Position numbers and translations under genes: made by a program. Positions 1 to 64,000 of a stretch of DNA of 64,000 nt are shown here, piece after piece; the first letter of the stretch is position 1; every line of letters starts with the position of its first letter. This stretch comes from Candidatus Uhrbacteria bacterium (GTDB lineage Bacteria > Patescibacteriota > Patescibacteriia > JACQRZ01): the NCBI GenBank assembly GCA_016188385.1, contig JACPHV010000032.1:5174-69173 (forward strand), given 5' to 3'. The notes beneath the pieces are model-generated. The model made no database searches, was not told the origin of the DNA, and was given only the letters and a program-made list of their open reading frames with translations.

Positions 1-55
1 GGCTTACACCCTGTCATTTGACAGTGCGCCATGCGGCTTTGAAGGCGCAGGTGAT

Positions 56-2185
56 GTGGTGAAAGAAAATGGTTTTGTTGTCGATAACAGAGTGCCTCGC
101 ATTGTATTCGACAAAATAATCAAATCTCTTCCAGAAGAGAAGAAAAGATACTTGCCATTTCGCTATCATCTAAAGATTAACAAGGTTCAACAAAAGGGCT
201 GGAATCTGTGCGTATTGGAAGTGTATGATCCTTGGGGCGTGAGAAACTACAAACATTTTTTTCTGGAACCAAAAAAACCGGAACCACCAAAGGTTGACAT
301 TTGGATGGAGGGGCAGGAAACCAAGAAAGAGAAAGAAGAAATCCGTGTCGGTCCAGACTCTACGGTAAAAGTTAGGTGGCAGACACAGAATGCAGAGAGG
401 ATTGAATTCCGATTTGGTTCACCAGAAATGCGTTTAAAGTGGTTTCCATATGAAGATGAGTGTAGTATTGGTGCGGGTTTTGTTATGGAAAAAACTGCAT
501 ATTGCTCGGAATTTAGTAAAGACCGTGAACGCAACCGTGAACAGAGGCTCCGTGAATTTTTAAAAGCAGCACAGGAATGGGAAGATGAGACAATGAAGAA
601 TGCCCAAGAAAAATTTGGCGTTAGATATGATGATCCATTAGTGAGACGAGGCCTCTGGTTTCAGAGGTCGGCGCTTTTACAACAGTTTCCTCCACAGGTC
701 ATTGATGATATAGAGAAACGTTTCGTTGACAGGGGTTCAATAGAAATTAACAGCGGCATGTCAGGCAGGGAAGTGTCGATTTATGCGTATAACAATGTAT
801 CATCGAAAGATCCTAAGGATATACAAGAGGCATCAAATAGGATAGAGATCAAAGTTGTTCCGCTTAGAAATATAGTTCTCATTTCAAAAGTGGTTGGCCC
901 AAGCGATCTTCAGATACAAGCTTCTGGCGAAGGTATTTATGAATCAACTATGTTATGCGCCACATCATGGCCAAGGAGCGGATGTGACTTCACAGCCGAA
1001 AGTACAAAGAAATACTGGCATGGAAAAGATAGTATTTCATGGACCATTAGCGATGTAGATATGGGCGATACTTTGGTAGATTTTTGGTTTAAAGGTGTTG
1101 ACGAGGCGGGACATGTAAAAGAAGAGTATCGGCGAGCAACCATTAAAGGAGGTGATCTCGTTCAGTGTGTTGTAAGTGGTTTTGATGAACATTTTAGTAA
1201 ATTAACGATCGGTTATAATGAAAGTCTTTATGCAGTTGGAGACTATACTCCCACTGATGTTAGCAAAGGAGTAGACGAAGCCAAGAAACTCGTCGGAAAT
1301 TCTTCTACATCACAGAATCTTGGAATGTGTTTATATAGGTTAAATGGACAAGGTTTAGAATCAGTATCATGTTTCATAAAAGAAATAATGACAGCTATAG
1401 AGAAGGGCGCAAAAAAATGTAAAGGCGATACGGCAAACGCGATTGCATTTGGAGTGAGTATAGGCGGGATATTTTCTGAACCTATTCCTGGTATTAGAAT
1501 ATCATTAGCTGGACTTATCGTGGGGAGTCTTTCAAAAAAGACCGACGAGCCAGATTTTTTTTGGACATGGATTTTTACCGCCGGGATCGTCATAGTATCT
1601 GGTATAATGTATAAAATATTAAAGTTAGATTTCCTTATTAATGAATTTAAAAAAATGATAATAGACGCGTTACAAATATTAAGTGTTTCTTTTGATATAG
1701 AAAAAAAGTTAAAAAAAGGTGTAATAAATACAATAATAGAGCAAGCCAATGGGATTCCTGCAACTGGCGGTCCTAATCCAAAAACAATACTCCCAGAGCT
1801 AATTCCTAACTATAGCCTTGTTCGCTGTACGGAAAAAGGAACATGTGATCAAGGTTTGATGGATTTTCAAAAAAAAGGGATGGGTGATGTGAGTAATTTA
1901 GTCACTTCAGCGGGGAAACTTTCAGTAGGGCTGGGATGGCCATGTGATACTTTCGAAAAGTGCTCCTCCAACGCATTACAAATAGCTTGCGCTATTAAAG
2001 GAAAAACGATTACGAGAGACAATGCGTTAGCCAAAATAAAGAGTAGTAGCGTCGGCAGCATAGGGAATGTCAAAACCCCTGCCTGGAAAATTATTCATTT
2101 TAGTGCGCTAGTGGTAAAGGATACGAGATATATGACAGAATCACAAGCAGGCACAATCGTGTCTGAAGCAGGTGGCTGTCCTTAG
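56..2185 (+). CDS. Hypothetical 709-aa Cys-rich protein with two central TM helices (GTG start); AT-rich island
   Basis: Long ORF with no recognisable family motifs. Hydrophobic stretches AIAFGVSIGGIF...LAGLIVGSL and FFWTWIFTAGIVIVSGIMY, followed by a Cys-rich C-terminal ~160 aa. Base composition is clearly more AT-rich than the housekeeping regions. Confidence 0.5.
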   Translation: MVKENGFVVDNRVPRIVFDKIIKSLPEEKKRYLPFRYHLKINKVQQKGWNLCVLEVYDPWGVRNYKHFFLEPKKPEPPKVDIWMEGQETKKEKEEIRVGPDSTVKVRWQTQNAERIEFRFGSPEMRLKWFPYEDECSIGAGFVMEKTAYCSEFSKDRERNREQRLREFLKAAQEWEDETMKNAQEKFGVRYDDPLVRRGLWFQRSALLQQFPPQVIDDIEKRFVDRGSIEINSGMSGREVSIYAYNNVSSKDPKDIQEASNRIEIKVVPLRNIVLISKVVGPSDLQIQASGEGIYESTMLCATSWPRSGCDFTAESTKKYWHGKDSISWTISDVDMGDTLVDFWFKGVDEAGHVKEEYRRATIKGGDLVQCVVSGFDEHFSKLTIGYNESLYAVGDYTPTDVSKGVDEAKKLVGNSSTSQNLGMCLYRLNGQGLESVSCFIKEIMTAIEKGAKKCKGDTANAIAFGVSIGGIFSEPIPGIRISLAGLIVGSLSKKTDEPDFFWTWIFTAGIVIVSGIMYKILKLDFLINEFKKMIIDALQILSVSFDIEKKLKKGVINTIIEQANGIPATGGPNPKTILPELIPNYSLVRCTEKGTCDQGLMDFQKKGMGDVSNLVTSAGKLSVGLGWPCDTFEKCSSNALQIACAIKGKTITRDNALAKIKSSSVGSIGNVKTPAWKIIHFSALVVKDTRYMTESQAGTIVSEAGGCP

Positions 2186-2193
2186 AAAACACT

Positions 2194-2799
2194 ATGTTCA
2201 AGTCGTTAGAATCAAAAAAAATCGTAACCGGTATTCTAATCCTTTTTTTTGTTTTAATCATATTTGTAGTATTTGTTCGCCTGAGGATTGGCATACTTTT
2301 TACCAAAGAAGCTACAACACATAAGACAATTGTTAATTTATCAGGTTGGAAAAAGACTTATATTAATTTTAATGCCGGGATAAAAGTCAACTTACCGAAG
2401 GAAATGATTGTTGAAGATTCGTTCTATTCGGAATCGTTACCTTATGTTGATTTTATTACACCGGATTATTCATCTCACATAGAAATGACGCGATGGAGTA
2501 AAGAAGATTTTTTAGAAGACGATTTTTTAAATCTCGAAGAATATTTTACATTTCGCAAAGACTTCAACCAGTCAGCAGGTTTTTGGATCACCGGAGAAAA
2601 GCTAAAGGTAGATGGCAATACTGCCTATTTCATGCAAACGCAAATCGCAAAAAATACGCAAAAGGAATCACAATTACTCATCGAAAAAGAACCTTATATT
2701 TATCGTTTCCGGCTTATTGAGTTTCAGGGAGATACGCCTAATAGCAAAATCTTACAACAAGCGCTCCGATCAATAAAACTTACGGATCCGCCAAAGTAA
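2194..2799 (+). CDS. Hypothetical N-terminally membrane-anchored protein (201 aa)
   Basis: N-terminal TM segment ILILFFVLIIFVVFV followed by a soluble domain. AT-rich. Tightly follows ORF 56..2185 after an 8-nt gap. Confidence 0.45.
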   Translation: MFKSLESKKIVTGILILFFVLIIFVVFVRLRIGILFTKEATTHKTIVNLSGWKKTYINFNAGIKVNLPKEMIVEDSFYSESLPYVDFITPDYSSHIEMTRWSKEDFLEDDFLNLEEYFTFRKDFNQSAGFWITGEKLKVDGNTAYFMQTQIAKNTQKESQLLIEKEPYIYRFRLIEFQGDTPNSKILQQALRSIKLTDPPK

Positions 2800-2822
2800 T
2801 AATAACTATCAACAATGTCTTT

Positions 2823-3131
2823 ATGTTAACCACTACTCTCTCGATTCTGCTTATCTTTACTATGATTCTGTGGTCGTGGGTGCAAGCGAGGATCTATAAG
2901 ACAATTAAGGAGAGGCACCCGGCTGAATATGAAAAGTTGGAACATCCTCGATTCTGGAAAATGTGGAATCCTGGATATACGGCAATTCTCTATGGGACCA
3001 TAAAATTTCCCGATGACCCTGCTCTTAGAGGGGTCATCATAGGCTTCAGGATTTTATCTGTCATTCTCGTCATCATGATGCTTACTTTTGCGGGCATAAA
3101 TTTCTTTGAAGCTTCGATAAATCTCAAATAA
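2823..3131 (+). CDS. Small two-TM membrane protein (102 aa)
   Basis: Two hydrophobic helices (LSILLIFTMILWSWV; IIGFRILSVILVIMMLTFAGI); same AT-rich block. Confidence 0.4.
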   Translation: MLTTTLSILLIFTMILWSWVQARIYKTIKERHPAEYEKLEHPRFWKMWNPGYTAILYGTIKFPDDPALRGVIIGFRILSVILVIMMLTFAGINFFEASINLK

Positions 3132-3149
3132 CATGAGCCAGTACTTACT

Positions 3150-5387
3150 ATGACCACACACAAAAATTATATCGGCGCTGTAAAAATAATGTTGGCAGGA
3201 TTTGTGCTGGCAATAATGGGAGCTCCACTTTCTATTGTTCATGCACAAAAAGAAAAAATTGATGATTGGCAATTCACCCCGCAGTCATATACCAGTGTTT
3301 TCACATTGAATCTCCCGCCCTTTCCTGAATACTGGTATGCGTATGTTGTTCTTGTGTTAGCCTTTGTTTTGTGTCTGATCCCAATTGGAATCTTTTTTCA
3401 TGGCTTGTATCTCTTTTTTAGCAGCATTCGCGATAAAGAATACCGTTCAAGAGGGACGCATAAAATCGCGCTTGGTATATCTCCAGTCGTTGCTATATCC
3501 GCGCTCATCCTTTTTATTTTTCTCCTTACTGGAGGATCTCTGAACGCGCGAATGCTGTTTGTAGCGCTGAATCTCTTTTTTCTAACCTCGTTTATTGGCA
3601 GTATCGTGCTCTTGATAAGAGGCATCTATGTATGGATCAGATATCGAGCATTGGTTGATTGGAAAAAATGCGGGAGGATGAAAACATTTTTTGCCGTATA
3701 CAGCATTATCATTATTCTTGCCTTATGGAATGTTGTTTATTATTCGGCAAAAAGCGTGGTGTCATTTCCCGCAAACAGAACAGGATCCGTATCATTTGAT
3801 TCATCAGTTGGAAACGTACAATATTTTAATACTAGCCAGGCGCCACCGCCAGCAGCAGATACCTCCATCGGTCTATCCGTAGGAGGAGCAAAGGACATAG
3901 ATAATTTTCGAAAAAATATCAAAAATAATTATCTTCCGATTCCAACCGATGTGACGCATGAAGGATTGTTCTATGACTACTTGTTTGACACGGGTATCCA
4001 AAAACCCTGCGAAAAACTTTTCTGCCCATCATATTCGACTGCCGTATCCAAAGATCCCTTTTCCGGTGAGCAGAAGTATTTCCTTTCCATTGGCTTGAAT
4101 TCCGGCGTCCAACAAAAAGATTTTGCGCGGCGAAAGACCAATTTTCTTGTTGTCTTAGATATTTCAGGTTCCATGGGTGAGCAGTTTAACCGTTATTATT
4201 ACGACCGTTTCGGGCAGAAACAATCTGTTTTCGATAATCAACAGGATGAAGGAAAAACGAAAATGGAAATAGCGGCCGAGTCTATCAATGACATGCTTGG
4301 GCATCTCACGGGCGATGACAGCTTCGGCATGGCACTTTTTGATGACATATCGTATGTCGCAAAACCATTGCGCAAAGTTTCTGAAACAGATATGGAACGC
4401 ATCAAAAAACATATCAGCGAACTCAAGCCACAAGGGGGGACGAATATGTCAGCTGGCATGCAAGAGGCGCTCTGGCAATTTGAGGCATATAGAGGCACAG
4501 AAGATCCTGATTTTGAAAACCGCGTTATCTTTCTAACCGATGCGATGCCGAATACGGGCGATACTACTGAAGAAGGCATGTTTGGCATCGCAAAAAGGCT
4601 GGCAGAACAGAAGATTTATACAACATTTGTCGGAGTTGACTTTAACACCGAGTTGATTGAGTCAATTTCCAAGATTCGCGGCGCAAATTATTACTCCGTG
4701 CATTCTGCGAAAGAATTCAAGAAGCGCATGGATGAGGGATTTGACTCTATGGTTACACCACTCGTGTTTAATCTCAATCTTGAAATCATCGCCCCCGGCT
4801 TTCAGATAGAAAAAGTCTACGGTTCGCCAGAAGCAGACGAAACAACCGGTGAGATCATGAAAGTAAATACGCTATTCCCTTCAGAGCAGACCGAGGGGGA
4901 GACACGCGGCGGATTGGTGCTTCTCCAGCTGAAACGATTTGCTGATGACGCTACTGCCATAATGCTCAGGGCAAAGTATGAAAGTAGGCAAGGAGATATT
5001 CAGCAGTCAGATGAAATGGCATTCTTCAAGGAAGTGGAAGAGTATTATGATAATTTCGGCATTCGAAAAGGGATTGTGCTCGCGCGGTATGCAAATATCT
5101 TGCGTGATTGGATGTTTTATGAACGCGCACAAGGCACAGAGGAAGAACGCAAAATAGTGCGACCAGCCTCGCCAGTTGAGTATTATGATGTTGAGGGAAT
5201 ACCCATTGTATCTCCAGAGTTTACACTTGGAAAATGGGAACGGCAGTCGCAGGTTCTCCGCGTATCGGATACTTACAAAAATATTTTTACGGATTTTATC
5301 CCTTACATGATTACGGAGACGGAGGCTATTGGCGATCAAGCACTCCAGAAAGAGCTTGATGTCTTGGGGACGATCTTGAGTAAATAA
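3150..5387 (+). CDS. Multi-TM membrane protein with a von Willebrand factor A (VWA) domain
   Basis: Signal/TM helices in the first ~200 aa. MIDAS motif: DISGSMGEQ (DxSxS) plus downstream GGTNMSAGM and FLTDAMPNTGDT. Confidence 0.7.
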   Translation: MTTHKNYIGAVKIMLAGFVLAIMGAPLSIVHAQKEKIDDWQFTPQSYTSVFTLNLPPFPEYWYAYVVLVLAFVLCLIPIGIFFHGLYLFFSSIRDKEYRSRGTHKIALGISPVVAISALILFIFLLTGGSLNARMLFVALNLFFLTSFIGSIVLLIRGIYVWIRYRALVDWKKCGRMKTFFAVYSIIIILALWNVVYYSAKSVVSFPANRTGSVSFDSSVGNVQYFNTSQAPPPAADTSIGLSVGGAKDIDNFRKNIKNNYLPIPTDVTHEGLFYDYLFDTGIQKPCEKLFCPSYSTAVSKDPFSGEQKYFLSIGLNSGVQQKDFARRKTNFLVVLDISGSMGEQFNRYYYDRFGQKQSVFDNQQDEGKTKMEIAAESINDMLGHLTGDDSFGMALFDDISYVAKPLRKVSETDMERIKKHISELKPQGGTNMSAGMQEALWQFEAYRGTEDPDFENRVIFLTDAMPNTGDTTEEGMFGIAKRLAEQKIYTTFVGVDFNTELIESISKIRGANYYSVHSAKEFKKRMDEGFDSMVTPLVFNLNLEIIAPGFQIEKVYGSPEADETTGEIMKVNTLFPSEQTEGETRGGLVLLQLKRFADDATAIMLRAKYESRQGDIQQSDEMAFFKEVEEYYDNFGIRKGIVLARYANILRDWMFYERAQGTEEERKIVRPASPVEYYDVEGIPIVSPEFTLGKWERQSQVLRVSDTYKNIFTDFIPYMITETEAIGDQALQKELDVLGTILSK

Positions 5388-5521
5388 TATAAAATAAATA
5401 TGATCAAATACAAATAAATGGAAATAAATGGAGTCAGCCACCATTTCTACTATTTTTCTGCATTTGTTTTAATTCATAAGGGTTTGGGGCGTGAAAATTC
5501 TCTGACCCCTCAAGTAATCGT

Positions 5522-6388
5522 ATGATTTATTCCATTGTTCGTCTTTTTCTCATCGCGTTTTTCATGGCAGGCGTTTTCTCTGCGTCAATGGTCTCCGCGG
5601 CGTCGCTTTCAAGCCGCCTTTCAGGACGCATTCTGCTTCAGGTGGAAGACAAGGGGAAAGCATGGTATGTTGATCCATCAACCAAAGATCGCGCATATCT
5701 TGGCAGGCCCGCAGATGCGTTCCGCGCGATGAGAGAGTTGGGCCTCGGCATTACGAATGCGGACCTTGACCGCATCGTGGTATCGGATGACGGGAAATCC
5801 GGAGACACAAAATTTGCGCGGAAACTCGCGGGAAAAATTGTTCTGCAAGTTCAGTCAAAAGGCGAGGCATGGTATGTCAATCCCGTAGATCTGAAACGTT
5901 ATTATCTCGGCCGCCCCGCGGACGCGTTTTCCATTATGCGCGAGCTTGGTCTTGGCGTCTCAAACAAAGATATTGAGAAGATATCCGTAAAATCAGGATA
6001 TCAAGATCTTGGACAAATATCTTCTGGAATTCAAACGCAAGTTCAAGCACAGCCACCATCACCGTCATTGCCATCCGATCAAATACAGGATCAAACACCT
6101 GCGGTTGTTTTGGAAGATACAAAAGAAGGCCCGACAGAACCTCAAACAGAATCGACTCCAACATCAAAGCCTGAAGTAGAATCTGTTACACAGGAGACTC
6201 AAATACAGGGGCAGGAAAGTACATCATCAACATCGACTTCAGATCAGATACATGAACAAGTAGAGGAAGCCGCGCCAACAAAGTCGGAGGCTGAAACAGA
6301 AAAAGATCGATATAACAAGGCGATTGAAGACCGTTATAAAAACGAAGCGATATTCAGGTCACTTGATTTTGGAACAGGTATTTGGTAG
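5522..6388 (+). CDS. Secreted protein with two tandem ~55-aa repeats (G+IxLQVxxKGEAWYVxP...R.YLGRPADAF..MRELGLGI.N.DL..I) and a Q/P/T/S/E-rich tail
   Basis: N-terminal signal peptide MIYSIVRLFLIAFFMAGVFSASMVSAAS. Two near-identical repeats are visible in the translation. Low-complexity C-terminus. Confidence 0.6.
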   Translation: MIYSIVRLFLIAFFMAGVFSASMVSAASLSSRLSGRILLQVEDKGKAWYVDPSTKDRAYLGRPADAFRAMRELGLGITNADLDRIVVSDDGKSGDTKFARKLAGKIVLQVQSKGEAWYVNPVDLKRYYLGRPADAFSIMRELGLGVSNKDIEKISVKSGYQDLGQISSGIQTQVQAQPPSPSLPSDQIQDQTPAVVLEDTKEGPTEPQTESTPTSKPEVESVTQETQIQGQESTSSTSTSDQIHEQVEEAAPTKSEAETEKDRYNKAIEDRYKNEAIFRSLDFGTGIW

Positions 6389-6576
6389 CTCTGAATTACG
6401 AAATTCCTAAAATCACACAAAATTGTTAAAAAATGGTAGAATTCAAACAGTACCTGATTAAGGTGCTGTTTGCTTGATTCAGTAAAAAATGAAAGAGATT
6501 TTTGGGAATGTTGAAATAGAAAATAATAAAGCCTGCAAATTCAATATTTCAAAAGTAATAACAAACTTCTTCAAGT

Positions 6577-7005
6577 ATGCACCATGCCACTATTCAAGGA
6601 CATCAAGTAATTTGTTCCGCTTTTATTGAAAAGAGGGGTTTGTTTCTTGTAGTATTTGATCCGGGTTTTCATGTATGGCGTGTCCCCGGAGGCAGAGCCG
6701 AATGGGGGGAAACAGTCGAGGAAACGTTATTGAGAGAAATGAAAGAGGAGACGGGTGTTCTATTTGACCAACCACGCTTTCTTGGTTTCGGACAAGATCA
6801 GCAATTTCATATTGCTGACAACAAGGAAACTTCCCGTTTCGTGCTGTATTTTTATGTAAAAACAGATCAAGAAATACATCTTGACCCCCTCGAGGCATCT
6901 GATCATCGATGGGTTTCGTTTGAAGAACTCGGGAGATTGGATAACGCTGAAGGCGCGCTTGCTGACTTATTCCGGCGATTTCCGAACTGTAAGACTGTTG
7001 AATAG
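6577..7005 (+). CDS. NUDIX hydrolase
   Basis: Nudix box GGRAEWGETVEETLLREMKEETGV (GX5EX7REUXEEXGU). Confidence 0.75.
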   Translation: MHHATIQGHQVICSAFIEKRGLFLVVFDPGFHVWRVPGGRAEWGETVEETLLREMKEETGVLFDQPRFLGFGQDQQFHIADNKETSRFVLYFYVKTDQEIHLDPLEASDHRWVSFEELGRLDNAEGALADLFRRFPNCKTVE

Positions 7006-7086
7006 CGCTCGTTTTTCCACAGTGGCAAAATTGACATACGTTGGTCAGAACTTTATGCTATCCTTTTATGAATATACGAAATATCA

Positions 7087-7476
7087 ATGAAGCGCATTCA
7101 GCAAATCGCCAAGGAGAATTTTTTAATTTGGAACCAGTCGTTGTCATCGGGAGATCCTAAGAACGTGGCAGCTCTTTATTCTCGTGACTGTACTTTTCTG
7201 CCGACTTTGTCAGAGGATTTTAAAATAGGCAGAGCGGCGGCACAGCAATATTTCAGCCGCTTTCTAAAAATGCATCCCAACGGAACTATCAGTAATGATC
7301 GGGTCGAACAGCTTGGTGATGGCAGTTATCTGCATTGCGGGTTTTATGATTTTGAGCTCGACGGTAAAAAGGGGAGAGAGGTCGCGCACGCAAGGTTCAC
7401 CTTTATCTGGAAGCTCAACGACAATCATGAGTGGAGGATATTCCACCATCATTCATCAATGCATCCTCACGAATAA
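7087..7476 (+). CDS. NTF2-like/SnoaL-like (DUF4440-type) small protein
   Basis: Size and N-terminal pattern (IWNQSLSSGDPKNVAALYSRDCTFLP) are typical of the NTF2-fold family; weak. Confidence 0.35.
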   Translation: MKRIQQIAKENFLIWNQSLSSGDPKNVAALYSRDCTFLPTLSEDFKIGRAAAQQYFSRFLKMHPNGTISNDRVEQLGDGSYLHCGFYDFELDGKKGREVAHARFTFIWKLNDNHEWRIFHHHSSMHPHE

Positions 7477-7551
7477 AAAAGATATCATTCAATCAGTGAA
7501 ACAAAATGGAAACTTTGTTTTCTCTAATGTTTTTTTGCGAGCTTATACTCT

Positions 7552-8274
7552 ATGCCAGAACAACCAAAACCGCGGGAAATGCGATATGATCCGGAAACGG
7601 AACGAAAAATGTACCTTGTTGCAATGTTTGAAAAAGGTTTGTCTGATACACAAGGTACGATCGGATATCACGCAACCAGCATTGAATCAATCCAATACCT
7701 TATCAGGACAGGTCATTTGCCTGGCTCGCAATCAGAGGAATTGCCTGGTGCGCACAATGCATGGCGTATGCAAAAAGGAGACTTGTATTTTTATCCTCGG
7801 AAATCCAAATTTCCCGACTATGACCCTAATGTGAGCAAATACTTTCTTGATGAGGGCGGTGTCATCGTTGCTGTATCAGATTATGCTCATCGAATCGCAA
7901 GCGTACATTATCTTTTGACGAAATTGAATCTTGGTTTGGAAAATCAAGACTACAACAACGGTGCTCGTGAATTGTTGAGCGGTATGTTTATCAGCGAAAT
8001 TCGAGAATTCCGTGAAACACTTTATTCCCTTGACATCAGCGATGCGCAGATAGGTCAAGCTCTCAAAGAGGCGAAGGAACGCAAAGGAATCATATTAGGT
8101 CTTGGCGTTTCGCTGCTAAAAACACATCAGGTAAGAGATGGCGACAGGAACGCCGGTGATCTCCGCATTAATTTTCCTTCAGGGATGGACTACACGTACA
8201 TTTCGGGCGTTGAATCGTTTGGAAAGCACGAGCGGGAATTTTTTTCTGACATTAAAAAAAGTTTGTCTCGGTGA
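7552..8274 (+). CDS. Hypothetical protein (240 aa)
   Basis: Long ORF with no recognised motifs. Confidence 0.4.
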   Translation: MPEQPKPREMRYDPETERKMYLVAMFEKGLSDTQGTIGYHATSIESIQYLIRTGHLPGSQSEELPGAHNAWRMQKGDLYFYPRKSKFPDYDPNVSKYFLDEGGVIVAVSDYAHRIASVHYLLTKLNLGLENQDYNNGARELLSGMFISEIREFRETLYSLDISDAQIGQALKEAKERKGIILGLGVSLLKTHQVRDGDRNAGDLRINFPSGMDYTYISGVESFGKHEREFFSDIKKSLSR

Positions 8275-8303
8275 CACGCACCATCCGCGCATAAGCTGCA
8301 GAC

Positions 8304-8801
8304 TCAAAGCGCAGTCACTTTATAAAGGCGGGTGGACTTGTCTATAAATAACGTCCCATTGAGGTGATCAGTCTCGTGCTGAAGCACGCGCGCGAGCAGC
8401 CCTGTGCCCTTTATCGTGTGCGTTTGGCCATTTCTATCCTGGTATTCCGCCGTAACTGACATATATCGTCTCACAGGACCAAAAATGCCGGGGACGGAAA
8501 GACACCCCTCTTCATGCGCCTCTTTTCGGAATGAATGGCGAATGATTCTGGGGTTGATTAACACCGTACCTTCACGACTTTCTTTCTTGTATTCTTCGTA
8601 GCGGTCGGGATCCGGTACGATAACCGCAAGACGCAAAGAGTAATTTACTTGTGGCGCAGCAAGTCCGATACCGTCGCGCTCATACATAGTCGGGATCATG
8701 TCATCTATCAATTTTTGCAGCGCCGGATCATCGAATCGCGTAATCATGTCCGCGCCTCGACGCAATACCGGGTGGTCTGTGCGCACAAGCGGAAGAATCA
8801 T
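8304..8801 (-). CDS. def: Peptide deformylase
   Basis: Motifs GIGLAAPQV, EGCLSVPG and HETDHLNG (the HExxH metal site). Confidence 0.9.
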   Translation of the reverse strand: MILPLVRTDHPVLRRGADMITRFDDPALQKLIDDMIPTMYERDGIGLAAPQVNYSLRLAVIVPDPDRYEEYKKESREGTVLINPRIIRHSFRKEAHEEGCLSVPGIFGPVRRYMSVTAEYQDRNGQTHTIKGTGLLARVLQHETDHLNGTLFIDKSTRLYKVTAL

Positions 8802-10675
8802 AGCGGATCAATATCATGCATAAAGCCATTCGGAAGCGAACGGAGAGTCTTGAGAAGCTCATCCGGCAAAAGATGCGATGGATGATAACTCATCTCAACC
8901 GTTATGACAAGCTCTTTGACATCTCTATTCTTTCTTTTCACTGCTATCTCGTTGATAGATATGCGCGGGCTCGTTGATTTTTGTACAATTGCCTCAAGCC
9001 GCGATTTTACTTCAGCGAACATTTCTTTCGTTACTTGTGCCCTGGAGGATTGAAATACGCGGATAATTCTTACATACGGCGGCTGCTTGCACTCTTTGCG
9101 CGCGACAAGCTCGTCTCGCGCGAATGTTTCAAAATCCATCTTTGCCAGTGTTTGAATAAACCGTGAATGCGGACGGAATGATTGAATAACGATATCCGCC
9201 TCCAAAGAAGCGGCAAGGCTCATGCAAGCAGCCGATGCTTGCCATTGACGTTCACACGCTCGTACGTCTTCCATCGATAGTACGGGGTCAGCGGCAACGA
9301 ACGCGAGCAAGCCAAAAGGAGAATGTGTTTGAACAGTATCGAGAAAGGAATACGCAGTTCCAATGGTAATGGAAAAAACTTCCCGTGACTGTTTGTTCAA
9401 CTTTGATGCCTCTCCGACTGATGAACGCGGAAACTGTTTTTTTATATAGGAGATAATCTTTTCTCTGCCAATGCCAGGGAATTTGTATTCGGATCCTTTG
9501 CACTGCGGGCATACCGCAGGCAGCTGTTGTGAAACGGAACAGGCGGAACATTCAAGGCAGGCGGTAGTCTGTGAATATCTCGGAAGGCGATCGCATGATA
9601 CGCAAGGGAACAGATAGGAACAGCTCGCGCACATAACTAAGCGGCTGTAGCCGCTGCCACGTACTACGAGATACGTTTTTTTTTGTTCTCGAATCGTTTG
9701 TTCTATCCGCGCGATAAGATGGTCGCTGATAAATGAATAATTTTCATTTCTCAATTCGTCGGTGAGGTTTACGACTGACGCATGGATCTGCGCGGGAATT
9801 TCTTGGCTTAAAAAAAATTGATTTCGCTGATGCCATTCCTCGAGGCGAGGCGCCGTGCTCGAAAAGCAGATTTGTGCGTTTTCGATAGATGCTTTTGCAA
9901 CCGCGACGATGCGGCCATCCACGCGAGGGTTGGAGTCATATTGTTTATGCTCGATACGTTCGGAATCATGCATGATCACATATCCCAGTGATGAACACGG
10001 CGCAAACACAAGCATTCTCGTCCCGATGCCTACGAGCGCGGTTCCATCCCGAAGCGCTTGCGCGTTTTTGCGGAATGCGGGCTTTCCAAGAGCGCTATGC
10101 ACAATCGCGAGACGCTCTCGAGTAATGCTTTGTGATAATTCGCGCGCGAGCTGATACACACTCGCAATCGTTGGACATAGGATGAGCGTTTGCATTCCTG
10201 CGATCGTATATTCTTGTATCGTCCGCCGATAATATTCGATGCGCTCGTCGCGGGAAGGCGAGTACGACAACACGGGTTGGAGGTTATTCGATCGTTTGTA
10301 ATCCGATTCCGCAGAACGCAACGAGTGAACATGCTCATCTTTGGCAATCCCGTATGTTCCGTACAGAAAAGGCGCCATCTGCAGCGCAGCCGCGTTCGGA
10401 GAAACCGCGTACCACGACGAGAGCCATTTGATCAGTTGCAGATCTTGGTATGAAATCGCGCATTTCGGTGGCATTACTTGTGTAATAGGCTTGAGCGCGC
10501 GCTGATCGCTCTCATGTATGTAATATACAATTCCCATCGTCTTTCTGTTGCGCAGCAATACCTCAACGATACCGCCTTCGCGTATTGTATTCTCGGCATC
10601 CGAAGGAATTGAATAATCAAAACCCTCCAGATGGGAGGGAAGACGTGTCAGAGGGATGATATACGCAGCTTTCAT
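8798..10675 (-). CDS. priA: Primosomal protein N' (PriA) homolog with degenerate Walker A/DExH motifs
   Basis: PriA-like N-terminus. HDSERIEHKQYDSNPRVDGRIVAV aligns to the PriA DEEHDSSYKQ...RDLAV block. The Cys-rich zinc region is CASCSY...CVSC...CLECSAC...CPQC. The canonical GSGKT position reads SRDER. Confidence 0.7.
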   Translation of the reverse strand: MKAAYIIPLTRLPSHLEGFDYSIPSDAENTIREGGIVEVLLRNRKTMGIVYYIHESDQRALKPITQVMPPKCAISYQDLQLIKWLSSWYAVSPNAAALQMAPFLYGTYGIAKDEHVHSLRSAESDYKRSNNLQPVLSYSPSRDERIEYYRRTIQEYTIAGMQTLILCPTIASVYQLARELSQSITRERLAIVHSALGKPAFRKNAQALRDGTALVGIGTRMLVFAPCSSLGYVIMHDSERIEHKQYDSNPRVDGRIVAVAKASIENAQICFSSTAPRLEEWHQRNQFFLSQEIPAQIHASVVNLTDELRNENYSFISDHLIARIEQTIREQKKTYLVVRGSGYSRLVMCASCSYLFPCVSCDRLPRYSQTTACLECSACSVSQQLPAVCPQCKGSEYKFPGIGREKIISYIKKQFPRSSVGEASKLNKQSREVFSITIGTAYSFLDTVQTHSPFGLLAFVAADPVLSMEDVRACERQWQASAACMSLAASLEADIVIQSFRPHSRFIQTLAKMDFETFARDELVARKECKQPPYVRIIRVFQSSRAQVTKEMFAEVKSRLEAIVQKSTSPRISINEIAVKRKNRDVKELVITVEMSYHPSHLLPDELLKTLRSLPNGFMHDIDPL

Positions 10676-10687
10676 TCCGTAATTACT

Positions 10688-11485
10688 TTATTCGAGGGAA
10701 TAATCCATGATGATATGCCCGACGCCGAACGGATTTTCATAAGATATGAATTTCGTCCGGTGTTGCATCGGCGTGATAATGCCCCAAAATAGGGCAAATG
10801 AAGGAAGTCCGCAGGCTCCGATTTCGTTGTAGCTTTCTGCCGGAAGATCTACCACCTTTTTTTCTCGTTTGCCCTTTATCCATTTTACGATTTGCTGTTC
10901 AAGCTCTACTCCTGTCGGATTGAATGGCAGAGGAGCATCGTGGGATAGGCAGTGTGCAAGGTCTCCTGACGCAAGACAGATGATTCGCTTTTCCGACTCT
11001 TGTAGTATTTTTTGGAACTGTTTACCATCCTCAAACAGAGCTGATAGTTGTTTTGTAGCAGGATGCACGACAAGTATTTTGCATCCGAGCCCTTTGGCTA
11101 GATATTCCAATGGTACTCCAACGCTGTATTCGAGCTTTTCGGAACCGGAATATGTGACCGCGATCCCTTCCTGAACCAGTTTGTCCTTGAGGCGGTCCGC
11201 CAAAATGGGATCAGGAGTGTACTCCGATCGCGCGGTAAGCTCGCCGAATTGTTCAAATGTCGCGCGATAGACAGGAGGGATATGAAATAGATATGAACTT
11301 TCATTGCGAGCCGTCTCATCGTGCGGGGCGATGACGATAAGAGTGTCGGGCTTGTATTCAAGTATTCTGCCGCGAATTTTTCCAAGGGCGGCAATGGTGC
11401 CATCCAGCTTGCCAACCGTCTTTTCTTTTACATGCGGGAGGAGTACGGGTGAATGCGGCACAATGCTTCCGTATACGAGCGTCAT
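10688..11485 (-). CDS. LigB-type (class III) extradiol dioxygenase / DODA-Memo-like family protein
   Basis: N-terminal VYGSIVPHSPVLLP and LIVIAPHD resemble the YgiD/LigB family HGSP...VVVSAHW pattern. Confidence 0.45.
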   Translation of the reverse strand: MTLVYGSIVPHSPVLLPHVKEKTVGKLDGTIAALGKIRGRILEYKPDTLIVIAPHDETARNESSYLFHIPPVYRATFEQFGELTARSEYTPDPILADRLKDKLVQEGIAVTYSGSEKLEYSVGVPLEYLAKGLGCKILVVHPATKQLSALFEDGKQFQKILQESEKRIICLASGDLAHCLSHDAPLPFNPTGVELEQQIVKWIKGKREKKVVDLPAESYNEIGACGLPSFALFWGIITPMQHRTKFISYENPFGVGHIIMDYSLE

Positions 11486-12918
11486 AGAGTTGCGTTTTTT
11501 CTTACTCCTAATACTGTCGTTGTCACCGGAGGCGTATATTCCTGATCGACAATGGTGCCAAGATCAACGGGGTTTCCTTCTTCATGCAAATCAAGCGTTC
11601 TGCCATTGGATCGTACGATCTGTCCCCATTGAAATCCAAGCGAGATAAATGCGTCCGCTGATAAGAATGGCCGCTTTTGCCCGTTTGAGATAATATAGAC
11701 CGTATGCGTCGCGGGGGTCGTGACGAGCGTGCCGTCATCGAATAGTACCGGAGCCCCATCAGGGAGTTTCTTCAACTCATGATCTTCCATGGGTGTAATG
11801 GAACGGTGTGCGAAATTCGCTTTGAGAACCGCTTTTTCCAGAATTGGCCTTTTTTTGCCGTTCTGCACATAGTATACCGCGCCTGTTCCGCGATGCTGTA
11901 TGAGATTTCCCATTGGATTGTCATCCGGCGCTTTGATATATCCGGCAAGAGGGATATCGATAAGATCGGCATCAGCGGCTTGTATGAGCTCTTCTGCTCG
12001 AAAACCGATTTTGCGAAAGATATCTTTCGATGCAATGCCATACCGTGTGTCATCGACATGGAGGAACACGGCGCCATTTGTTGCTTGCAACAGCGCATAC
12101 TGCGGGAATTTTACGGGAGCGCCCATGTCATAAGCATCAAGGGACGTTTGGTCTACATTCACAATGTTTTGTTCATCATACCTCGAGCGAAATACGCCGA
12201 TAGAGGAGAACAGGCGTCGTTTTCCGTTTTGAATGAGCCATACGTCAGGGTTGCTGGTTGATTTTACAATCATGCCGTCAGGAAATACTTTCGCGAAGTA
12301 TCGATTCCAGATTTTCCAAAAGCTGAAATTTCCGCGAAGATGAGGAGTGTAATTATAGAGCACTGCGGTTGCCCAATTGTTTGGAGTAATCGGATAGCCG
12401 TCAACCATCTGCATCTCGCCCGGATGAAAACGAAATTTCTGCGGTTCAAGCGTGTAATATTTTTTTCTCCACGCGGCTTTCTCAATTTGCGAGACGAATC
12501 CCTTATACGCGGCAACGATTGGGTCTGTTGCGGAGCATGAATCGCATCGAGCATACCCGGTTGCCCAATCAAAACTGTATTGACTCGGTTTTTTATTTTC
12601 GATAAGGCTTTGTTCCTTTTGAAGCAGTACGAGCAGTACTTTCGGGCTTATTCCGTGAGTCTTGGAGGCGCGCCAAATAATATCCGCAGCTCGTTTTGTG
12701 ACTCCGTCAATATCACGCGCAGTGTATGTCGCCAGCGCTGATTCTCGGCGTTCTAAAAATCGCTGGATGCTATCCGCGTCCATCGAGTTTGCATCAAAGA
12801 ATTCCTCATCAGAGAGAATCGCATTGGGTTGAAACGTAAGCGCAAAAGTCGTCTGCGCAGGAAGCAGAAACGAAAAAATGAGGATACCGATAATAATATG
12901 TCGTGCGATACGTTTCAT
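11482..12918 (-). CDS. Secreted protein with four degenerate ~50-aa repeats (aromatic-V-x-NGxKRxF...F..GF)
   Basis: Signal peptide MKRIARHIIIGILIFSFLLPAQTTFA. Repeats are DVWLIQNGKRRLF, GAVFLHVDDTRYGIA, GAVYYVQNGKKRPIL and HTVYIISNGQKRPFL. Confidence 0.55.
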   Translation of the reverse strand: MKRIARHIIIGILIFSFLLPAQTTFALTFQPNAILSDEEFFDANSMDADSIQRFLERRESALATYTARDIDGVTKRAADIIWRASKTHGISPKVLLVLLQKEQSLIENKKPSQYSFDWATGYARCDSCSATDPIVAAYKGFVSQIEKAAWRKKYYTLEPQKFRFHPGEMQMVDGYPITPNNWATAVLYNYTPHLRGNFSFWKIWNRYFAKVFPDGMIVKSTSNPDVWLIQNGKRRLFSSIGVFRSRYDEQNIVNVDQTSLDAYDMGAPVKFPQYALLQATNGAVFLHVDDTRYGIASKDIFRKIGFRAEELIQAADADLIDIPLAGYIKAPDDNPMGNLIQHRGTGAVYYVQNGKKRPILEKAVLKANFAHRSITPMEDHELKKLPDGAPVLFDDGTLVTTPATHTVYIISNGQKRPFLSADAFISLGFQWGQIVRSNGRTLDLHEEGNPVDLGTIVDQEYTPPVTTTVLGVRKNATL

Positions 12919-12933
12919 TGTACGGGTAGTATT

Positions 12934-12990
12934 TGAGACTGGATTACATTGAATCGGACATGACCGGGAAGCTATGTTCCACCAGCCTCA
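12934..12990. repeat. MITE-like element, compact copy (motif B only)
   Basis: TGAGACTGG...GACATGACCGGGAAGCTATG...CCAGCCTCA. It shares TIR ends and the TGACCGGGAAGCT core with the other copies. Lies in the 93-bp gap between two minus-strand genes. Confidence 0.5.
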
Positions 12991-13011
12991 ATTAAAACGC
13001 GGCTCACAAGC

Positions 13012-15657
13012 TTATACTGCTGATACAGCTTCGGATAGTTCTTGCGTTTGTATTCTGACATGTTCGCCGTCCGCGTCAATCGTTACGGTATCGCCCTCTT
13101 TGACAGATTTATTGATAAGCTGAAGCGAGAGCGGATTGAGAATAAGGCGCTGGATCGTACGTCGCAAGGGCCTTGCTCCATAGAGCTGGTCAAAACCGCG
13201 TTTTGCAAGCAGCTCGATTAACGACCGCGTAAACGCAATGGTTATCTCGCTTTGCGCGAGCCGTTGTTTCACTTGCTCAAGCTGGATGTCGATGATTTGG
13301 CAGATGTCGCTTTGCGATAGCGGGTGAAAGACAATGATTTCGCTGATGCGGTTTAAAAATTCCGGCTTAAAATGCTTCTTTAGCTGGTCATGGATCTTTT
13401 CCGACATCTCCTTTTCGTTGATAAGCGTCCGATCTTTGTCATCTTCCGAAAATCCGATACTGCCTTCTCGAATCATATCGCCACCCAGATTTGATGTCAT
13501 AATGATGATCGTATTTTTGAAATTCACCTTTCGTCCTTTGGCATCCGTCACGTTTCCGTCATCAAGGATTTGCAGAAGAGTGTTAAAAATCTCCGGATGG
13601 GCTTTCTCAATTTCATCAAACAATATGACACTGTAAGGTTTACGCCGCACTTTTTCCGTGAGTTGACCCCCTTCATCATACCCGACGTACCCCGGGGGAG
13701 AGCCGATCAAGCGAGAGACAGCGTGTTTTTCGCCGTATTCGCTCATATCAATTCTGACCAGCGCGTTTTCATCATTAAACATGAAACTCGCAAGACTCTT
13801 TGCAAGTTCAGTTTTTCCCACGCCCGTCGGGCCGATAAAAAGAAACGTTCCGATCGGCTGTCTTTCATCCGACAAGCCCGCGCGTGATCGACGCAATGCA
13901 TCCGCGACCGCCTGCACCGCTTCGTGCTGTCCGATCACTCGCTTCTGCAACACAGTTTCCGCTTTTTGCAATTTTTCCGCTTCGCTTTCCAAAATTTTTG
14001 ATGCCTGAATACCGGTCCAGCGCGCTATGACTCCGGCAATATCTTCTTCCGTCACCTCTTCTTTCAAGAATCGGTGTTTTTTTTGGAGGTTCGCAAGTTT
14101 CGAAGCTGTTTTTTTGAGCTCCTTTTCAAGCTCGGGTATTTTACCATAGCGGATTTCCGCTACGCGCGAGAGATCTACGCGGCGTTCCGCGATATCCGCT
14201 TCCTGCTTGAGGCGTTCAACCTGTTCTCGAATGGATCGAATCTGGGAGATCAATTCTTTTTCATTTTTCCAATCCATTTCCAATTTTCGCGCATCTTCCT
14301 GCAGCTCCGCTAATTCCTTTTCCAGCGCTTTAAGGCGAGCCTTTGATTTTTTGTCACCCTCTTTTTGCAGCGCCTGCTTTTCGATCTCAAGCGTAAGCAC
14401 GCGCCGTTTAAGATTATCAAGCTCTACCGGCTGGCTGTCGATCTGCAGACGTATCGCGCTTGTTGCTTCATCGATGAGGTCGATGGCCTTATCCGGAAGA
14501 AATCGATCAGAGATATAACGATGTGAAAGGTGCGCGGCAGCGACAATCGCCGCGTCAGTAATGCGCACTCCATGATGCACTTCGTACTTTTCTTTAATCC
14601 CGCGCAAGATCGCAATGGTGTTTTCCACGGTAGGTTCATTGACCAGGACAGGCTGGAATCGACGTTCGAACGCAGGGTCGCGTTCAATGTGTTTTTGGTA
14701 TTCTTTGAGCGTTGTTGCACCGATCGTTCGCAGCTCGCCTCGCGCCAATGCCGGTTTGAGCATATTGGAGGCGTCAATCGCTCCCTCGGCGCCACCCGCA
14801 CCGATCACGGTATGGAGTTCGTCGATGAATAGGATGATGTGTCCCGCTGACTGCGTGATTTCTTTAAGTACCGCTTTAAGGCGGTCTTCGAAATCGCCGC
14901 GGAATTTTGTGCCCGCTATGATCGATCCAAGGTCAAGCGACAGGATCTCTTTATCCTTAAGCGATTCAGGCACGTCACCGGACACTATGCGTTGCGCCAA
15001 CCCTTCTACGATTGCCGTCTTGCCGACACCGGCTTCGCCGATGAGTACCGGGTTATTTTTCGTCCTTCGTGAAAGCACTTGCATAACGCGCCGTATCTCC
15101 TCGTCGCGGCCGATGATCGGATCGAGTTTTTCTTGGCGCGCTTGATCCGTCAGATTAACAGCGTATTTGCTTAGCGCCTGATACTTGCTTTCCGGATCAG
15201 GGTCGGTGACGCGATGCGAGCCGCGAAGCTGCGCGAGGATTTTTAACACGATATCATAATTCACCTTGAATTCCGTCAGGACATCTTGTGCCATGGACGG
15301 AGTTTGAATCAATGAAAGGAAAAGGTGCTCGGTGCTGATATATTCATCACCGATTTTTTTTGCCTCTTTGCTCGCACTGTTGAGTACGAGCGCAAGTTCT
15401 TTTGAAATATAAATCTGACCAATTTGGCCGCCGGTAATACGCGGAAGGAATTGCAGCTCTTCCTCGACTCGCTGCTCAAGAAGATTTGCCGGTATTTCCA
15501 ATTTGTGCAGCAAACCCGACACTACGCTCTCCGGTTGGCGGATAAGCGACAAGAGTAAATGAAGAGGGGAGAGTTCCTGATGGTTGCGCTCGGCGGTGAG
15601 CATATGTGCCGCTTGGAGAGCTTCTTGCGCGCGAGTGGTGAAGTTATTATTGAGCAT
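13012..15657 (-). CDS. clpB: ATP-dependent chaperone ClpB
   Basis: Clp N-domain and two AAA modules ([18 protein letters not shown]; [15 protein letters not shown]) separated by a long coiled-coil middle domain. Confidence 0.92.
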
Positions 15658-15731
15658 ACGTTAAGGTGATATTACATACATAGTATAGCATAGTGAGTCC
15701 GATCTCGCGAGTACTTGCTACGTCTGATAAT

Positions 15732-15806
15732 TGAGACCGTAGCAAAATATCAGGCGTTACGAGTCTTCCGACTCCTTTCTCGGGAAGCTATTTTTTACAG
15801 TTTCAG
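15732..15806. repeat. MITE-like element, compact copy (motif A + motif B, internally deleted)
   Basis: TGAGACCGTAGCAAAATATCAGGCGTTAC-GAGTCTTCCGACTCCTTTC-TCGGGAAGCTATTTTTTACAGTTTCA. It matches the ends of the full element at 15909-16091 in opposite orientation. Confidence 0.55.
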
Positions 15807-15908
15807 TTTGTTTCTGTCTCAATTGGCAATCCGGATCATTGATTGCTAACATACCTTATCCTGATTGAATGTCAAGCCACGCGGAATTTCTTTTCAAATC
15901 AATCAATG

Positions 15909-16091
15909 TTGTCTAGAATGAGACTATAGAAAAATAGCTTCCCGGTCATTTCCGATTCAATTTCGTTCCAAAAAGGATGATGGACGCGAAGGAATACTGG
16001 AGTATTCCGACAAGTTCAGCGCCTTTTGGGGATGAAATTGGGCGGAAAGGAGCCGGAAGAAAGTAACGTCTGATATTTTGCTACAGTCTCA
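15909..16091. repeat. MITE-like element, full-length copy (reverse orientation)
   Basis: TIRs ATGAGACTATAGAAAAATA / TATTTTGCTACAGTCTCAT. The interior is near-identical to the reverse complement of the copy at 58844-59023 (AGCTTCCCGGTCATTTCCGATTCAATTTCGTTCCAAAAAGGATGAT...GGCGGAAAGGAGCCGGAAGAAA). Confidence 0.75.
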
Positions 16092-16101
16092 TACTACATC
16101 C

Positions 16102-16848
16102 ATGGATCACATACCTACTGTCACCATAGCAGGAGTGCGCGTAGATGATATTGAATTGGCGAGTCTTTATGATGTGCTCGAGAGCTGGCTGCAGGGTACC
16201 GGCAGAGTGCGTCATATCGTCACGGTGAATCCGGAATATATAATGGAAGCTCGGAAGAATAAGGCGTTCCGAAAGTGTCTCGAAAGATCCGCGCTTGCTC
16301 TTGCCGATGGGGTTGGAATCGTATACGCTGCTCGATATCTATACGGACAGAAGATTCAGCGCATCACCGGCGTGGACGCCGTTCTCACTCTTGCTGATCT
16401 TTGCGCGCGCGCAAGCAAAGGCATCTATCTTCTCGGCGCGGATACAGGAGTTGCGAAGCGAGCGGCCGACGAGCTGGAAAAAAGATTTCCGGGATTGCGC
16501 GTCTCCGGGTCCGAAGCGGGGCCGTTCAATCAGCCGGCGATTCTCGATCGAGATATATGTGAACGCATTACCACATCAGGAGCACATGTGTTGTTAGTGG
16601 CATTCGGTTCTCCAAAGCAGGACCTTTGGATCGCGCGTCACATGGATTTTTTGCCAGGTGTCAGGATCGCGATAGGCGTGGGCGGTACGTTTGACTACCT
16701 CGCGGGTGTGGTGCGGCGAGCGCCCGGCATCATCCGAACACTCGGATTTGAGTGGCTCTATCGGCTTATGCGACAACCGCACAGATGGCGCAGGATTTTT
16801 ACTGCCATCGCTCGTTTTCCCCTCACCGTTATTTTTTCTAAAAAATGA
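16102..16848 (+). CDS. WecB/TagA/CpsF-family glycosyltransferase
   Basis: VTVNPEYIMEARKNKAFRKCLERSALALADGVGIVYAARYL is typical of WecG/TagA. The ATG at 16102 is preferred over the TTG at 16078, which lies inside the repeat TIR. Confidence 0.75.
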   Translation: MDHIPTVTIAGVRVDDIELASLYDVLESWLQGTGRVRHIVTVNPEYIMEARKNKAFRKCLERSALALADGVGIVYAARYLYGQKIQRITGVDAVLTLADLCARASKGIYLLGADTGVAKRAADELEKRFPGLRVSGSEAGPFNQPAILDRDICERITTSGAHVLLVAFGSPKQDLWIARHMDFLPGVRIAIGVGGTFDYLAGVVRRAPGIIRTLGFEWLYRLMRQPHRWRRIFTAIARFPLTVIFSKK

Positions 16849-17252
16849 TTCTTTTTATCGATACGGCCCTGCGTGATGCATCCCTCATCATCTTGAAGGA
16901 TGGAGAAGATGAGTATATTCGGAAATTAACATCTGTGAATGTCCATCAGCCTGATGCCTTGCGCGAGATCGATCGTGTGTTCAAAAAAGCGCAATCGAAT
17001 CCGAAACGGCTTACCGGTATCGCCGTCGTGGTTGGCCCCGGGCAATTTTCTTCCTTGCGTACCGGTATCGCGATTGCCAATGCGTTTGGGTACGCATTGC
17101 GGATCCCCGTGGTGGGCATAGCAAAGGAAGATGCGGGTACAAGAAGCGAGTTTATCGCGGCCGGGCGATCAAAATTAAGAAGAAAAAAAACATTTTTTCC
17201 CATAATGCCTGAATATGGAAAAGAACCAAACATTACATCTCCAAAAAAATGA
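16845..17252 (+). CDS. tsaB: TsaB (YeaZ)-like t6A biosynthesis protein, short form (135 aa)
   Basis: MILFIDTA...AVVVGPGQFSSLRTGIAIANAFGYALRIPVVGI matches the TsaB GPGSFTGLRIG core. Only the N-terminal half is present. Confidence 0.6.
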   Translation: MILFIDTALRDASLIILKDGEDEYIRKLTSVNVHQPDALREIDRVFKKAQSNPKRLTGIAVVVGPGQFSSLRTGIAIANAFGYALRIPVVGIAKEDAGTRSEFIAAGRSKLRRKKTFFPIMPEYGKEPNITSPKK

Positions 17253-18508
17253 AAGACTTATTTGACACTGCGAAATCATTCAATGTACACGCGCCACTCG
17301 CAGATCGCATGCGCCCGCAGACGCTGGATGATATTGTCGGACAAGAGCATATTCTCGGTGAGGGCAAGGTGCTGCGTTCGTTAATCGAGAATGACGCGTT
17401 GCATTCGATCATATTATGGGGTCCGCCTGGAGTCGGTAAAACTACGATTGCGTCTGTCATCGCGCGTGTCACCGGCGCGCGATTCGTTTCAATCAGCGCG
17501 GTGAACACTGGATTGAAGGAGGCGCGGGAAATAATCGAGAGAGCGCGCGATACGCTCAAGCTCAACAAGAAGCGCACCATTTTGTTTATTGATGAGATAC
17601 ATCGTTTTAATAAGGCGCAGCAAGATGCGTTTCTGCCCGCGGTGGAAAACGGGACAATAGTGTTAATCGGCGCTACTACAGAAAATCCATCGTTTGAAGT
17701 GAACTCCGCGCTTCTTTCCCGATCACGCGTGTTTGTGCTTGAAGCGCATACCATGAAGTCGCTTTCAAACATTATTGACCGCGCGTTGTCGGATGCCGAG
17801 AATGGTCTCGGCGCGCAATCTATCCAAATCAGCGAAGATGAGCGCGCCACGCTTACCGCGCTTGCCAATGGTGACGCGCGTTCGCTTCTCAACATTTTTG
17901 ATATTGCTGTGCAGATCACGCCTATGGTGGAAGGCTTCAAACGTATTACAAAGGAGATACTTGAGCAAGCCGCGCATACCAAGCTGTTGCGATATGACGC
18001 GAAAGGGGAGGAACACTACAATGTGATTTCAGCATTGATAAAAAGTATGCGCAATTCTGATCCTGATGCTGCTCTTTATTGGCTTGCGCGCATGATAGAC
18101 GCGGGCGAGGACCCGCTCTTTATCGCTCGCCGCATGGTGATTTTCGCGTCTGAAGATGTAGGCCTGGCAGACGCGCAGGCATTGACATTGGCCGTATCCG
18201 CATTTCAGGCAGTACATGCTATCGGCATGCCGGAAGGCCGTATTATTCTTGGTCATACCGCGGCATATCTTGCTCGGGCGGCAAAAAACAATTCGGCATA
18301 TCGCGGCATCGAATCTGCGCTCGCTGACGCGAAGGAGTACGGAAATCTTTCCGTTCCGTTGCATCTTCGCAATGCCGTTACGGGCTTGATGAAGGATCTT
18401 GGTTACGGCAAAGGGTATCAGTACGCGCATGATCATGAAGATGCCCAAACAGATATGCAATGCCTGCCTGACGAACTTGCTGGCAAGAAATATCTCAAGA
18501 ATGATTGA
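17249..18508 (+). CDS. rarA: Replication-associated recombination protein A (AAA+ ATPase)
   Basis: DDIVGQEHILGEG...ILWGPPGVGKTTIASVIA; MgsA/RarA C-terminal domain. Confidence 0.9.
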   Translation: MKDLFDTAKSFNVHAPLADRMRPQTLDDIVGQEHILGEGKVLRSLIENDALHSIILWGPPGVGKTTIASVIARVTGARFVSISAVNTGLKEAREIIERARDTLKLNKKRTILFIDEIHRFNKAQQDAFLPAVENGTIVLIGATTENPSFEVNSALLSRSRVFVLEAHTMKSLSNIIDRALSDAENGLGAQSIQISEDERATLTALANGDARSLLNIFDIAVQITPMVEGFKRITKEILEQAAHTKLLRYDAKGEEHYNVISALIKSMRNSDPDAALYWLARMIDAGEDPLFIARRMVIFASEDVGLADAQALTLAVSAFQAVHAIGMPEGRIILGHTAAYLARAAKNNSAYRGIESALADAKEYGNLSVPLHLRNAVTGLMKDLGYGKGYQYAHDHEDAQTDMQCLPDELAGKKYLKND

Positions 18509-18552
18509 TCTGAAACAAATTGACACCTTTCCGCACAAGCCCTGTTTCATAA

Positions 18553-18650
18553 TGAGACTGTAGAAAAATAGCTTCCCGGTCATATTTGATCTCAAACGGC
18601 GCCAAAATGAGCCGGAAGAAAGTATCGCCTGATATTTTTCTATAGTCTCA
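18553..18650. repeat. MITE-like element, medium copy with perfect TIRs
   Basis: ATGAGACTGTAGAAAAATAGCTTCCCGGTCA...GAGCCGGAAGAAAG...TATTTTTCTATAGTCTCAAT. The terminal inverted repeat is a perfect 18 bp. Confidence 0.7.
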
Positions 18651-18669
18651 ATATATGCGGATTGTTTCC

Positions 18670-18712
18670 TTAATATAAAGACCGTTCACGGTAGTGACGG
18701 TCTTTATATTAA
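18670..18712 (+). terminator. 16-bp perfect stem-loop downstream of rarA
   Basis: TTAATATAAAGACCGT-tcacggtagtg-ACGGTCTTTATATTAA; no clear U-tract follows. Confidence 0.35.
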
Positions 18713-18731
18713 GTTATTCACAGAATAATGG

Positions 18732-18760
18732 TTGCCGAGAACATAAAAGTGGAGTATAAT
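18732..18760 (+). promoter_or_regulatory. Sigma-70-type promoter of the dcw cluster (TTGCCG-N17-TATAAT)
   Basis: TTGCCG at 18732-18737, a 17-nt spacer and a perfect TATAAT at 18755-18760, lying ~280 nt upstream of mraZ. Confidence 0.5.
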
Positions 18761-18769
18761 GGTCTATAC

Positions 18770-18794
18770 GTGGTGAAAAGTGGGAAAAAGTGGG
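18770..18794 (+). promoter_or_regulatory. MraZ operator: three GTGG(G/T) boxes with 10-bp phasing
   Basis: GTGGTgaaaaGTGGGaaaaaGTGGGgataa directly downstream of the -10 box, with a further GTGGA at 18749-18753. This matches the known MraZ-box architecture of direct GTGGG repeats with 5-nt spacers. Confidence 0.55.
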
Positions 18795-19035
18795 GATAAC
18801 TCGGGTTTTTTGTGCATAACCTGAAATCCCACAAAAAGTAATACAAATTCCACTCATAAGGCCACTTTTTAAAAAGCATCCCCATGCTTGTCGTGTCCTT
18901 CATTGTCCTCACGTATGGTGAGGTACTGGCAACCTTTGTCCGCTCCTCGCTCTTTCGAGCGAATGCACAGGAGCGGACAAATTGGTTTGCCGCACGTAAA
19001 GATTGATACGAAACAGGGAGTAGGATTTCTTACCA

Positions 19036-19467
19036 ATGTTTATCGGAGAATACTACCATTCACTTGATACCAAAGGCCGTCTCGCGATACCGGTAAAATT
19101 TCGAGTTGAGCTGGAGAAAGGAGCAGTGGTGACCCGCGGGTTTGACCATTGTCTTTTTCTTTATCCGATGAAAGGATGGAATGCTTTAGCTGAAAAAATT
19201 GCCGCCTTGCCATTTAGTCAAGCAAATAGCCGTGCCTTCAGCCGCTTGCTGTTGGCCGGGGCAATGGATGTCCAGATTGATAAACAAGGGAGGGTTATTC
19301 TTCCTGATTATCTGCGCCAGTATGGCGGTTTATCTAAGAAAGTCGTTGTTGCCGGATTATATACTCGGCTGGAAATCTGGGACGAAGCATCATGGAAATC
19401 ATATAAAGCATGCGCGGAAAGCGACAGCAACGAAATCGCAGAAACACTGGGAGAGCTCGGCGTATGA
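19036..19467 (+). CDS. mraZ: Transcriptional regulator MraZ
   Basis: MFIGEYYHSLDTKGRLAIPVKFR...; duplicated MraZ domain (the second copy reads DKQGRVILP). Confidence 0.9.
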   Translation: MFIGEYYHSLDTKGRLAIPVKFRVELEKGAVVTRGFDHCLFLYPMKGWNALAEKIAALPFSQANSRAFSRLLLAGAMDVQIDKQGRVILPDYLRQYGGLSKKVVVAGLYTRLEIWDEASWKSYKACAESDSNEIAETLGELGV

Positions 19468-19476
19468 AGAGCTCCT

Positions 19477-20364
19477 ATGATTTTACATAAGACGGTTCTT
19501 TTACAAGAAGCGCTTCACTATCTTGATGTCAGAAGCAATGAGCATTATATCGACGCGACATTGGGGGGTGGAGGGCATACAGAATCAATTTTGGATCGCA
19601 ACGGCCCGAATGGAAAAGTGATCGCGTTTGATCTTGACGAGGATACTATCATTCGGACGCAAGAAAGACTCAAACGTTTTGGCGATCGGCTCGCAATCAT
19701 ACATGATAATTTTCGGCATATTGCGGCGGCATCCGACTACGATCTGCGCATTTCCGGGATTCTGTACGACCTCGGCCTCTCGACTGATCTGATCAAGAGC
19801 AGCGGACGAGGCTTCAGTTTTTTACGTGACGAGCCGCTTGACATGCGGTTTTCCATCGAGCAGCGACAGACTGCGGCGCATATCGTCAATACCCTCTCGG
19901 AGCAAAAATTAGCAGATTTGATCTATCGTTTCGGAGAGGAAAGGTATTCGAGACGTATCGCGCGAGCGATCGTAGCGCAGCGGCGGAAACAAAAGTTTTC
20001 CACCACCGCGGAGCTTGTGTCTATCATCGAACGGTCGGTCCCTCCGCCGTATCGACGCGGAAGAATTCATTGCGCCACACGTACGTTCCAAGCTTTGCGC
20101 GTGGCAGTCAACGATGAATTGGGTGCGCTTGAGAAATCACTCTCGGATGCCGCTGGATTGCTCAAGGCGGGCGGGACACTTGTGGTGATATCATTTCATT
20201 CTTTGGAAGATCGTATCGTGAAGTTATTTTTCCGAGTCCTCAAACAGCAGGGTAGTGCTGAGATTTTGACCAAAAAACCGGTCATTGCCCAAGAAGATGA
20301 AGTTTCCTTAAATCCGAATGCCCGCAGCGCAAAACTACGCGCAATAAAAATTTTGACTCTTTAA
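19477..20364 (+). CDS. rsmH: 16S rRNA (cytosine1402-N4)-methyltransferase RsmH/MraW
   Basis: HYIDATLGGGGHTESIL SAM-binding motif; dcw context. Confidence 0.9.
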   Translation: MILHKTVLLQEALHYLDVRSNEHYIDATLGGGGHTESILDRNGPNGKVIAFDLDEDTIIRTQERLKRFGDRLAIIHDNFRHIAAASDYDLRISGILYDLGLSTDLIKSSGRGFSFLRDEPLDMRFSIEQRQTAAHIVNTLSEQKLADLIYRFGEERYSRRIARAIVAQRRKQKFSTTAELVSIIERSVPPPYRRGRIHCATRTFQALRVAVNDELGALEKSLSDAAGLLKAGGTLVVISFHSLEDRIVKLFFRVLKQQGSAEILTKKPVIAQEDEVSLNPNARSAKLRAIKILTL

Positions 20365-20374
20365 CCACTCAATT

Positions 20375-20737
20375 GTGTCACCTTCATTTGGAAAAATATC
20401 ATATCGGTTCCAAACTCCTCGATGCGTCAAGGAGAAAAAGGCTGATTTTTCGTCTCAAAAGCTCCAACGTATCAATGGAGTTCTCTGCTTGACTATTTGT
20501 GCGATTGGGGTATGGTATTTGGCACAAATCAACAGTTTGGCTACCAAGGGGTATGCGATCAGGAATCTCGAAAAAGCGATTGCCGAACAGGTGAAGGCGC
20601 GAGAGCAGCTTGAAGTAACCATCGCTAAGGACAGCAGCATATTCGCGCTCAAGCAACGTATGGATGCGTTGCATCTTGTACGATCTGATCGAATCGAATA
20701 TATTAAGCCGCGGCAACCGGTCGCTGTCGCCCCCTGA
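20375..20737 (+). CDS. ftsL: Cell division protein FtsL-like (single TM + coiled coil)
   Basis: TM segment VLCLTICAIGVWYLAQI followed by a coiled-coil segment. Positioned between rsmH and ftsI. Confidence 0.55.
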   Translation: MSPSFGKISYRFQTPRCVKEKKADFSSQKLQRINGVLCLTICAIGVWYLAQINSLATKGYAIRNLEKAIAEQVKAREQLEVTIAKDSSIFALKQRMDALHLVRSDRIEYIKPRQPVAVAP

Positions 20738-20783
20738 CAGCGCCGCCGAGTTGTGAGAGTATCCGTGAAAAGTCAGTGGGGGG

Positions 20784-20826
20784 ATAAAGGCAACCAGCGT
20801 CTTTTCTGTTCGCTGGTTGCCTTTAT
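20784..20826 (+). other. 16-bp perfect hairpin between ftsL and ftsI
   Basis: ATAAAGGCAACCAGCG-tcttttctgtt-CGCTGGTTGCCTTTAT. Confidence 0.35.
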
Positions 20827-20859
20827 GTAATCACTGAACATGTCCGCGCTTGATGACAA

Positions 20860-22791
20860 GTGCTGATATACCATGGTATGCGCATACTGCCGATATCACG
20901 AAATCACCGCCGTAGAGAGTCGCGTCAAAAATCGCCGTACCCCCATGCTCGACTTACTCTATTTCAAGGCTTGATTGTCATGATCGCTTTGTTGTTTGGC
21001 TATCGACTTTTTGATCTTCAGATAATAAGCCACGCGGATTACCGTGCCGCAGCAGATGGTGGATATCTTTATTCAAAAAAACTCATCCCAAAACGCGGTG
21101 AAATTTTTGTGCGAGACTTAAAAGGAAGTCTGACGATCTCTGAAGGCGCTATCAAGCTCGAAGACGGCTCGAAATTGTTTCCCGCCGTTACTAATCGTGA
21201 ATATGCGACAGTATACGCGATTCCAAAACACATCGCAGATCCGGCAAAAACTGCGGAATTGCTCGCCCCATTGCTCGGGTATGTGAATAGTGAGACAGAT
21301 CAGCAACCCACAGAAACGCCGGATGATGACGGCACGAGTCCCAAGCAGGAACATAACAATGAAATGCCAAAGGAAGAAATTGTCGATCAATTGGAGCTTC
21401 TGAAGTCAAAGTTATCAAAACCCGAAGATTTGTATGAGGTTTTGAGGCGAAAAGTTGATTTTGAGACAGTTGAGAAAATTCGAGAACTATCCATCGGCGG
21501 GATTGGTTTTTCCCCGGAATGGTATCGCACATATCCGGAGAAGGGACTGGGCGGACAGCTCTTTGGATATGTCGGTTATCGCGGCGAGGAGCTGCGCGGG
21601 CTGTATGGGCTGGAAGGATACTATAATGAGATTCTGAAAGGCAAAGAAGGATCTCTCCGTCTCGAGACGGATGCGCGAGGCGCTTTGATCCCCATCGGTG
21701 ACAAGCGTGTCGTCGATGCAATCGACGGAGATGATTTGGTATTGACGATTGATCGAACTGTCCAAATAGTGGCATGCGATCGTTTGATGTCTTGGGTCGC
21801 GAAGCATGAGGCCGATGGCGGAACGGTCATAATCCTTAACCCAAAGACAGGCGCCCTACTCGCTATGTGTTCCGTACCTGATTTCGATCCGGAAAATTAT
21901 CGAGAGCATACTTTACGTTCATACAACAATCCTGCGATTTTTTCGCCTTATGAGCCTGGTTCCATCTTTAAACCTATCACCATGGCTATAGGCATTGAGC
22001 TTGGACTCGTTGACCCAAATACAGTTTATACGGATACGGGATCCGTCACATTGAATTCATTTACCATCAAGAATTCAGATTATAAAGCTCACGGTAAACA
22101 GACAATGACCGACGTACTAAACAAGTCGTTAAATACCGGAGTTATCTTTGTCGCAAAAAAAATCGGAATCGAACGGTTCCGAAGCTATGTCAGGGATTTT
22201 GGGTTTGGAAGCCTCACTGGAATTGAGATGGATACGGAGGTTCCAGGCACGATCTCCTCTTTACAAGAGAAACGGGAGATCTATCTCGCCACCGCTTCCT
22301 TTGGGCAAGGGATCACGGTGACGCCGCTGCAGATAGCAAGCGCCTTTGGAGCGCTGGCAAATGGCGGCAATCTAATGCAGCCCTATATTGTAGATGAGAT
22401 TATCAAACCGGACGGCAAGAGGAAGAAAACACAACCCAAAATCATTCGACGCGTTATCTCCGAGCGCACCGCCACATTGGTTGGAGGAATGCTCGTCACC
22501 GTCGTACGTAAGGGCCACGGCAAGCGCGCGGGAGTGGATGGGTACTTTATCGCCGGCAAGACAGGCACTGCTCAAGTGCCGAAAAAAGACGGGCGCGGGT
22601 ATGACCCTCATATTACCATCGGTTCGTTTGTCGGATTTGCTCCCGTGGATGATCCGCAATTCGTCATGCTCGTGAAAATTGATCGGCCCCGATCCGTTCA
22701 GTGGGCAGAGAGCTCCGCGGCTCCGTTATTTGGCGAATTGGCGGAGTTTTTGCTACACTATCTTGAGATTCCGCCCGGGGAAACAGAGTAA
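20860..22791 (+). CDS. ftsI: Penicillin-binding protein (peptidoglycan D,D-transpeptidase FtsI/PBP2-like)
   Basis: N-terminal TM. SxxK (GSIFKP) and KTGTA motifs. dcw context. Confidence 0.85.
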   Translation: MLIYHGMRILPISRNHRRRESRQKSPYPHARLTLFQGLIVMIALLFGYRLFDLQIISHADYRAAADGGYLYSKKLIPKRGEIFVRDLKGSLTISEGAIKLEDGSKLFPAVTNREYATVYAIPKHIADPAKTAELLAPLLGYVNSETDQQPTETPDDDGTSPKQEHNNEMPKEEIVDQLELLKSKLSKPEDLYEVLRRKVDFETVEKIRELSIGGIGFSPEWYRTYPEKGLGGQLFGYVGYRGEELRGLYGLEGYYNEILKGKEGSLRLETDARGALIPIGDKRVVDAIDGDDLVLTIDRTVQIVACDRLMSWVAKHEADGGTVIILNPKTGALLAMCSVPDFDPENYREHTLRSYNNPAIFSPYEPGSIFKPITMAIGIELGLVDPNTVYTDTGSVTLNSFTIKNSDYKAHGKQTMTDVLNKSLNTGVIFVAKKIGIERFRSYVRDFGFGSLTGIEMDTEVPGTISSLQEKREIYLATASFGQGITVTPLQIASAFGALANGGNLMQPYIVDEIIKPDGKRKKTQPKIIRRVISERTATLVGGMLVTVVRKGHGKRAGVDGYFIAGKTGTAQVPKKDGRGYDPHITIGSFVGFAPVDDPQFVMLVKIDRPRSVQWAESSAAPLFGELAEFLLHYLEIPPGETE

Positions 22792-22808
22792 GATTAATTC
22801 ATGAGTCT

Positions 22809-24113
22809 GTGAGTATGAGAAAAAAATTGCTTCAGAACATATTGGCATTTTTTTCAAAAAAAATTCTTGCAAAGTATCACCCGGATGTGATCGGTATTAC
22901 CGGTTCAATCGGGAAGACCTCTACGAAAGACGCGATAGCGCTTGTGCTTTCCGCGCACTTTCGAAGTCGCGCAAGTGAAAAAAATTACAACACGGAAGTC
23001 GGCGTGCCGCTTACCATTATAGGTGTGCGCCATCCGGGACATTCCATTGCAGGCTGGATTATGTTATGTGCGAAGGCGGCGCGTCTTTGCCTGTATACAG
23101 ACGCGGCATATCCTCAAGTTCTCGTATTGGAAATGGGCGCCGATCGGCCGGGTGATATCGCGTATCTCACAGGTCTTGCGCCTTGCAATGTAGGAGTGCT
23201 CACCGCGATTAGCGAAGCGCATCTGGAGAATTTCGGATCACCGGAACAGTTGCTTGCCGAAAAGAGGATCATCTACGAACATCTTGCGCCTGATGCTACT
23301 GCTGTCTTGAATTCCGATGATCCCTATGTATACCCGCCCACAGCTTACCTGCACGCTAAGATGATTACGTTTGGGATGAGCGAAGACGCGGATGTGCGTG
23401 CGGATAGCGTTTTACGCCCCCTTAGATTTATTGAGGGTTCAGAAGAATACGGCGGCATCCGTTGTGTGATCCATCTGAACAGAGAAAGTCAGCAAGCTTC
23501 CTTCCCGCGGATATTTCGGCAGGAGCATCTCTCGTGCGTATTGGCCGCGATCGCTGTCGGATACAGATTTCACATTCCTTTGGACGTGATGCTTGAGCGT
23601 CTGCGTGAGTATGAGGCGCCCCCAGGCCGTTCGCGGTTACTGCCAGGCATCAAACATACGCTACTTATCGATGATACCTACAACGCATCGCCCAAAGCCA
23701 CTCGTGCCGCTCTTGATGCTTTGTTAGGATTTGATATCGGGCCAGACGCGCGCAGGATCGCAGTGCTTGGCGATATGAAAGAACTCGGTTCCTATGCTCA
23801 TGAAGAACACCGCAAGATGGGGGAATACTGCGCTCGCGCCGGCATTGATTTGCTCATTACGGTCGGACCGCTTGCAAAAACCATTGCGCAAGCTGCGATA
23901 GAGCATGGTATGGATACGGAATCGATTGAATCTTTTGACCTTGCGGCGTCTGCTGGGAGATACTTGCAGAATAAGATGAAACGTGGTGATGTAGTGCTCA
24001 TCAAAGGTTCGCAGGATGTACGGCTTGAGCGGGTAGTAGAAGAAGTAATGGCTGATCCGGAACAAGCCGCGAAACTTCTTGTGCGTCAGGAGCCATTTTG
24101 GAGATCATGTTAA
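22809..24113 (+). CDS. murF: UDP-N-acetylmuramoyl-tripeptide--D-alanyl-D-alanine ligase MurF (lacks the N-terminal domain)
   Basis: Mur ligase P-loop GITGSIGKTSTKD. DDTYNASPKATRAAL is MurF-type (DDxYNANP). IAVLGDMKELG. Confidence 0.8.
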   Translation: MSMRKKLLQNILAFFSKKILAKYHPDVIGITGSIGKTSTKDAIALVLSAHFRSRASEKNYNTEVGVPLTIIGVRHPGHSIAGWIMLCAKAARLCLYTDAAYPQVLVLEMGADRPGDIAYLTGLAPCNVGVLTAISEAHLENFGSPEQLLAEKRIIYEHLAPDATAVLNSDDPYVYPPTAYLHAKMITFGMSEDADVRADSVLRPLRFIEGSEEYGGIRCVIHLNRESQQASFPRIFRQEHLSCVLAAIAVGYRFHIPLDVMLERLREYEAPPGRSRLLPGIKHTLLIDDTYNASPKATRAALDALLGFDIGPDARRIAVLGDMKELGSYAHEEHRKMGEYCARAGIDLLITVGPLAKTIAQAAIEHGMDTESIESFDLAASAGRYLQNKMKRGDVVLIKGSQDVRLERVVEEVMADPEQAAKLLVRQEPFWRSC

Positions 24114-24118
24114 TGTAT

Positions 24119-24193
24119 GGCCTCATCGTCTAGTGGTTAGGACGACAGGTTCTCATCCTGTAAACCGGGGTTCGATTCCCCGTGGGGCTACCA
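24119..24193 (+). tRNA. tRNA-Glu (anticodon CUC), CCA encoded
   Basis: Cloverleaf folded by hand. Acceptor stem GGCCTCA/TGGGGCT, anticodon stem ACAGG/CCTGT with loop TTCTCAT, T-arm CGGGGTTCGATTCCCCG, then discriminator A + CCA. Confidence 0.8.
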
Positions 24194-24218
24194 GTACAAA
24201 GAGTATGTTCTTGATGGC

Positions 24219-24884
24219 ATGAAACAACTCATAACAATTTTTTTACTCTTTATTGCGGGAGGAGCTCTTCTGTTTTCAAATAATATGTTCGGATTTTTTG
24301 ACAAAAACTCACAGTCGGCTGAAGAAAAATTTTGGAAGTGGTTTGTGGCAAATGAACAGATGCTATTTTCATTTCAAGAAAATCAGGATCAGGTTTTTGA
24401 TATGCTCACCAGTGAATTATCCAAAGTGAACAAAAATCTCACGTTTGAATTCGGTCCGGTCCGTGAGCAGAAGCGAGAATTTGTCATCAGCGCTGGAGGT
24501 ATTCGTGACACGTTTCCTTTTGTTGAACGTCTGGCTACACAAGCTCCGCCATTGGAAAAGTGGAAAATCACAAAATTTCGACCGCGGAGACCCCTTTCTG
24601 ATACCGTGATTGATTTTAAGGGGAAAACTTTTTCTCCGGACGATATATTCTTCAAGCTACACGATAGAGACGGGAAGATTGGCATTCAACTTTTTATCAA
24701 AGGGTACAATGAAGATAAAGATGTATTTGACGAACTCGTTTTTATTTTTTTGGACGCGGCGCTTGGAGAATATGACGTGGAGACAAAAGTCGCTTCCATT
24801 GATTTTTTTGACACCGATACCAGCGATTTTGCCAATGCAAAGCCCATGACTGAACTTGCAACCGACTTTGACGCAATGCAGTAA
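24219..24884 (+). CDS. Hypothetical secreted/membrane-anchored protein (221 aa)
   Basis: N-terminal hydrophobic segment LITIFLLFIAGGALLF; no family motif recognised. Confidence 0.45.
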   Translation: MKQLITIFLLFIAGGALLFSNNMFGFFDKNSQSAEEKFWKWFVANEQMLFSFQENQDQVFDMLTSELSKVNKNLTFEFGPVREQKREFVISAGGIRDTFPFVERLATQAPPLEKWKITKFRPRRPLSDTVIDFKGKTFSPDDIFFKLHDRDGKIGIQLFIKGYNEDKDVFDELVFIFLDAALGEYDVETKVASIDFFDTDTSDFANAKPMTELATDFDAMQ

Positions 24885-25040
24885 GTTAGGAGGCGACGTC
24901 AGGAAGAATGGGTACTTGACAGACTGCCACCGCCCTCATCGCTCTCAAGAGAGAGTTGCAGCGTTCATAGAGCTATGACGCATTGGATAACAAAAATAGG
25001 TTCGGATTTGGTTGTATAACCATAGCAAAATATTATATAG

Positions 25041-25080
25041 GGGCTTTATAAAACAAGACCGCCGGACAGGAATGGCGGTC
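25041..25080 (-). terminator. Rho-independent terminator (minus strand)
   Basis: On the minus strand, stem GACCGCC-attcctgtcc-GGCGGTC is followed by TTGTTTTAT, ~40 nt downstream of the minus-strand ORF ending at 25119. Confidence 0.55.
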
Positions 25081-25118
25081 AAAACGCGGGATCGAGGAAC
25101 AATCGAGGGAAAACAGAA

Positions 25119-25800
25119 CTAGCGGCAATGAGGGTGGCCTCTTTGCTGGCGGTAGATGCCAATCCACTCGCGGTAGAGCTCTTGCAGCTCCTGCAAGTGG
25201 CGACAATTCTTGAGGAGTGTCTCGGTATGATTCGAATTAATCAGAATCAGCACTTCCTCCGCGAGCACCTCCGCTCTCGCGAATTTGGAGAGAAATCGCT
25301 CAACGATGTCGCCGAGCCCTTTGTCCAATGCGCAGTGCAGCGCAGGGTTTCCAGGTAATGCCTCTTTAACCCTCTGCACAAAATGTACCGGATAGGATTC
25401 CGGTTGAACGTTCATCTTTTTCCTCCACTTTTTTGAGGCAGTCAACAGGGACCGCCATACTCACCCCATCTGCTGTTACTATCTCCGGTCCTCGACCGAT
25501 ACGGACAGAATACCCTTCAAGTCGACTGTATAAGCCGATCTCGCCCGTGGTATGTCCGATCGCACATTTTATCAAGGAACGCCGTTGTACGTGGTCAGTG
25601 TATCTTTCTTTAAGCACAACTTTGGTATTGCGCGGAAATTCTCGCGCAATTGCTTCTTCCACTATATTCATTGAGCCAACGCCTCCTTGGCCGACACTAT
25701 AGCATATGAATGTTGGCAGTCCAGTTTTCATGCAAACTATCTTGATGCAAACATCATAAAAACCTCGTTGACCCGCAATAGGTAAAGTGGTATTCTGCAT
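25119..25800 (-). pseudogene. Possible frameshifted gene (two ORFs, 25366..25800 and 25119..25445, overlapping by 80 nt in different frames)
   Basis: The two minus-strand ORFs (144 and 108 aa) overlap by 80 nt. Family unknown. Confidence 0.35.
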
Positions 25801-25803
25801 ACT

Positions 25804-26745
25804 ATGCGATCCGCTATTTTATTTATCGCGTTTGTATGCATGTTCGTTTTTTCACTGCCTGCATACGCGCAGCAGAAGTTTGAATTTGATGTTGCCGCCT
25901 CGGTGGGAAGCATTACTTTCGTGCCTCCGCAGATTAAAGCAGGTGAGTCGTTGCGAATTTATGGTACGATTGTAAACGTCGGCGAAAAAGATCTTACGGG
26001 TCACGTCGGCTTTTATCAAGGAACATTTCTGATTGGCGAACCGCAGCCTTTTTCCCTGAAAGCAAATGGAGTGCCTGAAGAAGTATGGGTAGATTGGATA
26101 CCGCCGGAAGGTACTTATAATATCATGATGACGATCCTGCAGACAAAACCGGAAGATCAAAATCCCTCCAATAACGTTTCCTTAACCCCCCTGCTTACCG
26201 TCAGAAAACCCATCGCGCCGCCGGTAGCGCCGTTGAAGCAAGTACCATTGCCCTCCACGATCAGTGCTGTTGAACCTGTCCCGTCTTCGGTATCTGAACC
26301 GTCTGTTCCGACCGTAAAGATCGAAAAAGTTCAACCGACTACAGTATCAACGCCGCCAATACGGCAATCATCGCCCATCAAGGCACCTACAAATGCATCA
26401 TCAACGATCAAAGAGCCAACCGATACGAAGCAGGAGCAATTATCAAAAACACAGGCAATTCGGGAAGTCCCGATAGCGGAGGCAACGAGTACAAACAGCA
26501 TGGCAACGACCACTGAACCGACTCAACTGCTCGTACAACAGTATTCAGAGCAGCTAAAAAAATCAGCGCAAGAACGTATCGAATCTTTTGCAGATGAGAA
26601 TCCCGCGGAAGAAGTCGCTCCACAGAATAACGGCACAGTGTCGGATGAGGGACTGTCAAGCGGCTTTATCATGATTGGGTCAAGCGCGGCGGTGGCGTTT
26701 CTATTGATAGGACTACTCTTTTTTAAGCGGAGCGGGATATTGTGA
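25804..26745 (+). CDS. Cell-surface protein: signal peptide, P/T/S-rich linker, C-terminal TM anchor
   Basis: Signal peptide AILFIAFVCMFVFSLPAYAQQ. The low-complexity middle is Pro/Ser/Thr-rich. The C-terminus is GFIMIGSSAAVAFLLIGLLFFKRSGIL. Confidence 0.55.
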   Translation: MRSAILFIAFVCMFVFSLPAYAQQKFEFDVAASVGSITFVPPQIKAGESLRIYGTIVNVGEKDLTGHVGFYQGTFLIGEPQPFSLKANGVPEEVWVDWIPPEGTYNIMMTILQTKPEDQNPSNNVSLTPLLTVRKPIAPPVAPLKQVPLPSTISAVEPVPSSVSEPSVPTVKIEKVQPTTVSTPPIRQSSPIKAPTNASSTIKEPTDTKQEQLSKTQAIREVPIAEATSTNSMATTTEPTQLLVQQYSEQLKKSAQERIESFADENPAEEVAPQNNGTVSDEGLSSGFIMIGSSAAVAFLLIGLLFFKRSGIL

Positions 26746-26758
26746 TAAGTATCATTGT

Positions 26759-28186
26759 ATGAAGAAACAAGCAGATATCGGAATGATCGGTTTGGCAGTC
26801 ATGGGGCAGAATCTCGTCTTAAACATGGCTGATCATGGCTACACGGTTGCCGTATATAATCGCACAGTGGAAATAACGGATGAGTTTCTAGATCATGAAG
26901 CGTCCGGCAAGCCAATCCTTGGAGCGCGTTCCGTCCAAGAACTCGTTTCACAGGTGCAAAAACCTCGCAAGATCATGCTCATGGTTAAGGCGGGTGCGCC
27001 GGTTGATGCGGTGATTGAACAGCTTCTCCCCTTTCTTGATAACGGCGATATCATCATTGATGGCGGAAATTCCTTTTTCAAAGATACGATACGCAGGCAG
27101 AAGTATCTCGAAGGGAAGGGATTACGTTTTATCGGAACAGGCGTCTCGGGAGGGGAAGAAGGAGCACGGCACGGCCCATCCATCATGCCCGGCGGATCGG
27201 CATCCGCATGGCCGGAGATAAAAAAAATCTTTCAGGATATATCCGCGAAAGTAGGACCGAATAATGACGTGCCATGTTGTGACTGGATCGGACAGGACGG
27301 CGCGGGGCATTTTGTAAAAATGGTGCACAACGGGATCGAGTACGGCGACATGGAATTGATCAGCGAAGCATATTTTGTATTAAAGACGATCCTCAACAAA
27401 TCTCCTGATGAAATGGGAGCGCTCTTTGAACGATGGAACGAAGGAGTGCTCGATTCCTATCTCGTTGAAATCACCGCCGCCATTTTACAAAAACGCGATG
27501 ATATGTCCGGCAATTACTTGATTGATATGATTCTTGACAAGGCCGGACAAAAGGGCACAGGAGTATGGACATCGATCACAGCGCTTGAGTTGGGGGTGCC
27601 GATACCTACGTTAATGGAAGCTACTGTCGCGCGCGCGGTCAGTGCCGCAAAAAAAGAAAGACTTGAGATCGTGAAGAGTCTCGGAGCTCCGAACGGGAAA
27701 AAGGAAGTTCATGATCCAAACGCGCTCATTCGTTCGCTGCATGACGCCCTCTATGCAGCGAAGATTCTTTCGTACACGCAGGGCTTTCAGCTGATGAGAG
27801 CAGCTTCGGATGAATACGCATGGAATCTTGACTACGGGCGCATCGCCTATCTCTGGCGCGGCGGTTGCATTATTCGCGCCCGCTTTCTCGAACAAATAAA
27901 ACAGGCATTTGATGATCATCGCGATCTTAAGAATCTCATGCTTGCTCCGTATTTTTCCCAGACTCTTTTAGCCGCGGAAAAGCAGTTGCGGGACATCGTA
28001 TGCACGGCAACACAGTCCGGTGTTCCCGTTCCGGCATTTTCATCCGCACTTGCATACTTTGACGCGTTTCGCACAGAAGTGCTGCCCGCACATATGATTC
28101 AAGCCCAGCGAGATTATTTCGGAGCGCATACGTATGAGAGGATCGATCGAGCGGGAACCTTCCATACCGAATGGACGAAACCGTAA
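26759..28186 (+). CDS. gnd: 6-phosphogluconate dehydrogenase (decarboxylating)
   Basis: N-terminal Rossmann motif IGMIGLAVMGQNLVLNMADHGYTVAVYNRT; full-length 6PGDH. Confidence 0.9.
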   Translation: MKKQADIGMIGLAVMGQNLVLNMADHGYTVAVYNRTVEITDEFLDHEASGKPILGARSVQELVSQVQKPRKIMLMVKAGAPVDAVIEQLLPFLDNGDIIIDGGNSFFKDTIRRQKYLEGKGLRFIGTGVSGGEEGARHGPSIMPGGSASAWPEIKKIFQDISAKVGPNNDVPCCDWIGQDGAGHFVKMVHNGIEYGDMELISEAYFVLKTILNKSPDEMGALFERWNEGVLDSYLVEITAAILQKRDDMSGNYLIDMILDKAGQKGTGVWTSITALELGVPIPTLMEATVARAVSAAKKERLEIVKSLGAPNGKKEVHDPNALIRSLHDALYAAKILSYTQGFQLMRAASDEYAWNLDYGRIAYLWRGGCIIRARFLEQIKQAFDDHRDLKNLMLAPYFSQTLLAAEKQLRDIVCTATQSGVPVPAFSSALAYFDAFRTEVLPAHMIQAQRDYFGAHTYERIDRAGTFHTEWTKP

Positions 28187-30870
28187 TGCAAAGATTTCCG
28201 GAACAACATGTGAGCGTCCGAGGAACTCATTCCGAAGGGAAAACGGCAAGGCAAGAATGGCGTGCGACGAGGTTTTATCAAGTACCGGCTGCCTTTGCTC
28301 TGTGTGCGTTAGCCATTGGCATGGCGCCGGTCCAGGCAGATGCCGCGACACTATCGCGCGATGAACTTTTTGCCGGTGAATATATTACAGTCACAGGCGA
28401 GAACTTCGGCCCGCCCAATCTCTCCACAAGCTATCTGTGCTTTTTTGATAACACTCACTGCGTGAGCGCCACGAGTTTTGGCGAACGCGCCGGATGGGAG
28501 TGGAGCGATACCGCCATTACGGGACAAGTGCCCAATGAAGTACCCATCAGCGGCGATATTATTGTATACGTTCAAGCAAAAAAAGAAGAATGTTTTCCGA
28601 ATCTTGGGTACTGCGAAGTCTCTACATTTCTTGAAGCGCGCGCGCGAGCATCCTATACCATCCTCCCGAAAATTTTGGATGTAAATCCGAAGCCTTCGGC
28701 AACGCGAAATCAGACGATTACGATAACCGGCACAGGATTCGGGGACCAGATCGGTGAAGTCCGCCTCGACTCATATCTCGCGGCAATCACCAGCTGGACT
28801 GACGGCAGCATTACTGTTACGCCTCCGGCACAACTTGTCGGGAGCACAAAACAAATCCGTATCACGACCGGAAACGCAAAAAGCGCGACGAGCGATTATC
28901 GGGTCGCTGTCGGCATATCCAACGATGAGTATTCCTACTTGCAGGAATATCTTGAACAAGTCTACGTCAAAGAAGCGTGGGCGCTTGCCGGAACAAACGA
29001 AGTGATCGTTGCCGTCATTGATGACGGCGTGCTGTTGTCGCACCCTGATCTGCAGGGACAGTTTTGGCGCAATACCAAGGAGATTCCCGGCAATGGCATC
29101 GATGATGATTTCAATGGATTCATAGACGACGTGCAAGGGTATAACTTCTTGGATGGAAATACCGACTTGTCTCCTAAAGGCCTTCACGGCACCGCGGTAG
29201 CCGGCATCATAGGCGCCGTGCGCGACAATGCGATCGGTATCGGCGGTATCGTGAAACATGTTAACATCATGCCGCTCTTGGTTGCGGATAGCGACGGCGT
29301 GACGAATTCGCAGATTGTCGACCGCGCGATCAAATACGCGGCGGACCATGGCGCATCGATCATAAATCTAAGCTTTAGCACAAGCGGGGAGGATCAATTC
29401 TTTCCACAACTGGATGCGTCGATCGATTACGCATTCAGCAAAGGAGCCGTGGTTGTCGCCGCGGCAGGCAACGGAGATGTCAAAACGGGAGCGGGGTTGC
29501 ATGTGAATAATTTCCCGCAGAGTCCGGTGTGCAATACGCGACGCGGTACTACAGGGCTCGGTATCGCAGCGCTCGATAATACTGACCGCCCGACCGGAGG
29601 CAACAAAATAGCAACCTGGTCGAATTATGGAAGCAATTGCATTTCTCTCTCCGCTCCAGGCACCCGCCTTTATACCACTACGGCCGATGCATATCAAAAA
29701 GAAGGCAAACTGTATGGCGCGGAAAGCGGAACATCATTCGCAACGCCACTGGTGGCAGGTATCGCTGCGCTTCTGAAAGCAACGTACCCGACTATGACGG
29801 CGACTAATATCATTGACCGTCTGCTTGCCACAGCCGATCCGATTGATGAATATAACCCCGAAAAAGCGGGACACATTGGCAAGCGAATCAATGCTTTTAA
29901 GGCATTGGCGGCCGGCAAACCTATCCCCGCGCTCGTCTCATTTTCACCGCATGAGTTCAATGCGGGAAGTAGGCTTCTCGTGTCACTATCACTCTATGAT
30001 CCTCTCTACTCACTTGTCTTAACTCCGGTGTCAGGAGGCTCTGATATCAGATTTTCTTCCGGAGAAATTACTGTCGTAAATACAACGGAGATTTCGATAG
30101 CTCTTCCGACATCCCTATTACCGGGTTCGTATCGGCTTCGTCTCCTTTCGCCCACCGGGGAAGAAATCAGTTTTCTCTCTGAATCTTTCGTAGTGCCGAT
30201 ACAACTTGTAAGCGATGAATCGACACAATCGAAACAAGAGCCATCGGAACACAGAGCGCAGATCGATGAACCATCCTCGGATATACAGGAACAAAGCGGC
30301 GATCAGCAATCAATGACCGAGAGTCCGATTATCATTGAGAAGGGGGAGACAGTCAGGCCAACATCAGAGATTAAATCGGAGCTCCTGCCGGAAGCCGTCC
30401 CGAATGAAAAAGTCGCCGGTAGCGGATCGCGGTCGGTCGTTACAGACCCAAAAGCAATTTCGCTGATCAATACATTAAAAGGCAGGATTCTTCTCCAGGT
30501 TGAGAGTAAAGGCGAGGCGTGGTATGTACGCCCCGATACCGGTGAACGCGTATTCATGGGGCGGCCGGCTGACGCGTTTCAGCTCATGCGCACGCTCGGC
30601 AAAGGAATCGCAAACGTTGATCTCGAACGTATCCCGGTCATTGGAAGTTCCAAGGCTCCAAGCGTTTCAGAGCTTGCTTTTACAAAAAAGCACGCGGGCA
30701 AGATTTTTATCCAGGTACAAGAAAAAGGCCGCGCGTGGTATGTGCATCCGAAAGAGTTCCGCAGATATTTTCTTGGCCGTCCCGCGGATGCGTTTGAAAT
30801 CATGCGGCGAACCGGACTTGGGATTACAACAAAAGACCTATCGTTGATTCCTATTCAGACTTTTCGTTGA
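28171..30870 (+). CDS. Secreted subtilisin-like (S8) serine protease with two C-terminal copies of the ~55-aa GEAWYV...GRPADAF repeat
   Basis: Catalytic triad context: VAVIDDGV (Asp), HGTAVAGIIG (His), GTSFATPLVAGIAALL (Ser). The C-terminal repeats GRILLQVESKGEAWYVRPDTGERVFMGRPADAFQLMRTLGKGIANVDLERI and GKIFIQVQEKGRAWYVHPKEFRRYFLGRPADAFEIMRRTGLGITTKDLSLI match the repeats of ORF 5522..6388. Confidence 0.85.
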   Translation: MDETVMQRFPEQHVSVRGTHSEGKTARQEWRATRFYQVPAAFALCALAIGMAPVQADAATLSRDELFAGEYITVTGENFGPPNLSTSYLCFFDNTHCVSATSFGERAGWEWSDTAITGQVPNEVPISGDIIVYVQAKKEECFPNLGYCEVSTFLEARARASYTILPKILDVNPKPSATRNQTITITGTGFGDQIGEVRLDSYLAAITSWTDGSITVTPPAQLVGSTKQIRITTGNAKSATSDYRVAVGISNDEYSYLQEYLEQVYVKEAWALAGTNEVIVAVIDDGVLLSHPDLQGQFWRNTKEIPGNGIDDDFNGFIDDVQGYNFLDGNTDLSPKGLHGTAVAGIIGAVRDNAIGIGGIVKHVNIMPLLVADSDGVTNSQIVDRAIKYAADHGASIINLSFSTSGEDQFFPQLDASIDYAFSKGAVVVAAAGNGDVKTGAGLHVNNFPQSPVCNTRRGTTGLGIAALDNTDRPTGGNKIATWSNYGSNCISLSAPGTRLYTTTADAYQKEGKLYGAESGTSFATPLVAGIAALLKATYPTMTATNIIDRLLATADPIDEYNPEKAGHIGKRINAFKALAAGKPIPALVSFSPHEFNAGSRLLVSLSLYDPLYSLVLTPVSGGSDIRFSSGEITVVNTTEISIALPTSLLPGSYRLRLLSPTGEEISFLSESFVVPIQLVSDESTQSKQEPSEHRAQIDEPSSDIQEQSGDQQSMTESPIIIEKGETVRPTSEIKSELLPEAVPNEKVAGSGSRSVVTDPKAISLINTLKGRILLQVESKGEAWYVRPDTGERVFMGRPADAFQLMRTLGKGIANVDLERIPVIGSSKAPSVSELAFTKKHAGKIFIQVQEKGRAWYVHPKEFRRYFLGRPADAFEIMRRTGLGITTKDLSLIPIQTFR

Positions 30871-30923
30871 CACCGATGTCGGCGCGCCATACAATGGAAT
30901 AGTCACGCTGATACTACCAAACT

Positions 30924-31406
30924 ATGCTTCTCGATTATCTTAAAACAAAATACCGCGAATTGCTTGATGAAGGCTGGGCAGCGTACGAAATGGGCAATCT
31001 TCGAAAAGCGGAAAAACATTTTTCAGAAATAGTCGCGAATGAAGATGATCAGGATAATTCTCCCTCTACGATCCTAGAAGCGCATGCCGCCCTTGGCATT
31101 GTGAATCTGCGCCACAGGGATTTGTTTGAAGCGAATCGGTGGCTTCAAGAGTGCATGTATATGATCGAGCGTCGTTATCCCGACGGCATGCCAAAAACTC
31201 TCAACTGGAAGCAGCATGATGACCGCGCTCTCATGCGCGTCATGGTCGGTCTTGGGCATCTTGCGTATGAAAAACATGATCTGCACCGCGCTCGGTCATA
31301 CTATGAAACGCTGATCAAGGCCGATAAAAAGGATGAACTCGGCATGCGGCGTTATCTTGACGCGATCGAGCAAGGGATCCCATTCGCGGATATGGAATTT
31401 TTTTAG
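30924..31406 (+). CDS. Hypothetical TPR-like helical repeat protein
   Basis: Ala/Leu-rich helical repeats (e.g. AHAALGIVNLRHRDLFEANRWL; GLGHLAYEKHDLHRARSYYETLI). Confidence 0.4.
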   Translation: MLLDYLKTKYRELLDEGWAAYEMGNLRKAEKHFSEIVANEDDQDNSPSTILEAHAALGIVNLRHRDLFEANRWLQECMYMIERRYPDGMPKTLNWKQHDDRALMRVMVGLGHLAYEKHDLHRARSYYETLIKADKKDELGMRRYLDAIEQGIPFADMEFF

Positions 31407-31412
31407 AATGAA

Positions 31413-32120
31413 ATGCGAGGTACGCTTATCGCAATCGAAGGGACTGACGGCAGCGGCAAAGGCACGCAGATAGCGTTGCTCGCCGAACGTCTGCGGACAG
31501 AAGGGCGGACAGTCGCTGTCCACTCGTTTCCGCAATACGGTAAGAAATCGGCAGGTTTGGTCGAAGAGTATCTCAATGGCGCGTACGGCCACGCGGATAG
31601 CGTTGATCCCCATGCCGCATCGCTATTTTTTGCCCTTGATCGATTCGACGCATCGCGCGCCATTAACGATGAGCTCGCCGAGGGAGCCATAGTTCTTCTT
31701 GACCGCTATATTGACTCGAATGTCGGGCATCAGGGAGGTAAAATTCGTAATGAAGATGAACGCGCGCGTTATGTCGCATGGCTCTATGACCTTGAATTTC
31801 GCATTTTGAAAAATCCACGGCCCGACTTTACGCTTGTCATCCATGTGCCGCCCTCCATCGGACAAGAGATGGTAAAGAAAAAGGCCCAACGCAGCTATCT
31901 TGAAGGGGGTAAAACACATGATATGCATGAAGGTGATTTGCAGCACTTGCAGCACGCTGAAGAAGCATTTTTATGGCTCGTTCAGACCTCGCCGAACACG
32001 CATGAGCTCATTGAATCATATACCGACAGGCTCTTGACACCTCAAGAAGTGCATGAAAAGGTCTGGTCAAAAGTGCATGCGATTTCATTTAGTACAGAAA
32101 ACAATGCCGAATCAGATTGA
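31413..32120 (+). CDS. tmk: Thymidylate kinase
   Basis: P-loop IAIEGTDGSGKGTQ and the DRY motif LLDRYIDSN. Confidence 0.9.
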   Translation: MRGTLIAIEGTDGSGKGTQIALLAERLRTEGRTVAVHSFPQYGKKSAGLVEEYLNGAYGHADSVDPHAASLFFALDRFDASRAINDELAEGAIVLLDRYIDSNVGHQGGKIRNEDERARYVAWLYDLEFRILKNPRPDFTLVIHVPPSIGQEMVKKKAQRSYLEGGKTHDMHEGDLQHLQHAEEAFLWLVQTSPNTHELIESYTDRLLTPQEVHEKVWSKVHAISFSTENNAESD

Positions 32121-33300
32121 AAAAATTATACGAGACTTGGCGGCAGGCGAACCTGTCATCATTACCGACGACGAGTCGCGCGAGAATGAAGGGGATTTGA
32201 TTTTTGCGGCAGAATTCGCCACTCCCGAATTGGTGAATTTTATGATCAAAGAATGCCGTGGCTTGATCTGCGTACCGCTTTCGGATGACAGGATCACGCA
32301 GCTCGGATTGCATAACATGGTGAGCGAATCTCGTGATACCATGAATACCTCCTTTACGGTTTCCGTAGATGCCGCGACAGGTATCAGCACCGGAATTTCG
32401 GCCGCTGATCGCTCGCGTACCATACAACTTTTGGCCGACAGCGCCACGCGTCCATCCGATCTGGTTGCTCCCGGGCATATATTCCCGCTTCGTGGAAGAA
32501 AAGGAGGTGTGCTCGTTCGCGCGGGACATACTGAAGCCGCTCTCGATCTCATGCGTCTTTCCGCGTTGCAGCCCGCGGCGGTGATTTGCGAGATCATGAA
32601 TGATGACGGGACAATGGCTCGGCGCGATGATCTTGATCGTTTCTCAAAAATTCATGGATACAACATCGCTTCTGTTCGGGACTTGATCGCATATCGTCGG
32701 AGCACCGAGGTCCTCGTCGAATACATCTCGGAAGCGCCGATCCCGACGAATACCGGTGAATGGACGCTGAAATTGTTTCGTTCCAAGATTGACGGACTCG
32801 AGCACTGCGCGCTCGTAAAGGGTGATATTACGGAAGCGCCCGTACTCGTAAGAGTCCATTCAGAGTGTTTTACAAGCGAAGTATTGGGATCTCGCCGATG
32901 CGATTGTCGTGAACAGCTCTCAAGCGCGATGAGCCAGATTGAGAAAAAGGGTAACGGGGTGATCCTCTATATGCGTCAAGAAGGAAGAGGGATCGGCCTT
33001 GCCAATAAGCTGAAGGCATATCAACTTCAAGACCTGGGCATGGATACGGTGCAAGCGAATGAGCGGCTTGGGTTCAAGGCTGATTTGCGCGAATACGGCA
33101 TAGGAGCGCAAATACTCAAGGCGCTTGGCATCACAAAGATAAGGCTCCTTACCAACAATCCGAGAAAGATCGTCGGACTTGCCGGTCATGATCTTGAGAT
33201 TGTAGCACGCGTACCTATTGAAATGACCGCGCATGACGGCAATCGCTCATATCTTAAGGCAAAAAAATCAAGGCTTGGACACCTTCTTTCCCATGTCTGA
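32104..33300 (+). CDS. ribBA: Bifunctional 3,4-dihydroxy-2-butanone-4-phosphate synthase / GTP cyclohydrolase II
   Basis: DHBP synthase region (RENEGDLIFAAEFATPELVNFM) and GCH-II zinc motif (VHSECFTSEVLGSRRCDCREQL). Start taken at the internal ATG at 32104 rather than the upstream ORF start at 32053. Confidence 0.88.
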   Translation: MPNQIEKIIRDLAAGEPVIITDDESRENEGDLIFAAEFATPELVNFMIKECRGLICVPLSDDRITQLGLHNMVSESRDTMNTSFTVSVDAATGISTGISAADRSRTIQLLADSATRPSDLVAPGHIFPLRGRKGGVLVRAGHTEAALDLMRLSALQPAAVICEIMNDDGTMARRDDLDRFSKIHGYNIASVRDLIAYRRSTEVLVEYISEAPIPTNTGEWTLKLFRSKIDGLEHCALVKGDITEAPVLVRVHSECFTSEVLGSRRCDCREQLSSAMSQIEKKGNGVILYMRQEGRGIGLANKLKAYQLQDLGMDTVQANERLGFKADLREYGIGAQILKALGITKIRLLTNNPRKIVGLAGHDLEIVARVPIEMTAHDGNRSYLKAKKSRLGHLLSHV

Positions 33301-34366
33301 TGAACAGTTCATGCGCCAAGCTCTCGGACTCGCCGAGCACGGTTTAGGGTTCGCAAGCCCGAATCCGTGCGTCGGCGCTTTGATTGTAAAAAACGGCCGT
33401 GTCATCGGAAGGGGGTACCATCGGCAAGAAGGCGGGCCGCACGCGGAGATTGAGGCATTGCGTTCATGCAAAGAGGATCCCGCAGGTGCCGCGATGTATG
33501 TCACATTGGAGCCATGCACTCATTGGGGCAAAACACCGCCCTGTGTTCCTGCCATCAAGGAAGCAGGCATCCTGCGCGTGGTGATCGGAACTCGCGATCC
33601 GAATCCGAATGTTGAGGGCAATGGGGCTCGCTGCCTTCAAGATGCAGGTATCGAGGTATCGTTCGGGATAGAGGAATATGCCTGCAAGCATCTCATACGC
33701 TACTTCGCGCACTGGGTATCGACAGGTATTCCCGCTGTCATCGGTAAAGTCGCGATAAGCGCAGATTACAAAATAGCCGCCGCCCCCGGAGTGCGGACTC
33801 GCGTGACGGGTGAAGAAGCATATCAGTATGTTCACGCGCTGCGCCATAGCGTTGATGCGATTCTCGTTGGTTCGCATACAGTTGCCGTAGACGATCCGTA
33901 CCTTACCGATCGGAGCGGGTCCATGAAATCGGATCCATTGCGCGTTATTCTCGATCGTTCTCTTTCTACACCGCTTGCGTCGAATGTATATGCGGATACA
34001 CATGTAATAGCGGTTCATTCGATAAGCGCAACGGAAGAACGGCGAGCCGCATTTGAGAGTGCAGGCATTCCAATCGTTCTCTTTCCCGAAGAGGATGGCG
34101 GTATTTCGCTTGATGCGCTGCTTGCGTATCTCGGCAAACGCGGGATTACCAGTCTGCTTGTTGAAGGAGGGAAGCGTACGATCGATGCGTTTATGAGATC
34201 GAGCAAGATCAATGAATGGCATATTTTTCAAAGCGCGGACCGTATCGGTCCTGATGGCCTTGACGCGTGCGGTGATATCCCATTCCTACAATCCGTGATA
34301 AGAGCAGCCGAGGCTTTATCATGCGGTCCCGATACTTATTATTTCTTATCAGCCCTTGACAGGTAA
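33293..34366 (+). CDS. ribD: Bifunctional riboflavin biosynthesis deaminase/reductase RibD
   Basis: CMP/dCMP deaminase zinc motifs HAEIEAL...TLEPCTHWGKTPPC plus a C-terminal RibD reductase domain. The start at 33293 overlaps the ribBA stop by 8 nt. Confidence 0.85.
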   Translation: MSDEQFMRQALGLAEHGLGFASPNPCVGALIVKNGRVIGRGYHRQEGGPHAEIEALRSCKEDPAGAAMYVTLEPCTHWGKTPPCVPAIKEAGILRVVIGTRDPNPNVEGNGARCLQDAGIEVSFGIEEYACKHLIRYFAHWVSTGIPAVIGKVAISADYKIAAAPGVRTRVTGEEAYQYVHALRHSVDAILVGSHTVAVDDPYLTDRSGSMKSDPLRVILDRSLSTPLASNVYADTHVIAVHSISATEERRAAFESAGIPIVLFPEEDGGISLDALLAYLGKRGITSLLVEGGKRTIDAFMRSSKINEWHIFQSADRIGPDGLDACGDIPFLQSVIRAAEALSCGPDTYYFLSALDR

Positions 34367-34384
34367 TAGGCTGTTCGCTATCAT
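34356..34384 (+). promoter_or_regulatory. Sigma-70-type promoter TTGACA-N17-TATCAT for hrcA operon
   Basis: TTGACA at 34356-34361 and TATCAT at 34379-34384, immediately upstream of CIRCE. Confidence 0.5.
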
Positions 34385-34411
34385 TTAGCAATCAAGAGAT
34401 CAGATTGCTAA
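34385..34411 (+). promoter_or_regulatory. CIRCE-like HrcA operator (TTAGCAATC-N9-GATTGCTAA)
   Basis: Perfect 9-bp inverted repeat with a 9-nt spacer, ending 1 nt before the hrcA start codon. It resembles the CIRCE consensus TTAGCACTC-N9-GAGTGCTAA. Confidence 0.75.
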
Positions 34412-34412
34412 T

Positions 34413-35129
34413 ATGCTCGATGAACGCAAGATTACCTTAGTTCAGTATATGGTTGAATGCTATATCGCGTCTGCCCAGCCGGTGGCCTCGATTATGCTTG
34501 TCAGGAAATATCAGCTATCATACAGTCCTGCCACCGTACGAAACGAATTCGCGTCTTTGGAAGACGAAGGATATGTACGGCAGCCCCACGCGTCATCCGG
34601 TCGCATACCGACAGAACGGGCATATCAGCTCTACCTTGAACAGGTGCAGCCAAAGCGTATTCCCCGTTCGGTTGCCCAACGGCTCGAAAGCGCTTGGGCG
34701 CGACAGACATCCCATCAATTTGACCGTTATTGCCAACTTGGCAGAGTACTTTCCGATGAAGCGGAGGAATTCGTTTTTGTGTCGCTTCAAACAGGCGAAC
34801 TTTCTTGCACGGGCTTTGCCTACCTGTCACAAAAACCTGAATTTCTTGACCAGAAGTTTGCATCCGTGGTCACCGAAGCGATCGACCATCTTCATGAATT
34901 AGTGGAACGGCTTTATACCGCGGCAACCGGCGAAGCGCAGATATTGATCGGAAGAAATGATGTTTTTTCAGGAGCGTGCGGCAGTATATTCAGTACATTT
35001 GATCTGGAAGACAACTCCCGCGGCATGATCGGAATCATCGGTCCTATGAGAATGAATTACGGATACAATATCGGATTAATAAAAACCGCGTGCGAACTCG
35101 TCTCGACATCATCTGCGAATAATTTATAA
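34413..35129 (+). CDS. hrcA: Heat-inducible transcription repressor HrcA (short, 238 aa)
   Basis: The N-terminal winged helix (VQYMVECYIASAQPVASIMLVRKY...SPATVRNEFASLEDEGYVRQPHASSGRIPTERAYQLYL) matches HrcA. Lies upstream of grpE-dnaK-dnaJ. Confidence 0.8.
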   Translation: MLDERKITLVQYMVECYIASAQPVASIMLVRKYQLSYSPATVRNEFASLEDEGYVRQPHASSGRIPTERAYQLYLEQVQPKRIPRSVAQRLESAWARQTSHQFDRYCQLGRVLSDEAEEFVFVSLQTGELSCTGFAYLSQKPEFLDQKFASVVTEAIDHLHELVERLYTAATGEAQILIGRNDVFSGACGSIFSTFDLEDNSRGMIGIIGPMRMNYGYNIGLIKTACELVSTSSANNL

Positions 35130-35140
35130 CATATCGCATT

Positions 35141-35698
35141 ATGACCACACCTACGGATCAAGAGGAACACAAACAGGAGCCGTCGGCGGTAAGTGAACAA
35201 ACACAATCAGCTCCCGACCACAGTGATTTGCAAGAGCAGATCAATCGGCTCACCATAGCATGCGAGGAAAACCTCAACGGCTGGAAGCGAGCAAAAGCGG
35301 ATTATATCAATTATAAAAACGCGCAGGAAACGCATGCGAAAGAATTAGCGCAAGTCGCGAATATGGGCGCGCTACTGCGCATAATTCCAATCTACGAACA
35401 GCTGCGAAATGCAATTGTGCAACTCTCGGATGACCTCAAAGGATCGAGTTGGGTGCAGGGGGTAGAACAAATCAGCAAGCAGTTCAAGGATGCGCTGAAA
35501 ACTCTCGGAGTGGAAGAATACGGAGAATTGCAGGGGAAACGGTTTGATCCGGCGTTGCATCAAGCGCTTGGCCACGAATATGTCGAGGGAGTCAAAGAGG
35601 ATCATATTACGCAGCAGATTAGCGCGGGATATGCGTTTCATGGCAACGTATTGCTCCCGGCGCGCGTGATCGTAAATAAAAAACCGTTACAAACTTAA
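35141..35698 (+). CDS. grpE: Nucleotide exchange factor GrpE
   Basis: Coiled-coil N-terminus and C-terminal beta domain (FDPALHQALGHEYVEGVKEDHITQQISAGYAFHGNVLLPARVIV). Confidence 0.88.
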   Translation: MTTPTDQEEHKQEPSAVSEQTQSAPDHSDLQEQINRLTIACEENLNGWKRAKADYINYKNAQETHAKELAQVANMGALLRIIPIYEQLRNAIVQLSDDLKGSSWVQGVEQISKQFKDALKTLGVEEYGELQGKRFDPALHQALGHEYVEGVKEDHITQQISAGYAFHGNVLLPARVIVNKKPLQT

Positions 35699-35793
35699 AA
35701 GCAATCATAATAGTTTCATGACTCGCAATAATATCCAAGTATCATAATATTATCAATTAAGCTTACAATTATTCATTACAAATATATCAGGGT

Positions 35794-37704
35794 ATGTCAA
35801 AAATTCTCGGAATTGATTTAGGAACAACGAATTCATGCATGGCGATCATCGAAGCAGGTACGCCAAAGGTATTGGAAAATAAGGAGGGCAACCGTACTAC
35901 GCCATCTGTCGTAGCGACCACAAGCGGCGGCGAGCGTCTTGTCGGCCTTTTGGCGAAACGGCAAGCGGTGACGAATGCGCTCAACACGGTATTCTCGGTT
36001 AAGCGTTTCATCGGGCGCAGATATGATGACGCCGCGGTGCAGCGTGATGTTTCACTTATGCCCTATAAGGTTGTGAAATCAGGAGATAGCGTAAAAGTAG
36101 TGATGCAGGGCAAAGAATACGCGGCCGAAGAAGTATCCGCAATGATTCTGCAGAAGATGAAAGCCGATGCGGAAAGCCGAATCGGTGAAAAAATCACAGA
36201 AGCGGTCATTACGGTTCCGGCATATTTTGACGACGCGCAACGGCAGGCGACTAAAAATGCGGGAAAGATTGCGGGGCTCGAAGTAAAGCGCATTATCAAT
36301 GAACCGACAGCGGCCGCGCTCGCATACGGATTTAACAAGAAGAAAGACGAGAAAATAGTCGTGTATGATCTCGGTGGCGGTACGTTTGACGTGTCGGTGT
36401 TAGAAGTTGGCGACGATACGGTGGAAGTGAAAGCGACGAATGGAGATACGCATCTCGGCGGCGATGACTTTGATCAAAGGATCATCGAGTGGCTCGTACA
36501 AGAGTTCAAGAAGGATCAGGGAGTCGATCTTTCGGCGGATCAGCTCGCGCTGCAGCGCCTTAAGGAAGCGGCGGAAAAAGCAAAACATGAATTGTCGTCA
36601 GCCACAGAGACGGAAGTCAATCAGCCGTTTATCACTGCTGATTCAAGCGGACCGAAACATCTTGTCATCAAGCTCACGCGCGCCAAGCTTGAAGAATTGA
36701 TTTCCGATCTTGCGGACAAAACGCTTGAGCCGTGCCGTAAAGCGCTCGCGGATGCCGGCATGAACGCCAGTAATATCAACGAAATAATCCTTGTTGGCGG
36801 AATGACGCGAATGCCGCTTATTCAGCAAACAGTGGAAAAATTTTTTGGCAAGACGCCGAATGTTTCGGTAAACCCCGATGAGGTGGTTGCTCTGGGCGCG
36901 GCCGTGCAGGCCGGAGTGTTGCAAGGTGAAGTGAAAGACGTGCTCCTTCTCGATGTAACGCCGCTTTCACTCGGTATTGAGACATTGGGAGGGGTTATGA
37001 CTAAGCTCATCGATCGCAATACCACGATCCCTACCTCCAAGAGTCAAATATTTTCCACTGCCGCGGACAATCAGCCGTCCGTCGATGTCCATGTCCTTCA
37101 GGGGGAGCGTGAGATGGCGCAGGATAATAAAACTCTCGGAAGGTTTATGCTTGATGGCATCCCGCCAAGCCCTCGCGGCGTGCCGCAGGTGGAGGTGACG
37201 TTTGACTTAGACGCAAACGGGATTCTCAATGTTTCCGCAAAAGATAAGGCTACGGGCAAGGAACAGAACATAACGATTACCGCCTCGACAAATCTATCTC
37301 AAGACGAGGTTGCCCGCATGACAAAAGAAGCCGAATTGCACGCTGAAGAAGACAAAAAGAAGCGAGAAAAGATCGATGTTAAAAATATGGCGGAAAGCAC
37401 GATCTACCAGACAGAGAAGGTGCTGAAAGAACACGGCGAGAAAGCGCCTGCCGATGTAAAGAAGGAAATAGAAGATCAACTTGAAGCGTTGAAAAAGGTA
37501 AAAGATGGCGATGATATAAACGCCGTGAAACAAGCGCTGGAGACAGTAAACCAAACTGTCTCAAAGATAGGAGCGTCACTCTATCAACAATCCGGCGAAC
37601 AAGCACCAGGAGCCGAGCCGCAGCAAGGAGACTCATCCGGTGAAAGCGATCAGGAAAAGAAAGACGAGAAGCCGATTGATGCCGATTTCGAGAAAAAGGA
37701 TTAA
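35794..37704 (+). CDS. dnaK: Molecular chaperone DnaK (Hsp70)
   Basis: [27 protein letters not shown] and the EEVD-less acidic C-terminus. Confidence 0.95.
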
Positions 37705-37718
37705 TTCATTCTATTGTA

Positions 37719-38801
37719 ATGAAAAAGGATTATTATTCAGATTTGGGCATTGCGAACAATGCGAGCCAAGATGACATAAAAAAAGCATTCCGCAAACTCG
37801 CGCATCAACATCATCCTGATAAGCAGGGCGGAGATGAAAAGCGATTTAAGGAAATCAACGAGGCGTATCAAGTGCTCTCTGATCCGCAAAAACGCCAGCA
37901 GTATGATCAGTATGGTCATGCGAATCATCAGGCAGGAGCTGGATTTTCATGGGAGGATATGGCGCGACAGGGAGGAAATGGCGGGGGGGTGCAATTTGAT
38001 TTTGGAGATCTCGGCGACGTATTTGGAGATATGTTCGGTTTTGGCGGCTCGAAGAAAGGCGCGCGGCGCGATACCCGCGGCAGCGACCTTCAAATTGATA
38101 TTGATATCGAGCTGAAAGAAGCTATCACGGGCTTGAAAAAAGAGCTTCGGATTCCGAAGTCAGTGAAATGCGACGCGTGCGCAGGATCAGGAGCGGAGCC
38201 TGGATCGAAAGTAATCACATGCCCCACGTGCGCGGGTAGCGGACAAGTCGCCACAACACAGCGGACGATACTCGGTGTGTTTCAGAGCGCGGCGCCGTGT
38301 TCCGCATGCAAAGCGACCGGAAAAAAGATCGAAAAAAAATGCAAGGCATGCTCCGGAGATGGCCGTGTCAGAAAGGAAGGAAAGATCAGCGTGTCAGTGC
38401 CCGCGGGCATTGACGACGGTCAGACATTGCGGCTATCCGGAGAGGGAGAAGCGGGCTCCCAGGGCGCGCCTGCGGGAGATCTGTATGTGCGTATCCATGT
38501 GCGGAGCGATAAACGCTTCGCGAGAAAAGGCGATGATCTTTATTCGGATCTCGAAGTTTCTTATTCCCAAGCCGCGCTTGGCGACAAGATAAAATTTCTC
38601 ACGCATGACGGCATGATGGAGGTCAAAGTGCCTGCAGCTATCCAGACGGGGCAGTTGATACGGCTTTCCAATCTTGGTTTGCCGCACCTGCAAAAAAAAG
38701 GGAGAGGCGACTTATACATACGCATAGTTGTCGCCACTCCAAAATCATTGAATAGAAAACAGAAGGAACTTTTCGAGCAATTGAAAAGAGAGGGGCTCTA
38801 A
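37719..38801 (+). CDS. dnaJ: Molecular chaperone DnaJ
   Basis: J domain with HPD (HQHHPDKQ), G/F-rich region, and four CxxCxGxG zinc-finger repeats. Confidence 0.93.
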   Translation: MKKDYYSDLGIANNASQDDIKKAFRKLAHQHHPDKQGGDEKRFKEINEAYQVLSDPQKRQQYDQYGHANHQAGAGFSWEDMARQGGNGGGVQFDFGDLGDVFGDMFGFGGSKKGARRDTRGSDLQIDIDIELKEAITGLKKELRIPKSVKCDACAGSGAEPGSKVITCPTCAGSGQVATTQRTILGVFQSAAPCSACKATGKKIEKKCKACSGDGRVRKEGKISVSVPAGIDDGQTLRLSGEGEAGSQGAPAGDLYVRIHVRSDKRFARKGDDLYSDLEVSYSQAALGDKIKFLTHDGMMEVKVPAAIQTGQLIRLSNLGLPHLQKKGRGDLYIRIVVATPKSLNRKQKELFEQLKREGL

Positions 38802-38865
38802 TCTGCGTTGGAAAAAGCTGCGTTTGTTTTGACATTCAATAGGATCTTTGAGAACATAGATATCA

Positions 38866-38930
38866 TGAGACCGTAGCACCATAGCTATTAAATCGGGAAT
38901 GACCGAGAAGCTCTGTCGCACCAGTCTCAT
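38866..38930. repeat. MITE-like element, compact copy (motif B only)
   Basis: ATGAGACCGTAGCACC...GGAATGACCGAGAAGCTCTGTCGCACCAGTCTCAT. Lies immediately upstream of the T4CP-like operon. Confidence 0.5.
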
Positions 38931-38963
38931 AATGGGTGTGTGTTTTTGTAGGATTTTAACGAT

Positions 38964-39491
38964 ATGTCTCTTCTCTCAATAAACGTATCAGTGCCAACAC
39001 CTGACATAAACATCACTAATCCCACATGGGATACGTTTATTATCCTCGCGTTTATCGGCGCGTCCCTTATGTACGCGTTTTTTGTGAGCAGGGAACGTCT
39101 CGCTATCGTTTTATTGAGCGTGTATTCAGCGCTCGCGGTCGTACTGACCACTCCACTCATCGTCAACGCGCTGTCCATCATGGGCACAGATGATTTTTTC
39201 AAATATCGACTCGCCGCTTTTTTGGGAATGTTTCTCCTTCTCTTCGTGCTTTATTCTCATAATTTGTCGCTCAAAGCCGACGTAGGCCATGTGTGGTGGC
39301 AAGCGATTCTGTTAAGCATACTGCAAGTCGGATTATTAATGAGCAGCATGCTCTATTTCATACCGCATCAATATTATACGAGCCCCATTGCGGATATTTT
39401 TTTTACGAGCGACGTGTCTCGTTCCGTATGGATTTTAGCGCCGATCGCCGCTATGGTCCTGATGCATCCGCGTAAAGCTCAAGTATCGTAA
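38964..39491 (+). CDS. Hypothetical 4-TM membrane protein (175 aa)
   Basis: Four hydrophobic helices. First gene of a tightly spaced four-gene operon. Confidence 0.5.
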   Translation: MSLLSINVSVPTPDINITNPTWDTFIILAFIGASLMYAFFVSRERLAIVLLSVYSALAVVLTTPLIVNALSIMGTDDFFKYRLAAFLGMFLLLFVLYSHNLSLKADVGHVWWQAILLSILQVGLLMSSMLYFIPHQYYTSPIADIFFTSDVSRSVWILAPIAAMVLMHPRKAQVS

Positions 39492-39502
39492 GATATATCA
39501 GT

Positions 39503-39997
39503 ATGCCCGATGGCAAGACAAAACGACCAGGACGAGAAATTCCCTTAAGTGAGGAACGGGAAAAGGCGACAGAAGGAAAAGAGGCGCATGGCGCCCCCGA
39601 GCGTGCCATCCGGCATCGGGAACAGAAAAAAGAGCAGAAGCCGCAGCTATCACGCATCCTGCAAGGTCGGAAGAAAAAGGCGATTCCTCCGCCCGGCGCC
39701 AAATCAAAGTTGTTGGCTGACATTGAAGATGTGCTTGCTGACGGGCTTGACGCGTATTATCAATCGTTGACGCCAGGTCAGCGCAAGGCTTTCAAGTCCG
39801 AAGGCGAACGCGCGGCATCCGCCATCGAGACGTTATTAAAAAAGGCGCAGGTCAAAGTCGTTGAAATTGTGCGAGTGATAAAGCGTTGGCTTTCTCTGAT
39901 TCCGGGCATCAACCAATTTTTCATAGAGCAAGAATCAAAGATCAAAGCGGATAAAATGATGCTGATGCACGAACAGCAAAAAAAAGAAGAGGAGTGA
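39503..39997 (+). CDS. Hypothetical protein with a basic, disordered N-terminus (164 aa)
   Basis: K/R/E-rich N-terminal 70 aa followed by a helical C-terminal half. Separated from the upstream gene by 11 nt. Confidence 0.45.
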   Translation: MPDGKTKRPGREIPLSEEREKATEGKEAHGAPERAIRHREQKKEQKPQLSRILQGRKKKAIPPPGAKSKLLADIEDVLADGLDAYYQSLTPGQRKAFKSEGERAASAIETLLKKAQVKVVEIVRVIKRWLSLIPGINQFFIEQESKIKADKMMLMHEQQKKEEE

Positions 39998-40019
39998 TTG
40001 CGGTCTCATAACCCACCCC

Positions 40020-42578
40020 ATGCCATTTTTTGAAGAACTCAACGAGGTCAATGCCATCATTGCGATCAGTGTCGCTCTTTTGTTTTGGAGTTTGCTCGGA
40101 TGGGGGGTCATTTCATTGTTCCGTTTTATCTTGCATAGGATTTTTGCGATCCCGATCGCGATGAGAAAGAAAGTTCTCCAAGTGCTTGTGCCGAAAGAAC
40201 CGGCAAAGAAGGAGGAAGAAGATAAATCATCAAAAAAAGATTATAAAGAGCTGATCGCAGTCGCGGAGAGTTTTTATGCGGCGCTGGGACATATCAGTTC
40301 ACGGTGGAAGCCGACAGCGTATTTTATTGGAAGGGAAGATCAAATCTCGCTTGAAATTGTCTCAAGCGGGGGAATCATCAAATTTTTTATCGTTGTTCCC
40401 GACTACTTGCAGCGTTATGTGGAAGAACAGTTTCACGCGCAGTATCCTTCAGCGCAGATTCTTGAAGTGACTGACTATAATATCTTCCGCGCGCAAGGGT
40501 ATATTCTCGCCGCGCCCGTCGTAATGACGAAGGATAGTTTTTTTCAGTTGCGAACGTATAAAAAGATGGATTCAGATCCGCTCAATTCCATCACCAACGC
40601 ATTAAGCAAGGTGGACAAATCACAAGGAGCGGCCATCCAGATCATGATTCGGACGGCAAAAAAGAAGTGGGCGCATAAAGGACCGAGTATCGCTCGAAAA
40701 ATGCAAAAGGGAAAGAGTCTTGGAGAAGCAATGAGCGGAAATCTGGCAGAGCGATTCATCAAGGGGTTTAATTCCGTGATGGGGTATGCGCTCGAACAGA
40801 TTCTTACCGGCGGCAAATCAAAGGATGCGCCGATCCCTAAAGACGATCAAAATATCATGCCGCGGCATACTCCGATGGAGCAGGAGTTGATTAAGTCATT
40901 GGAAGAGAAAGCGTCGAAAGTCGCTTTTGAGGCAAACGTGCGTGTTGTCACCTCCGCGGACACCGAAAAGATTTCCAAGATGCATCTGATCAACATCACC
41001 AACGCATTTGCGCAATATCTTGGCCCGGAATCCGGCATACAGCTCAAGAAACAAAAACGTCATCAGTTTTTCCGCAAGCCGCTCATTCGAAGCTTTATTT
41101 TCCGCAGATTTGATTATCGGAGGAAACTCATCCTTAACACCGAGGAGCTCGCGAGCTTGTTCCATCCTCCATTGAGTATCACCGAGACTCCGAATATCGA
41201 ATGGCTCAAGGCCCGCGTTGCCCCTCCGCCGTCTAATCTGCCGCAAGAAGGCATAGTCCTTGGCGAGAGCGATTACCGCGGACGCAAGCAATTGATCCAT
41301 ATGTTGCCGGAAGATCGCCGTCGTCATATGTATGTCATCGGTATGACCGGAACGGGGAAAACCACAATTATGACAAACATGATGGTGCAAGACGTAATCA
41401 ATGGAAACGGATGCGCGTTTATCGATCCGCACGGCGATGCCATTCAAGCGATCCTTGAGAACGTGCCGCCGGAGCGGGCTGATGACGTCATTCTGTTTGA
41501 GCCGGCCGATATGGAGCGACCCATCGGGCTTAATATGCTCGAGGCATCCGAAGCGCAAAAAGATTTTGCCGTGCAGGAGATGATCTCGATTTTTTATAAG
41601 TTATTCCCTCCGGAGATGATCGGACCGATGTTTGAGCACAACATGCGCAATGTCATGCTTACGCTCATGTCGGACGAGGATAATCCCGGCACCTTAGCGG
41701 AAATTCCTCGAATGTTTTCCGACAACGACTTTGCGCAAGAGTGGGTTGATAAACTCAAGGATCCGGTTGTGCGCGCGTTTTGGGAAAAAGAGATGGCGAA
41801 GACATCTGATTTTCACAAGTCAGAAATGCTTGGGTATTTGATTTCAAAGGTAGGTCGTTTTGTAGAGAACACCATGATGCGCAATATCATCGGACAGACA
41901 CATTCCGGTTTTGATTTCCGCGAGGTGATGGATCAGAAAAAGATTCTCCTGGTAAATCTTTCAAAAGGCCAGGTAGGGGAAGTGAACAGCAATCTGCTCG
42001 GTTTGATCGTCGTATCAAAGCTGCAGATGGCCGCGATGACGCGCGTGGATATCCCTGAAGAGCAGCGCCATGATTTTTTTCTCTATATCGATGAGTTTCA
42101 AAATTTTATTACCGACAGCATCGCAACCATATTGGCGGAAGCTCGCAAATACCGGCTTAATTTAATAATCGGGCATCAGTATATCGGCCAGCTCGTTCCG
42201 AAACAGGGAGATACGAAAGTGAGAGATGCCATATTCGGGAATGTTGGCAGCGTTGTCAATTATCGTGTTGGCGTAGACGACGCGGAAACAATGGCAAAGC
42301 AAATGGCGCCCGTATTTAATGAATTCGATGTAATGAATATCGAACGTTATACCGCCTATATCAGGCTCATGGTGCATCAAGCGGCCGCGCGCCCCTTTAA
42401 CATGAGAGTTTTTCCGCCGCCAAAGGGCGATAAGAAAGTCGCTGATGCGATCCGCCAATTGTCTCGACTGAAACATGGCCGAGACAGAGAAATCGTTGAG
42501 GCTGAAATCCTCGATAGATCTCAACTCGGCTCCGCTCTGTTGGATGAATTTTCTGACAGCGTTGAGCGGAGCTTGTAG
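40020..42578 (+). CDS. VirD4/TraG/TraD-type coupling-protein-like (HerA/FtsK superfamily) ATPase with N-terminal TM anchor
   Basis: N-terminal TM helix. The ~400-aa N-terminal region is unassigned. Walker A GMTGTGKTT is followed ~20 aa later by FIDPHGD (the T4CP-like DPKGE motif). Walker B FFLYIDEFQNF and ARKYRLNLIIGHQ are present. Confidence 0.7.
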   Translation: MPFFEELNEVNAIIAISVALLFWSLLGWGVISLFRFILHRIFAIPIAMRKKVLQVLVPKEPAKKEEEDKSSKKDYKELIAVAESFYAALGHISSRWKPTAYFIGREDQISLEIVSSGGIIKFFIVVPDYLQRYVEEQFHAQYPSAQILEVTDYNIFRAQGYILAAPVVMTKDSFFQLRTYKKMDSDPLNSITNALSKVDKSQGAAIQIMIRTAKKKWAHKGPSIARKMQKGKSLGEAMSGNLAERFIKGFNSVMGYALEQILTGGKSKDAPIPKDDQNIMPRHTPMEQELIKSLEEKASKVAFEANVRVVTSADTEKISKMHLINITNAFAQYLGPESGIQLKKQKRHQFFRKPLIRSFIFRRFDYRRKLILNTEELASLFHPPLSITETPNIEWLKARVAPPPSNLPQEGIVLGESDYRGRKQLIHMLPEDRRRHMYVIGMTGTGKTTIMTNMMVQDVINGNGCAFIDPHGDAIQAILENVPPERADDVILFEPADMERPIGLNMLEASEAQKDFAVQEMISIFYKLFPPEMIGPMFEHNMRNVMLTLMSDEDNPGTLAEIPRMFSDNDFAQEWVDKLKDPVVRAFWEKEMAKTSDFHKSEMLGYLISKVGRFVENTMMRNIIGQTHSGFDFREVMDQKKILLVNLSKGQVGEVNSNLLGLIVVSKLQMAAMTRVDIPEEQRHDFFLYIDEFQNFITDSIATILAEARKYRLNLIIGHQYIGQLVPKQGDTKVRDAIFGNVGSVVNYRVGVDDAETMAKQMAPVFNEFDVMNIERYTAYIRLMVHQAAARPFNMRVFPPPKGDKKVADAIRQLSRLKHGRDREIVEAEILDRSQLGSALLDEFSDSVERSL

Positions 42579-42656
42579 AGCAAATGGAAACGCGCGTAGG
42601 TTGACAATTTTTAGCGCTTCGGTAGGGTGGGAAAGAAAGAAAAATAAAAATCAAAT

Positions 42657-43505
42657 ATGGCATACCCTACGTTTTCTTATGATGAAGACACCACGAATGA
42701 CCCGGAGCTTTCGTTTGATGAGATCTTGGGCCAAGAGATGGCGCTTCCGGATGAATATTCCGCGGAAGATATTACTGTTGAGTCGGAGCCGGAAAGCGAA
42801 TTCCCGATCACTGACGAACCCCTATTATATGGCTCGCAATTATCAGCGACGGATGAAAACACGACAGCGGAGACGCATTCTGATCTCGTCTCCGAGAACA
42901 TCACCGGCCAAGACGCAGAGCAGATGAGCAGATCACGCCTTCTGTTGCTCAAGAAGGAGTTAGGCGAGATACGCGAAAGGATCGACCGCGCGCTTGAGCT
43001 TGTTGAAGCGCAGATACCGGTGAAGGCCGGGAAGGATGAAGATGATCAGGACGAATTCATACGAAAGATAGATTCACTGCTTGCACGTCAGGAAAAGAAA
43101 GGCGACAGCGCCGCCGCACCCGAAGAAAGCCGGATTATTGAAGGCGTGTTTGATGGCCAGCATATGATCGGTTCGGACGGCAGTCAGTATGCAGTGCCCC
43201 AAAATTACGCGTCAAAGTCAAAGCTTGTGGAAGGTGATGCTCTCAAACTCACCATCACTGAATCAGGTTCTTTTCTTTATAAGCAGATTGGTCCGATAGA
43301 GAGAGTCCGTCTTGTCGGCACGCTTGAGGCAGATGTTCATCATGAATCATATTCAGTCAAATTCGAGGATCGTTCATGGCGTATTCTTGCCGCATGCGCA
43401 ACATTCTTTCGAGGCGCGCAGGGCGATGAAGTAGTATTCCTTGTGCCAAAAGATCGAGCCAGCACATGGGCGGCTGTGGAGAATATCATTAAGAGGGTAT
43501 CGTAA
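42657..43505 (+). CDS. Hypothetical protein: acidic disordered N-terminus, coiled coil, C-terminal beta-rich (possibly OB-like) domain
   Basis: D/E-rich first ~90 aa. Coiled coil LLLLKKELGEIRERIDRALELVEAQ. The C-terminal ~110 aa is beta-rich (VEGDALKLTITESGSFLY...YSVKFEDRSWRIL...GDEVVFLVP). Confidence 0.45.
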   Translation: MAYPTFSYDEDTTNDPELSFDEILGQEMALPDEYSAEDITVESEPESEFPITDEPLLYGSQLSATDENTTAETHSDLVSENITGQDAEQMSRSRLLLLKKELGEIRERIDRALELVEAQIPVKAGKDEDDQDEFIRKIDSLLARQEKKGDSAAAPEESRIIEGVFDGQHMIGSDGSQYAVPQNYASKSKLVEGDALKLTITESGSFLYKQIGPIERVRLVGTLEADVHHESYSVKFEDRSWRILAACATFFRGAQGDEVVFLVPKDRASTWAAVENIIKRVS

Positions 43506-43676
43506 AGACTTTGCGCAATAACAGTATGTATTTCTTCCGGCTCCTTTCTGCCCAATTTCCCCCAGAAATTGCGCTGAACTCCTCAAAATATCTCGATATT
43601 CTTACTCATTCATCATCAATTTCTGGACGAAATTTGATCAGAAATGACCAGGAAGCTATTTTGCAAAAGGTCTTAT
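43505..43676. repeat. MITE-like element, full-length diverged copy (forward orientation)
   Basis: GTATTTCTTCCGGCTCCTTTCTGCCCAATTTCC...AGAAATGACCAGGAAGCTATTTTGCAAAAGGTCTTAT. The right end overlaps the dnaX ATG and the left end abuts the stop of ORF 42657..43505. Confidence 0.7.
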
Positions 43677-44760
43677 GAGTTTATATCGCAAGTATCGGCC
43701 CCTTACATTTGCGGCTATCGCGGGTCAAGGACATATCAAGCGTACGCTTGAAAATGAAATTATCCGAGACGAATTAGCGCATGCTTATATCTTTTCCGGT
43801 CCCCGCGCGGTTGGCAAGACGTCAACGGCGCGAGTCTTTGCGCGCGCGCTCAATTGCTCCACGCGCGTTGCCGAGCAGAGCGAACCATGCAACAGCTGTG
43901 ACCGGTGTACGGCAATTTTACAGAACCGTACACTTGATATCATCGAGATTGATGCCGCGTCTCATACGGGAGTTGATAATGTGCGCGAAAACATCATTGC
44001 CGCGGCGCGCGTGGCAAAGACAATGCTTCCTTACAAGGTCTTTATCATTGATGAAGTGCATATGCTCTCAACAAGCGCTTTTAACGCGCTCTTGAAATTG
44101 CTTGAAGAGCCTCCTTCATCTGTTATTTTTATTCTTGCCACCACCGAGATTCAAAAAGTGCCGGCCACGATCATATCGCGATGCCAGCGTTTTGATTTTA
44201 TGCGAATTACCCCCGCGGACATGAAAGCGCGACTGATGATGATCGTGAAACAAGAGGAAAAAACCCTTGATGAATCCGTGTATGATGATATTATTCGATT
44301 ATCAGACGGGTGCCAAAGAGATGCGGAAAGTTTGCTTGGACAGATTCTCGCGTTGCACGACACGAAGATTGATGCCCAGCTCGCGTCACTGGTGTTGCCA
44401 CATTCAAACCGCCAGCTCATTGCGAAACTTTTGGATGCGATCGCTGCTCGAAAAACTGATGAAGCAATCTCGCTCATAGATGCTATGATTGCGGATGGAG
44501 TGGACATTGAAACAGTTGTCAACGATACTATCGAAGACTTACGATCCTTGCTGCGTATTCAGAGCGGAGCAGGTGATACGGTACAGGAAGCAAAAAGCGT
44601 GCGAGAATCCCTTGAGGAATTAAGTAAAAAACTTTCTTCTTTGGAAGTACTCATGATCGCTGATTACTTTGCGCAGTGTTTGCAGGATATTCGTTTGTTC
44701 GCGCATATTCAGCTTCCGTTTGAAATCGCTGTGGTAAAATCATGCCTTCGAGCACAATGA
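43675..44760 (+). CDS. dnaX: DNA polymerase III gamma/tau-family subunit (short form)
   Basis: [21 protein letters not shown]...[23 protein letters not shown], a zinc module (CNSCDRC) and a DEVHML Walker B. Confidence 0.88.
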
Positions 44761-44834
44761 TGCGGGATCGTCTAACGGCAGGACCCGTGACTCTGAATCA
44801 CGTTATCCAGGTTCGAATCCTGGTCCCGCAGCCA
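44761..44834 (+). tRNA. tRNA-Gln (anticodon CUG), CCA encoded; U1:A72 first pair
   Basis: Acceptor TGCGGGA/TCCCGCA; anticodon stem CGTGA/TCACG with loop CTCTGAA; T-arm CCAGGTTCGAATCCTGG; discriminator G + CCA. Starts 1 nt after the dnaX TGA stop. Confidence 0.8.
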
Positions 44835-44946
44835 ACAAGGATAAAATTGAAAGGTTGCCTCGCGGCTTCGCCGCTCGGCATTGAATTCAGCGAGGATATG
44901 CCATGTTAATTTTTCAGTTTTACTCAATCTTTCCGAAAAAATTGAT

Positions 44947-45537
44947 ATGAGCATACTATGTATCCGCCACGGCAAGACGACTGGTGATATCGAAGATCGA
45001 TATGGTGGTGAATACGATGATCATCTGACGCCTGAAGGATTCAAGCAAGCAGAAAAACTCGCGGATGAGCTGAAAGATAAACATATTGAAACGCTCATAA
45101 CGAGCCCAATGCTACGTACCTGTGAGACAGCCGGAGTATTGCGCGAGAAGAACGGTACAGAAATCACATTTGAGCCGTGCTTCAAGGAGCGAAATCAGTA
45201 TGGAATCTTAACAGGGAAAATAAAGAGCGAAGCAAAAGCAGAATACCCTGATCTCGTTGAAAAGTTGAATAACAGACTCAACACGATTGAGGGGGCGGAA
45301 TCCTATGAAGATTTTCGGGACAGAGTTCAACAAGCCTTTTATCGCGTTGTAGAGACTTATCCATCCAGCTGCGTCGCCATTCTTTGGCACGGAGGCCCAA
45401 TGCGAGTGCTATTTCGCGATATCCTTAAGAAAGGAGAGTTGGATAAAGTGATCGGTGATTGCGCTTGGGTTGAGATCGAAAAAGAAAGGGACGAATTTGT
45501 GATAATGGACTCGCGAAGAATTAAGTTTCTTTTCTGA
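44947..45537 (+). CDS. Histidine phosphatase (phosphoglycerate mutase-like) family protein
   Basis: N-terminal LCIRHGKT (RHG catalytic motif). Start placed at the internal ATG at 44947. Confidence 0.7.
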   Translation: MSILCIRHGKTTGDIEDRYGGEYDDHLTPEGFKQAEKLADELKDKHIETLITSPMLRTCETAGVLREKNGTEITFEPCFKERNQYGILTGKIKSEAKAEYPDLVEKLNNRLNTIEGAESYEDFRDRVQQAFYRVVETYPSSCVAILWHGGPMRVLFRDILKKGELDKVIGDCAWVEIEKERDEFVIMDSRRIKFLF

Positions 45538-45652
45538 CGTGCATAACTCTTCCATATGAGCTTTGCATGAACAAGAGAAAAGACACCTGACCCATTTCTC
45601 CAGGTTGAAGGGAAGGAGAATGAACAAGAAAAAAACTTAGTAAAATATCATA

Positions 45653-46675
45653 ATGACGAATGTAATTTCAACTGGATTGGGGGATTTTAGCAAAGAAAAG
45701 TTTAACTCCCTTTTGAATGTGCGTAGCACAGCTTTGTCTGCGTTGCGAAGTGCGCTTGTGAAAGACGGGTACACGGAAGTTTCTACGTCCTCTTTGGTAA
45801 ATATCGCCGGCTCATGTGAAAATCCATACGCTTCTTTTAGGCTGAATTATTACGGACACGAAGCACACTTATCGCAAAGTGCACAGCTCCAACTTGAAGC
45901 CTTGGTTATCCGATTAAAACGCGGAGTATTTACAGTCAATAATAGTTTCCGCGAAGAAAATTATGATGACCCAGAAGCGAAAGGCAGACGCCTTTCGGAG
46001 TTTACTTTGATTGAACCTGAAAAAACATATGAGGGTTCAGCCGAAGAAGTGTTGAATCAAATTATTACTACGGAAGAAAAAACTATTAAAAGTGCAATAA
46101 GGGAAGTTTTAGAAAATTGTGAAAATGATATTACACTTCTCGGCGGGAAAGTGGATTATCTCAAATCAGTTTTGGGAGAGAATTTTGCGCGTCTCACGTA
46201 TGACGTAGCTCTAGAAATACTAAATAAGGATGGCGGTACTTACAAATTTGGAGACGACTTGAATGTAAAAGAGGAGCGCAAAATTCTTGCTCATTTTGAT
46301 AACATCCCAACTTTTGTTACGCATTATCCGGCAAAAATTAAATTCTTCAATATGAAGCGCACGCCTGATGGCAAGCGAGTTTATAGCGTTGATTTGCTCA
46401 TGCCTCGTCTCGGAGAGACGATTGGTGGCGCGGTACGCGAAGAGGATGGAGAAAAAATCAAAAAGTATTTATTGGAGTCAAAAATTGCAAATTATATTCG
46501 CGAGCAAAACGGCGATCCGCTTGAACCGTTTCGAGAGTACTTTAATTTATTTGAGCAGGAAAAACCGACTGTGCGTGGTGGCTTCGGAATAGGCTTTGAA
46601 AGATTTGTCGGTTTTCTACTCAACAGTAACGATATTCTCGAAACTATTGCGTACCGCGCCATGCAGCCGGACTAG
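45653..46675 (+). CDS. Class II aminoacyl-tRNA-synthetase catalytic core of AsnRS/AspRS type without anticodon-binding domain (AsnRS-like asparagine synthetase candidate)
   Basis: Motif 2-like FREENYDD...RRLSEFTLIEPE. Motif 3 is GGFGIGFERFVGFLL. ILAHFDNIPTFVTHYPAKIKFFNM matches the AsnRS core block. Only 340 aa, with no N-terminal OB domain. AT-rich. Confidence 0.6.
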   Translation: MTNVISTGLGDFSKEKFNSLLNVRSTALSALRSALVKDGYTEVSTSSLVNIAGSCENPYASFRLNYYGHEAHLSQSAQLQLEALVIRLKRGVFTVNNSFREENYDDPEAKGRRLSEFTLIEPEKTYEGSAEEVLNQIITTEEKTIKSAIREVLENCENDITLLGGKVDYLKSVLGENFARLTYDVALEILNKDGGTYKFGDDLNVKEERKILAHFDNIPTFVTHYPAKIKFFNMKRTPDGKRVYSVDLLMPRLGETIGGAVREEDGEKIKKYLLESKIANYIREQNGDPLEPFREYFNLFEQEKPTVRGGFGIGFERFVGFLLNSNDILETIAYRAMQPD

Positions 46676-46682
46676 ACATGAT

Positions 46683-46985
46683 ATGGAGCTGTATGATGAA
46701 AAAATTGAGAAAGAAATTTTTGATTCAAAAATACCAGTGCTCGTAGAATTTTACGCGGAATGGTGCGAACCTTGCAACGTAATGAAGTCAATGATTGAAG
46801 AGTTGAAAAAGGAGCTAGAAGGGAAAGTAAAAGTTATCGCTCTCAACATTGAAACAAATCCAAAACTAGCGGACAAGTTTATCGTGTTAAGTTTGCCGAC
46901 ATTTACAGTTTATAGGGACGGCAAACGAGAAAAAACTTTGGTTGGTATCCAGAAGAAGGAAACCTTGCTATCCCTCTTGAGCTAG
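46683..46985 (+). CDS. trxA: Thioredoxin
   Basis: Active site FYAEWCEPCNVM (a WCxPC variant of WCGPC) in a thioredoxin fold of ~100 aa. Start at ATG 46683. Confidence 0.75.
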   Translation: MELYDEKIEKEIFDSKIPVLVEFYAEWCEPCNVMKSMIEELKKELEGKVKVIALNIETNPKLADKFIVLSLPTFTVYRDGKREKTLVGIQKKETLLSLLS

Positions 46986-47180
46986 TTTTGGATTCTGCCA
47001 CCGAATTTACGACAAATTCCAGCCCGAAACCTGCCAGCATTCCTCCGCAGAGCCCCAGTATGCATAGAAGAAGTGTTCTATACCAATTATGACCCAAGTA
47101 AAATTAGTCCCAACGTGCAAAAATCTATTGCGGAATATAAAGATCGCGATGGGAGTTGGCAGTTGATAGGAAAATAAATT

Positions 47181-47711
47181 ATGTTATACGATGAGATTGG
47201 GAAAATTATAGACCCAACAATTTGTGATAGCGAACACACTCGCGCAAATTTCTTGAAAAGATTAGAAGAGGGTTCGCTCACAAGAGACGAACATCCTCAA
47301 TCGCATTATTGCGTATATTTCCTCCCATACAATCAAAGAGATAAAAAAGTTCTTATTGCCCATCACAAAAAGTCCGGCCTTTGGATTTCTCCGGGCGGCC
47401 ATATTGATAAAGGCGAGGGACTATTTGAAACTCTCAACAGAGAAATTGACGAGGAACTTGGCGTAACACATTTTTTCCAAGAGCTGCAATCTCCATTTCT
47501 GCTAACGATTACTCCGATTGAAAATAAAGTTCAGCCGTGTAAGACACATTATGATATTTGGTATCTTGTTCTCTCTGACGGCTCAAATTTCAATGTTGAT
47601 CCGAAAGAATTTCACGAAACGAGATGGCTAACAATAGCGGAGGCAGAAAAAATTGTTACTGATGGACCAAACAGAAAAGCACTGGAAACAATCAAACAAT
47701 ATGATACATAA
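47181..47711 (+). CDS. NUDIX hydrolase
   Basis: Nudix box GGHIDKGEGLFETLNREIDEELGV. Confidence 0.7.
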   Translation: MLYDEIGKIIDPTICDSEHTRANFLKRLEEGSLTRDEHPQSHYCVYFLPYNQRDKKVLIAHHKKSGLWISPGGHIDKGEGLFETLNREIDEELGVTHFFQELQSPFLLTITPIENKVQPCKTHYDIWYLVLSDGSNFNVDPKEFHETRWLTIAEAEKIVTDGPNRKALETIKQYDT

Positions 47712-47989
47712 ACGCACCTCCACAATCCATGGCTGGGATGGTTATCTTTTGATGGTTTGACCTCGTGGCTAAAAAAAGAACTTGTGTAATGTAAATGCGG
47801 TCAAAATGTACGTAAATCGGGTCAGCCATCATTTTTCCTGTAAGTATGCAATTTCATCCGCGGAAAATAGGAGTGGAAGAATTTTATAACCGTGAAAGTA
47901 AGCGAAAAAATTCATCTTTTCACGATTATTAAGATTTTTAGTGAGTCACTTGCCGCAGAAAAGATTTTTCAGTATCGTTAGGAGCGAAT

Positions 47990-49630
47990 GTGAATCAAAT
48001 GACCCAAGCTCAAGCACTCGACATTTTGAAGACCGGCTCAAGCGTGTTTCTCACCGGCGAGCCGGGAAGCGGCAAGACGCACACGGTAAACGCGTATATT
48101 TCATGGCTGCGCTCACACGACATATCGGTTGCCGTCACCGCGTCTACCGGCATTGCGGCAACCCACATTGGTGGGCGTACGGTGCACTCGTTTGCCGGTA
48201 TCGGGATCAAAACAGCATTGACCGCGCAAGATGTTTTGCGTATCGCGAAAAATGATCGTGTCGCAAAACGGATTCGCGCGATTTCCGTGTTGGTGATTGA
48301 CGAGATATCCATGCTGTCGGCTCGCACTCTTGGCATGATTGAGCAAGTATGCCGCGCCGTGCGGCAAAGCGATCTGCCGTTCGGCGGGTTGCAGGCGGTG
48401 CTGGTCGGAGATTTCTTCCAGCTTCCGCCCGTTGTACGGCAGGACACCGGCGCTGTTCGGCAAAGCACGTTTTTACAAGATCGTACTGACTCGCTGTTTT
48501 GTTTTTATTCATCTGCGTGGGAGCGTCTCGACCCGGTCGTATGCTATATAGCCGAGCAGCATCGGCAGGAAGACGCCGCATTTTTGGACGTTCTTTCCGC
48601 GTTGCGCAGGGGCGCGGTACTCGACACGCATCACGCGCTTTTGCGTACGCGGTTTGCTAATGTTGCAAAGCCAGGCATGACGCAGTTGTTTCCTCACAAC
48701 GCGCAGGTGGATGCGATCAACGAAATGGAGCTTAACCGTCTTCCCGGGGATGTCCGTAGATTCGAGATGGCAAGCAGCGGACCGAAAGAACTTGTCGATC
48801 AACTCAAAAAAGGATGCCTTTCGCCGGATGTGCTTTCCTTAAAAATCGGCGCGCGCGTGATGTTTACCAAAAACGATGTCGCCGGCAGGTTCGTGAACGG
48901 GTCACTTGGAGTCGTGGAGGGATTTGCTGACGGCGAGGATGACGGAGGATACCCGATCGTGCGGTTAGGCAACGGCCGTCGAGTCAACGCAGAACCGCTC
49001 GAGTGGGCGGTCGATGAGGGGTTTATCACAAGCGCGAGGATCATCCAAATCCCTCTGCGGCTTGCGTGGGCGATCACCGTGCACAAAAGCCAAGGCATGT
49101 CTCTCGATGCCGCGCATATGGATCTTTCGCGCGTGTTTGAATTCGGACAGGGGTATGTCGCGCTTTCGCGTGTTCGTACATTGGCAGGACTTTCGCTTGC
49201 GGGGATCAATGAGCGGGCATGTGAAGTGCATCCTGACATTTTGAAAAAAGACGGCGAATTCCGTGAACTCTCAAACAACATACGCGAATACGCGAGCGGG
49301 CTTAGGGTTGAAGAATTGTCTCGAAAGCATCATGAATTTATTGTTCGGTGCGGCGGGAAAGCGAAACAGATGCCAAAGGCTGATGAATCTAATACGAAAT
49401 GGAAGCAGGTTGATCCGCAGGATGCATCAAAAGCATACTCCGTGAACACAATCCGTGAACAGCATAGCAACGCTTATCGTCCATGGAGCGAGGAAGAGGA
49501 AAAGATTCTCCGTGAGCTGTTTGAGTCCGGTGAAAAAATTAAAAACATCGCCAAAAAGCTCGGCCGCCAACACGGAGCGATCTCTTCTCGGCTTAAGAAG
49601 CTTAGGGAACGCGAGGAAGCAACCGCATGA
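47990..49630 (+). CDS. Pif1/RecD-like superfamily 1 DNA helicase with C-terminal HTH-like tail
   Basis: Walker A FLTGEPGSGKTHTV; Walker B VLVIDEISM; Pif1-family arrangement. C-terminal EEEEKILRELFESGEKIKNIAKKLGRQHGAISSRLKKL. Confidence 0.8.
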   Translation: MNQMTQAQALDILKTGSSVFLTGEPGSGKTHTVNAYISWLRSHDISVAVTASTGIAATHIGGRTVHSFAGIGIKTALTAQDVLRIAKNDRVAKRIRAISVLVIDEISMLSARTLGMIEQVCRAVRQSDLPFGGLQAVLVGDFFQLPPVVRQDTGAVRQSTFLQDRTDSLFCFYSSAWERLDPVVCYIAEQHRQEDAAFLDVLSALRRGAVLDTHHALLRTRFANVAKPGMTQLFPHNAQVDAINEMELNRLPGDVRRFEMASSGPKELVDQLKKGCLSPDVLSLKIGARVMFTKNDVAGRFVNGSLGVVEGFADGEDDGGYPIVRLGNGRRVNAEPLEWAVDEGFITSARIIQIPLRLAWAITVHKSQGMSLDAAHMDLSRVFEFGQGYVALSRVRTLAGLSLAGINERACEVHPDILKKDGEFRELSNNIREYASGLRVEELSRKHHEFIVRCGGKAKQMPKADESNTKWKQVDPQDASKAYSVNTIREQHSNAYRPWSEEEEKILRELFESGEKIKNIAKKLGRQHGAISSRLKKLREREEATA

Positions 49631-49687
49631 GGAATTTAAAAAGCGAGTTATGGCGGAAAGGTAGATATATACAGGAACTTATTTAAT

Positions 49688-50839
49688 ATGAAATTGAAAA
49701 CGATCGTTATTCTGTTAGCTGTCGTTGTGATTGTGGGCGGTAGTATGCTTGCCGTGAAGTTTTCATTTTTAGAACCCGAACAAGATCCGCTGCCAATGGT
49801 AATCGAGTCACCGTCTGCCGAAATCAATACCGATGAACAAGTTGTTGATGATCTAGCCACAGAGCCGCGAGCATACACAGCTGGAAAGCAGATTCACTTT
49901 TCACAGAATGATGCTCTATTTCGATTCGACGGAACTATTCCGGATGGCTGGAAGGTAGAATACGTGCCAGAAATCCAAGCGTTGAACATCTATGATCCCG
50001 AAGCGGCAGATACGGATCGCGAAGCTTCGCAGATTTTCATTCGCCAGTTTACCGCCTCAACATTTCTTACACTCTCTACGGTAGCGATCCACTCACGCGA
50101 AGAAACACAGCTTCACGGCAAAGATGCGGTGCGCTATGAAATTGAGAAAAAGCCGGGTATTCCCTCGTTCCCTCATCAACCGCAGTGGCGCAGCGAGCGG
50201 CATCGCCTGATTGACGTTCGCTATTCCAAACAATCGCCAAGCGTATTTTATGTCATCGCGTTTAATCCCTTGCTTGAAAAACGCATCGAGGAAGAGTTTC
50301 TCGCATCGCTTTCGTTTCACAATGATCCATCATCCTTTGTCGCGCCGATCGATCGAGCAAGCGAGCGAATCACGAAAAAACCGTTTGGGATTCGCGTGTC
50401 GTCAGACGACTCGCCGGTGCAGCCCGAACGGTTTGCCGGCTATCATACCGGTGTTGACTTTGAAACATTCAGCGAGGAGGCGGATAGCGAAGTTGAAGCG
50501 CGTTCGATCTGCGGCGGCATTGTTCGGTCGGTGCGCTCCGCGCAAGGCTACGGCGGCGTGGTTGTACAGGAATGCGCACTCTACGACGGTCCAATTTACG
50601 TAGTGTACGGCCACCTAAAACCCGCGGACATTACGGCAAAAACTGGAGACTACTTATCAGCAGATACTCGCATCGGCGTATTGGGATCAAGCGGGACGCA
50701 AGAAACGGGAGGCGAACGTAAGCATCTGCATCTCGGCATCGTTCGCGGCGGGAAAGCGGACATTAGCGGATACGTTAAATCCCAAAAAGAGCTTTCCGCA
50801 TGGATTGATCCGTGTTCACTTGATCACGTGTGCGAATGA
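49688..50839 (+). CDS. M23-family (LytM-like) metallopeptidase, membrane-anchored
   Basis: N-terminal TM. HxxxD motif (YHTGVDF) and HxH motif (KHLHLGIV). Confidence 0.75.
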   Translation: MKLKTIVILLAVVVIVGGSMLAVKFSFLEPEQDPLPMVIESPSAEINTDEQVVDDLATEPRAYTAGKQIHFSQNDALFRFDGTIPDGWKVEYVPEIQALNIYDPEAADTDREASQIFIRQFTASTFLTLSTVAIHSREETQLHGKDAVRYEIEKKPGIPSFPHQPQWRSERHRLIDVRYSKQSPSVFYVIAFNPLLEKRIEEEFLASLSFHNDPSSFVAPIDRASERITKKPFGIRVSSDDSPVQPERFAGYHTGVDFETFSEEADSEVEARSICGGIVRSVRSAQGYGGVVVQECALYDGPIYVVYGHLKPADITAKTGDYLSADTRIGVLGSSGTQETGGERKHLHLGIVRGGKADISGYVKSQKELSAWIDPCSLDHVCE

Positions 50840-50842
50840 CAG

Positions 50843-53683
50843 ATGCGGGTGAATAACAGTTCGGTTGACCGCTGCTTATTTTCGTGCAACACTCAAATCA
50901 TGAAGATATCAACATTCCTTACACGCGTGGTACTTGTCGCCATCTTTGTAATTTTTGTTTTTTTTCCCGGTATCATCTCCTTGATTAGCGATTGGTGGTG
51001 GTTTCACACGGTCAATTTTGAAAACGTATTTCGTACATCCTTGCTCGCGCAGCTTGGAGTCGGTATCGGTGTTGGCGCGTTTGTTGCTGTGTTTCTCGCA
51101 GGAAACATCCTCATCGCCATAACATCCCGCACCGGCTGGCATGCAACGATTTCAGAACAGATTGCCGGACGAACACTTACGGTCGGGCAGGCCGTATTTT
51201 ATAAAATCGGGATCATTGCCAGCCTTATTGTGGGAACACTCGCGGGACTTACCGCGAGCGCGTTTTGGCGGGAAATACTGTTATTTCTCAACGCCACACC
51301 CTTTAGCGTCAGCGATCCGATATTTTCCAAAGATATTTCGTTCTACGTCTTCTCACTTCCGGTGTATTCTGCAGCGTTGATTTTTACTAATTTTCTCATC
51401 GTCACATCCGCGATCGCGTGTGGCGCCGTGTATTTTCTGCAAGGCGGATTTAATCTCGCATCGCTTGCGTCAGGCATACTTTCTCGCTTCGGCTCTCGGC
51501 GGAGGGTACTGGTTGATACTGGGTACGGAGTTTTTAGAAAAGCGCGATTGCATGTCGGTATTCTAGTGGCGTTGTTTTTCGTGGCGGTTTCTGCCGGTAC
51601 ATTGATTAGAGTATATGAACTTGTGATCATGAATAACGGGATTGCCTTTGGAGCGACAGCCACTGATGTGACAGTCGTCCTTCCTCTTTTACGGGCATCT
51701 GCCGTTGTCTTTGCGGCAGCGGCGATTTTGACCCTACTCTACTCGTTTACCGGCCGGATCGGTCCATTAGCTATCGCGCTGCTCGTATCCGCGCTTATGA
51801 GCGGTATTACCGCGGGTGTCCCGCCACTCTATCAGCGACTGATCGTAGCTCCAAATGAACTCGTAAAGGAAACCCCCTTTATCGCACACGCGATTTCTTT
51901 CACGCGCGCGGCATACGGGCTTGATAACATCGAGGAGCGCGAGATAGACGCTTCGCAAAAACTCACTGCCTCCGATATCGCTTCAAACAGCGCGACGATC
52001 AAGAATGTGCGGCTTTGGGATCGCTCTCCGCTATTATCCACTTTCTCGCAGATTCAGGAGATACGCACCTATTACGAATTTAATTCCGTTGATAACGATC
52101 GATATGATATCGATGGGGAACTTCGACAAATCATGCTGTCCCCGCGCGAACTTTCTTCGGAGAGTCTGCCGAATAAGACATGGATCAACGAACGGCTGAC
52201 GTTCACTCATGGGTATGGCGCAGCGGCGGGCCCTGTTAATCAAGTGACTCCCGAAGGGTTGCCCGTGCTGTATGTAAAGGATCTGCCCCCGCGATCTGAA
52301 AAAAAGGAGTTGCGGATTGATCGTCCTGAAATCTACTTTGGCGAGCTCGCAAACGACTACGTCATCGTAAAAACAAAATCCCGCGAATTTGATTACCCGC
52401 AAGGCGAAGATAACGTGTTCACCGAATACTCCGGACAGGATGGCGTATCGATCGGATCTCTGTTTCGACGGCTTGTCTACGCTGTCCGATTTCAGTCATT
52501 GAAATTTCTTCTCTCAACCGATATCACGCAGGATAGTAAAATCATGTTGCATAGAAATATCATTGAGCGCGTATCGAGGATCGCTCCTTTCTTATCATTT
52601 GACAACGATCCATACCTTGTCATGGCGGACGGGCGGCTCACATGGATCATGGACGCGTATACATCAACTGATCGTTACCCGTATTCGCAGCCGATGATAG
52701 TGAATAATCAGAGACTGAATTATATAAGAAATTCCGTCAAAGCGACTGTGGACGCGTATGATGGCACAGTCAAGATATATAAAGCCGATCCTGTTGATCC
52801 GATCATTCAGACGTACGAGCGGATATTCCCTTCATTATTTCTGCCGCTTTCTGATATGCCGGATTCGCTTCGGCGGCATGTCCGCTACCCGGAAGATATG
52901 TTCAGCGCGCAGACCGCAATCTATACGACGTACCACATGGATGACCCGCAGATTTTCTATAACAAGGAGGATCTATGGGAAATACCGACATACGCGTTTG
53001 ACGCAACGCAACAGCCCGATCGAGCTTCATCAATGGCGCCTCGCCACATGATCATGAAGCTACCGGAAGAGAGAGGTGCAGAGTACATACTCATGTTGCC
53101 CTTTACACCGCGCGCGAAGGATAATCTGTCGGCTTGGATGGTGGCGCGTAGCGATGGTGATGCGTATGGACAGATCGTAGTCTATCGTTTTCCAAAGGAT
53201 AAGCTGATATTCGGTCCTAAGCAAATCATCGGCAGGATCAATCAAGACGCGGATGTCAGCCGGCAAATTTCTCTCTGGGATCAGCGTGGATCTCAAGTAA
53301 TCCAGGGGCCCTTGCTGGTGATCCCGATCGAGGCATCGCTTGTCTATGTCCGTCCGCTCTATCTCAAGGCTCAATCGGGAAAGATCCCCGAATTAAAACG
53401 AGTGATTGTCGCGTATGAAAATAAAATCGCCATGGAAGAGACACTTGAACAAGGGCTCGCAAAGATTTTTGGTATCGATGTTGATAGGAAAGCCGCGTTG
53501 ACCCCCAAAGTCAATAAAGATGCCGCGGTACCCGAAAAAGACGCGAGTATCGGGGATACGTTCAGAAAGGCTCAAGGAGCGTTTGACGCAGCCCAAGCCG
53601 CGTTGCGAGAGGGGAACTGGTCAGAGTATGGATCACAGATCCGTGCGTTGGGCGAGATACTCAAGCAGGGGATCATTCCATGA
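50843..53683 (+). CDS. UPF0182-family large membrane protein (N-terminal multi-TM, large extracytoplasmic domain)
   Basis: ~7 N-terminal TM helices followed by a ~650-aa soluble region containing LTWIMDAYTSTDRYPYSQP, characteristic of UPF0182 from memory. Confidence 0.5.
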   Translation: MRVNNSSVDRCLFSCNTQIMKISTFLTRVVLVAIFVIFVFFPGIISLISDWWWFHTVNFENVFRTSLLAQLGVGIGVGAFVAVFLAGNILIAITSRTGWHATISEQIAGRTLTVGQAVFYKIGIIASLIVGTLAGLTASAFWREILLFLNATPFSVSDPIFSKDISFYVFSLPVYSAALIFTNFLIVTSAIACGAVYFLQGGFNLASLASGILSRFGSRRRVLVDTGYGVFRKARLHVGILVALFFVAVSAGTLIRVYELVIMNNGIAFGATATDVTVVLPLLRASAVVFAAAAILTLLYSFTGRIGPLAIALLVSALMSGITAGVPPLYQRLIVAPNELVKETPFIAHAISFTRAAYGLDNIEEREIDASQKLTASDIASNSATIKNVRLWDRSPLLSTFSQIQEIRTYYEFNSVDNDRYDIDGELRQIMLSPRELSSESLPNKTWINERLTFTHGYGAAAGPVNQVTPEGLPVLYVKDLPPRSEKKELRIDRPEIYFGELANDYVIVKTKSREFDYPQGEDNVFTEYSGQDGVSIGSLFRRLVYAVRFQSLKFLLSTDITQDSKIMLHRNIIERVSRIAPFLSFDNDPYLVMADGRLTWIMDAYTSTDRYPYSQPMIVNNQRLNYIRNSVKATVDAYDGTVKIYKADPVDPIIQTYERIFPSLFLPLSDMPDSLRRHVRYPEDMFSAQTAIYTTYHMDDPQIFYNKEDLWEIPTYAFDATQQPDRASSMAPRHMIMKLPEERGAEYILMLPFTPRAKDNLSAWMVARSDGDAYGQIVVYRFPKDKLIFGPKQIIGRINQDADVSRQISLWDQRGSQVIQGPLLVIPIEASLVYVRPLYLKAQSGKIPELKRVIVAYENKIAMEETLEQGLAKIFGIDVDRKAALTPKVNKDAAVPEKDASIGDTFRKAQGAFDAAQAALREGNWSEYGSQIRALGEILKQGIIP

Positions 53684-55377
53684 ATCTTTTTTTTGAACTG
53701 ACAATCATAGTCGGCGTCGCAGCCGTGATCTCCGTGATCATGCGCTTGCTTCGTCAGCCGCTCATCATCGGGTATATCTTCACCGGTTTGCTCATAGGTC
53801 CGTTTGTATGGAATATATTGCAATCCGTAGAAGTTTTTTCTTTGTTCAGCGAGATCGGCATCGCGATTTTACTCTTTACCGTAGGATTGAATCTTAATCC
53901 GCGCGTCATCAAAGAATTTGGGCGCGTGTCATTGGTGACCGGCATCGGGCAGGTACTCATTACATCTGTCGTTGGATATGCGATTTGCATTGCTCTGGGC
54001 TTCGATCCGGCAACATCATTTTATCTCGGAGTAGCGCTTGCATTCAGCAGCACGATCATTATCTTGAAATTGATTTCCGACAAGGGTGATCTTGAAAAGC
54101 TCTACGCGAAAATCTCGATAGGATTTCTGCTCGTGCAGGATTTTATTGTCATTCTTCTGCTGTTTTTCATCCCCCTGTTTTCACGAGATACCGCGGATTT
54201 CAGAGCGATTGCCCCCTTGATTGGCATGGGATTAGGCTTGTTTGCCGCAATCATTATCATCACCCGTTACATCTTGCCTCGGATTGCCGCTTTTTTGTCC
54301 TCTTCGCTTGAATTGTTGTTTCTATTCGCGGTCGCGTGGGGATTTGGGATCGCTTCGCTTTTTAAGGGCGCGGGCTTTTCTCTGGAGAGCGGGGCACTCA
54401 TTGCCGGTGTCGCGCTTTCAACTCTGGGATTTCGGCATGAGGTGAGCGCGCGCATGATGCCGCTTCGAGATTTTTTCATCGTTCTGTTTTTTGTCATGCT
54501 GGGCGCGCAGATGCATCTGGGAGAGCTGATACCATTAGCGAGCGCCGCTCTTTTGCTTTCGGCTTTTGTGCTCATCGGCAATCCCATTATCCTTATGGCA
54601 ATCATGGGGATGTTCGGGTATCGTAAGCGCACCAGCCTCCAGACAGGCTTCACCGTGGCCCAGATCAGCGAATTCTCTCTTATATTCGTAGCTATGGGAG
54701 TCGCGTATCAGCATATTGGCATTCAAGCTCTTTCGCTCATTACGTTAGTCGGTTTGATTACCATCTTCGGCTCCTCCTATCTTGTCACCTATTCTGACGC
54801 GATATACCGTCTGCTTGAACCTTATCTAGGGATTTTTGAACGAAAGAACGCGAAAGAAACTCAAGTTCAAGCACATCCGTATCAGGCGATATTGTTCGGA
54901 TGCAATAGGATTGGAACTGATTTCTTAAACGCCTTTCGGGTTATGGGCAAAGATTTTCTCGTCATCGACCATAATCCCGAGATCATCACGCAATTACAGA
55001 GTAAACATGCGAATCACACGTACGGTGATGCTTCCAATCTTGATTTTTTGTCTGAACTCGATTATTCAGCTCTTGATATCGCAGTGTCTACCATACCGGA
55101 TGACCAGACCAATCAGCTTATCAATCGCATGATTCGCGCCCGTAAGCCGGAAGCAATTTTCATCTGTATCGCGCATCAGATCGATCACGCGCTTTCGGAT
55201 TATGAGCAAGGAGTGGATTATGTGATTATGCCTCACTTTCTTGGCGGACACTACGCGGCGCAATTGGTGATTGATCTTGACGGGAGACGCTCTGAATATG
55301 AAAATCTCAAGAATGATCATATCCGACAGCTCAACTTTCGTATCAATGAGGGACATGAGCATCCGGTCAATGGCTAA
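53680..55377 (+). CDS. Cation:proton antiporter (CPA2/Kef-type) with C-terminal RCK/TrkA-N domain
   Basis: Na+/H+ exchanger-type TM core (12 helices). Rossmann-like ILFGCNRIGTDFLNAF...FLVIDHNPE. Confidence 0.8.
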   Translation: MNLFFELTIIVGVAAVISVIMRLLRQPLIIGYIFTGLLIGPFVWNILQSVEVFSLFSEIGIAILLFTVGLNLNPRVIKEFGRVSLVTGIGQVLITSVVGYAICIALGFDPATSFYLGVALAFSSTIIILKLISDKGDLEKLYAKISIGFLLVQDFIVILLLFFIPLFSRDTADFRAIAPLIGMGLGLFAAIIIITRYILPRIAAFLSSSLELLFLFAVAWGFGIASLFKGAGFSLESGALIAGVALSTLGFRHEVSARMMPLRDFFIVLFFVMLGAQMHLGELIPLASAALLLSAFVLIGNPIILMAIMGMFGYRKRTSLQTGFTVAQISEFSLIFVAMGVAYQHIGIQALSLITLVGLITIFGSSYLVTYSDAIYRLLEPYLGIFERKNAKETQVQAHPYQAILFGCNRIGTDFLNAFRVMGKDFLVIDHNPEIITQLQSKHANHTYGDASNLDFLSELDYSALDIAVSTIPDDQTNQLINRMIRARKPEAIFICIAHQIDHALSDYEQGVDYVIMPHFLGGHYAAQLVIDLDGRRSEYENLKNDHIRQLNFRINEGHEHPVNG

Positions 55378-55440
55378 ACCGGTTTAGCCATTGAATTCGA
55401 CACGAAAAATATCAAAGGAGATATTTAAACATTCCAAGTA

Positions 55441-56970
55441 ATGAGTACATCATACCGCAAGCCTGTTGTTCTCGTCGTGCTCGACGGATGGGGCTATCGC
55501 GCAGAGACTGAACACAACGCAATCGCACAGGCAATAACCCCGAATCTTGACGCATTGTTTGCCCGATATCCTCACTCTTTGCTGGATGCCAGCGGCCCTG
55601 CCATAGGATTGCCGCAAGGACAAGCGGGGACAAGCGAGATCGGCCATCTTACGATTGGCGCAGGCACGCTTATTGATACGGATTTGGTGCGTATCACCAA
55701 AGCAATGCATGATGGTCATTTTGAGACGAACGATGCGTTTTGTACGGTATTTGCGCATGTTAAGACTCATGATTCCACGCTCCATATTCTTGGACTTGTG
55801 AGTCCCGGCGGGATTCATAGCCACAGCTCGCACCTTAACGGGATATTGCGCGCGGCAAAAAAAGCGGGTATTTCCAAAATCGCCATTCATGCGTTTATCG
55901 ATGGCAGAGATACTCCGCCGCAAAGCGCGAAAGGGTATCTCGCGGAGCTCGAGCACCTGCTTGAGGAATTAGAAATAGGTTTTATTGCTACCGTATCCGG
56001 CCGGTTTTATGCCATGGACCGCGACCACAATTGGCATCGAATAAAAAAGGCGGAAGATGCTATTTTTTACGGCACCTCGGATACTACGCATACTGCTCGA
56101 CCGTCTGAAGTCATTGACGCGATGTATCGGCAAGGTCATGTTGATGAGCATATTGAGCCGATCGTGTTTGTCGATGATAACGGCAAGGCCTACATGATGG
56201 AACACAGCGACGGCATTATTTTTATGAATTTTCGTTCGGATCGCGCGCGTATGCTTTCCAGCAGGATCGTGGACTGCCATGAAGATAAGAACTTGTGCTT
56301 CGTCACGATGACTTCTCATGGCAAGAACGTAAAATCATTGGTCGCATTTTCAGGCGCAGGCGTGCATACAACGCTCGCGACCGAATTATCCCGAGCAGGT
56401 TTACGACAGGTGCATATCGCGGAGACTGAAAAATACGCTCACGCGACATATTTTTTGAATGGAGGAAATGAAGAGCCTCATGAAGGCGAGGAACATATCC
56501 TTGTAGAAAGCAGAAAAGATATCCGCACTCACGATCAAGCGCCGGAGATGAGAGCCTCGGAGATTACTGATAAGGCGATAGAGCAAATCAATCAGGGAAT
56601 CGATTTCGTATTTATTAATTACGCGAACGCGGACATGGTGGCTCATACCGCGAATTTTGCCGCAACGATCCGCGCGGTGGAAGTAATCGATGCGGAGATC
56701 GGAAGGCTCTCATCATGCATAGCGGACTCGGGTGGTATATTCATTCTTACCGCGGACCATGGAAACGCGGAGGTTGGAGTTGATCCACAGAGCGGAGTTC
56801 TCCATACTGCTCATACGATAAACCCTGTTCCGTTTCTTATAGCTGCCGATGGGTATGGGGTGAGACGCGATGGTACGCTTGCCGATGTTGCCCCAACTGT
56901 GTTAACAGTACTTGGAGTGCCGATCCCGCCATCCATGACAGGGATTTCACTGCTAAGTAATCCACAGTAG
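55441..56970 (+). CDS. gpmI: 2,3-bisphosphoglycerate-independent phosphoglycerate mutase
   Basis: N-terminal VVLVVLDGWGYR and metal-binding regions typical of iPGM. Confidence 0.9.
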   Translation: MSTSYRKPVVLVVLDGWGYRAETEHNAIAQAITPNLDALFARYPHSLLDASGPAIGLPQGQAGTSEIGHLTIGAGTLIDTDLVRITKAMHDGHFETNDAFCTVFAHVKTHDSTLHILGLVSPGGIHSHSSHLNGILRAAKKAGISKIAIHAFIDGRDTPPQSAKGYLAELEHLLEELEIGFIATVSGRFYAMDRDHNWHRIKKAEDAIFYGTSDTTHTARPSEVIDAMYRQGHVDEHIEPIVFVDDNGKAYMMEHSDGIIFMNFRSDRARMLSSRIVDCHEDKNLCFVTMTSHGKNVKSLVAFSGAGVHTTLATELSRAGLRQVHIAETEKYAHATYFLNGGNEEPHEGEEHILVESRKDIRTHDQAPEMRASEITDKAIEQINQGIDFVFINYANADMVAHTANFAATIRAVEVIDAEIGRLSSCIADSGGIFILTADHGNAEVGVDPQSGVLHTAHTINPVPFLIAADGYGVRRDGTLADVAPTVLTVLGVPIPPSMTGISLLSNPQ

Positions 56971-57029
56971 TATTTTTTTTATCGTGATATAATCTCTCTG
57001 AATTCACAATCTGTGGGTAACCTATAATT

Positions 57030-58532
57030 ATGAGACACCGAGCTCTATCACTCAAAAAACCGATTACAGATCAGAAGGCGGCTTTCGTCTTGTGCCTTTT
57101 TGAAGGTGCGGCTTGCGACAAGCATCCATTGTTTCAATTCCTTGCCCCAAGGGACAGAGAATATTTGTCATCTGCCTCAAAGGAATGGAAGTCGGAATTG
57201 TATGCGTCAGATCTGTTTCGCATGCCTTCATCAGGGCGATCCGTGCTGATGTTCGGGTTGGGGACGAAAGAAAAGTGGAATGCCCGTTTCGCGGAACGAA
57301 GCATGAGATCGGTGGTCATGTCTGCGAAAAAGAGGCGTTTGTCAAAGCTCGTGGTAGTGGCGAATGATTTTGCTCTTTCTGGAGAAGGGGAATCAACGAG
57401 GGCAGAGCATTGCGCGGCAAATGCGGAAATAGGCGCCTATGAATTCAATACTTTTCTCACAGCGCCGGATGGGGGGTGGCCTTCGATCAAAGAAATTCTG
57501 TATGCCGCTCATGAGATGGAGGGAATGAATCACGCTTTATCAGTGGGTTCATTGATCGGTGAGCGGGTGAACGAGGTACGAGAGTTGGCAAATACTCCCG
57601 GAGGGCGCATGACGCCAAAATTGCTCGCGGCTCACGCAAAGAAAAACGGGAAGAAATACGGATTTTTAGTTAAAGCGCTCGGTGAGCAGCACATGAAAAA
57701 GCTCGGTATGGGCGGAGTGCTTGGGGTATCGAGCGGGAGCGCGGAAGAAGCGCAGTTTATTATCATGGAATACCATGGGACTAAGAAAAAAGGAAACCCT
57801 TTGGTGTTCATAGGCAAGGGTATTACATTTGATAGCGGGGGACTGCAGATCAAGCCCGACAGGTATATGGATGAGATGCATATGGATATGAGCGGCGGAG
57901 CAAGTGTTATTGGCGCGTTGAGCGCGATAGCAGCATTGAAGCTGCCACTGAATTGCGTAGGCATAGTTCCGGCGGCGGAAAATATGCCATCAGGATCGAG
58001 CTATCGGCCCGGGGATGTACTTAAGACTCTATCGGGAAAAACAGTAGAAGTCGGACACACAGACGCGGAAGGCCGAGTGGTGCTTACTGATGCGTTAACG
58101 TATGCCGAGAGATACGAGCCGTCTCTCGTTGTTGATGTCGCGACATTGACCGGCGCGGCGACAGTTGTTATGGGACGCTATGCATCACTCGTTATGTCTC
58201 CACAAAAGAAATGCGCTGATTTTATGCTTTCCTGCGGAGATACGAGCGGAGATACGCTGTGGCAGTTGCCGCTCTGGGATGACTATGAATCTCACATCAA
58301 GGGATATACGGGAGACGTGACGAACAACAGCCGGCACAGAGAGGCCGGGACAATCATCGGCGGCATGTTCTTATATCAGTTTGCAAAAAAATTTCCAGCC
58401 TGGGCTCATGTTGATATTGCTGCAACCATGACGGGGAAAGACGACCTGTTCTTGTCGCGAGGCGCGAGCGGTATTGGTACGAGGCTTCTTATTCAGATTG
58501 CCAGAAGTTATCACAATTTTACTAATTCATAA
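57030..58532 (+). CDS. pepA: Leucyl aminopeptidase (M17)
   Basis: M17 signature (VEVGHTDAEGRVVLTDAL) and the metal-binding block ITFDSGG. Confidence 0.88.
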   Translation: MRHRALSLKKPITDQKAAFVLCLFEGAACDKHPLFQFLAPRDREYLSSASKEWKSELYASDLFRMPSSGRSVLMFGLGTKEKWNARFAERSMRSVVMSAKKRRLSKLVVVANDFALSGEGESTRAEHCAANAEIGAYEFNTFLTAPDGGWPSIKEILYAAHEMEGMNHALSVGSLIGERVNEVRELANTPGGRMTPKLLAAHAKKNGKKYGFLVKALGEQHMKKLGMGGVLGVSSGSAEEAQFIIMEYHGTKKKGNPLVFIGKGITFDSGGLQIKPDRYMDEMHMDMSGGASVIGALSAIAALKLPLNCVGIVPAAENMPSGSSYRPGDVLKTLSGKTVEVGHTDAEGRVVLTDALTYAERYEPSLVVDVATLTGAATVVMGRYASLVMSPQKKCADFMLSCGDTSGDTLWQLPLWDDYESHIKGYTGDVTNNSRHREAGTIIGGMFLYQFAKKFPAWAHVDIAATMTGKDDLFLSRGASGIGTRLLIQIARSYHNFTNS

Positions 58533-58555
58533 CGCGATACGTTCGCGGGAATTCT

Positions 58556-58750
58556 ATGGACTCCACTTATGTCTGTCCGGAATGTGGCCAGGAATACGAT
58601 GAGCCTGGCGTGTGTGATTCTTGTCAGGTAGATCTTATCGAAGACGGCGGTGATAAAGATCTTGAATTCGATGGCACGGACGAACTTCAGGAGGATCAAG
58701 GCACCGGAGATTCGTTCGACGCCGGCAATGACGAGGAAGATTTTTCGTGA
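58556..58750 (+). CDS. Small zinc-ribbon protein with acidic tail (64 aa)
   Basis: CPECGQ...CDSCQ (CxxC-N14-CxxC); D/E-rich C-terminus. Confidence 0.5.
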   Translation: MDSTYVCPECGQEYDEPGVCDSCQVDLIEDGGDKDLEFDGTDELQEDQGTGDSFDAGNDEEDFS

Positions 58751-58778
58751 GGATAAACGGTCGGTATAAAGTGAGACC

Positions 58779-58815
58779 AAAGAACTCTTGAGTCATTCAG
58801 GAGTTCTTTGATATT
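58779..58815 (+). terminator. Rho-independent terminator candidate
   Basis: AAGAACTC-ttgagtcattcag-GAGTTCTT followed by a T-rich TGATATT. Confidence 0.4.
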
Positions 58816-58843
58816 GCGCTCATGATTATTGAATGGTATAGTA

Positions 58844-59023
58844 TAGAGACCTCTGCAAAAGTCCATTTATGTATTTCTTCCGGCTCCTTTCCGCCCAATT
58901 TCGCCCCAATAAGATCCTAAACTTGTCGGAATACTCCAGTATTCCTTCGCGTTTATCATCCTTTTTGGAACGAAATTGAATCGGAAATGACCGGGAAGCT
59001 CTTTTTCAGAAGTCTCTATAGAC
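58844..59023. repeat. MITE-like element, full-length copy (forward orientation)
   Basis: GTATTTCTTCCGGCTCCTTTCCGCCCAATTTCG...GGAAATGACCGGGAAGCTCTTTTTCAGAAGTCTCTATAGAC. Near-identical to the reverse complement of 15909-16091. Confidence 0.75.
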
Positions 59024-59049
59024 AATTAATTCATCAACACTAGTATATT

Positions 59050-59367
59050 ATGAACGCCAAACAATTTATGAAAGGAGCAACGTTCGGAGCAGTGCTTGCT
59101 TCAGTCATGACACTATTGCTTGCCCCGCAGACAGGCAAACGTACCAGGAAGGAAGTTACGTCATTAATTACAACGCTTGCAAAACAGGTCCATGTACGGG
59201 CGGCGAAAGTAAAAAAATTATCGCAAAGCGCCTATAATGATGTAGTGCGGCAAGCGGTACAGGATTACGCAAAAAACAAAAAGGTTGCTGCCGGTTCGTA
59301 TGAAGACATCGTAAAAATCCTGCAAAGCAACTGGAAGGAAATTAAAAAAGCGCTCACCCATGAGTGA
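59050..59367 (+). CDS. YtxH-like (DUF948) membrane-associated protein
   Basis: The N-terminus FMKGATFGAVLASVMTLLLAPQTGKRTRKE matches the YtxH GAxxGxxxGxxxxLLxAPKSGKExR pattern. Confidence 0.65.
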   Translation: MNAKQFMKGATFGAVLASVMTLLLAPQTGKRTRKEVTSLITTLAKQVHVRAAKVKKLSQSAYNDVVRQAVQDYAKNKKVAAGSYEDIVKILQSNWKEIKKALTHE

Positions 59368-59374
59368 ATGAGGT

Positions 59375-59818
59375 ATGCCGTATCGAATAAGACAAGAAAA
59401 CGATGAATACATAGTCAGTAGTGAGGGTCTGAAGGATCGAGATGCTTTTGTCGATGCGGCTCGAGGGGCATTTTCTTTGATCTATGATATTGAATCTGCC
59501 AGAGGTACGGATGAACGTGTCAAGATTGTTGTGGAGGCTAAAAGCATCGAGGAGCTGCTCGCTCACTGGATTGCCGAACTCATTGAGCGGCAGATGATCC
59601 ATGAAATCGTATACGCGGACTTTTCGATTGTCTCAATCCAGAAGATCAGCGCGCATCAATATCTGCTGACAGGCGCTGCCCATGGCGAAGCATACGATCG
59701 AAAAAAACACGTCTTTTCAAGGCCGGGGATCGAAGTGAAGACAAAAGGCCTGTCTTGCGCTCCGAATGGCAAGAATCATTATCTTTGCGAATTTCGTATA
59801 AAAAAACTCGAGTCATAG
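59375..59818 (+). CDS. Archease-like (DUF101) small protein, tentative
   Basis: Size and loosely similar C-terminal pattern (GAAHGEAYDRKKHVFSRPGIEVK). Weak. Confidence 0.3.
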   Translation: MPYRIRQENDEYIVSSEGLKDRDAFVDAARGAFSLIYDIESARGTDERVKIVVEAKSIEELLAHWIAELIERQMIHEIVYADFSIVSIQKISAHQYLLTGAAHGEAYDRKKHVFSRPGIEVKTKGLSCAPNGKNHYLCEFRIKKLES

Positions 59819-61315
59819 ATGAAACATGAGCATTTGATACAGCGGACACTGGAGGTAATTCCAGCGCTATTGGTATGGATTACATTTATCTTAGCGATCG
59901 GATTATCATTTCTACGGCCCGTATGGGTCATGTATTTTATCATTATTTTCGACCTGTACTGGTTGTTCCGCGTACTTTATTTCATCATGTATCTTGCAGT
60001 CGCGTGGCGTCGATACAGACGTTCGCTTCGGCAGGACTGGTATTCTGATCTCAAAGCAACATTCCCCAATTGGCGGGATTACTACCATCTCGTGTTTTTG
60101 CCGATGTATCGCGAGCCGTATGAGATTGTTTCGTCAACCCTTGATGCGCTGCTTGGTTCCGAATATCCCAATGATCGGTTTATCGTAGTCCTCGCGGGAG
60201 AAGAGAGGGCTCATGACTATTTTTCAGAGATCGCAGAACGGGTACGAACGGCATATGGAAATTCATTTTATCGTTTACTGGTGACCGAGCATCCTTCGGA
60301 TCTGCCCGATGAGATTCCTGCGAAGGGAGCAAATATCAATTATGCCGGTCACCAGGTAAAGCGGCTGATCGATGATCTTGGCATCGATTACGATAAAGTA
60401 ATCGTTTCGACCTTCGATATTGATACGATTGCTCACCAACAGTACTTCGCATGCCTTACCTACGCGTATGTATCGTCCGACAAACCAACCCGCTCAAGTT
60501 ATCAACCTGTTGTTTTATATAATAATACAATATGGCAGGCGTCAGCTCCAATGCGGCTTGCTGCGTTCAGCACGACGTTTTGGCTGATGACCGAGTTAGT
60601 GAGACCGGACCGACTTTTTACTTTTTCATCGCATAGCATGAGTTTTCGAGCTCTTGTGGATGTCGGTTTTTGGCAAAAAGACATTGTCAGTGAGGATTCT
60701 CGAATTTTTTTTCAGGGCTTTTTCCGCTACAACGGAGATTACCGTGTCACGCCTCTTTATATCCCCGTATCTATGGATACGGTTGCCGGGAAAACCGCTT
60801 GGGATGGCTTGAAGAACCTATACAAACAGCAGAGACGTTGGGCATGGGGAGTCGAGCATTTTCCGTATCTTGTTCGAACTATGTCACGAAACAACCGAAT
60901 TTCTTTTCGAAAGAAATTAAAGCTGCTCTGGATACAGATTGAAGGGATGTATACGTGGGCGACAGCGCCCATTGTTATTTTCGTTTTGGGCCGTCTCCCG
61001 TTAGCGGTTGCTGATTCACACGTCCAACAAAGCGTGCTTGCGCAGAATACGCCGATACTTCTCGAGATCCTATTGAATTTGAGCATGCTTGGCATATTGG
61101 TCATCGGCAGCATGTCATTTTTTCTTTTGCCTCCACGAGGAGCACATGTTTCTCGAAAGCGCTATATCTCAATGTTTTTTCAATGGGCTTTGCTCCCGTT
61201 TAGTTTGATTTTTTTTAGCTCCTTGCCCGCGATCGACGCGCAGACACGACTGATGCTTGGAAAGCACCTTGGCTTCAGCGTCACGGAAAAAGTGAGAGGA
61301 ACCAACCGACCGTGA
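59819..61315 (+). CDS. Membrane-integrated processive family-2 glycosyltransferase (polysaccharide synthase-like; QxxRW)
   Basis: N-terminal TMs. Cytosolic GT-A domain with DxD-type FDIDT. Q(Q/R)xRW signature QQRRW. C-terminal TM bundle. Confidence 0.7.
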   Translation: MKHEHLIQRTLEVIPALLVWITFILAIGLSFLRPVWVMYFIIIFDLYWLFRVLYFIMYLAVAWRRYRRSLRQDWYSDLKATFPNWRDYYHLVFLPMYREPYEIVSSTLDALLGSEYPNDRFIVVLAGEERAHDYFSEIAERVRTAYGNSFYRLLVTEHPSDLPDEIPAKGANINYAGHQVKRLIDDLGIDYDKVIVSTFDIDTIAHQQYFACLTYAYVSSDKPTRSSYQPVVLYNNTIWQASAPMRLAAFSTTFWLMTELVRPDRLFTFSSHSMSFRALVDVGFWQKDIVSEDSRIFFQGFFRYNGDYRVTPLYIPVSMDTVAGKTAWDGLKNLYKQQRRWAWGVEHFPYLVRTMSRNNRISFRKKLKLLWIQIEGMYTWATAPIVIFVLGRLPLAVADSHVQQSVLAQNTPILLEILLNLSMLGILVIGSMSFFLLPPRGAHVSRKRYISMFFQWALLPFSLIFFSSLPAIDAQTRLMLGKHLGFSVTEKVRGTNRP

Positions 61316-61402
61316 TTTGCCAGAGCGGTTAGATTCGGTCAGAATACAGTTGAGACCTCTGTAAAAGCATAATCCTCTATTCAGAGGCCACAAACGACAT
61401 TC

Positions 61403-62401
61403 TTGCCTATGAGAGCCACAGTAACCATCAGTCTCGTCACATATAACAGCGCGGATCGAATCATTAATTGTCTGCGAAGCATACGATCCCAGACCTACTC
61501 GAATTGTAATCTGGTGGTGCTTGATAATGCCTCTTCGGATGATACCGCTGCAATCGTAGAGAAGCATGCGCCCGATGCTGAAGTCATCCGAGAAACCCGC
61601 AATACGGGCTTTGCCGCTGCGCATAACAGAATCATCGGGAGAGTAAGCAGTGATTACATCCTGGTGCTTAATGATGATTGTGCGCTTGAGCCTGACTATG
61701 TTGCCGCGCTCGTAGAACAGATGGAACAGTACCGAGACGCCGGTTCCGCGACTGGTGTATTGTATCGTATTGGATCCTTGACCGGCGGCTTTACTCGTGA
61801 TATTATTGATACCCTTGGTTTATGCATCAACCATTCATTTTATACGGGAAATATCGGATCAGGGGCACGTAAAAGTCTCGCTACGCGAGACCCGTTCATT
61901 GTGTTTGGAGTATCAGCGACAGCGGCATTGTATCGCAGAGAAGCGCTTGAGCAGTGCGCAAGTCTTTCCGGGGCAGATGCTAACGTAAAACAATATTTCG
62001 ACGAACAATTTTTTATCTATAAAGAAGATGCGGATCTCGCGGCTCGACTCTACCGATCGGGATGGAATGCGTATTGTGTTCCGAAGGCGGAAGGATACCA
62101 TGTGCGTTCCACGAAGTCGATGAGATTCAGCCGCAATGTTTCATGGATTAATCAGATATCGTATCGCAATCATCTGTGGTTCGTTTTCAAAAACATAGCG
62201 GCAGTTGATAGCATCCGCACCCATCTGACTGTGTGCGCCTATGAGGCGGTAAAAGTATTCTATCTTCTCATATGTGAGCCGCGCACTCTACGCGTACTGC
62301 CGGATTTTTTTAAGGGATTGCCGCTCATCATTAAAAAGCGAAAGAAAATTTTCTCAAGCGGGATTTCCTATCGAGCACTTCCGTTTTCCCGATGGATATA
62401 A
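61403..62401 (+). CDS. Family 2 glycosyltransferase
   Basis: ISLVTYNSADRIINCLRSIRSQTY...VVLDNASSDDT...GFAAAHNRII, a WbbL/rhamnosyltransferase-like GT2. Confidence 0.8.
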   Translation: MPMRATVTISLVTYNSADRIINCLRSIRSQTYSNCNLVVLDNASSDDTAAIVEKHAPDAEVIRETRNTGFAAAHNRIIGRVSSDYILVLNDDCALEPDYVAALVEQMEQYRDAGSATGVLYRIGSLTGGFTRDIIDTLGLCINHSFYTGNIGSGARKSLATRDPFIVFGVSATAALYRREALEQCASLSGADANVKQYFDEQFFIYKEDADLAARLYRSGWNAYCVPKAEGYHVRSTKSMRFSRNVSWINQISYRNHLWFVFKNIAAVDSIRTHLTVCAYEAVKVFYLLICEPRTLRVLPDFFKGLPLIIKKRKKIFSSGISYRALPFSRWI

Positions 62402-63213
62402 CAAGTATGATCGACTTATCAATTATCATCGTCAACTATAACGCGAGCGGATTAGTGCGTGAGTGCATAAAAGGTATCAAGCAATTGAATTCCAAGCTTA
62501 GCATTGAAATTCTTGTTGTCGATAACAGTCCGCGAGATGGGCTGCGCGATATGCTTATTGAACGGTTTCCCGATGCGCGATATATTCCGCAGAAGAGCAA
62601 TTGCGGTTTTGCGGCAGGAAACAATGCCGGTATCAGGCTTGCGCAAGGAAAATACGTGTTGCTTCTGAACTACGATATAACGCCTCTGGCGTATTCCATA
62701 GATTATCTATACGAATATCTTGAGAAGAACCCGAAGGTAGGTATGGTGGGGCCGCGGCTCATCAATCCGAATGGAACGATTCAGCAATCATTCTACCGCT
62801 TTCATTCATTATTGACTCCTCTCTATCGCAGACTCTGGATCGGAAGACTCGGTTTCGGAAGACGCCATCTTAATCGCTTTTTAATGGCGGATGCCGATAC
62901 ACAGGCGCCTTTTGATGTAGATTGGCTGTTGGGCGCCTGTCTCATGGTCCGCACTTCGTCAATCAAGTCGGTGGGCATGATGGATGAGAGATTTTTTCTT
63001 TATTTCGAAGATACTGATTGGTGTCGGCGGTTTTGGAAAGCCGGATTACCCGTGAGATATGTGCCGGAAGCGCGCATGGTTCATCTTCATCGGCGCGAGT
63101 CTGCGAAAGGGAACGGTATTCTCTCGCTCGCAAGAAAGACAACACGAATACATGTAGCAAGTTGGATGAAATATACTCTTAAGTGGCACACACATGGAAG
63201 ACGAGCTGTTTGA
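62392..63213 (+). CDS. Family 2 glycosyltransferase
   Basis: LSIIIVNYNASGLVRECIKGI...LVVDNSPRDG...GFAAGNNAGIR. Confidence 0.8.
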   Translation: MDITSMIDLSIIIVNYNASGLVRECIKGIKQLNSKLSIEILVVDNSPRDGLRDMLIERFPDARYIPQKSNCGFAAGNNAGIRLAQGKYVLLLNYDITPLAYSIDYLYEYLEKNPKVGMVGPRLINPNGTIQQSFYRFHSLLTPLYRRLWIGRLGFGRRHLNRFLMADADTQAPFDVDWLLGACLMVRTSSIKSVGMMDERFFLYFEDTDWCRRFWKAGLPVRYVPEARMVHLHRRESAKGNGILSLARKTTRIHVASWMKYTLKWHTHGRRAV

Positions 63214-63229
63214 TTCACGAAGCGGCATT

Positions 63230-64000
63230 ATGCGAGGAGTGCTTGTGATCATACTATTGATCGTGATTGCTGCAGGCGTGCTCTATGGATATCGAACATG
63301 GAAACGTTTTGGTCTTGTCAATAAGATGGTCATTGACGTTCAGACTCATCTAACGAACGCGTCGCAAGATTTTTTGCCAGAAAATTTTTTCAACGCAAAA
63401 ATGGAGCTTCAGTCAGCCGCAAAGATACTCGATGACACGCGAGACATACTCGCATCGATCTCGGTATTGGGCGCTGTGCCGTTTACCGAGGATCGCTATC
63501 ATATCGCAGTTCAATTCAGCGAAGCAGCACATTCTTACATTGATACAGGCATCCAACTCGCAGAGCTTGTCGAGCACATTTCGGAATCTGCAATCACGCA
63601 AGACGGAACCATTTCATTCGCCGAAGTGACACCGGCGCAACGGGCAATTATTCTTGAGCGCACAGTACAATCGATACCGGCGTTTAATGGCATTAGGGCA
63701 AAACTTGCTTTACTCGCCCGCCAGCTTTCTTCGATCAACGATGAATCACTTGATGAACCTTATCGATTGATGAAGTACGACCTGTTGAAAAAAAGCGGAT
63801 TTATCGAGTATTCACTGGGACAGATCATTCCTTTTTTGGAAGTAGTCCCTCGATTTTTAGGATATGCGGATGATAAGACATATCTTATACTCTTTCAAGA
63901 CGTACGCCGTGTACGCGGTACGGGCGGATTGATAACGCTTTATGGCATTATGCGCGTTAAGGACGGAAGCATATCAGACTTCAAAGTTTCGAACCCTGAT
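63230..64000 (+). CDS. DUF4012-like membrane protein, 3'-truncated by window end
   Basis: N-terminal TM (VLVIILLIVIAAGVLYGY). YLILFQDVRRVRGTGGLITLYG matches the DUF4012 hallmark (LLLFQNNAELRxTGGFIGSY). The ORF is open to the window end. Confidence 0.6.
   Translation, partial: MRGVLVIILLIVIAAGVLYGYRTWKRFGLVNKMVIDVQTHLTNASQDFLPENFFNAKMELQSAAKILDDTRDILASISVLGAVPFTEDRYHIAVQFSEAAHSYIDTGIQLAELVEHISESAITQDGTISFAEVTPAQRAIILERTVQSIPAFNGIRAKLALLARQLSSINDESLDEPYRLMKYDLLKKSGFIEYSLGQIIPFLEVVPRFLGYADDKTYLILFQDVRRVRGTGGLITLYGIMRVKDGSISDFKVSNPD

Follow-up and report, generated by a model that had tools for sequence, protein, structure and literature searches.

A large part of the diversity of bacteria is found in the Patescibacteria, which live in attachment to other cells and possess an essential T4SS whose locus carries no recognisable coupling protein or relaxase. 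Homologues of coupling proteins (T4CPs) that lie far from virB4 are near-universal in the group (PMC12102498, Quinonero-Coronel et al. 2025): 5,713 VirD4-like homologues were counted in 2,918 of 3,035 genomes, just 148 of them near virB4, and the study notes the rarity of relaxases and suggests exaptation (PMC12102498). The ATPase that we describe here would be counted among these 5,713 proteins, and its family is to that extent already catalogued; the DUF8128/VirB4-like domain that it carries, its partners O2 and O4 and its linkage to dnaX are not described by Quinonero-Coronel et al. 2025 (PMC12102498) or by Wang et al. 2023 (PMC10633639).

The gene lies in a 64-kb stretch of DNA (the window), within a row of four co-directional open reading frames separated by gaps of 11, 22 and 78 nt, whose coordinates and lengths agree with those of the initial annotation. 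The block and its flanks comprise the following features:

35794-38801: dnaK-dnaJ, upstream flank of the block
38865..38930, + strand: compact MITE-like copy, 66 nt, terminal inverted repeats ATGAGAC...GTCTCAT
38964..39491, + strand: O1, 175-aa polytopic membrane protein with 4-5 hydrophobic segments (hydropathy)
39503..39997, + strand: O2, 164 aa, the conserved upstream partner of the ATPase
40020..42578, + strand: ATPase, 852 aa, membrane-anchored, T4CP family (DUF8128 plus TrwB/VirD4-type NTPase; Pfam, NCBIfam)
40038..40163, + strand: hydrophobic membrane anchor at the N-terminus of the ATPase, residues ~7-48, with basic RKK after it (hydropathy)
40164..41294, + strand: DUF8128 domain, residues ~49-425, predicted VirB4-type N-terminal-domain fold
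41295..42578, + strand: T4CP-type NTPase domain (TrwB_AAD_bind match, residues 429-774)
41340-41366, + strand: Walker A GMTGTGKTT, residues 441-449
41418-41438, + strand: (F)IDPHGD motif, residues 467-473
42081-42107, + strand: Walker B LYIDEFQNF, residues 688-696
42657..43505, + strand: O4, 282 aa, conserved partner encoded downstream of the ATPase, in most cases with dnaX next
43504..43676, + strand: full-length MITE-like copy, 173 nt, occupying all of the O4-dnaX spacer as far as the start codon (ATG) of dnaX
43675..44760, + strand: dnaX (clamp-loader gamma/tau), 361 aa, downstream neighbour of O4, with a Pfam-assigned orthologue in the related locus L052; a tRNA-Gln gene lies directly 3' of it

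Very probably, in our view, the region belongs to the chromosome of a Candidatus Uhrbacteria-like bacterium, has been inherited vertically and has a domesticated T4CP at its core; once the mechanism proposed below is taken together with identity and inheritance, the explanation as a whole stands at about an even chance.

The view of the central protein as a VirD4/TraG-like ATPase that carries a large additional domain at its N-terminus, already put forward in the initial annotation, is well supported, in that Pfam and NCBIfam, PDB sequence matches and invariant catalytic motifs all indicate membership of the T4CP family. Three T4CP models of Pfam exceed their gathering cut-offs, namely TrwB_AAD_bind (PF10412; 43 bits against 20.5, covering profile positions 10-331 of 387), T4SS-DNA_transf (PF02534; 33.8 bits against 20.1) and TraG-D_C (PF12696; 23.6 bits against 22), while TrwB_AAD_bind, DUF87 and TraG-D_C jointly match 47 of 48 family members. 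The Walker A, FIDPHGD and Walker B motifs are invariant in all 48, the sequence is strongly conserved (>50% across classes), the architecture PF26449 plus PF10412 recurs in 1,606 homologues, and the only PDB entries matched by sequence (phmmer) are TrwB (1e9r/1gl6) and DotL. Other motors of the superfamily stay under threshold: the FtsK profile PF01580 (cut-off 24) reaches no more than 12.5 bits (E 0.1), in the Walker A region only, Pfam finds no FtsK gamma domain, HerA-type DUF87 scores 21.7 bits against 23.2 and the HerA model NF040819 12.6 bits against 970, and the ATPase has no NurA-like neighbour. A MADS-like or HerA-type anti-phage defence module, which we rejected, would be a most improbable reading of these data; although PADLOC reports mad8 on the NTPase domain (E 3.8e-14), with weak matches to HerA models besides, the similarity is limited to the generic P-loop region, no other MADS or HerA-partner component was found, and a fixed housekeeping position with such strong conservation is unlike that of defence islands.

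[quoted passage not shown] Structure comparison suggests that this domain folds like the N-terminal domain of VirB4, with TM-scores of ~0.37 and an identity of 8-9%. The link appears purely structural and has no sequence-level bridge, the Pfam VirB4 N-terminal domain (CagE_TrbE_VirB) matching 0 of 48 family members and hhalign of a DUF8128 protein against one plasmid VirB4 aligning the Walker A region alone, with a probability of 2%. The C-terminal domain differs from that of VirB4 (TrwK of R388) by scoring as a T4CP instead: AAA_10 and P-loop_TraG match 12 and 14 of the 48 members, weakly (E>=1e-3), against 47 for the T4CP profiles. Because these profiles favour a T4CP and the VirB3/6/8 neighbours of VirB4 were not found near the gene, we rejected the possibility that the ATPase is itself a VirB4; its plasmid relatives, moreover, encode a separate true VirB4 as well. 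The ~30 window proteins scanned include neither a VirB4 nor a relaxase, as had been claimed, nor any other T4SS protein or a paralogue of the ATPase. In the annotated neighbourhoods of related loci, too, neither a relaxase nor genes for mating-pair formation were found.

Matches to the ATPase were obtained in 526 plasmid records, the best covering 80-87% of the query. These plasmid proteins, annotated as DUF87/'T4SS conjugative DNA transfer family' in Bacillus, Streptomycetaceae and haloarchaea (e.g. WP_128472464 on NZ_CP035190; WP_331738717 on NZ_CP108778), have the same two-domain architecture, alignable over its full length, at 24-27% identity (E 1e-39 to 1e-55), and their DUF8128 region is homologous to that of the ATPase at the sequence level; in the haloarchaeal plasmid relatives the two domains are separate genes. 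The Bacillus protein aligns across query residues 48-816 (BLASTP E 1e-55) and lacks the N-terminal anchor, the alignment beginning at residue 48; its gene precedes those of a Replic_Relax relaxase, of Tcp-like proteins and of an AAA_10 VirB4, and the Embleya and Natronorubrum homologues obey the same arrangement logic. Unlike the ATPase, the plasmid proteins are thus encoded in conjugation operons, with a Replic_Relax relaxase, VirB3/PrgI-like and TcpC/D/E-like proteins and an AAA_10 VirB4; no homologue of O1, O2 or O4 was found beside them. We found no paper on these homologues, which are apparently uncharacterised, and pLS20 was discarded as the source of the Bacillus proteins, since its T4CP is an ordinary two-TM VirD4. 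On plasmids of Bacillota, Actinomycetota and haloarchaea the two-domain protein takes the place of the coupling ATPase, the component that hands relaxase-bound DNA to the channel, and in the present lineage the gene has very probably lost its conjugation context and become fixed beside two lineage-specific partners.

That the best-scoring relatives are export-type T4CPs beside relaxases also weighs against a motor for the import of environmental or host DNA, akin to archaeal Ced/Ted or competence machinery, in which O4 would bind the incoming ssDNA. Natural competence and a reliance on scavenged nucleotides in Patescibacteria, together with the frequent presence of competence genes at ABY1 T4SS loci (PMC10633639, PMC12102498), make such a motor conceivable, and there are a ComEC gene near a haloarchaeal homologue and a weak NCBIfam similarity to CedB (E 0.003) and CedD (E 0.011); these two scores, however, are 16 and 14 bits against cut-offs of 700 and 600, and the window proteins scanned include no competence gene, so that we regard DNA import as quite unlikely.

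Gene order across related loci indicates that O2 and O4 are real conserved partners of the ATPase. O2 lies directly 5' of it in 68 of 77 loci, and the gaps between the two, mostly -4 to +30 nt, suggest co-translation; O4 follows the ATPase in 47 of 60 loci, and neighbourhoods seeded on O4 have a DUF8128 ATPase upstream in five of five cases, one of which (L135) is without dnaX. O2 is, as first described, a basic protein (net charge +9), with a low-complexity N-terminal half that is variable and rich in Pro/Glu/Lys; the alignment reveals in addition a conserved C-terminal domain of ~95 aa with the near-invariant motif W-L-x-x-I-P-G-V-N-K-F-F-L-E-Q-E-A-K-I-K. An exhaustive HMM search placed 1,773 clusters in its family, all of them small stand-alone proteins; profile searches gave no Pfam model and no PDB relative. 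Loci of the Parcubacteria type have no O2. O4 belongs to a family of at least 7,900 sequences and consists of an acidic disordered segment (residues 1-84; net charge of residues 1-80, -23), a pair of long helices (85-151) and two small barrels (158-280), in line with the acidic N-terminus, coiled coil and beta-rich C-terminal domain initially proposed. The barrels are predicted to be OB/cold-shock-like, i.e. of a nucleic-acid-binding type, which agrees with the earlier remark that the neighbours resemble nucleic-acid-binding proteins; profile searches with O4 against PDB and Pfam returned nothing significant.

The third neighbour behaves otherwise. O1 is indeed a multi-TM protein, and it matches no Pfam or NCBIfam family; among the 23 loci in which it occurs it adjoins O2-ATPase in only six, and in 17 a distance of 3.7-7.5 kb separates it from the ATPase, with opposite-strand housekeeping genes in between in the annotated locus L052, while about half of the measured dnaJ-to-O1 gaps are shorter than 100 nt. 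O1 therefore probably goes with dnaJ and is not part of the ATPase module, and the four-gene unit originally envisaged does not hold. One may ask whether the remaining neighbours are likewise together by descent only, the ATPase being a T4CP relic that stands alone, and O2, O4 and dnaX functionally unrelated genes kept adjacent by low rearrangement. O1, contiguous here and apart elsewhere, behaves in just this manner, a methyltransferase or other genes intervene between ATPase and O4 in several lineages, and 13 of 60 loci have no O4; yet the tight O2-ATPase spacing speaks for co-translation, and the ATPase-O4 pairing, recovered from all five independent O4 seeds, outlasts both the loss of dnaX and the replacement of upstream genes. 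We accordingly hold descent alone to be improbable, even if slow rearrangement in these genomes, instead of function, could account for part of the conserved order.

The same comparisons bear on the proposal that the four genes form an accessory or mobile translocation cassette that entered between dnaJ and dnaX and has MITE-like repeats as its borders, a proposal that the repeats at both ends and the carriage of the family by plasmids and a few phages outside Patescibacteria had made attractive. Two relatives, L001 (ATPase 92% identical) and L002, keep the identical order dnaK-dnaJ-O1-O2-ATPase-O4-dnaX and have no repeat copy, whereas dnaJ directly adjacent to dnaX, the arrangement expected of an uninterrupted insertion site, occurs in none of the related loci. 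The O2-ATPase, ATPase-O4 and O4-dnaX pairs, including the order ATPase-O4-dnaX, are retained down to an ATPase identity of just 42-45%, and the GC content of the block equals that of its surroundings. Synteny and empty repeat sites rule out the cassette, whose remaining probability is negligible; as judged from gene order, the module is neither accessory nor mobile and is an inherited part of the chromosome. Conservation of the block in place and free of repeats, which the initial annotation had named as an argument against mobility, is what the closest relatives display.

The repeats themselves are real: each of the two flanking copies carries terminal inverted repeats and folds into a long hairpin (predicted -43 kcal/mol for the full-length right copy), and the core AATGACCRRGAAGCT occurs six times in the window against 0.03 expected. 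Their bracketing of the block is nevertheless incidental, because the family also occupies four other, unrelated intergenic regions of the window. In common with bacterial MITEs they are non-coding, 57-180 nt long, bounded by ~20-nt terminal inverted repeats (TGAGACTRTAGAAAAATA...) and able to form a hairpin over the whole element, with six intergenic copies in three size classes that are absent from the orthologous sites of close relatives. The dnaJ-O1 spacer measures 162 nt here and 69 nt in L001, which lacks the compact copy, and the O4-dnaX spacer of L001, without the full-length copy, just 10 nt. There is no copy in 80 related loci, and 42 of 45 exact 18-mer matches in metagenomes are due to chance, leaving real copies in L111, L119 and L120 only. 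The flanks are AT-rich, with no consistent target-site duplication definable, and in the window we saw no transposase with matching ends. A known RNA or riboswitch was discarded because the Rfam gathering search matched no family at the repeats and returned two tRNAs only, and a shared promoter because promoter and terminator scans of 37600-45000 performed no better than shuffles. The repeats are a lineage-specific MITE family that was inserted later than the block and is unrelated to the ATPase module.

The proximity of dnaX deserves separate consideration. O4 adjoins it in 49 loci (median gap 79 nt), and where O4 is missing dnaX can follow the ATPase directly (e.g. L006, L060, L061, L068); an FtsK/HerA-like translocase acting on the cell's own chromosome in replication or segregation, with O4 as a single-strand-binding accessory of the DnaX clamp loader at the replisome, would explain the conserved order ATPase-O4-dnaX, and the OB-like fold and acidic tail of O4 do recall SSB-type proteins. 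Set against this are the persistence of the ATPase-O4 pair without dnaX (L135), FtsK_SpoIIIE and HerA profiles under cut-off, and the conjugation association of all non-CPR relatives. Southlakia epibionticum, the sole Patescibacterium with genetics, has furthermore a canonical essential FtsK and a dnaX without any such neighbour; this FtsK and the sub-threshold FtsK scores weaken the notion that the ATPase replaces FtsK, and we consider a replication-linked role unlikely. The protein SEML1_0293 of the same organism shows the Pfam match pattern of the ATPase, starting near residue 400, and is a candidate counterpart, not a proven orthologue. Tn-seq finds it non-essential, in contrast to the T4SS, which is essential (PMC10633639, Wang et al. 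2023), on which analogy a role of the ATPase in essential T4SS function is unlikely; the other T4CP homologue, SEML1_0142, likewise no proven orthologue, is essential, as is a small gene upstream of it (PMC10633639). The T4CP copies of Southlakia have no O2, O4 or dnaX neighbour.

Returning to a domesticated T4CP, we tentatively favor an adaptor-and-motor mechanism, to which we give somewhat less than an even chance. The ATPase would form a membrane-anchored ring in which NTP hydrolysis moves a nucleic-acid or protein substrate; O4 would act as a nucleic-acid-binding adaptor in place of the missing relaxosome, O2 might be a regulatory or assembly subunit, and DUF8128 might dock the ring onto the chromosomal T4SS of Patescibacteria or another membrane platform. 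A bolder version, which we think has a low probability, would make the ATPase and O4 (with O2 in ABY1-type lineages) a relaxase-independent nucleic-acid translocation machine ancestral to much of Patescibacteria, in which the OB-fold adaptor loads the motor for export or import of ssDNA/RNA at the epibiont-host interface, or in a DnaX-coupled fashion at replication; if so, the combination of a VirB4-like N-terminal domain with a T4CP-type motor would make the family a still-extant intermediate form linking VirB4 to the coupling proteins.

Either way, a conserved chromosomal T4CP-type motor that O2 and O4 usually adjoin, often near dnaX, is a candidate for moving nucleic acid or protein without the classical parts of conjugation. 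What had been a generic 'T4SS DNA-binding domain protein' annotation gives way to testable hypotheses by virtue of three results: a DUF8128 domain predicted to fold like the VirB4 N-terminal domain, an architecture common to the relaxase-adjacent ATPase of poorly studied Gram-positive and archaeal conjugative plasmids, and two large uncharacterised partner families, O2 (~1,770 clusters) and O4. The module overturns nothing established, and the functional roles are those that we infer.

Compared with the VirD4/TrwB/TraD/TraG coupling proteins, the ATPase shares the FtsK/HerA-superfamily NTPase with its Walker A, DPxGD, Walker B DEFQ and ARKY/HQ motifs, and an N-terminal membrane anchor; it differs in having ~380 additional residues (DUF8128) between anchor and NTPase, in scoring far under every NCBIfam equivalog cut-off, in lacking detectable relaxase or T4SS genes within 64 kb (~30 proteins scanned), and in an anchor that is one long hydrophobic helix (residues 12-48 in the AF2 model, pLDDT >90) where T4CPs usually have a two-TM hairpin. 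In the conjugation of Gram-positive bacteria, accessory relaxosome proteins with an OB fold are well established, and OrfL/OrfM of ICESt3 and PrgE of pCF10, small OB-fold proteins encoded with conjugative DNA-processing and transfer genes, offer a functional precedent for O4 (PMC12614216, PMC11137577); the likeness is one of predicted fold, and O4 differs from them in its two barrels, coiled coil and acidic tail and in having no relaxase to assist. The T4CP family was thus already known in Patescibacteria (PMC12102498), and what is added here is its DUF8128 domain, its O2 and O4 partners and its linkage to dnaX.

The four co-directional ORFs reported around the 852-aa ATPase lie exactly as the initial annotation described them, separated by gaps of 11, 22 and 78 nt, with hrcA-grpE-dnaK-dnaJ upstream, dnaX and a tRNA-Gln downstream, and a GC content (0.48-0.49) equal to that of their surroundings:

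38964-39491, + strand, O1, 175 aa
39503-39997, + strand, O2, 164 aa
40020-42578, + strand, the ATPase, 852 aa
42657-43505, + strand, O4, 282 aa

The ATPase had 1,606 homologues in a protein search; the top 120 were all more than 50% identical over full length, and those with an organism name came from Uhr-, Kerfeld-, Falkow-, Magasanik-, Kuenen- and Doudnabacteria and other Patescibacteria. When gene neighbourhoods were compared across 80 related genomic loci, O2 lay directly 5' of the ATPase in 68 of 77 informative loci, mostly with spacers of -4 to +30 nt, O4 lay 3' of it in 47 of 60 (about half directly adjoining, the rest with one inserted gene, in locus L052 a small methyltransferase), and O4 and dnaX were spaced by a median of 79 nt (49 loci). 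Among the 23 loci in which O1 was found, it adjoined O2 in only 6 and otherwise lay 3.7-7.5 kb upstream; the intervening genes in L052 (Dus, an AAA ATPase and CorA) run on the opposite strand. Since O1 is mostly apart from O2 while the order of O2, ATPase, O4 and dnaX recurs, the proposed four-gene operon is, judging from gene order, dnaJ-O1 placed locally beside a more deeply conserved unit, (O2)-ATPase-O4-(dnaX); the linkage of O2, ATPase and O4 thus holds, whereas the membership of O1 does not. O1, a small polytopic membrane protein with 4-5 hydrophobic segments and no family assignment, follows dnaJ in 13/13 loci with both genes (L001-L063 and the window), about half of the gaps being shorter than 100 nt, and this trailing position, often at short gaps, suggests that it is part of the chaperone operon and not of the ATPase module.

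When five O4 homologues served as independent starting points (their ATPase neighbours share 42-64% identity with that of the window), a DUF8128 ATPase lay upstream in 5/5 loci and dnaX downstream in 4/5, the single locus without dnaX keeping the order O2-ATPase-x-O4. The block is therefore vertically inherited with conserved O2 and O4 neighbours. That such synteny should carry no function appears unlikely, and a DnaX-linked role in replication or segregation, as its neighbourhood might invite, strikes us as similarly improbable. Three Parcubacteria-type loci place a DUF4012 protein upstream of the ATPase instead of O2; this protein (~900 aa) stands directly 5' of the ATPase, with spacers of 45-53 nt in L130 and L132 and 296 nt in L136. 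An enrichment of DUF4012 proteins in CPR and Gram-positive bacteria has been noted before, and the last, cut-off ORF of the window (63194-64000) opens with a weak DUF4012 match.

The initial annotation had also suggested that the block is an accessory or mobile module bracketed by MITE-like repeats, which are indeed present on both sides:

43504-43676, + strand, full-length element right of the block
15919-16091, - strand, near-full-length relative (78-79% identity range to the right-hand element)
58843-59020, + strand, near-full-length relative (same identity range)
18553-18650, - strand, shorter derivative
12934-12990, + strand, shorter derivative
38865-38930, + strand, shorter derivative, the left "bracket"

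All copies are intergenic, fall into size classes of ~57-66, ~98 and ~173-180 nt, carry terminal inverted repeats of ~20 nt (TGAGACTRTAGAAAAATA... in the best-preserved, ATGAGAC...GTCTCAT in the compact one) and form a single long hairpin (-17 to -62 kcal/mol); their 15-nt core occurs 6 times in the window against 0.03 expected. They matched no Rfam family, and neither a transposase partner nor a target-site duplication was identified. In L001, the closest relative (Candidatus Uhrbacteria, ATPase 92% identical), the dnaJ-O1 spacer measures 69 nt versus 162 nt in the window and the O4-dnaX spacer 10 nt versus 169 nt; the core has 0 occurrences in the 80 related loci, and of 45 metagenome contigs with an 18-mer in common, just three, L111, L119 and L120, contain a real copy. 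On these comparisons the repeats are a true, young, lineage-restricted MITE-like family, inserted after the gene block existed, and their presence on both flanks is incidental. As the block is conserved in relatives without repeats, they do not border a mobile module, and a mobile cassette is effectively excluded by the gene order of related loci and the short, repeat-free spacers of L001. The right-hand copy occupies the whole O4-dnaX spacer up to the dnaX ATG and provides the stretch in which its ribosome-binding site would be expected (AAAGG at about -8); because only 10 nt separate both genes in L001, the insertion may have uncoupled O4 from dnaX expression. The window dnaX encodes only 361 aa versus 511-587 aa in more distant relatives, and hence seems to be without the C-terminal region of tau; the tRNA-Gln begins at the first base past its stop codon (window 43675-44834).

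The ATPase motifs named previously, Walker A (G441-T449), FIDPHGD (residues 467-473) and Walker B (residues 688-696), are present and invariant in 48 family members. TrwB_AAD_bind, T4SS-DNA_transf and TraG-D_C all exceed Pfam cut-offs and PDB sequence matches are to TrwB and DotL only, bearing out the proposed type IV coupling protein (T4CP) identity; the top NCBIfam models, TraD and VirD4-like, score far under equivalog cut-offs, and profiles of the FtsK, HerA and VirB4 types match more weakly or fall below threshold. These profiles put residues ~426-852 in the T4CP clade; the protein is an NTPase of T4CP type, anchored in the membrane, whose catalytic motifs are intact. PADLOC mad8, of the MADS defence system, matches residues 432-762 of the NTPase domain (E 3.8e-14); this is probably generic T4CP/HerA-like similarity, no other MADS components lie near the ATPase, and a defence system is effectively excluded.

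The N-terminal domain, formerly called unassigned, corresponds to Pfam PF26449 (DUF8128), which homologues carry N-terminally. Residues 1-425 were modelled with AlphaFold2 (48-sequence alignment, pLDDT 86.6, pTM 0.81): a long N-terminal helix (12-48) coincides with the hydrophobic anchor and leads into an alpha/beta domain, and all 13 Foldseek matches at E <= 1e-3 were chains of TrwK, the VirB4 of R388 (probability 1.0), at low TM-scores (~0.37) and 8-9% identity. A VirB4-NTD-like fold is thus well supported by the predicted structure; since these values are low and no sequence-level connection to VirB4 N-terminal domains was obtained, common ancestry is something we infer.

Relatives outside Patescibacteria place this architecture in conjugation. 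tblastn against plasmids gave 526 records (Bacillus 316, Streptomyces 67, Clostridium 20, Sulfolobus 11, several haloarchaea), the best matches spanning 80-87% of the protein and both domains. The B. licheniformis homologue, aligning to residues 48 to 816 (E 1e-55), opens an operon whose later genes encode a Replic_Relax relaxase, Tcp-like transfer proteins, a VirB4 of the AAA_10 type (389 bits) and a protein the size of VirB6; that of Embleya is flanked by PrgI/VirB3 and a VirB4-like ATPase on one side and a Replic_Relax relaxase on the other; and in Natronorubrum DUF8128 has a 395-aa gene of its own, which overlaps the 5' end of a T4CP-type gene in a cluster of pilin and transfer genes, so that DUF8128 is a separable module. 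On the N. aibiense plasmid NZ_CP045489 (L129 7803-12024) a ComEC/Rec2 gene lies ~3 kb off. From these contexts, beyond Patescibacteria the DUF8128-T4CP architecture is that of a coupling ATPase encoded next to a relaxase on mobile elements of monoderms and archaea, which have VirB4 as a second, distinct protein. The window ATPase is accordingly classed with the T4CP family, DUF8128 being an additional VirB4-like domain, and not as a VirB4. No O2 or O4 counterparts were found adjoining the plasmid homologues. A few Bacillus phages encode full-length relatives (phrog_5156, E 5.6e-86 to the window ATPase, annotated "unknown function"; phage G gp156, JN638751 90955-93195; also ~55-kb B. subtilis phages, e.g. 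MN176225).

O2 (net charge +9) combines a variable low-complexity N-terminal half with a conserved ~95-aa C-terminal domain bearing the near-invariant motif W-L-x-x-I-P-G-V-N-K-F-F-L-E-Q-E-A-K-I-K; an exhaustive profile search yielded 1,773 clusters (1,653 below 1e-10), all small stand-alone proteins, and no relatives in Pfam or PDB. O4 carries a net charge of -23 across its first 80 residues. The ATPase would act as a ring-shaped translocation or coupling motor, with O2 as a putative assembly or regulatory subunit co-produced with it, and DUF8128 might dock this motor onto a platform in the membrane, the role played by the N-terminal domain of VirB4 in R388. O4 could be a nucleic-acid-binding adaptor replacing the relaxosome, for which OB-fold relaxosome accessories offer a precedent (PMC12614216, PMC11137577). 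That the motor instead imports DNA we consider unlikely.

The initial observation is therefore confirmed and its interpretation partly supported, and the locus, belonging to a very large, already annotated family, is an ordinary member and not exceptional itself. What the analysis brings out are features of the family that seem undescribed and are open to testing: we found no paper mentioning DUF8128 by name, and none describing its VirB4-like fold, the O2/O4 partners or the dnaX linkage of the ATPase. Among 3,035 Patescibacteria genomes, Quinonero-Coronel et al. found 2,918 with VirD4-like T4CP homologues, 5,713 in total, of which only 148 lie near virB4; they detected relaxases in only 103 genomes and raised t4cp exaptation as a possibility (PMC12102498). 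In Southlakia, Wang et al. found the T4SS essential, its locus having no recognisable coupling protein (PMC10633639). Of two Southlakia proteins, neither of which adjoins O4 or dnaX, SEML1_0293 shares its pattern of Pfam hits with the window ATPase and is non-essential, and SEML1_0142 (S. epibionticum; a ~1,019-aa "TraM recognition domain" ATPase, P-loop from near residue 380) matches the window ATPase in overall layout and is essential, with a small essential hypothetical gene, SEML1_0141, 12 nt upstream (PMC10633639 and supplement). The SEML1_0141-0142 arrangement resembles O2-ATPase and, by this analogy, might be its experimentally tractable counterpart.
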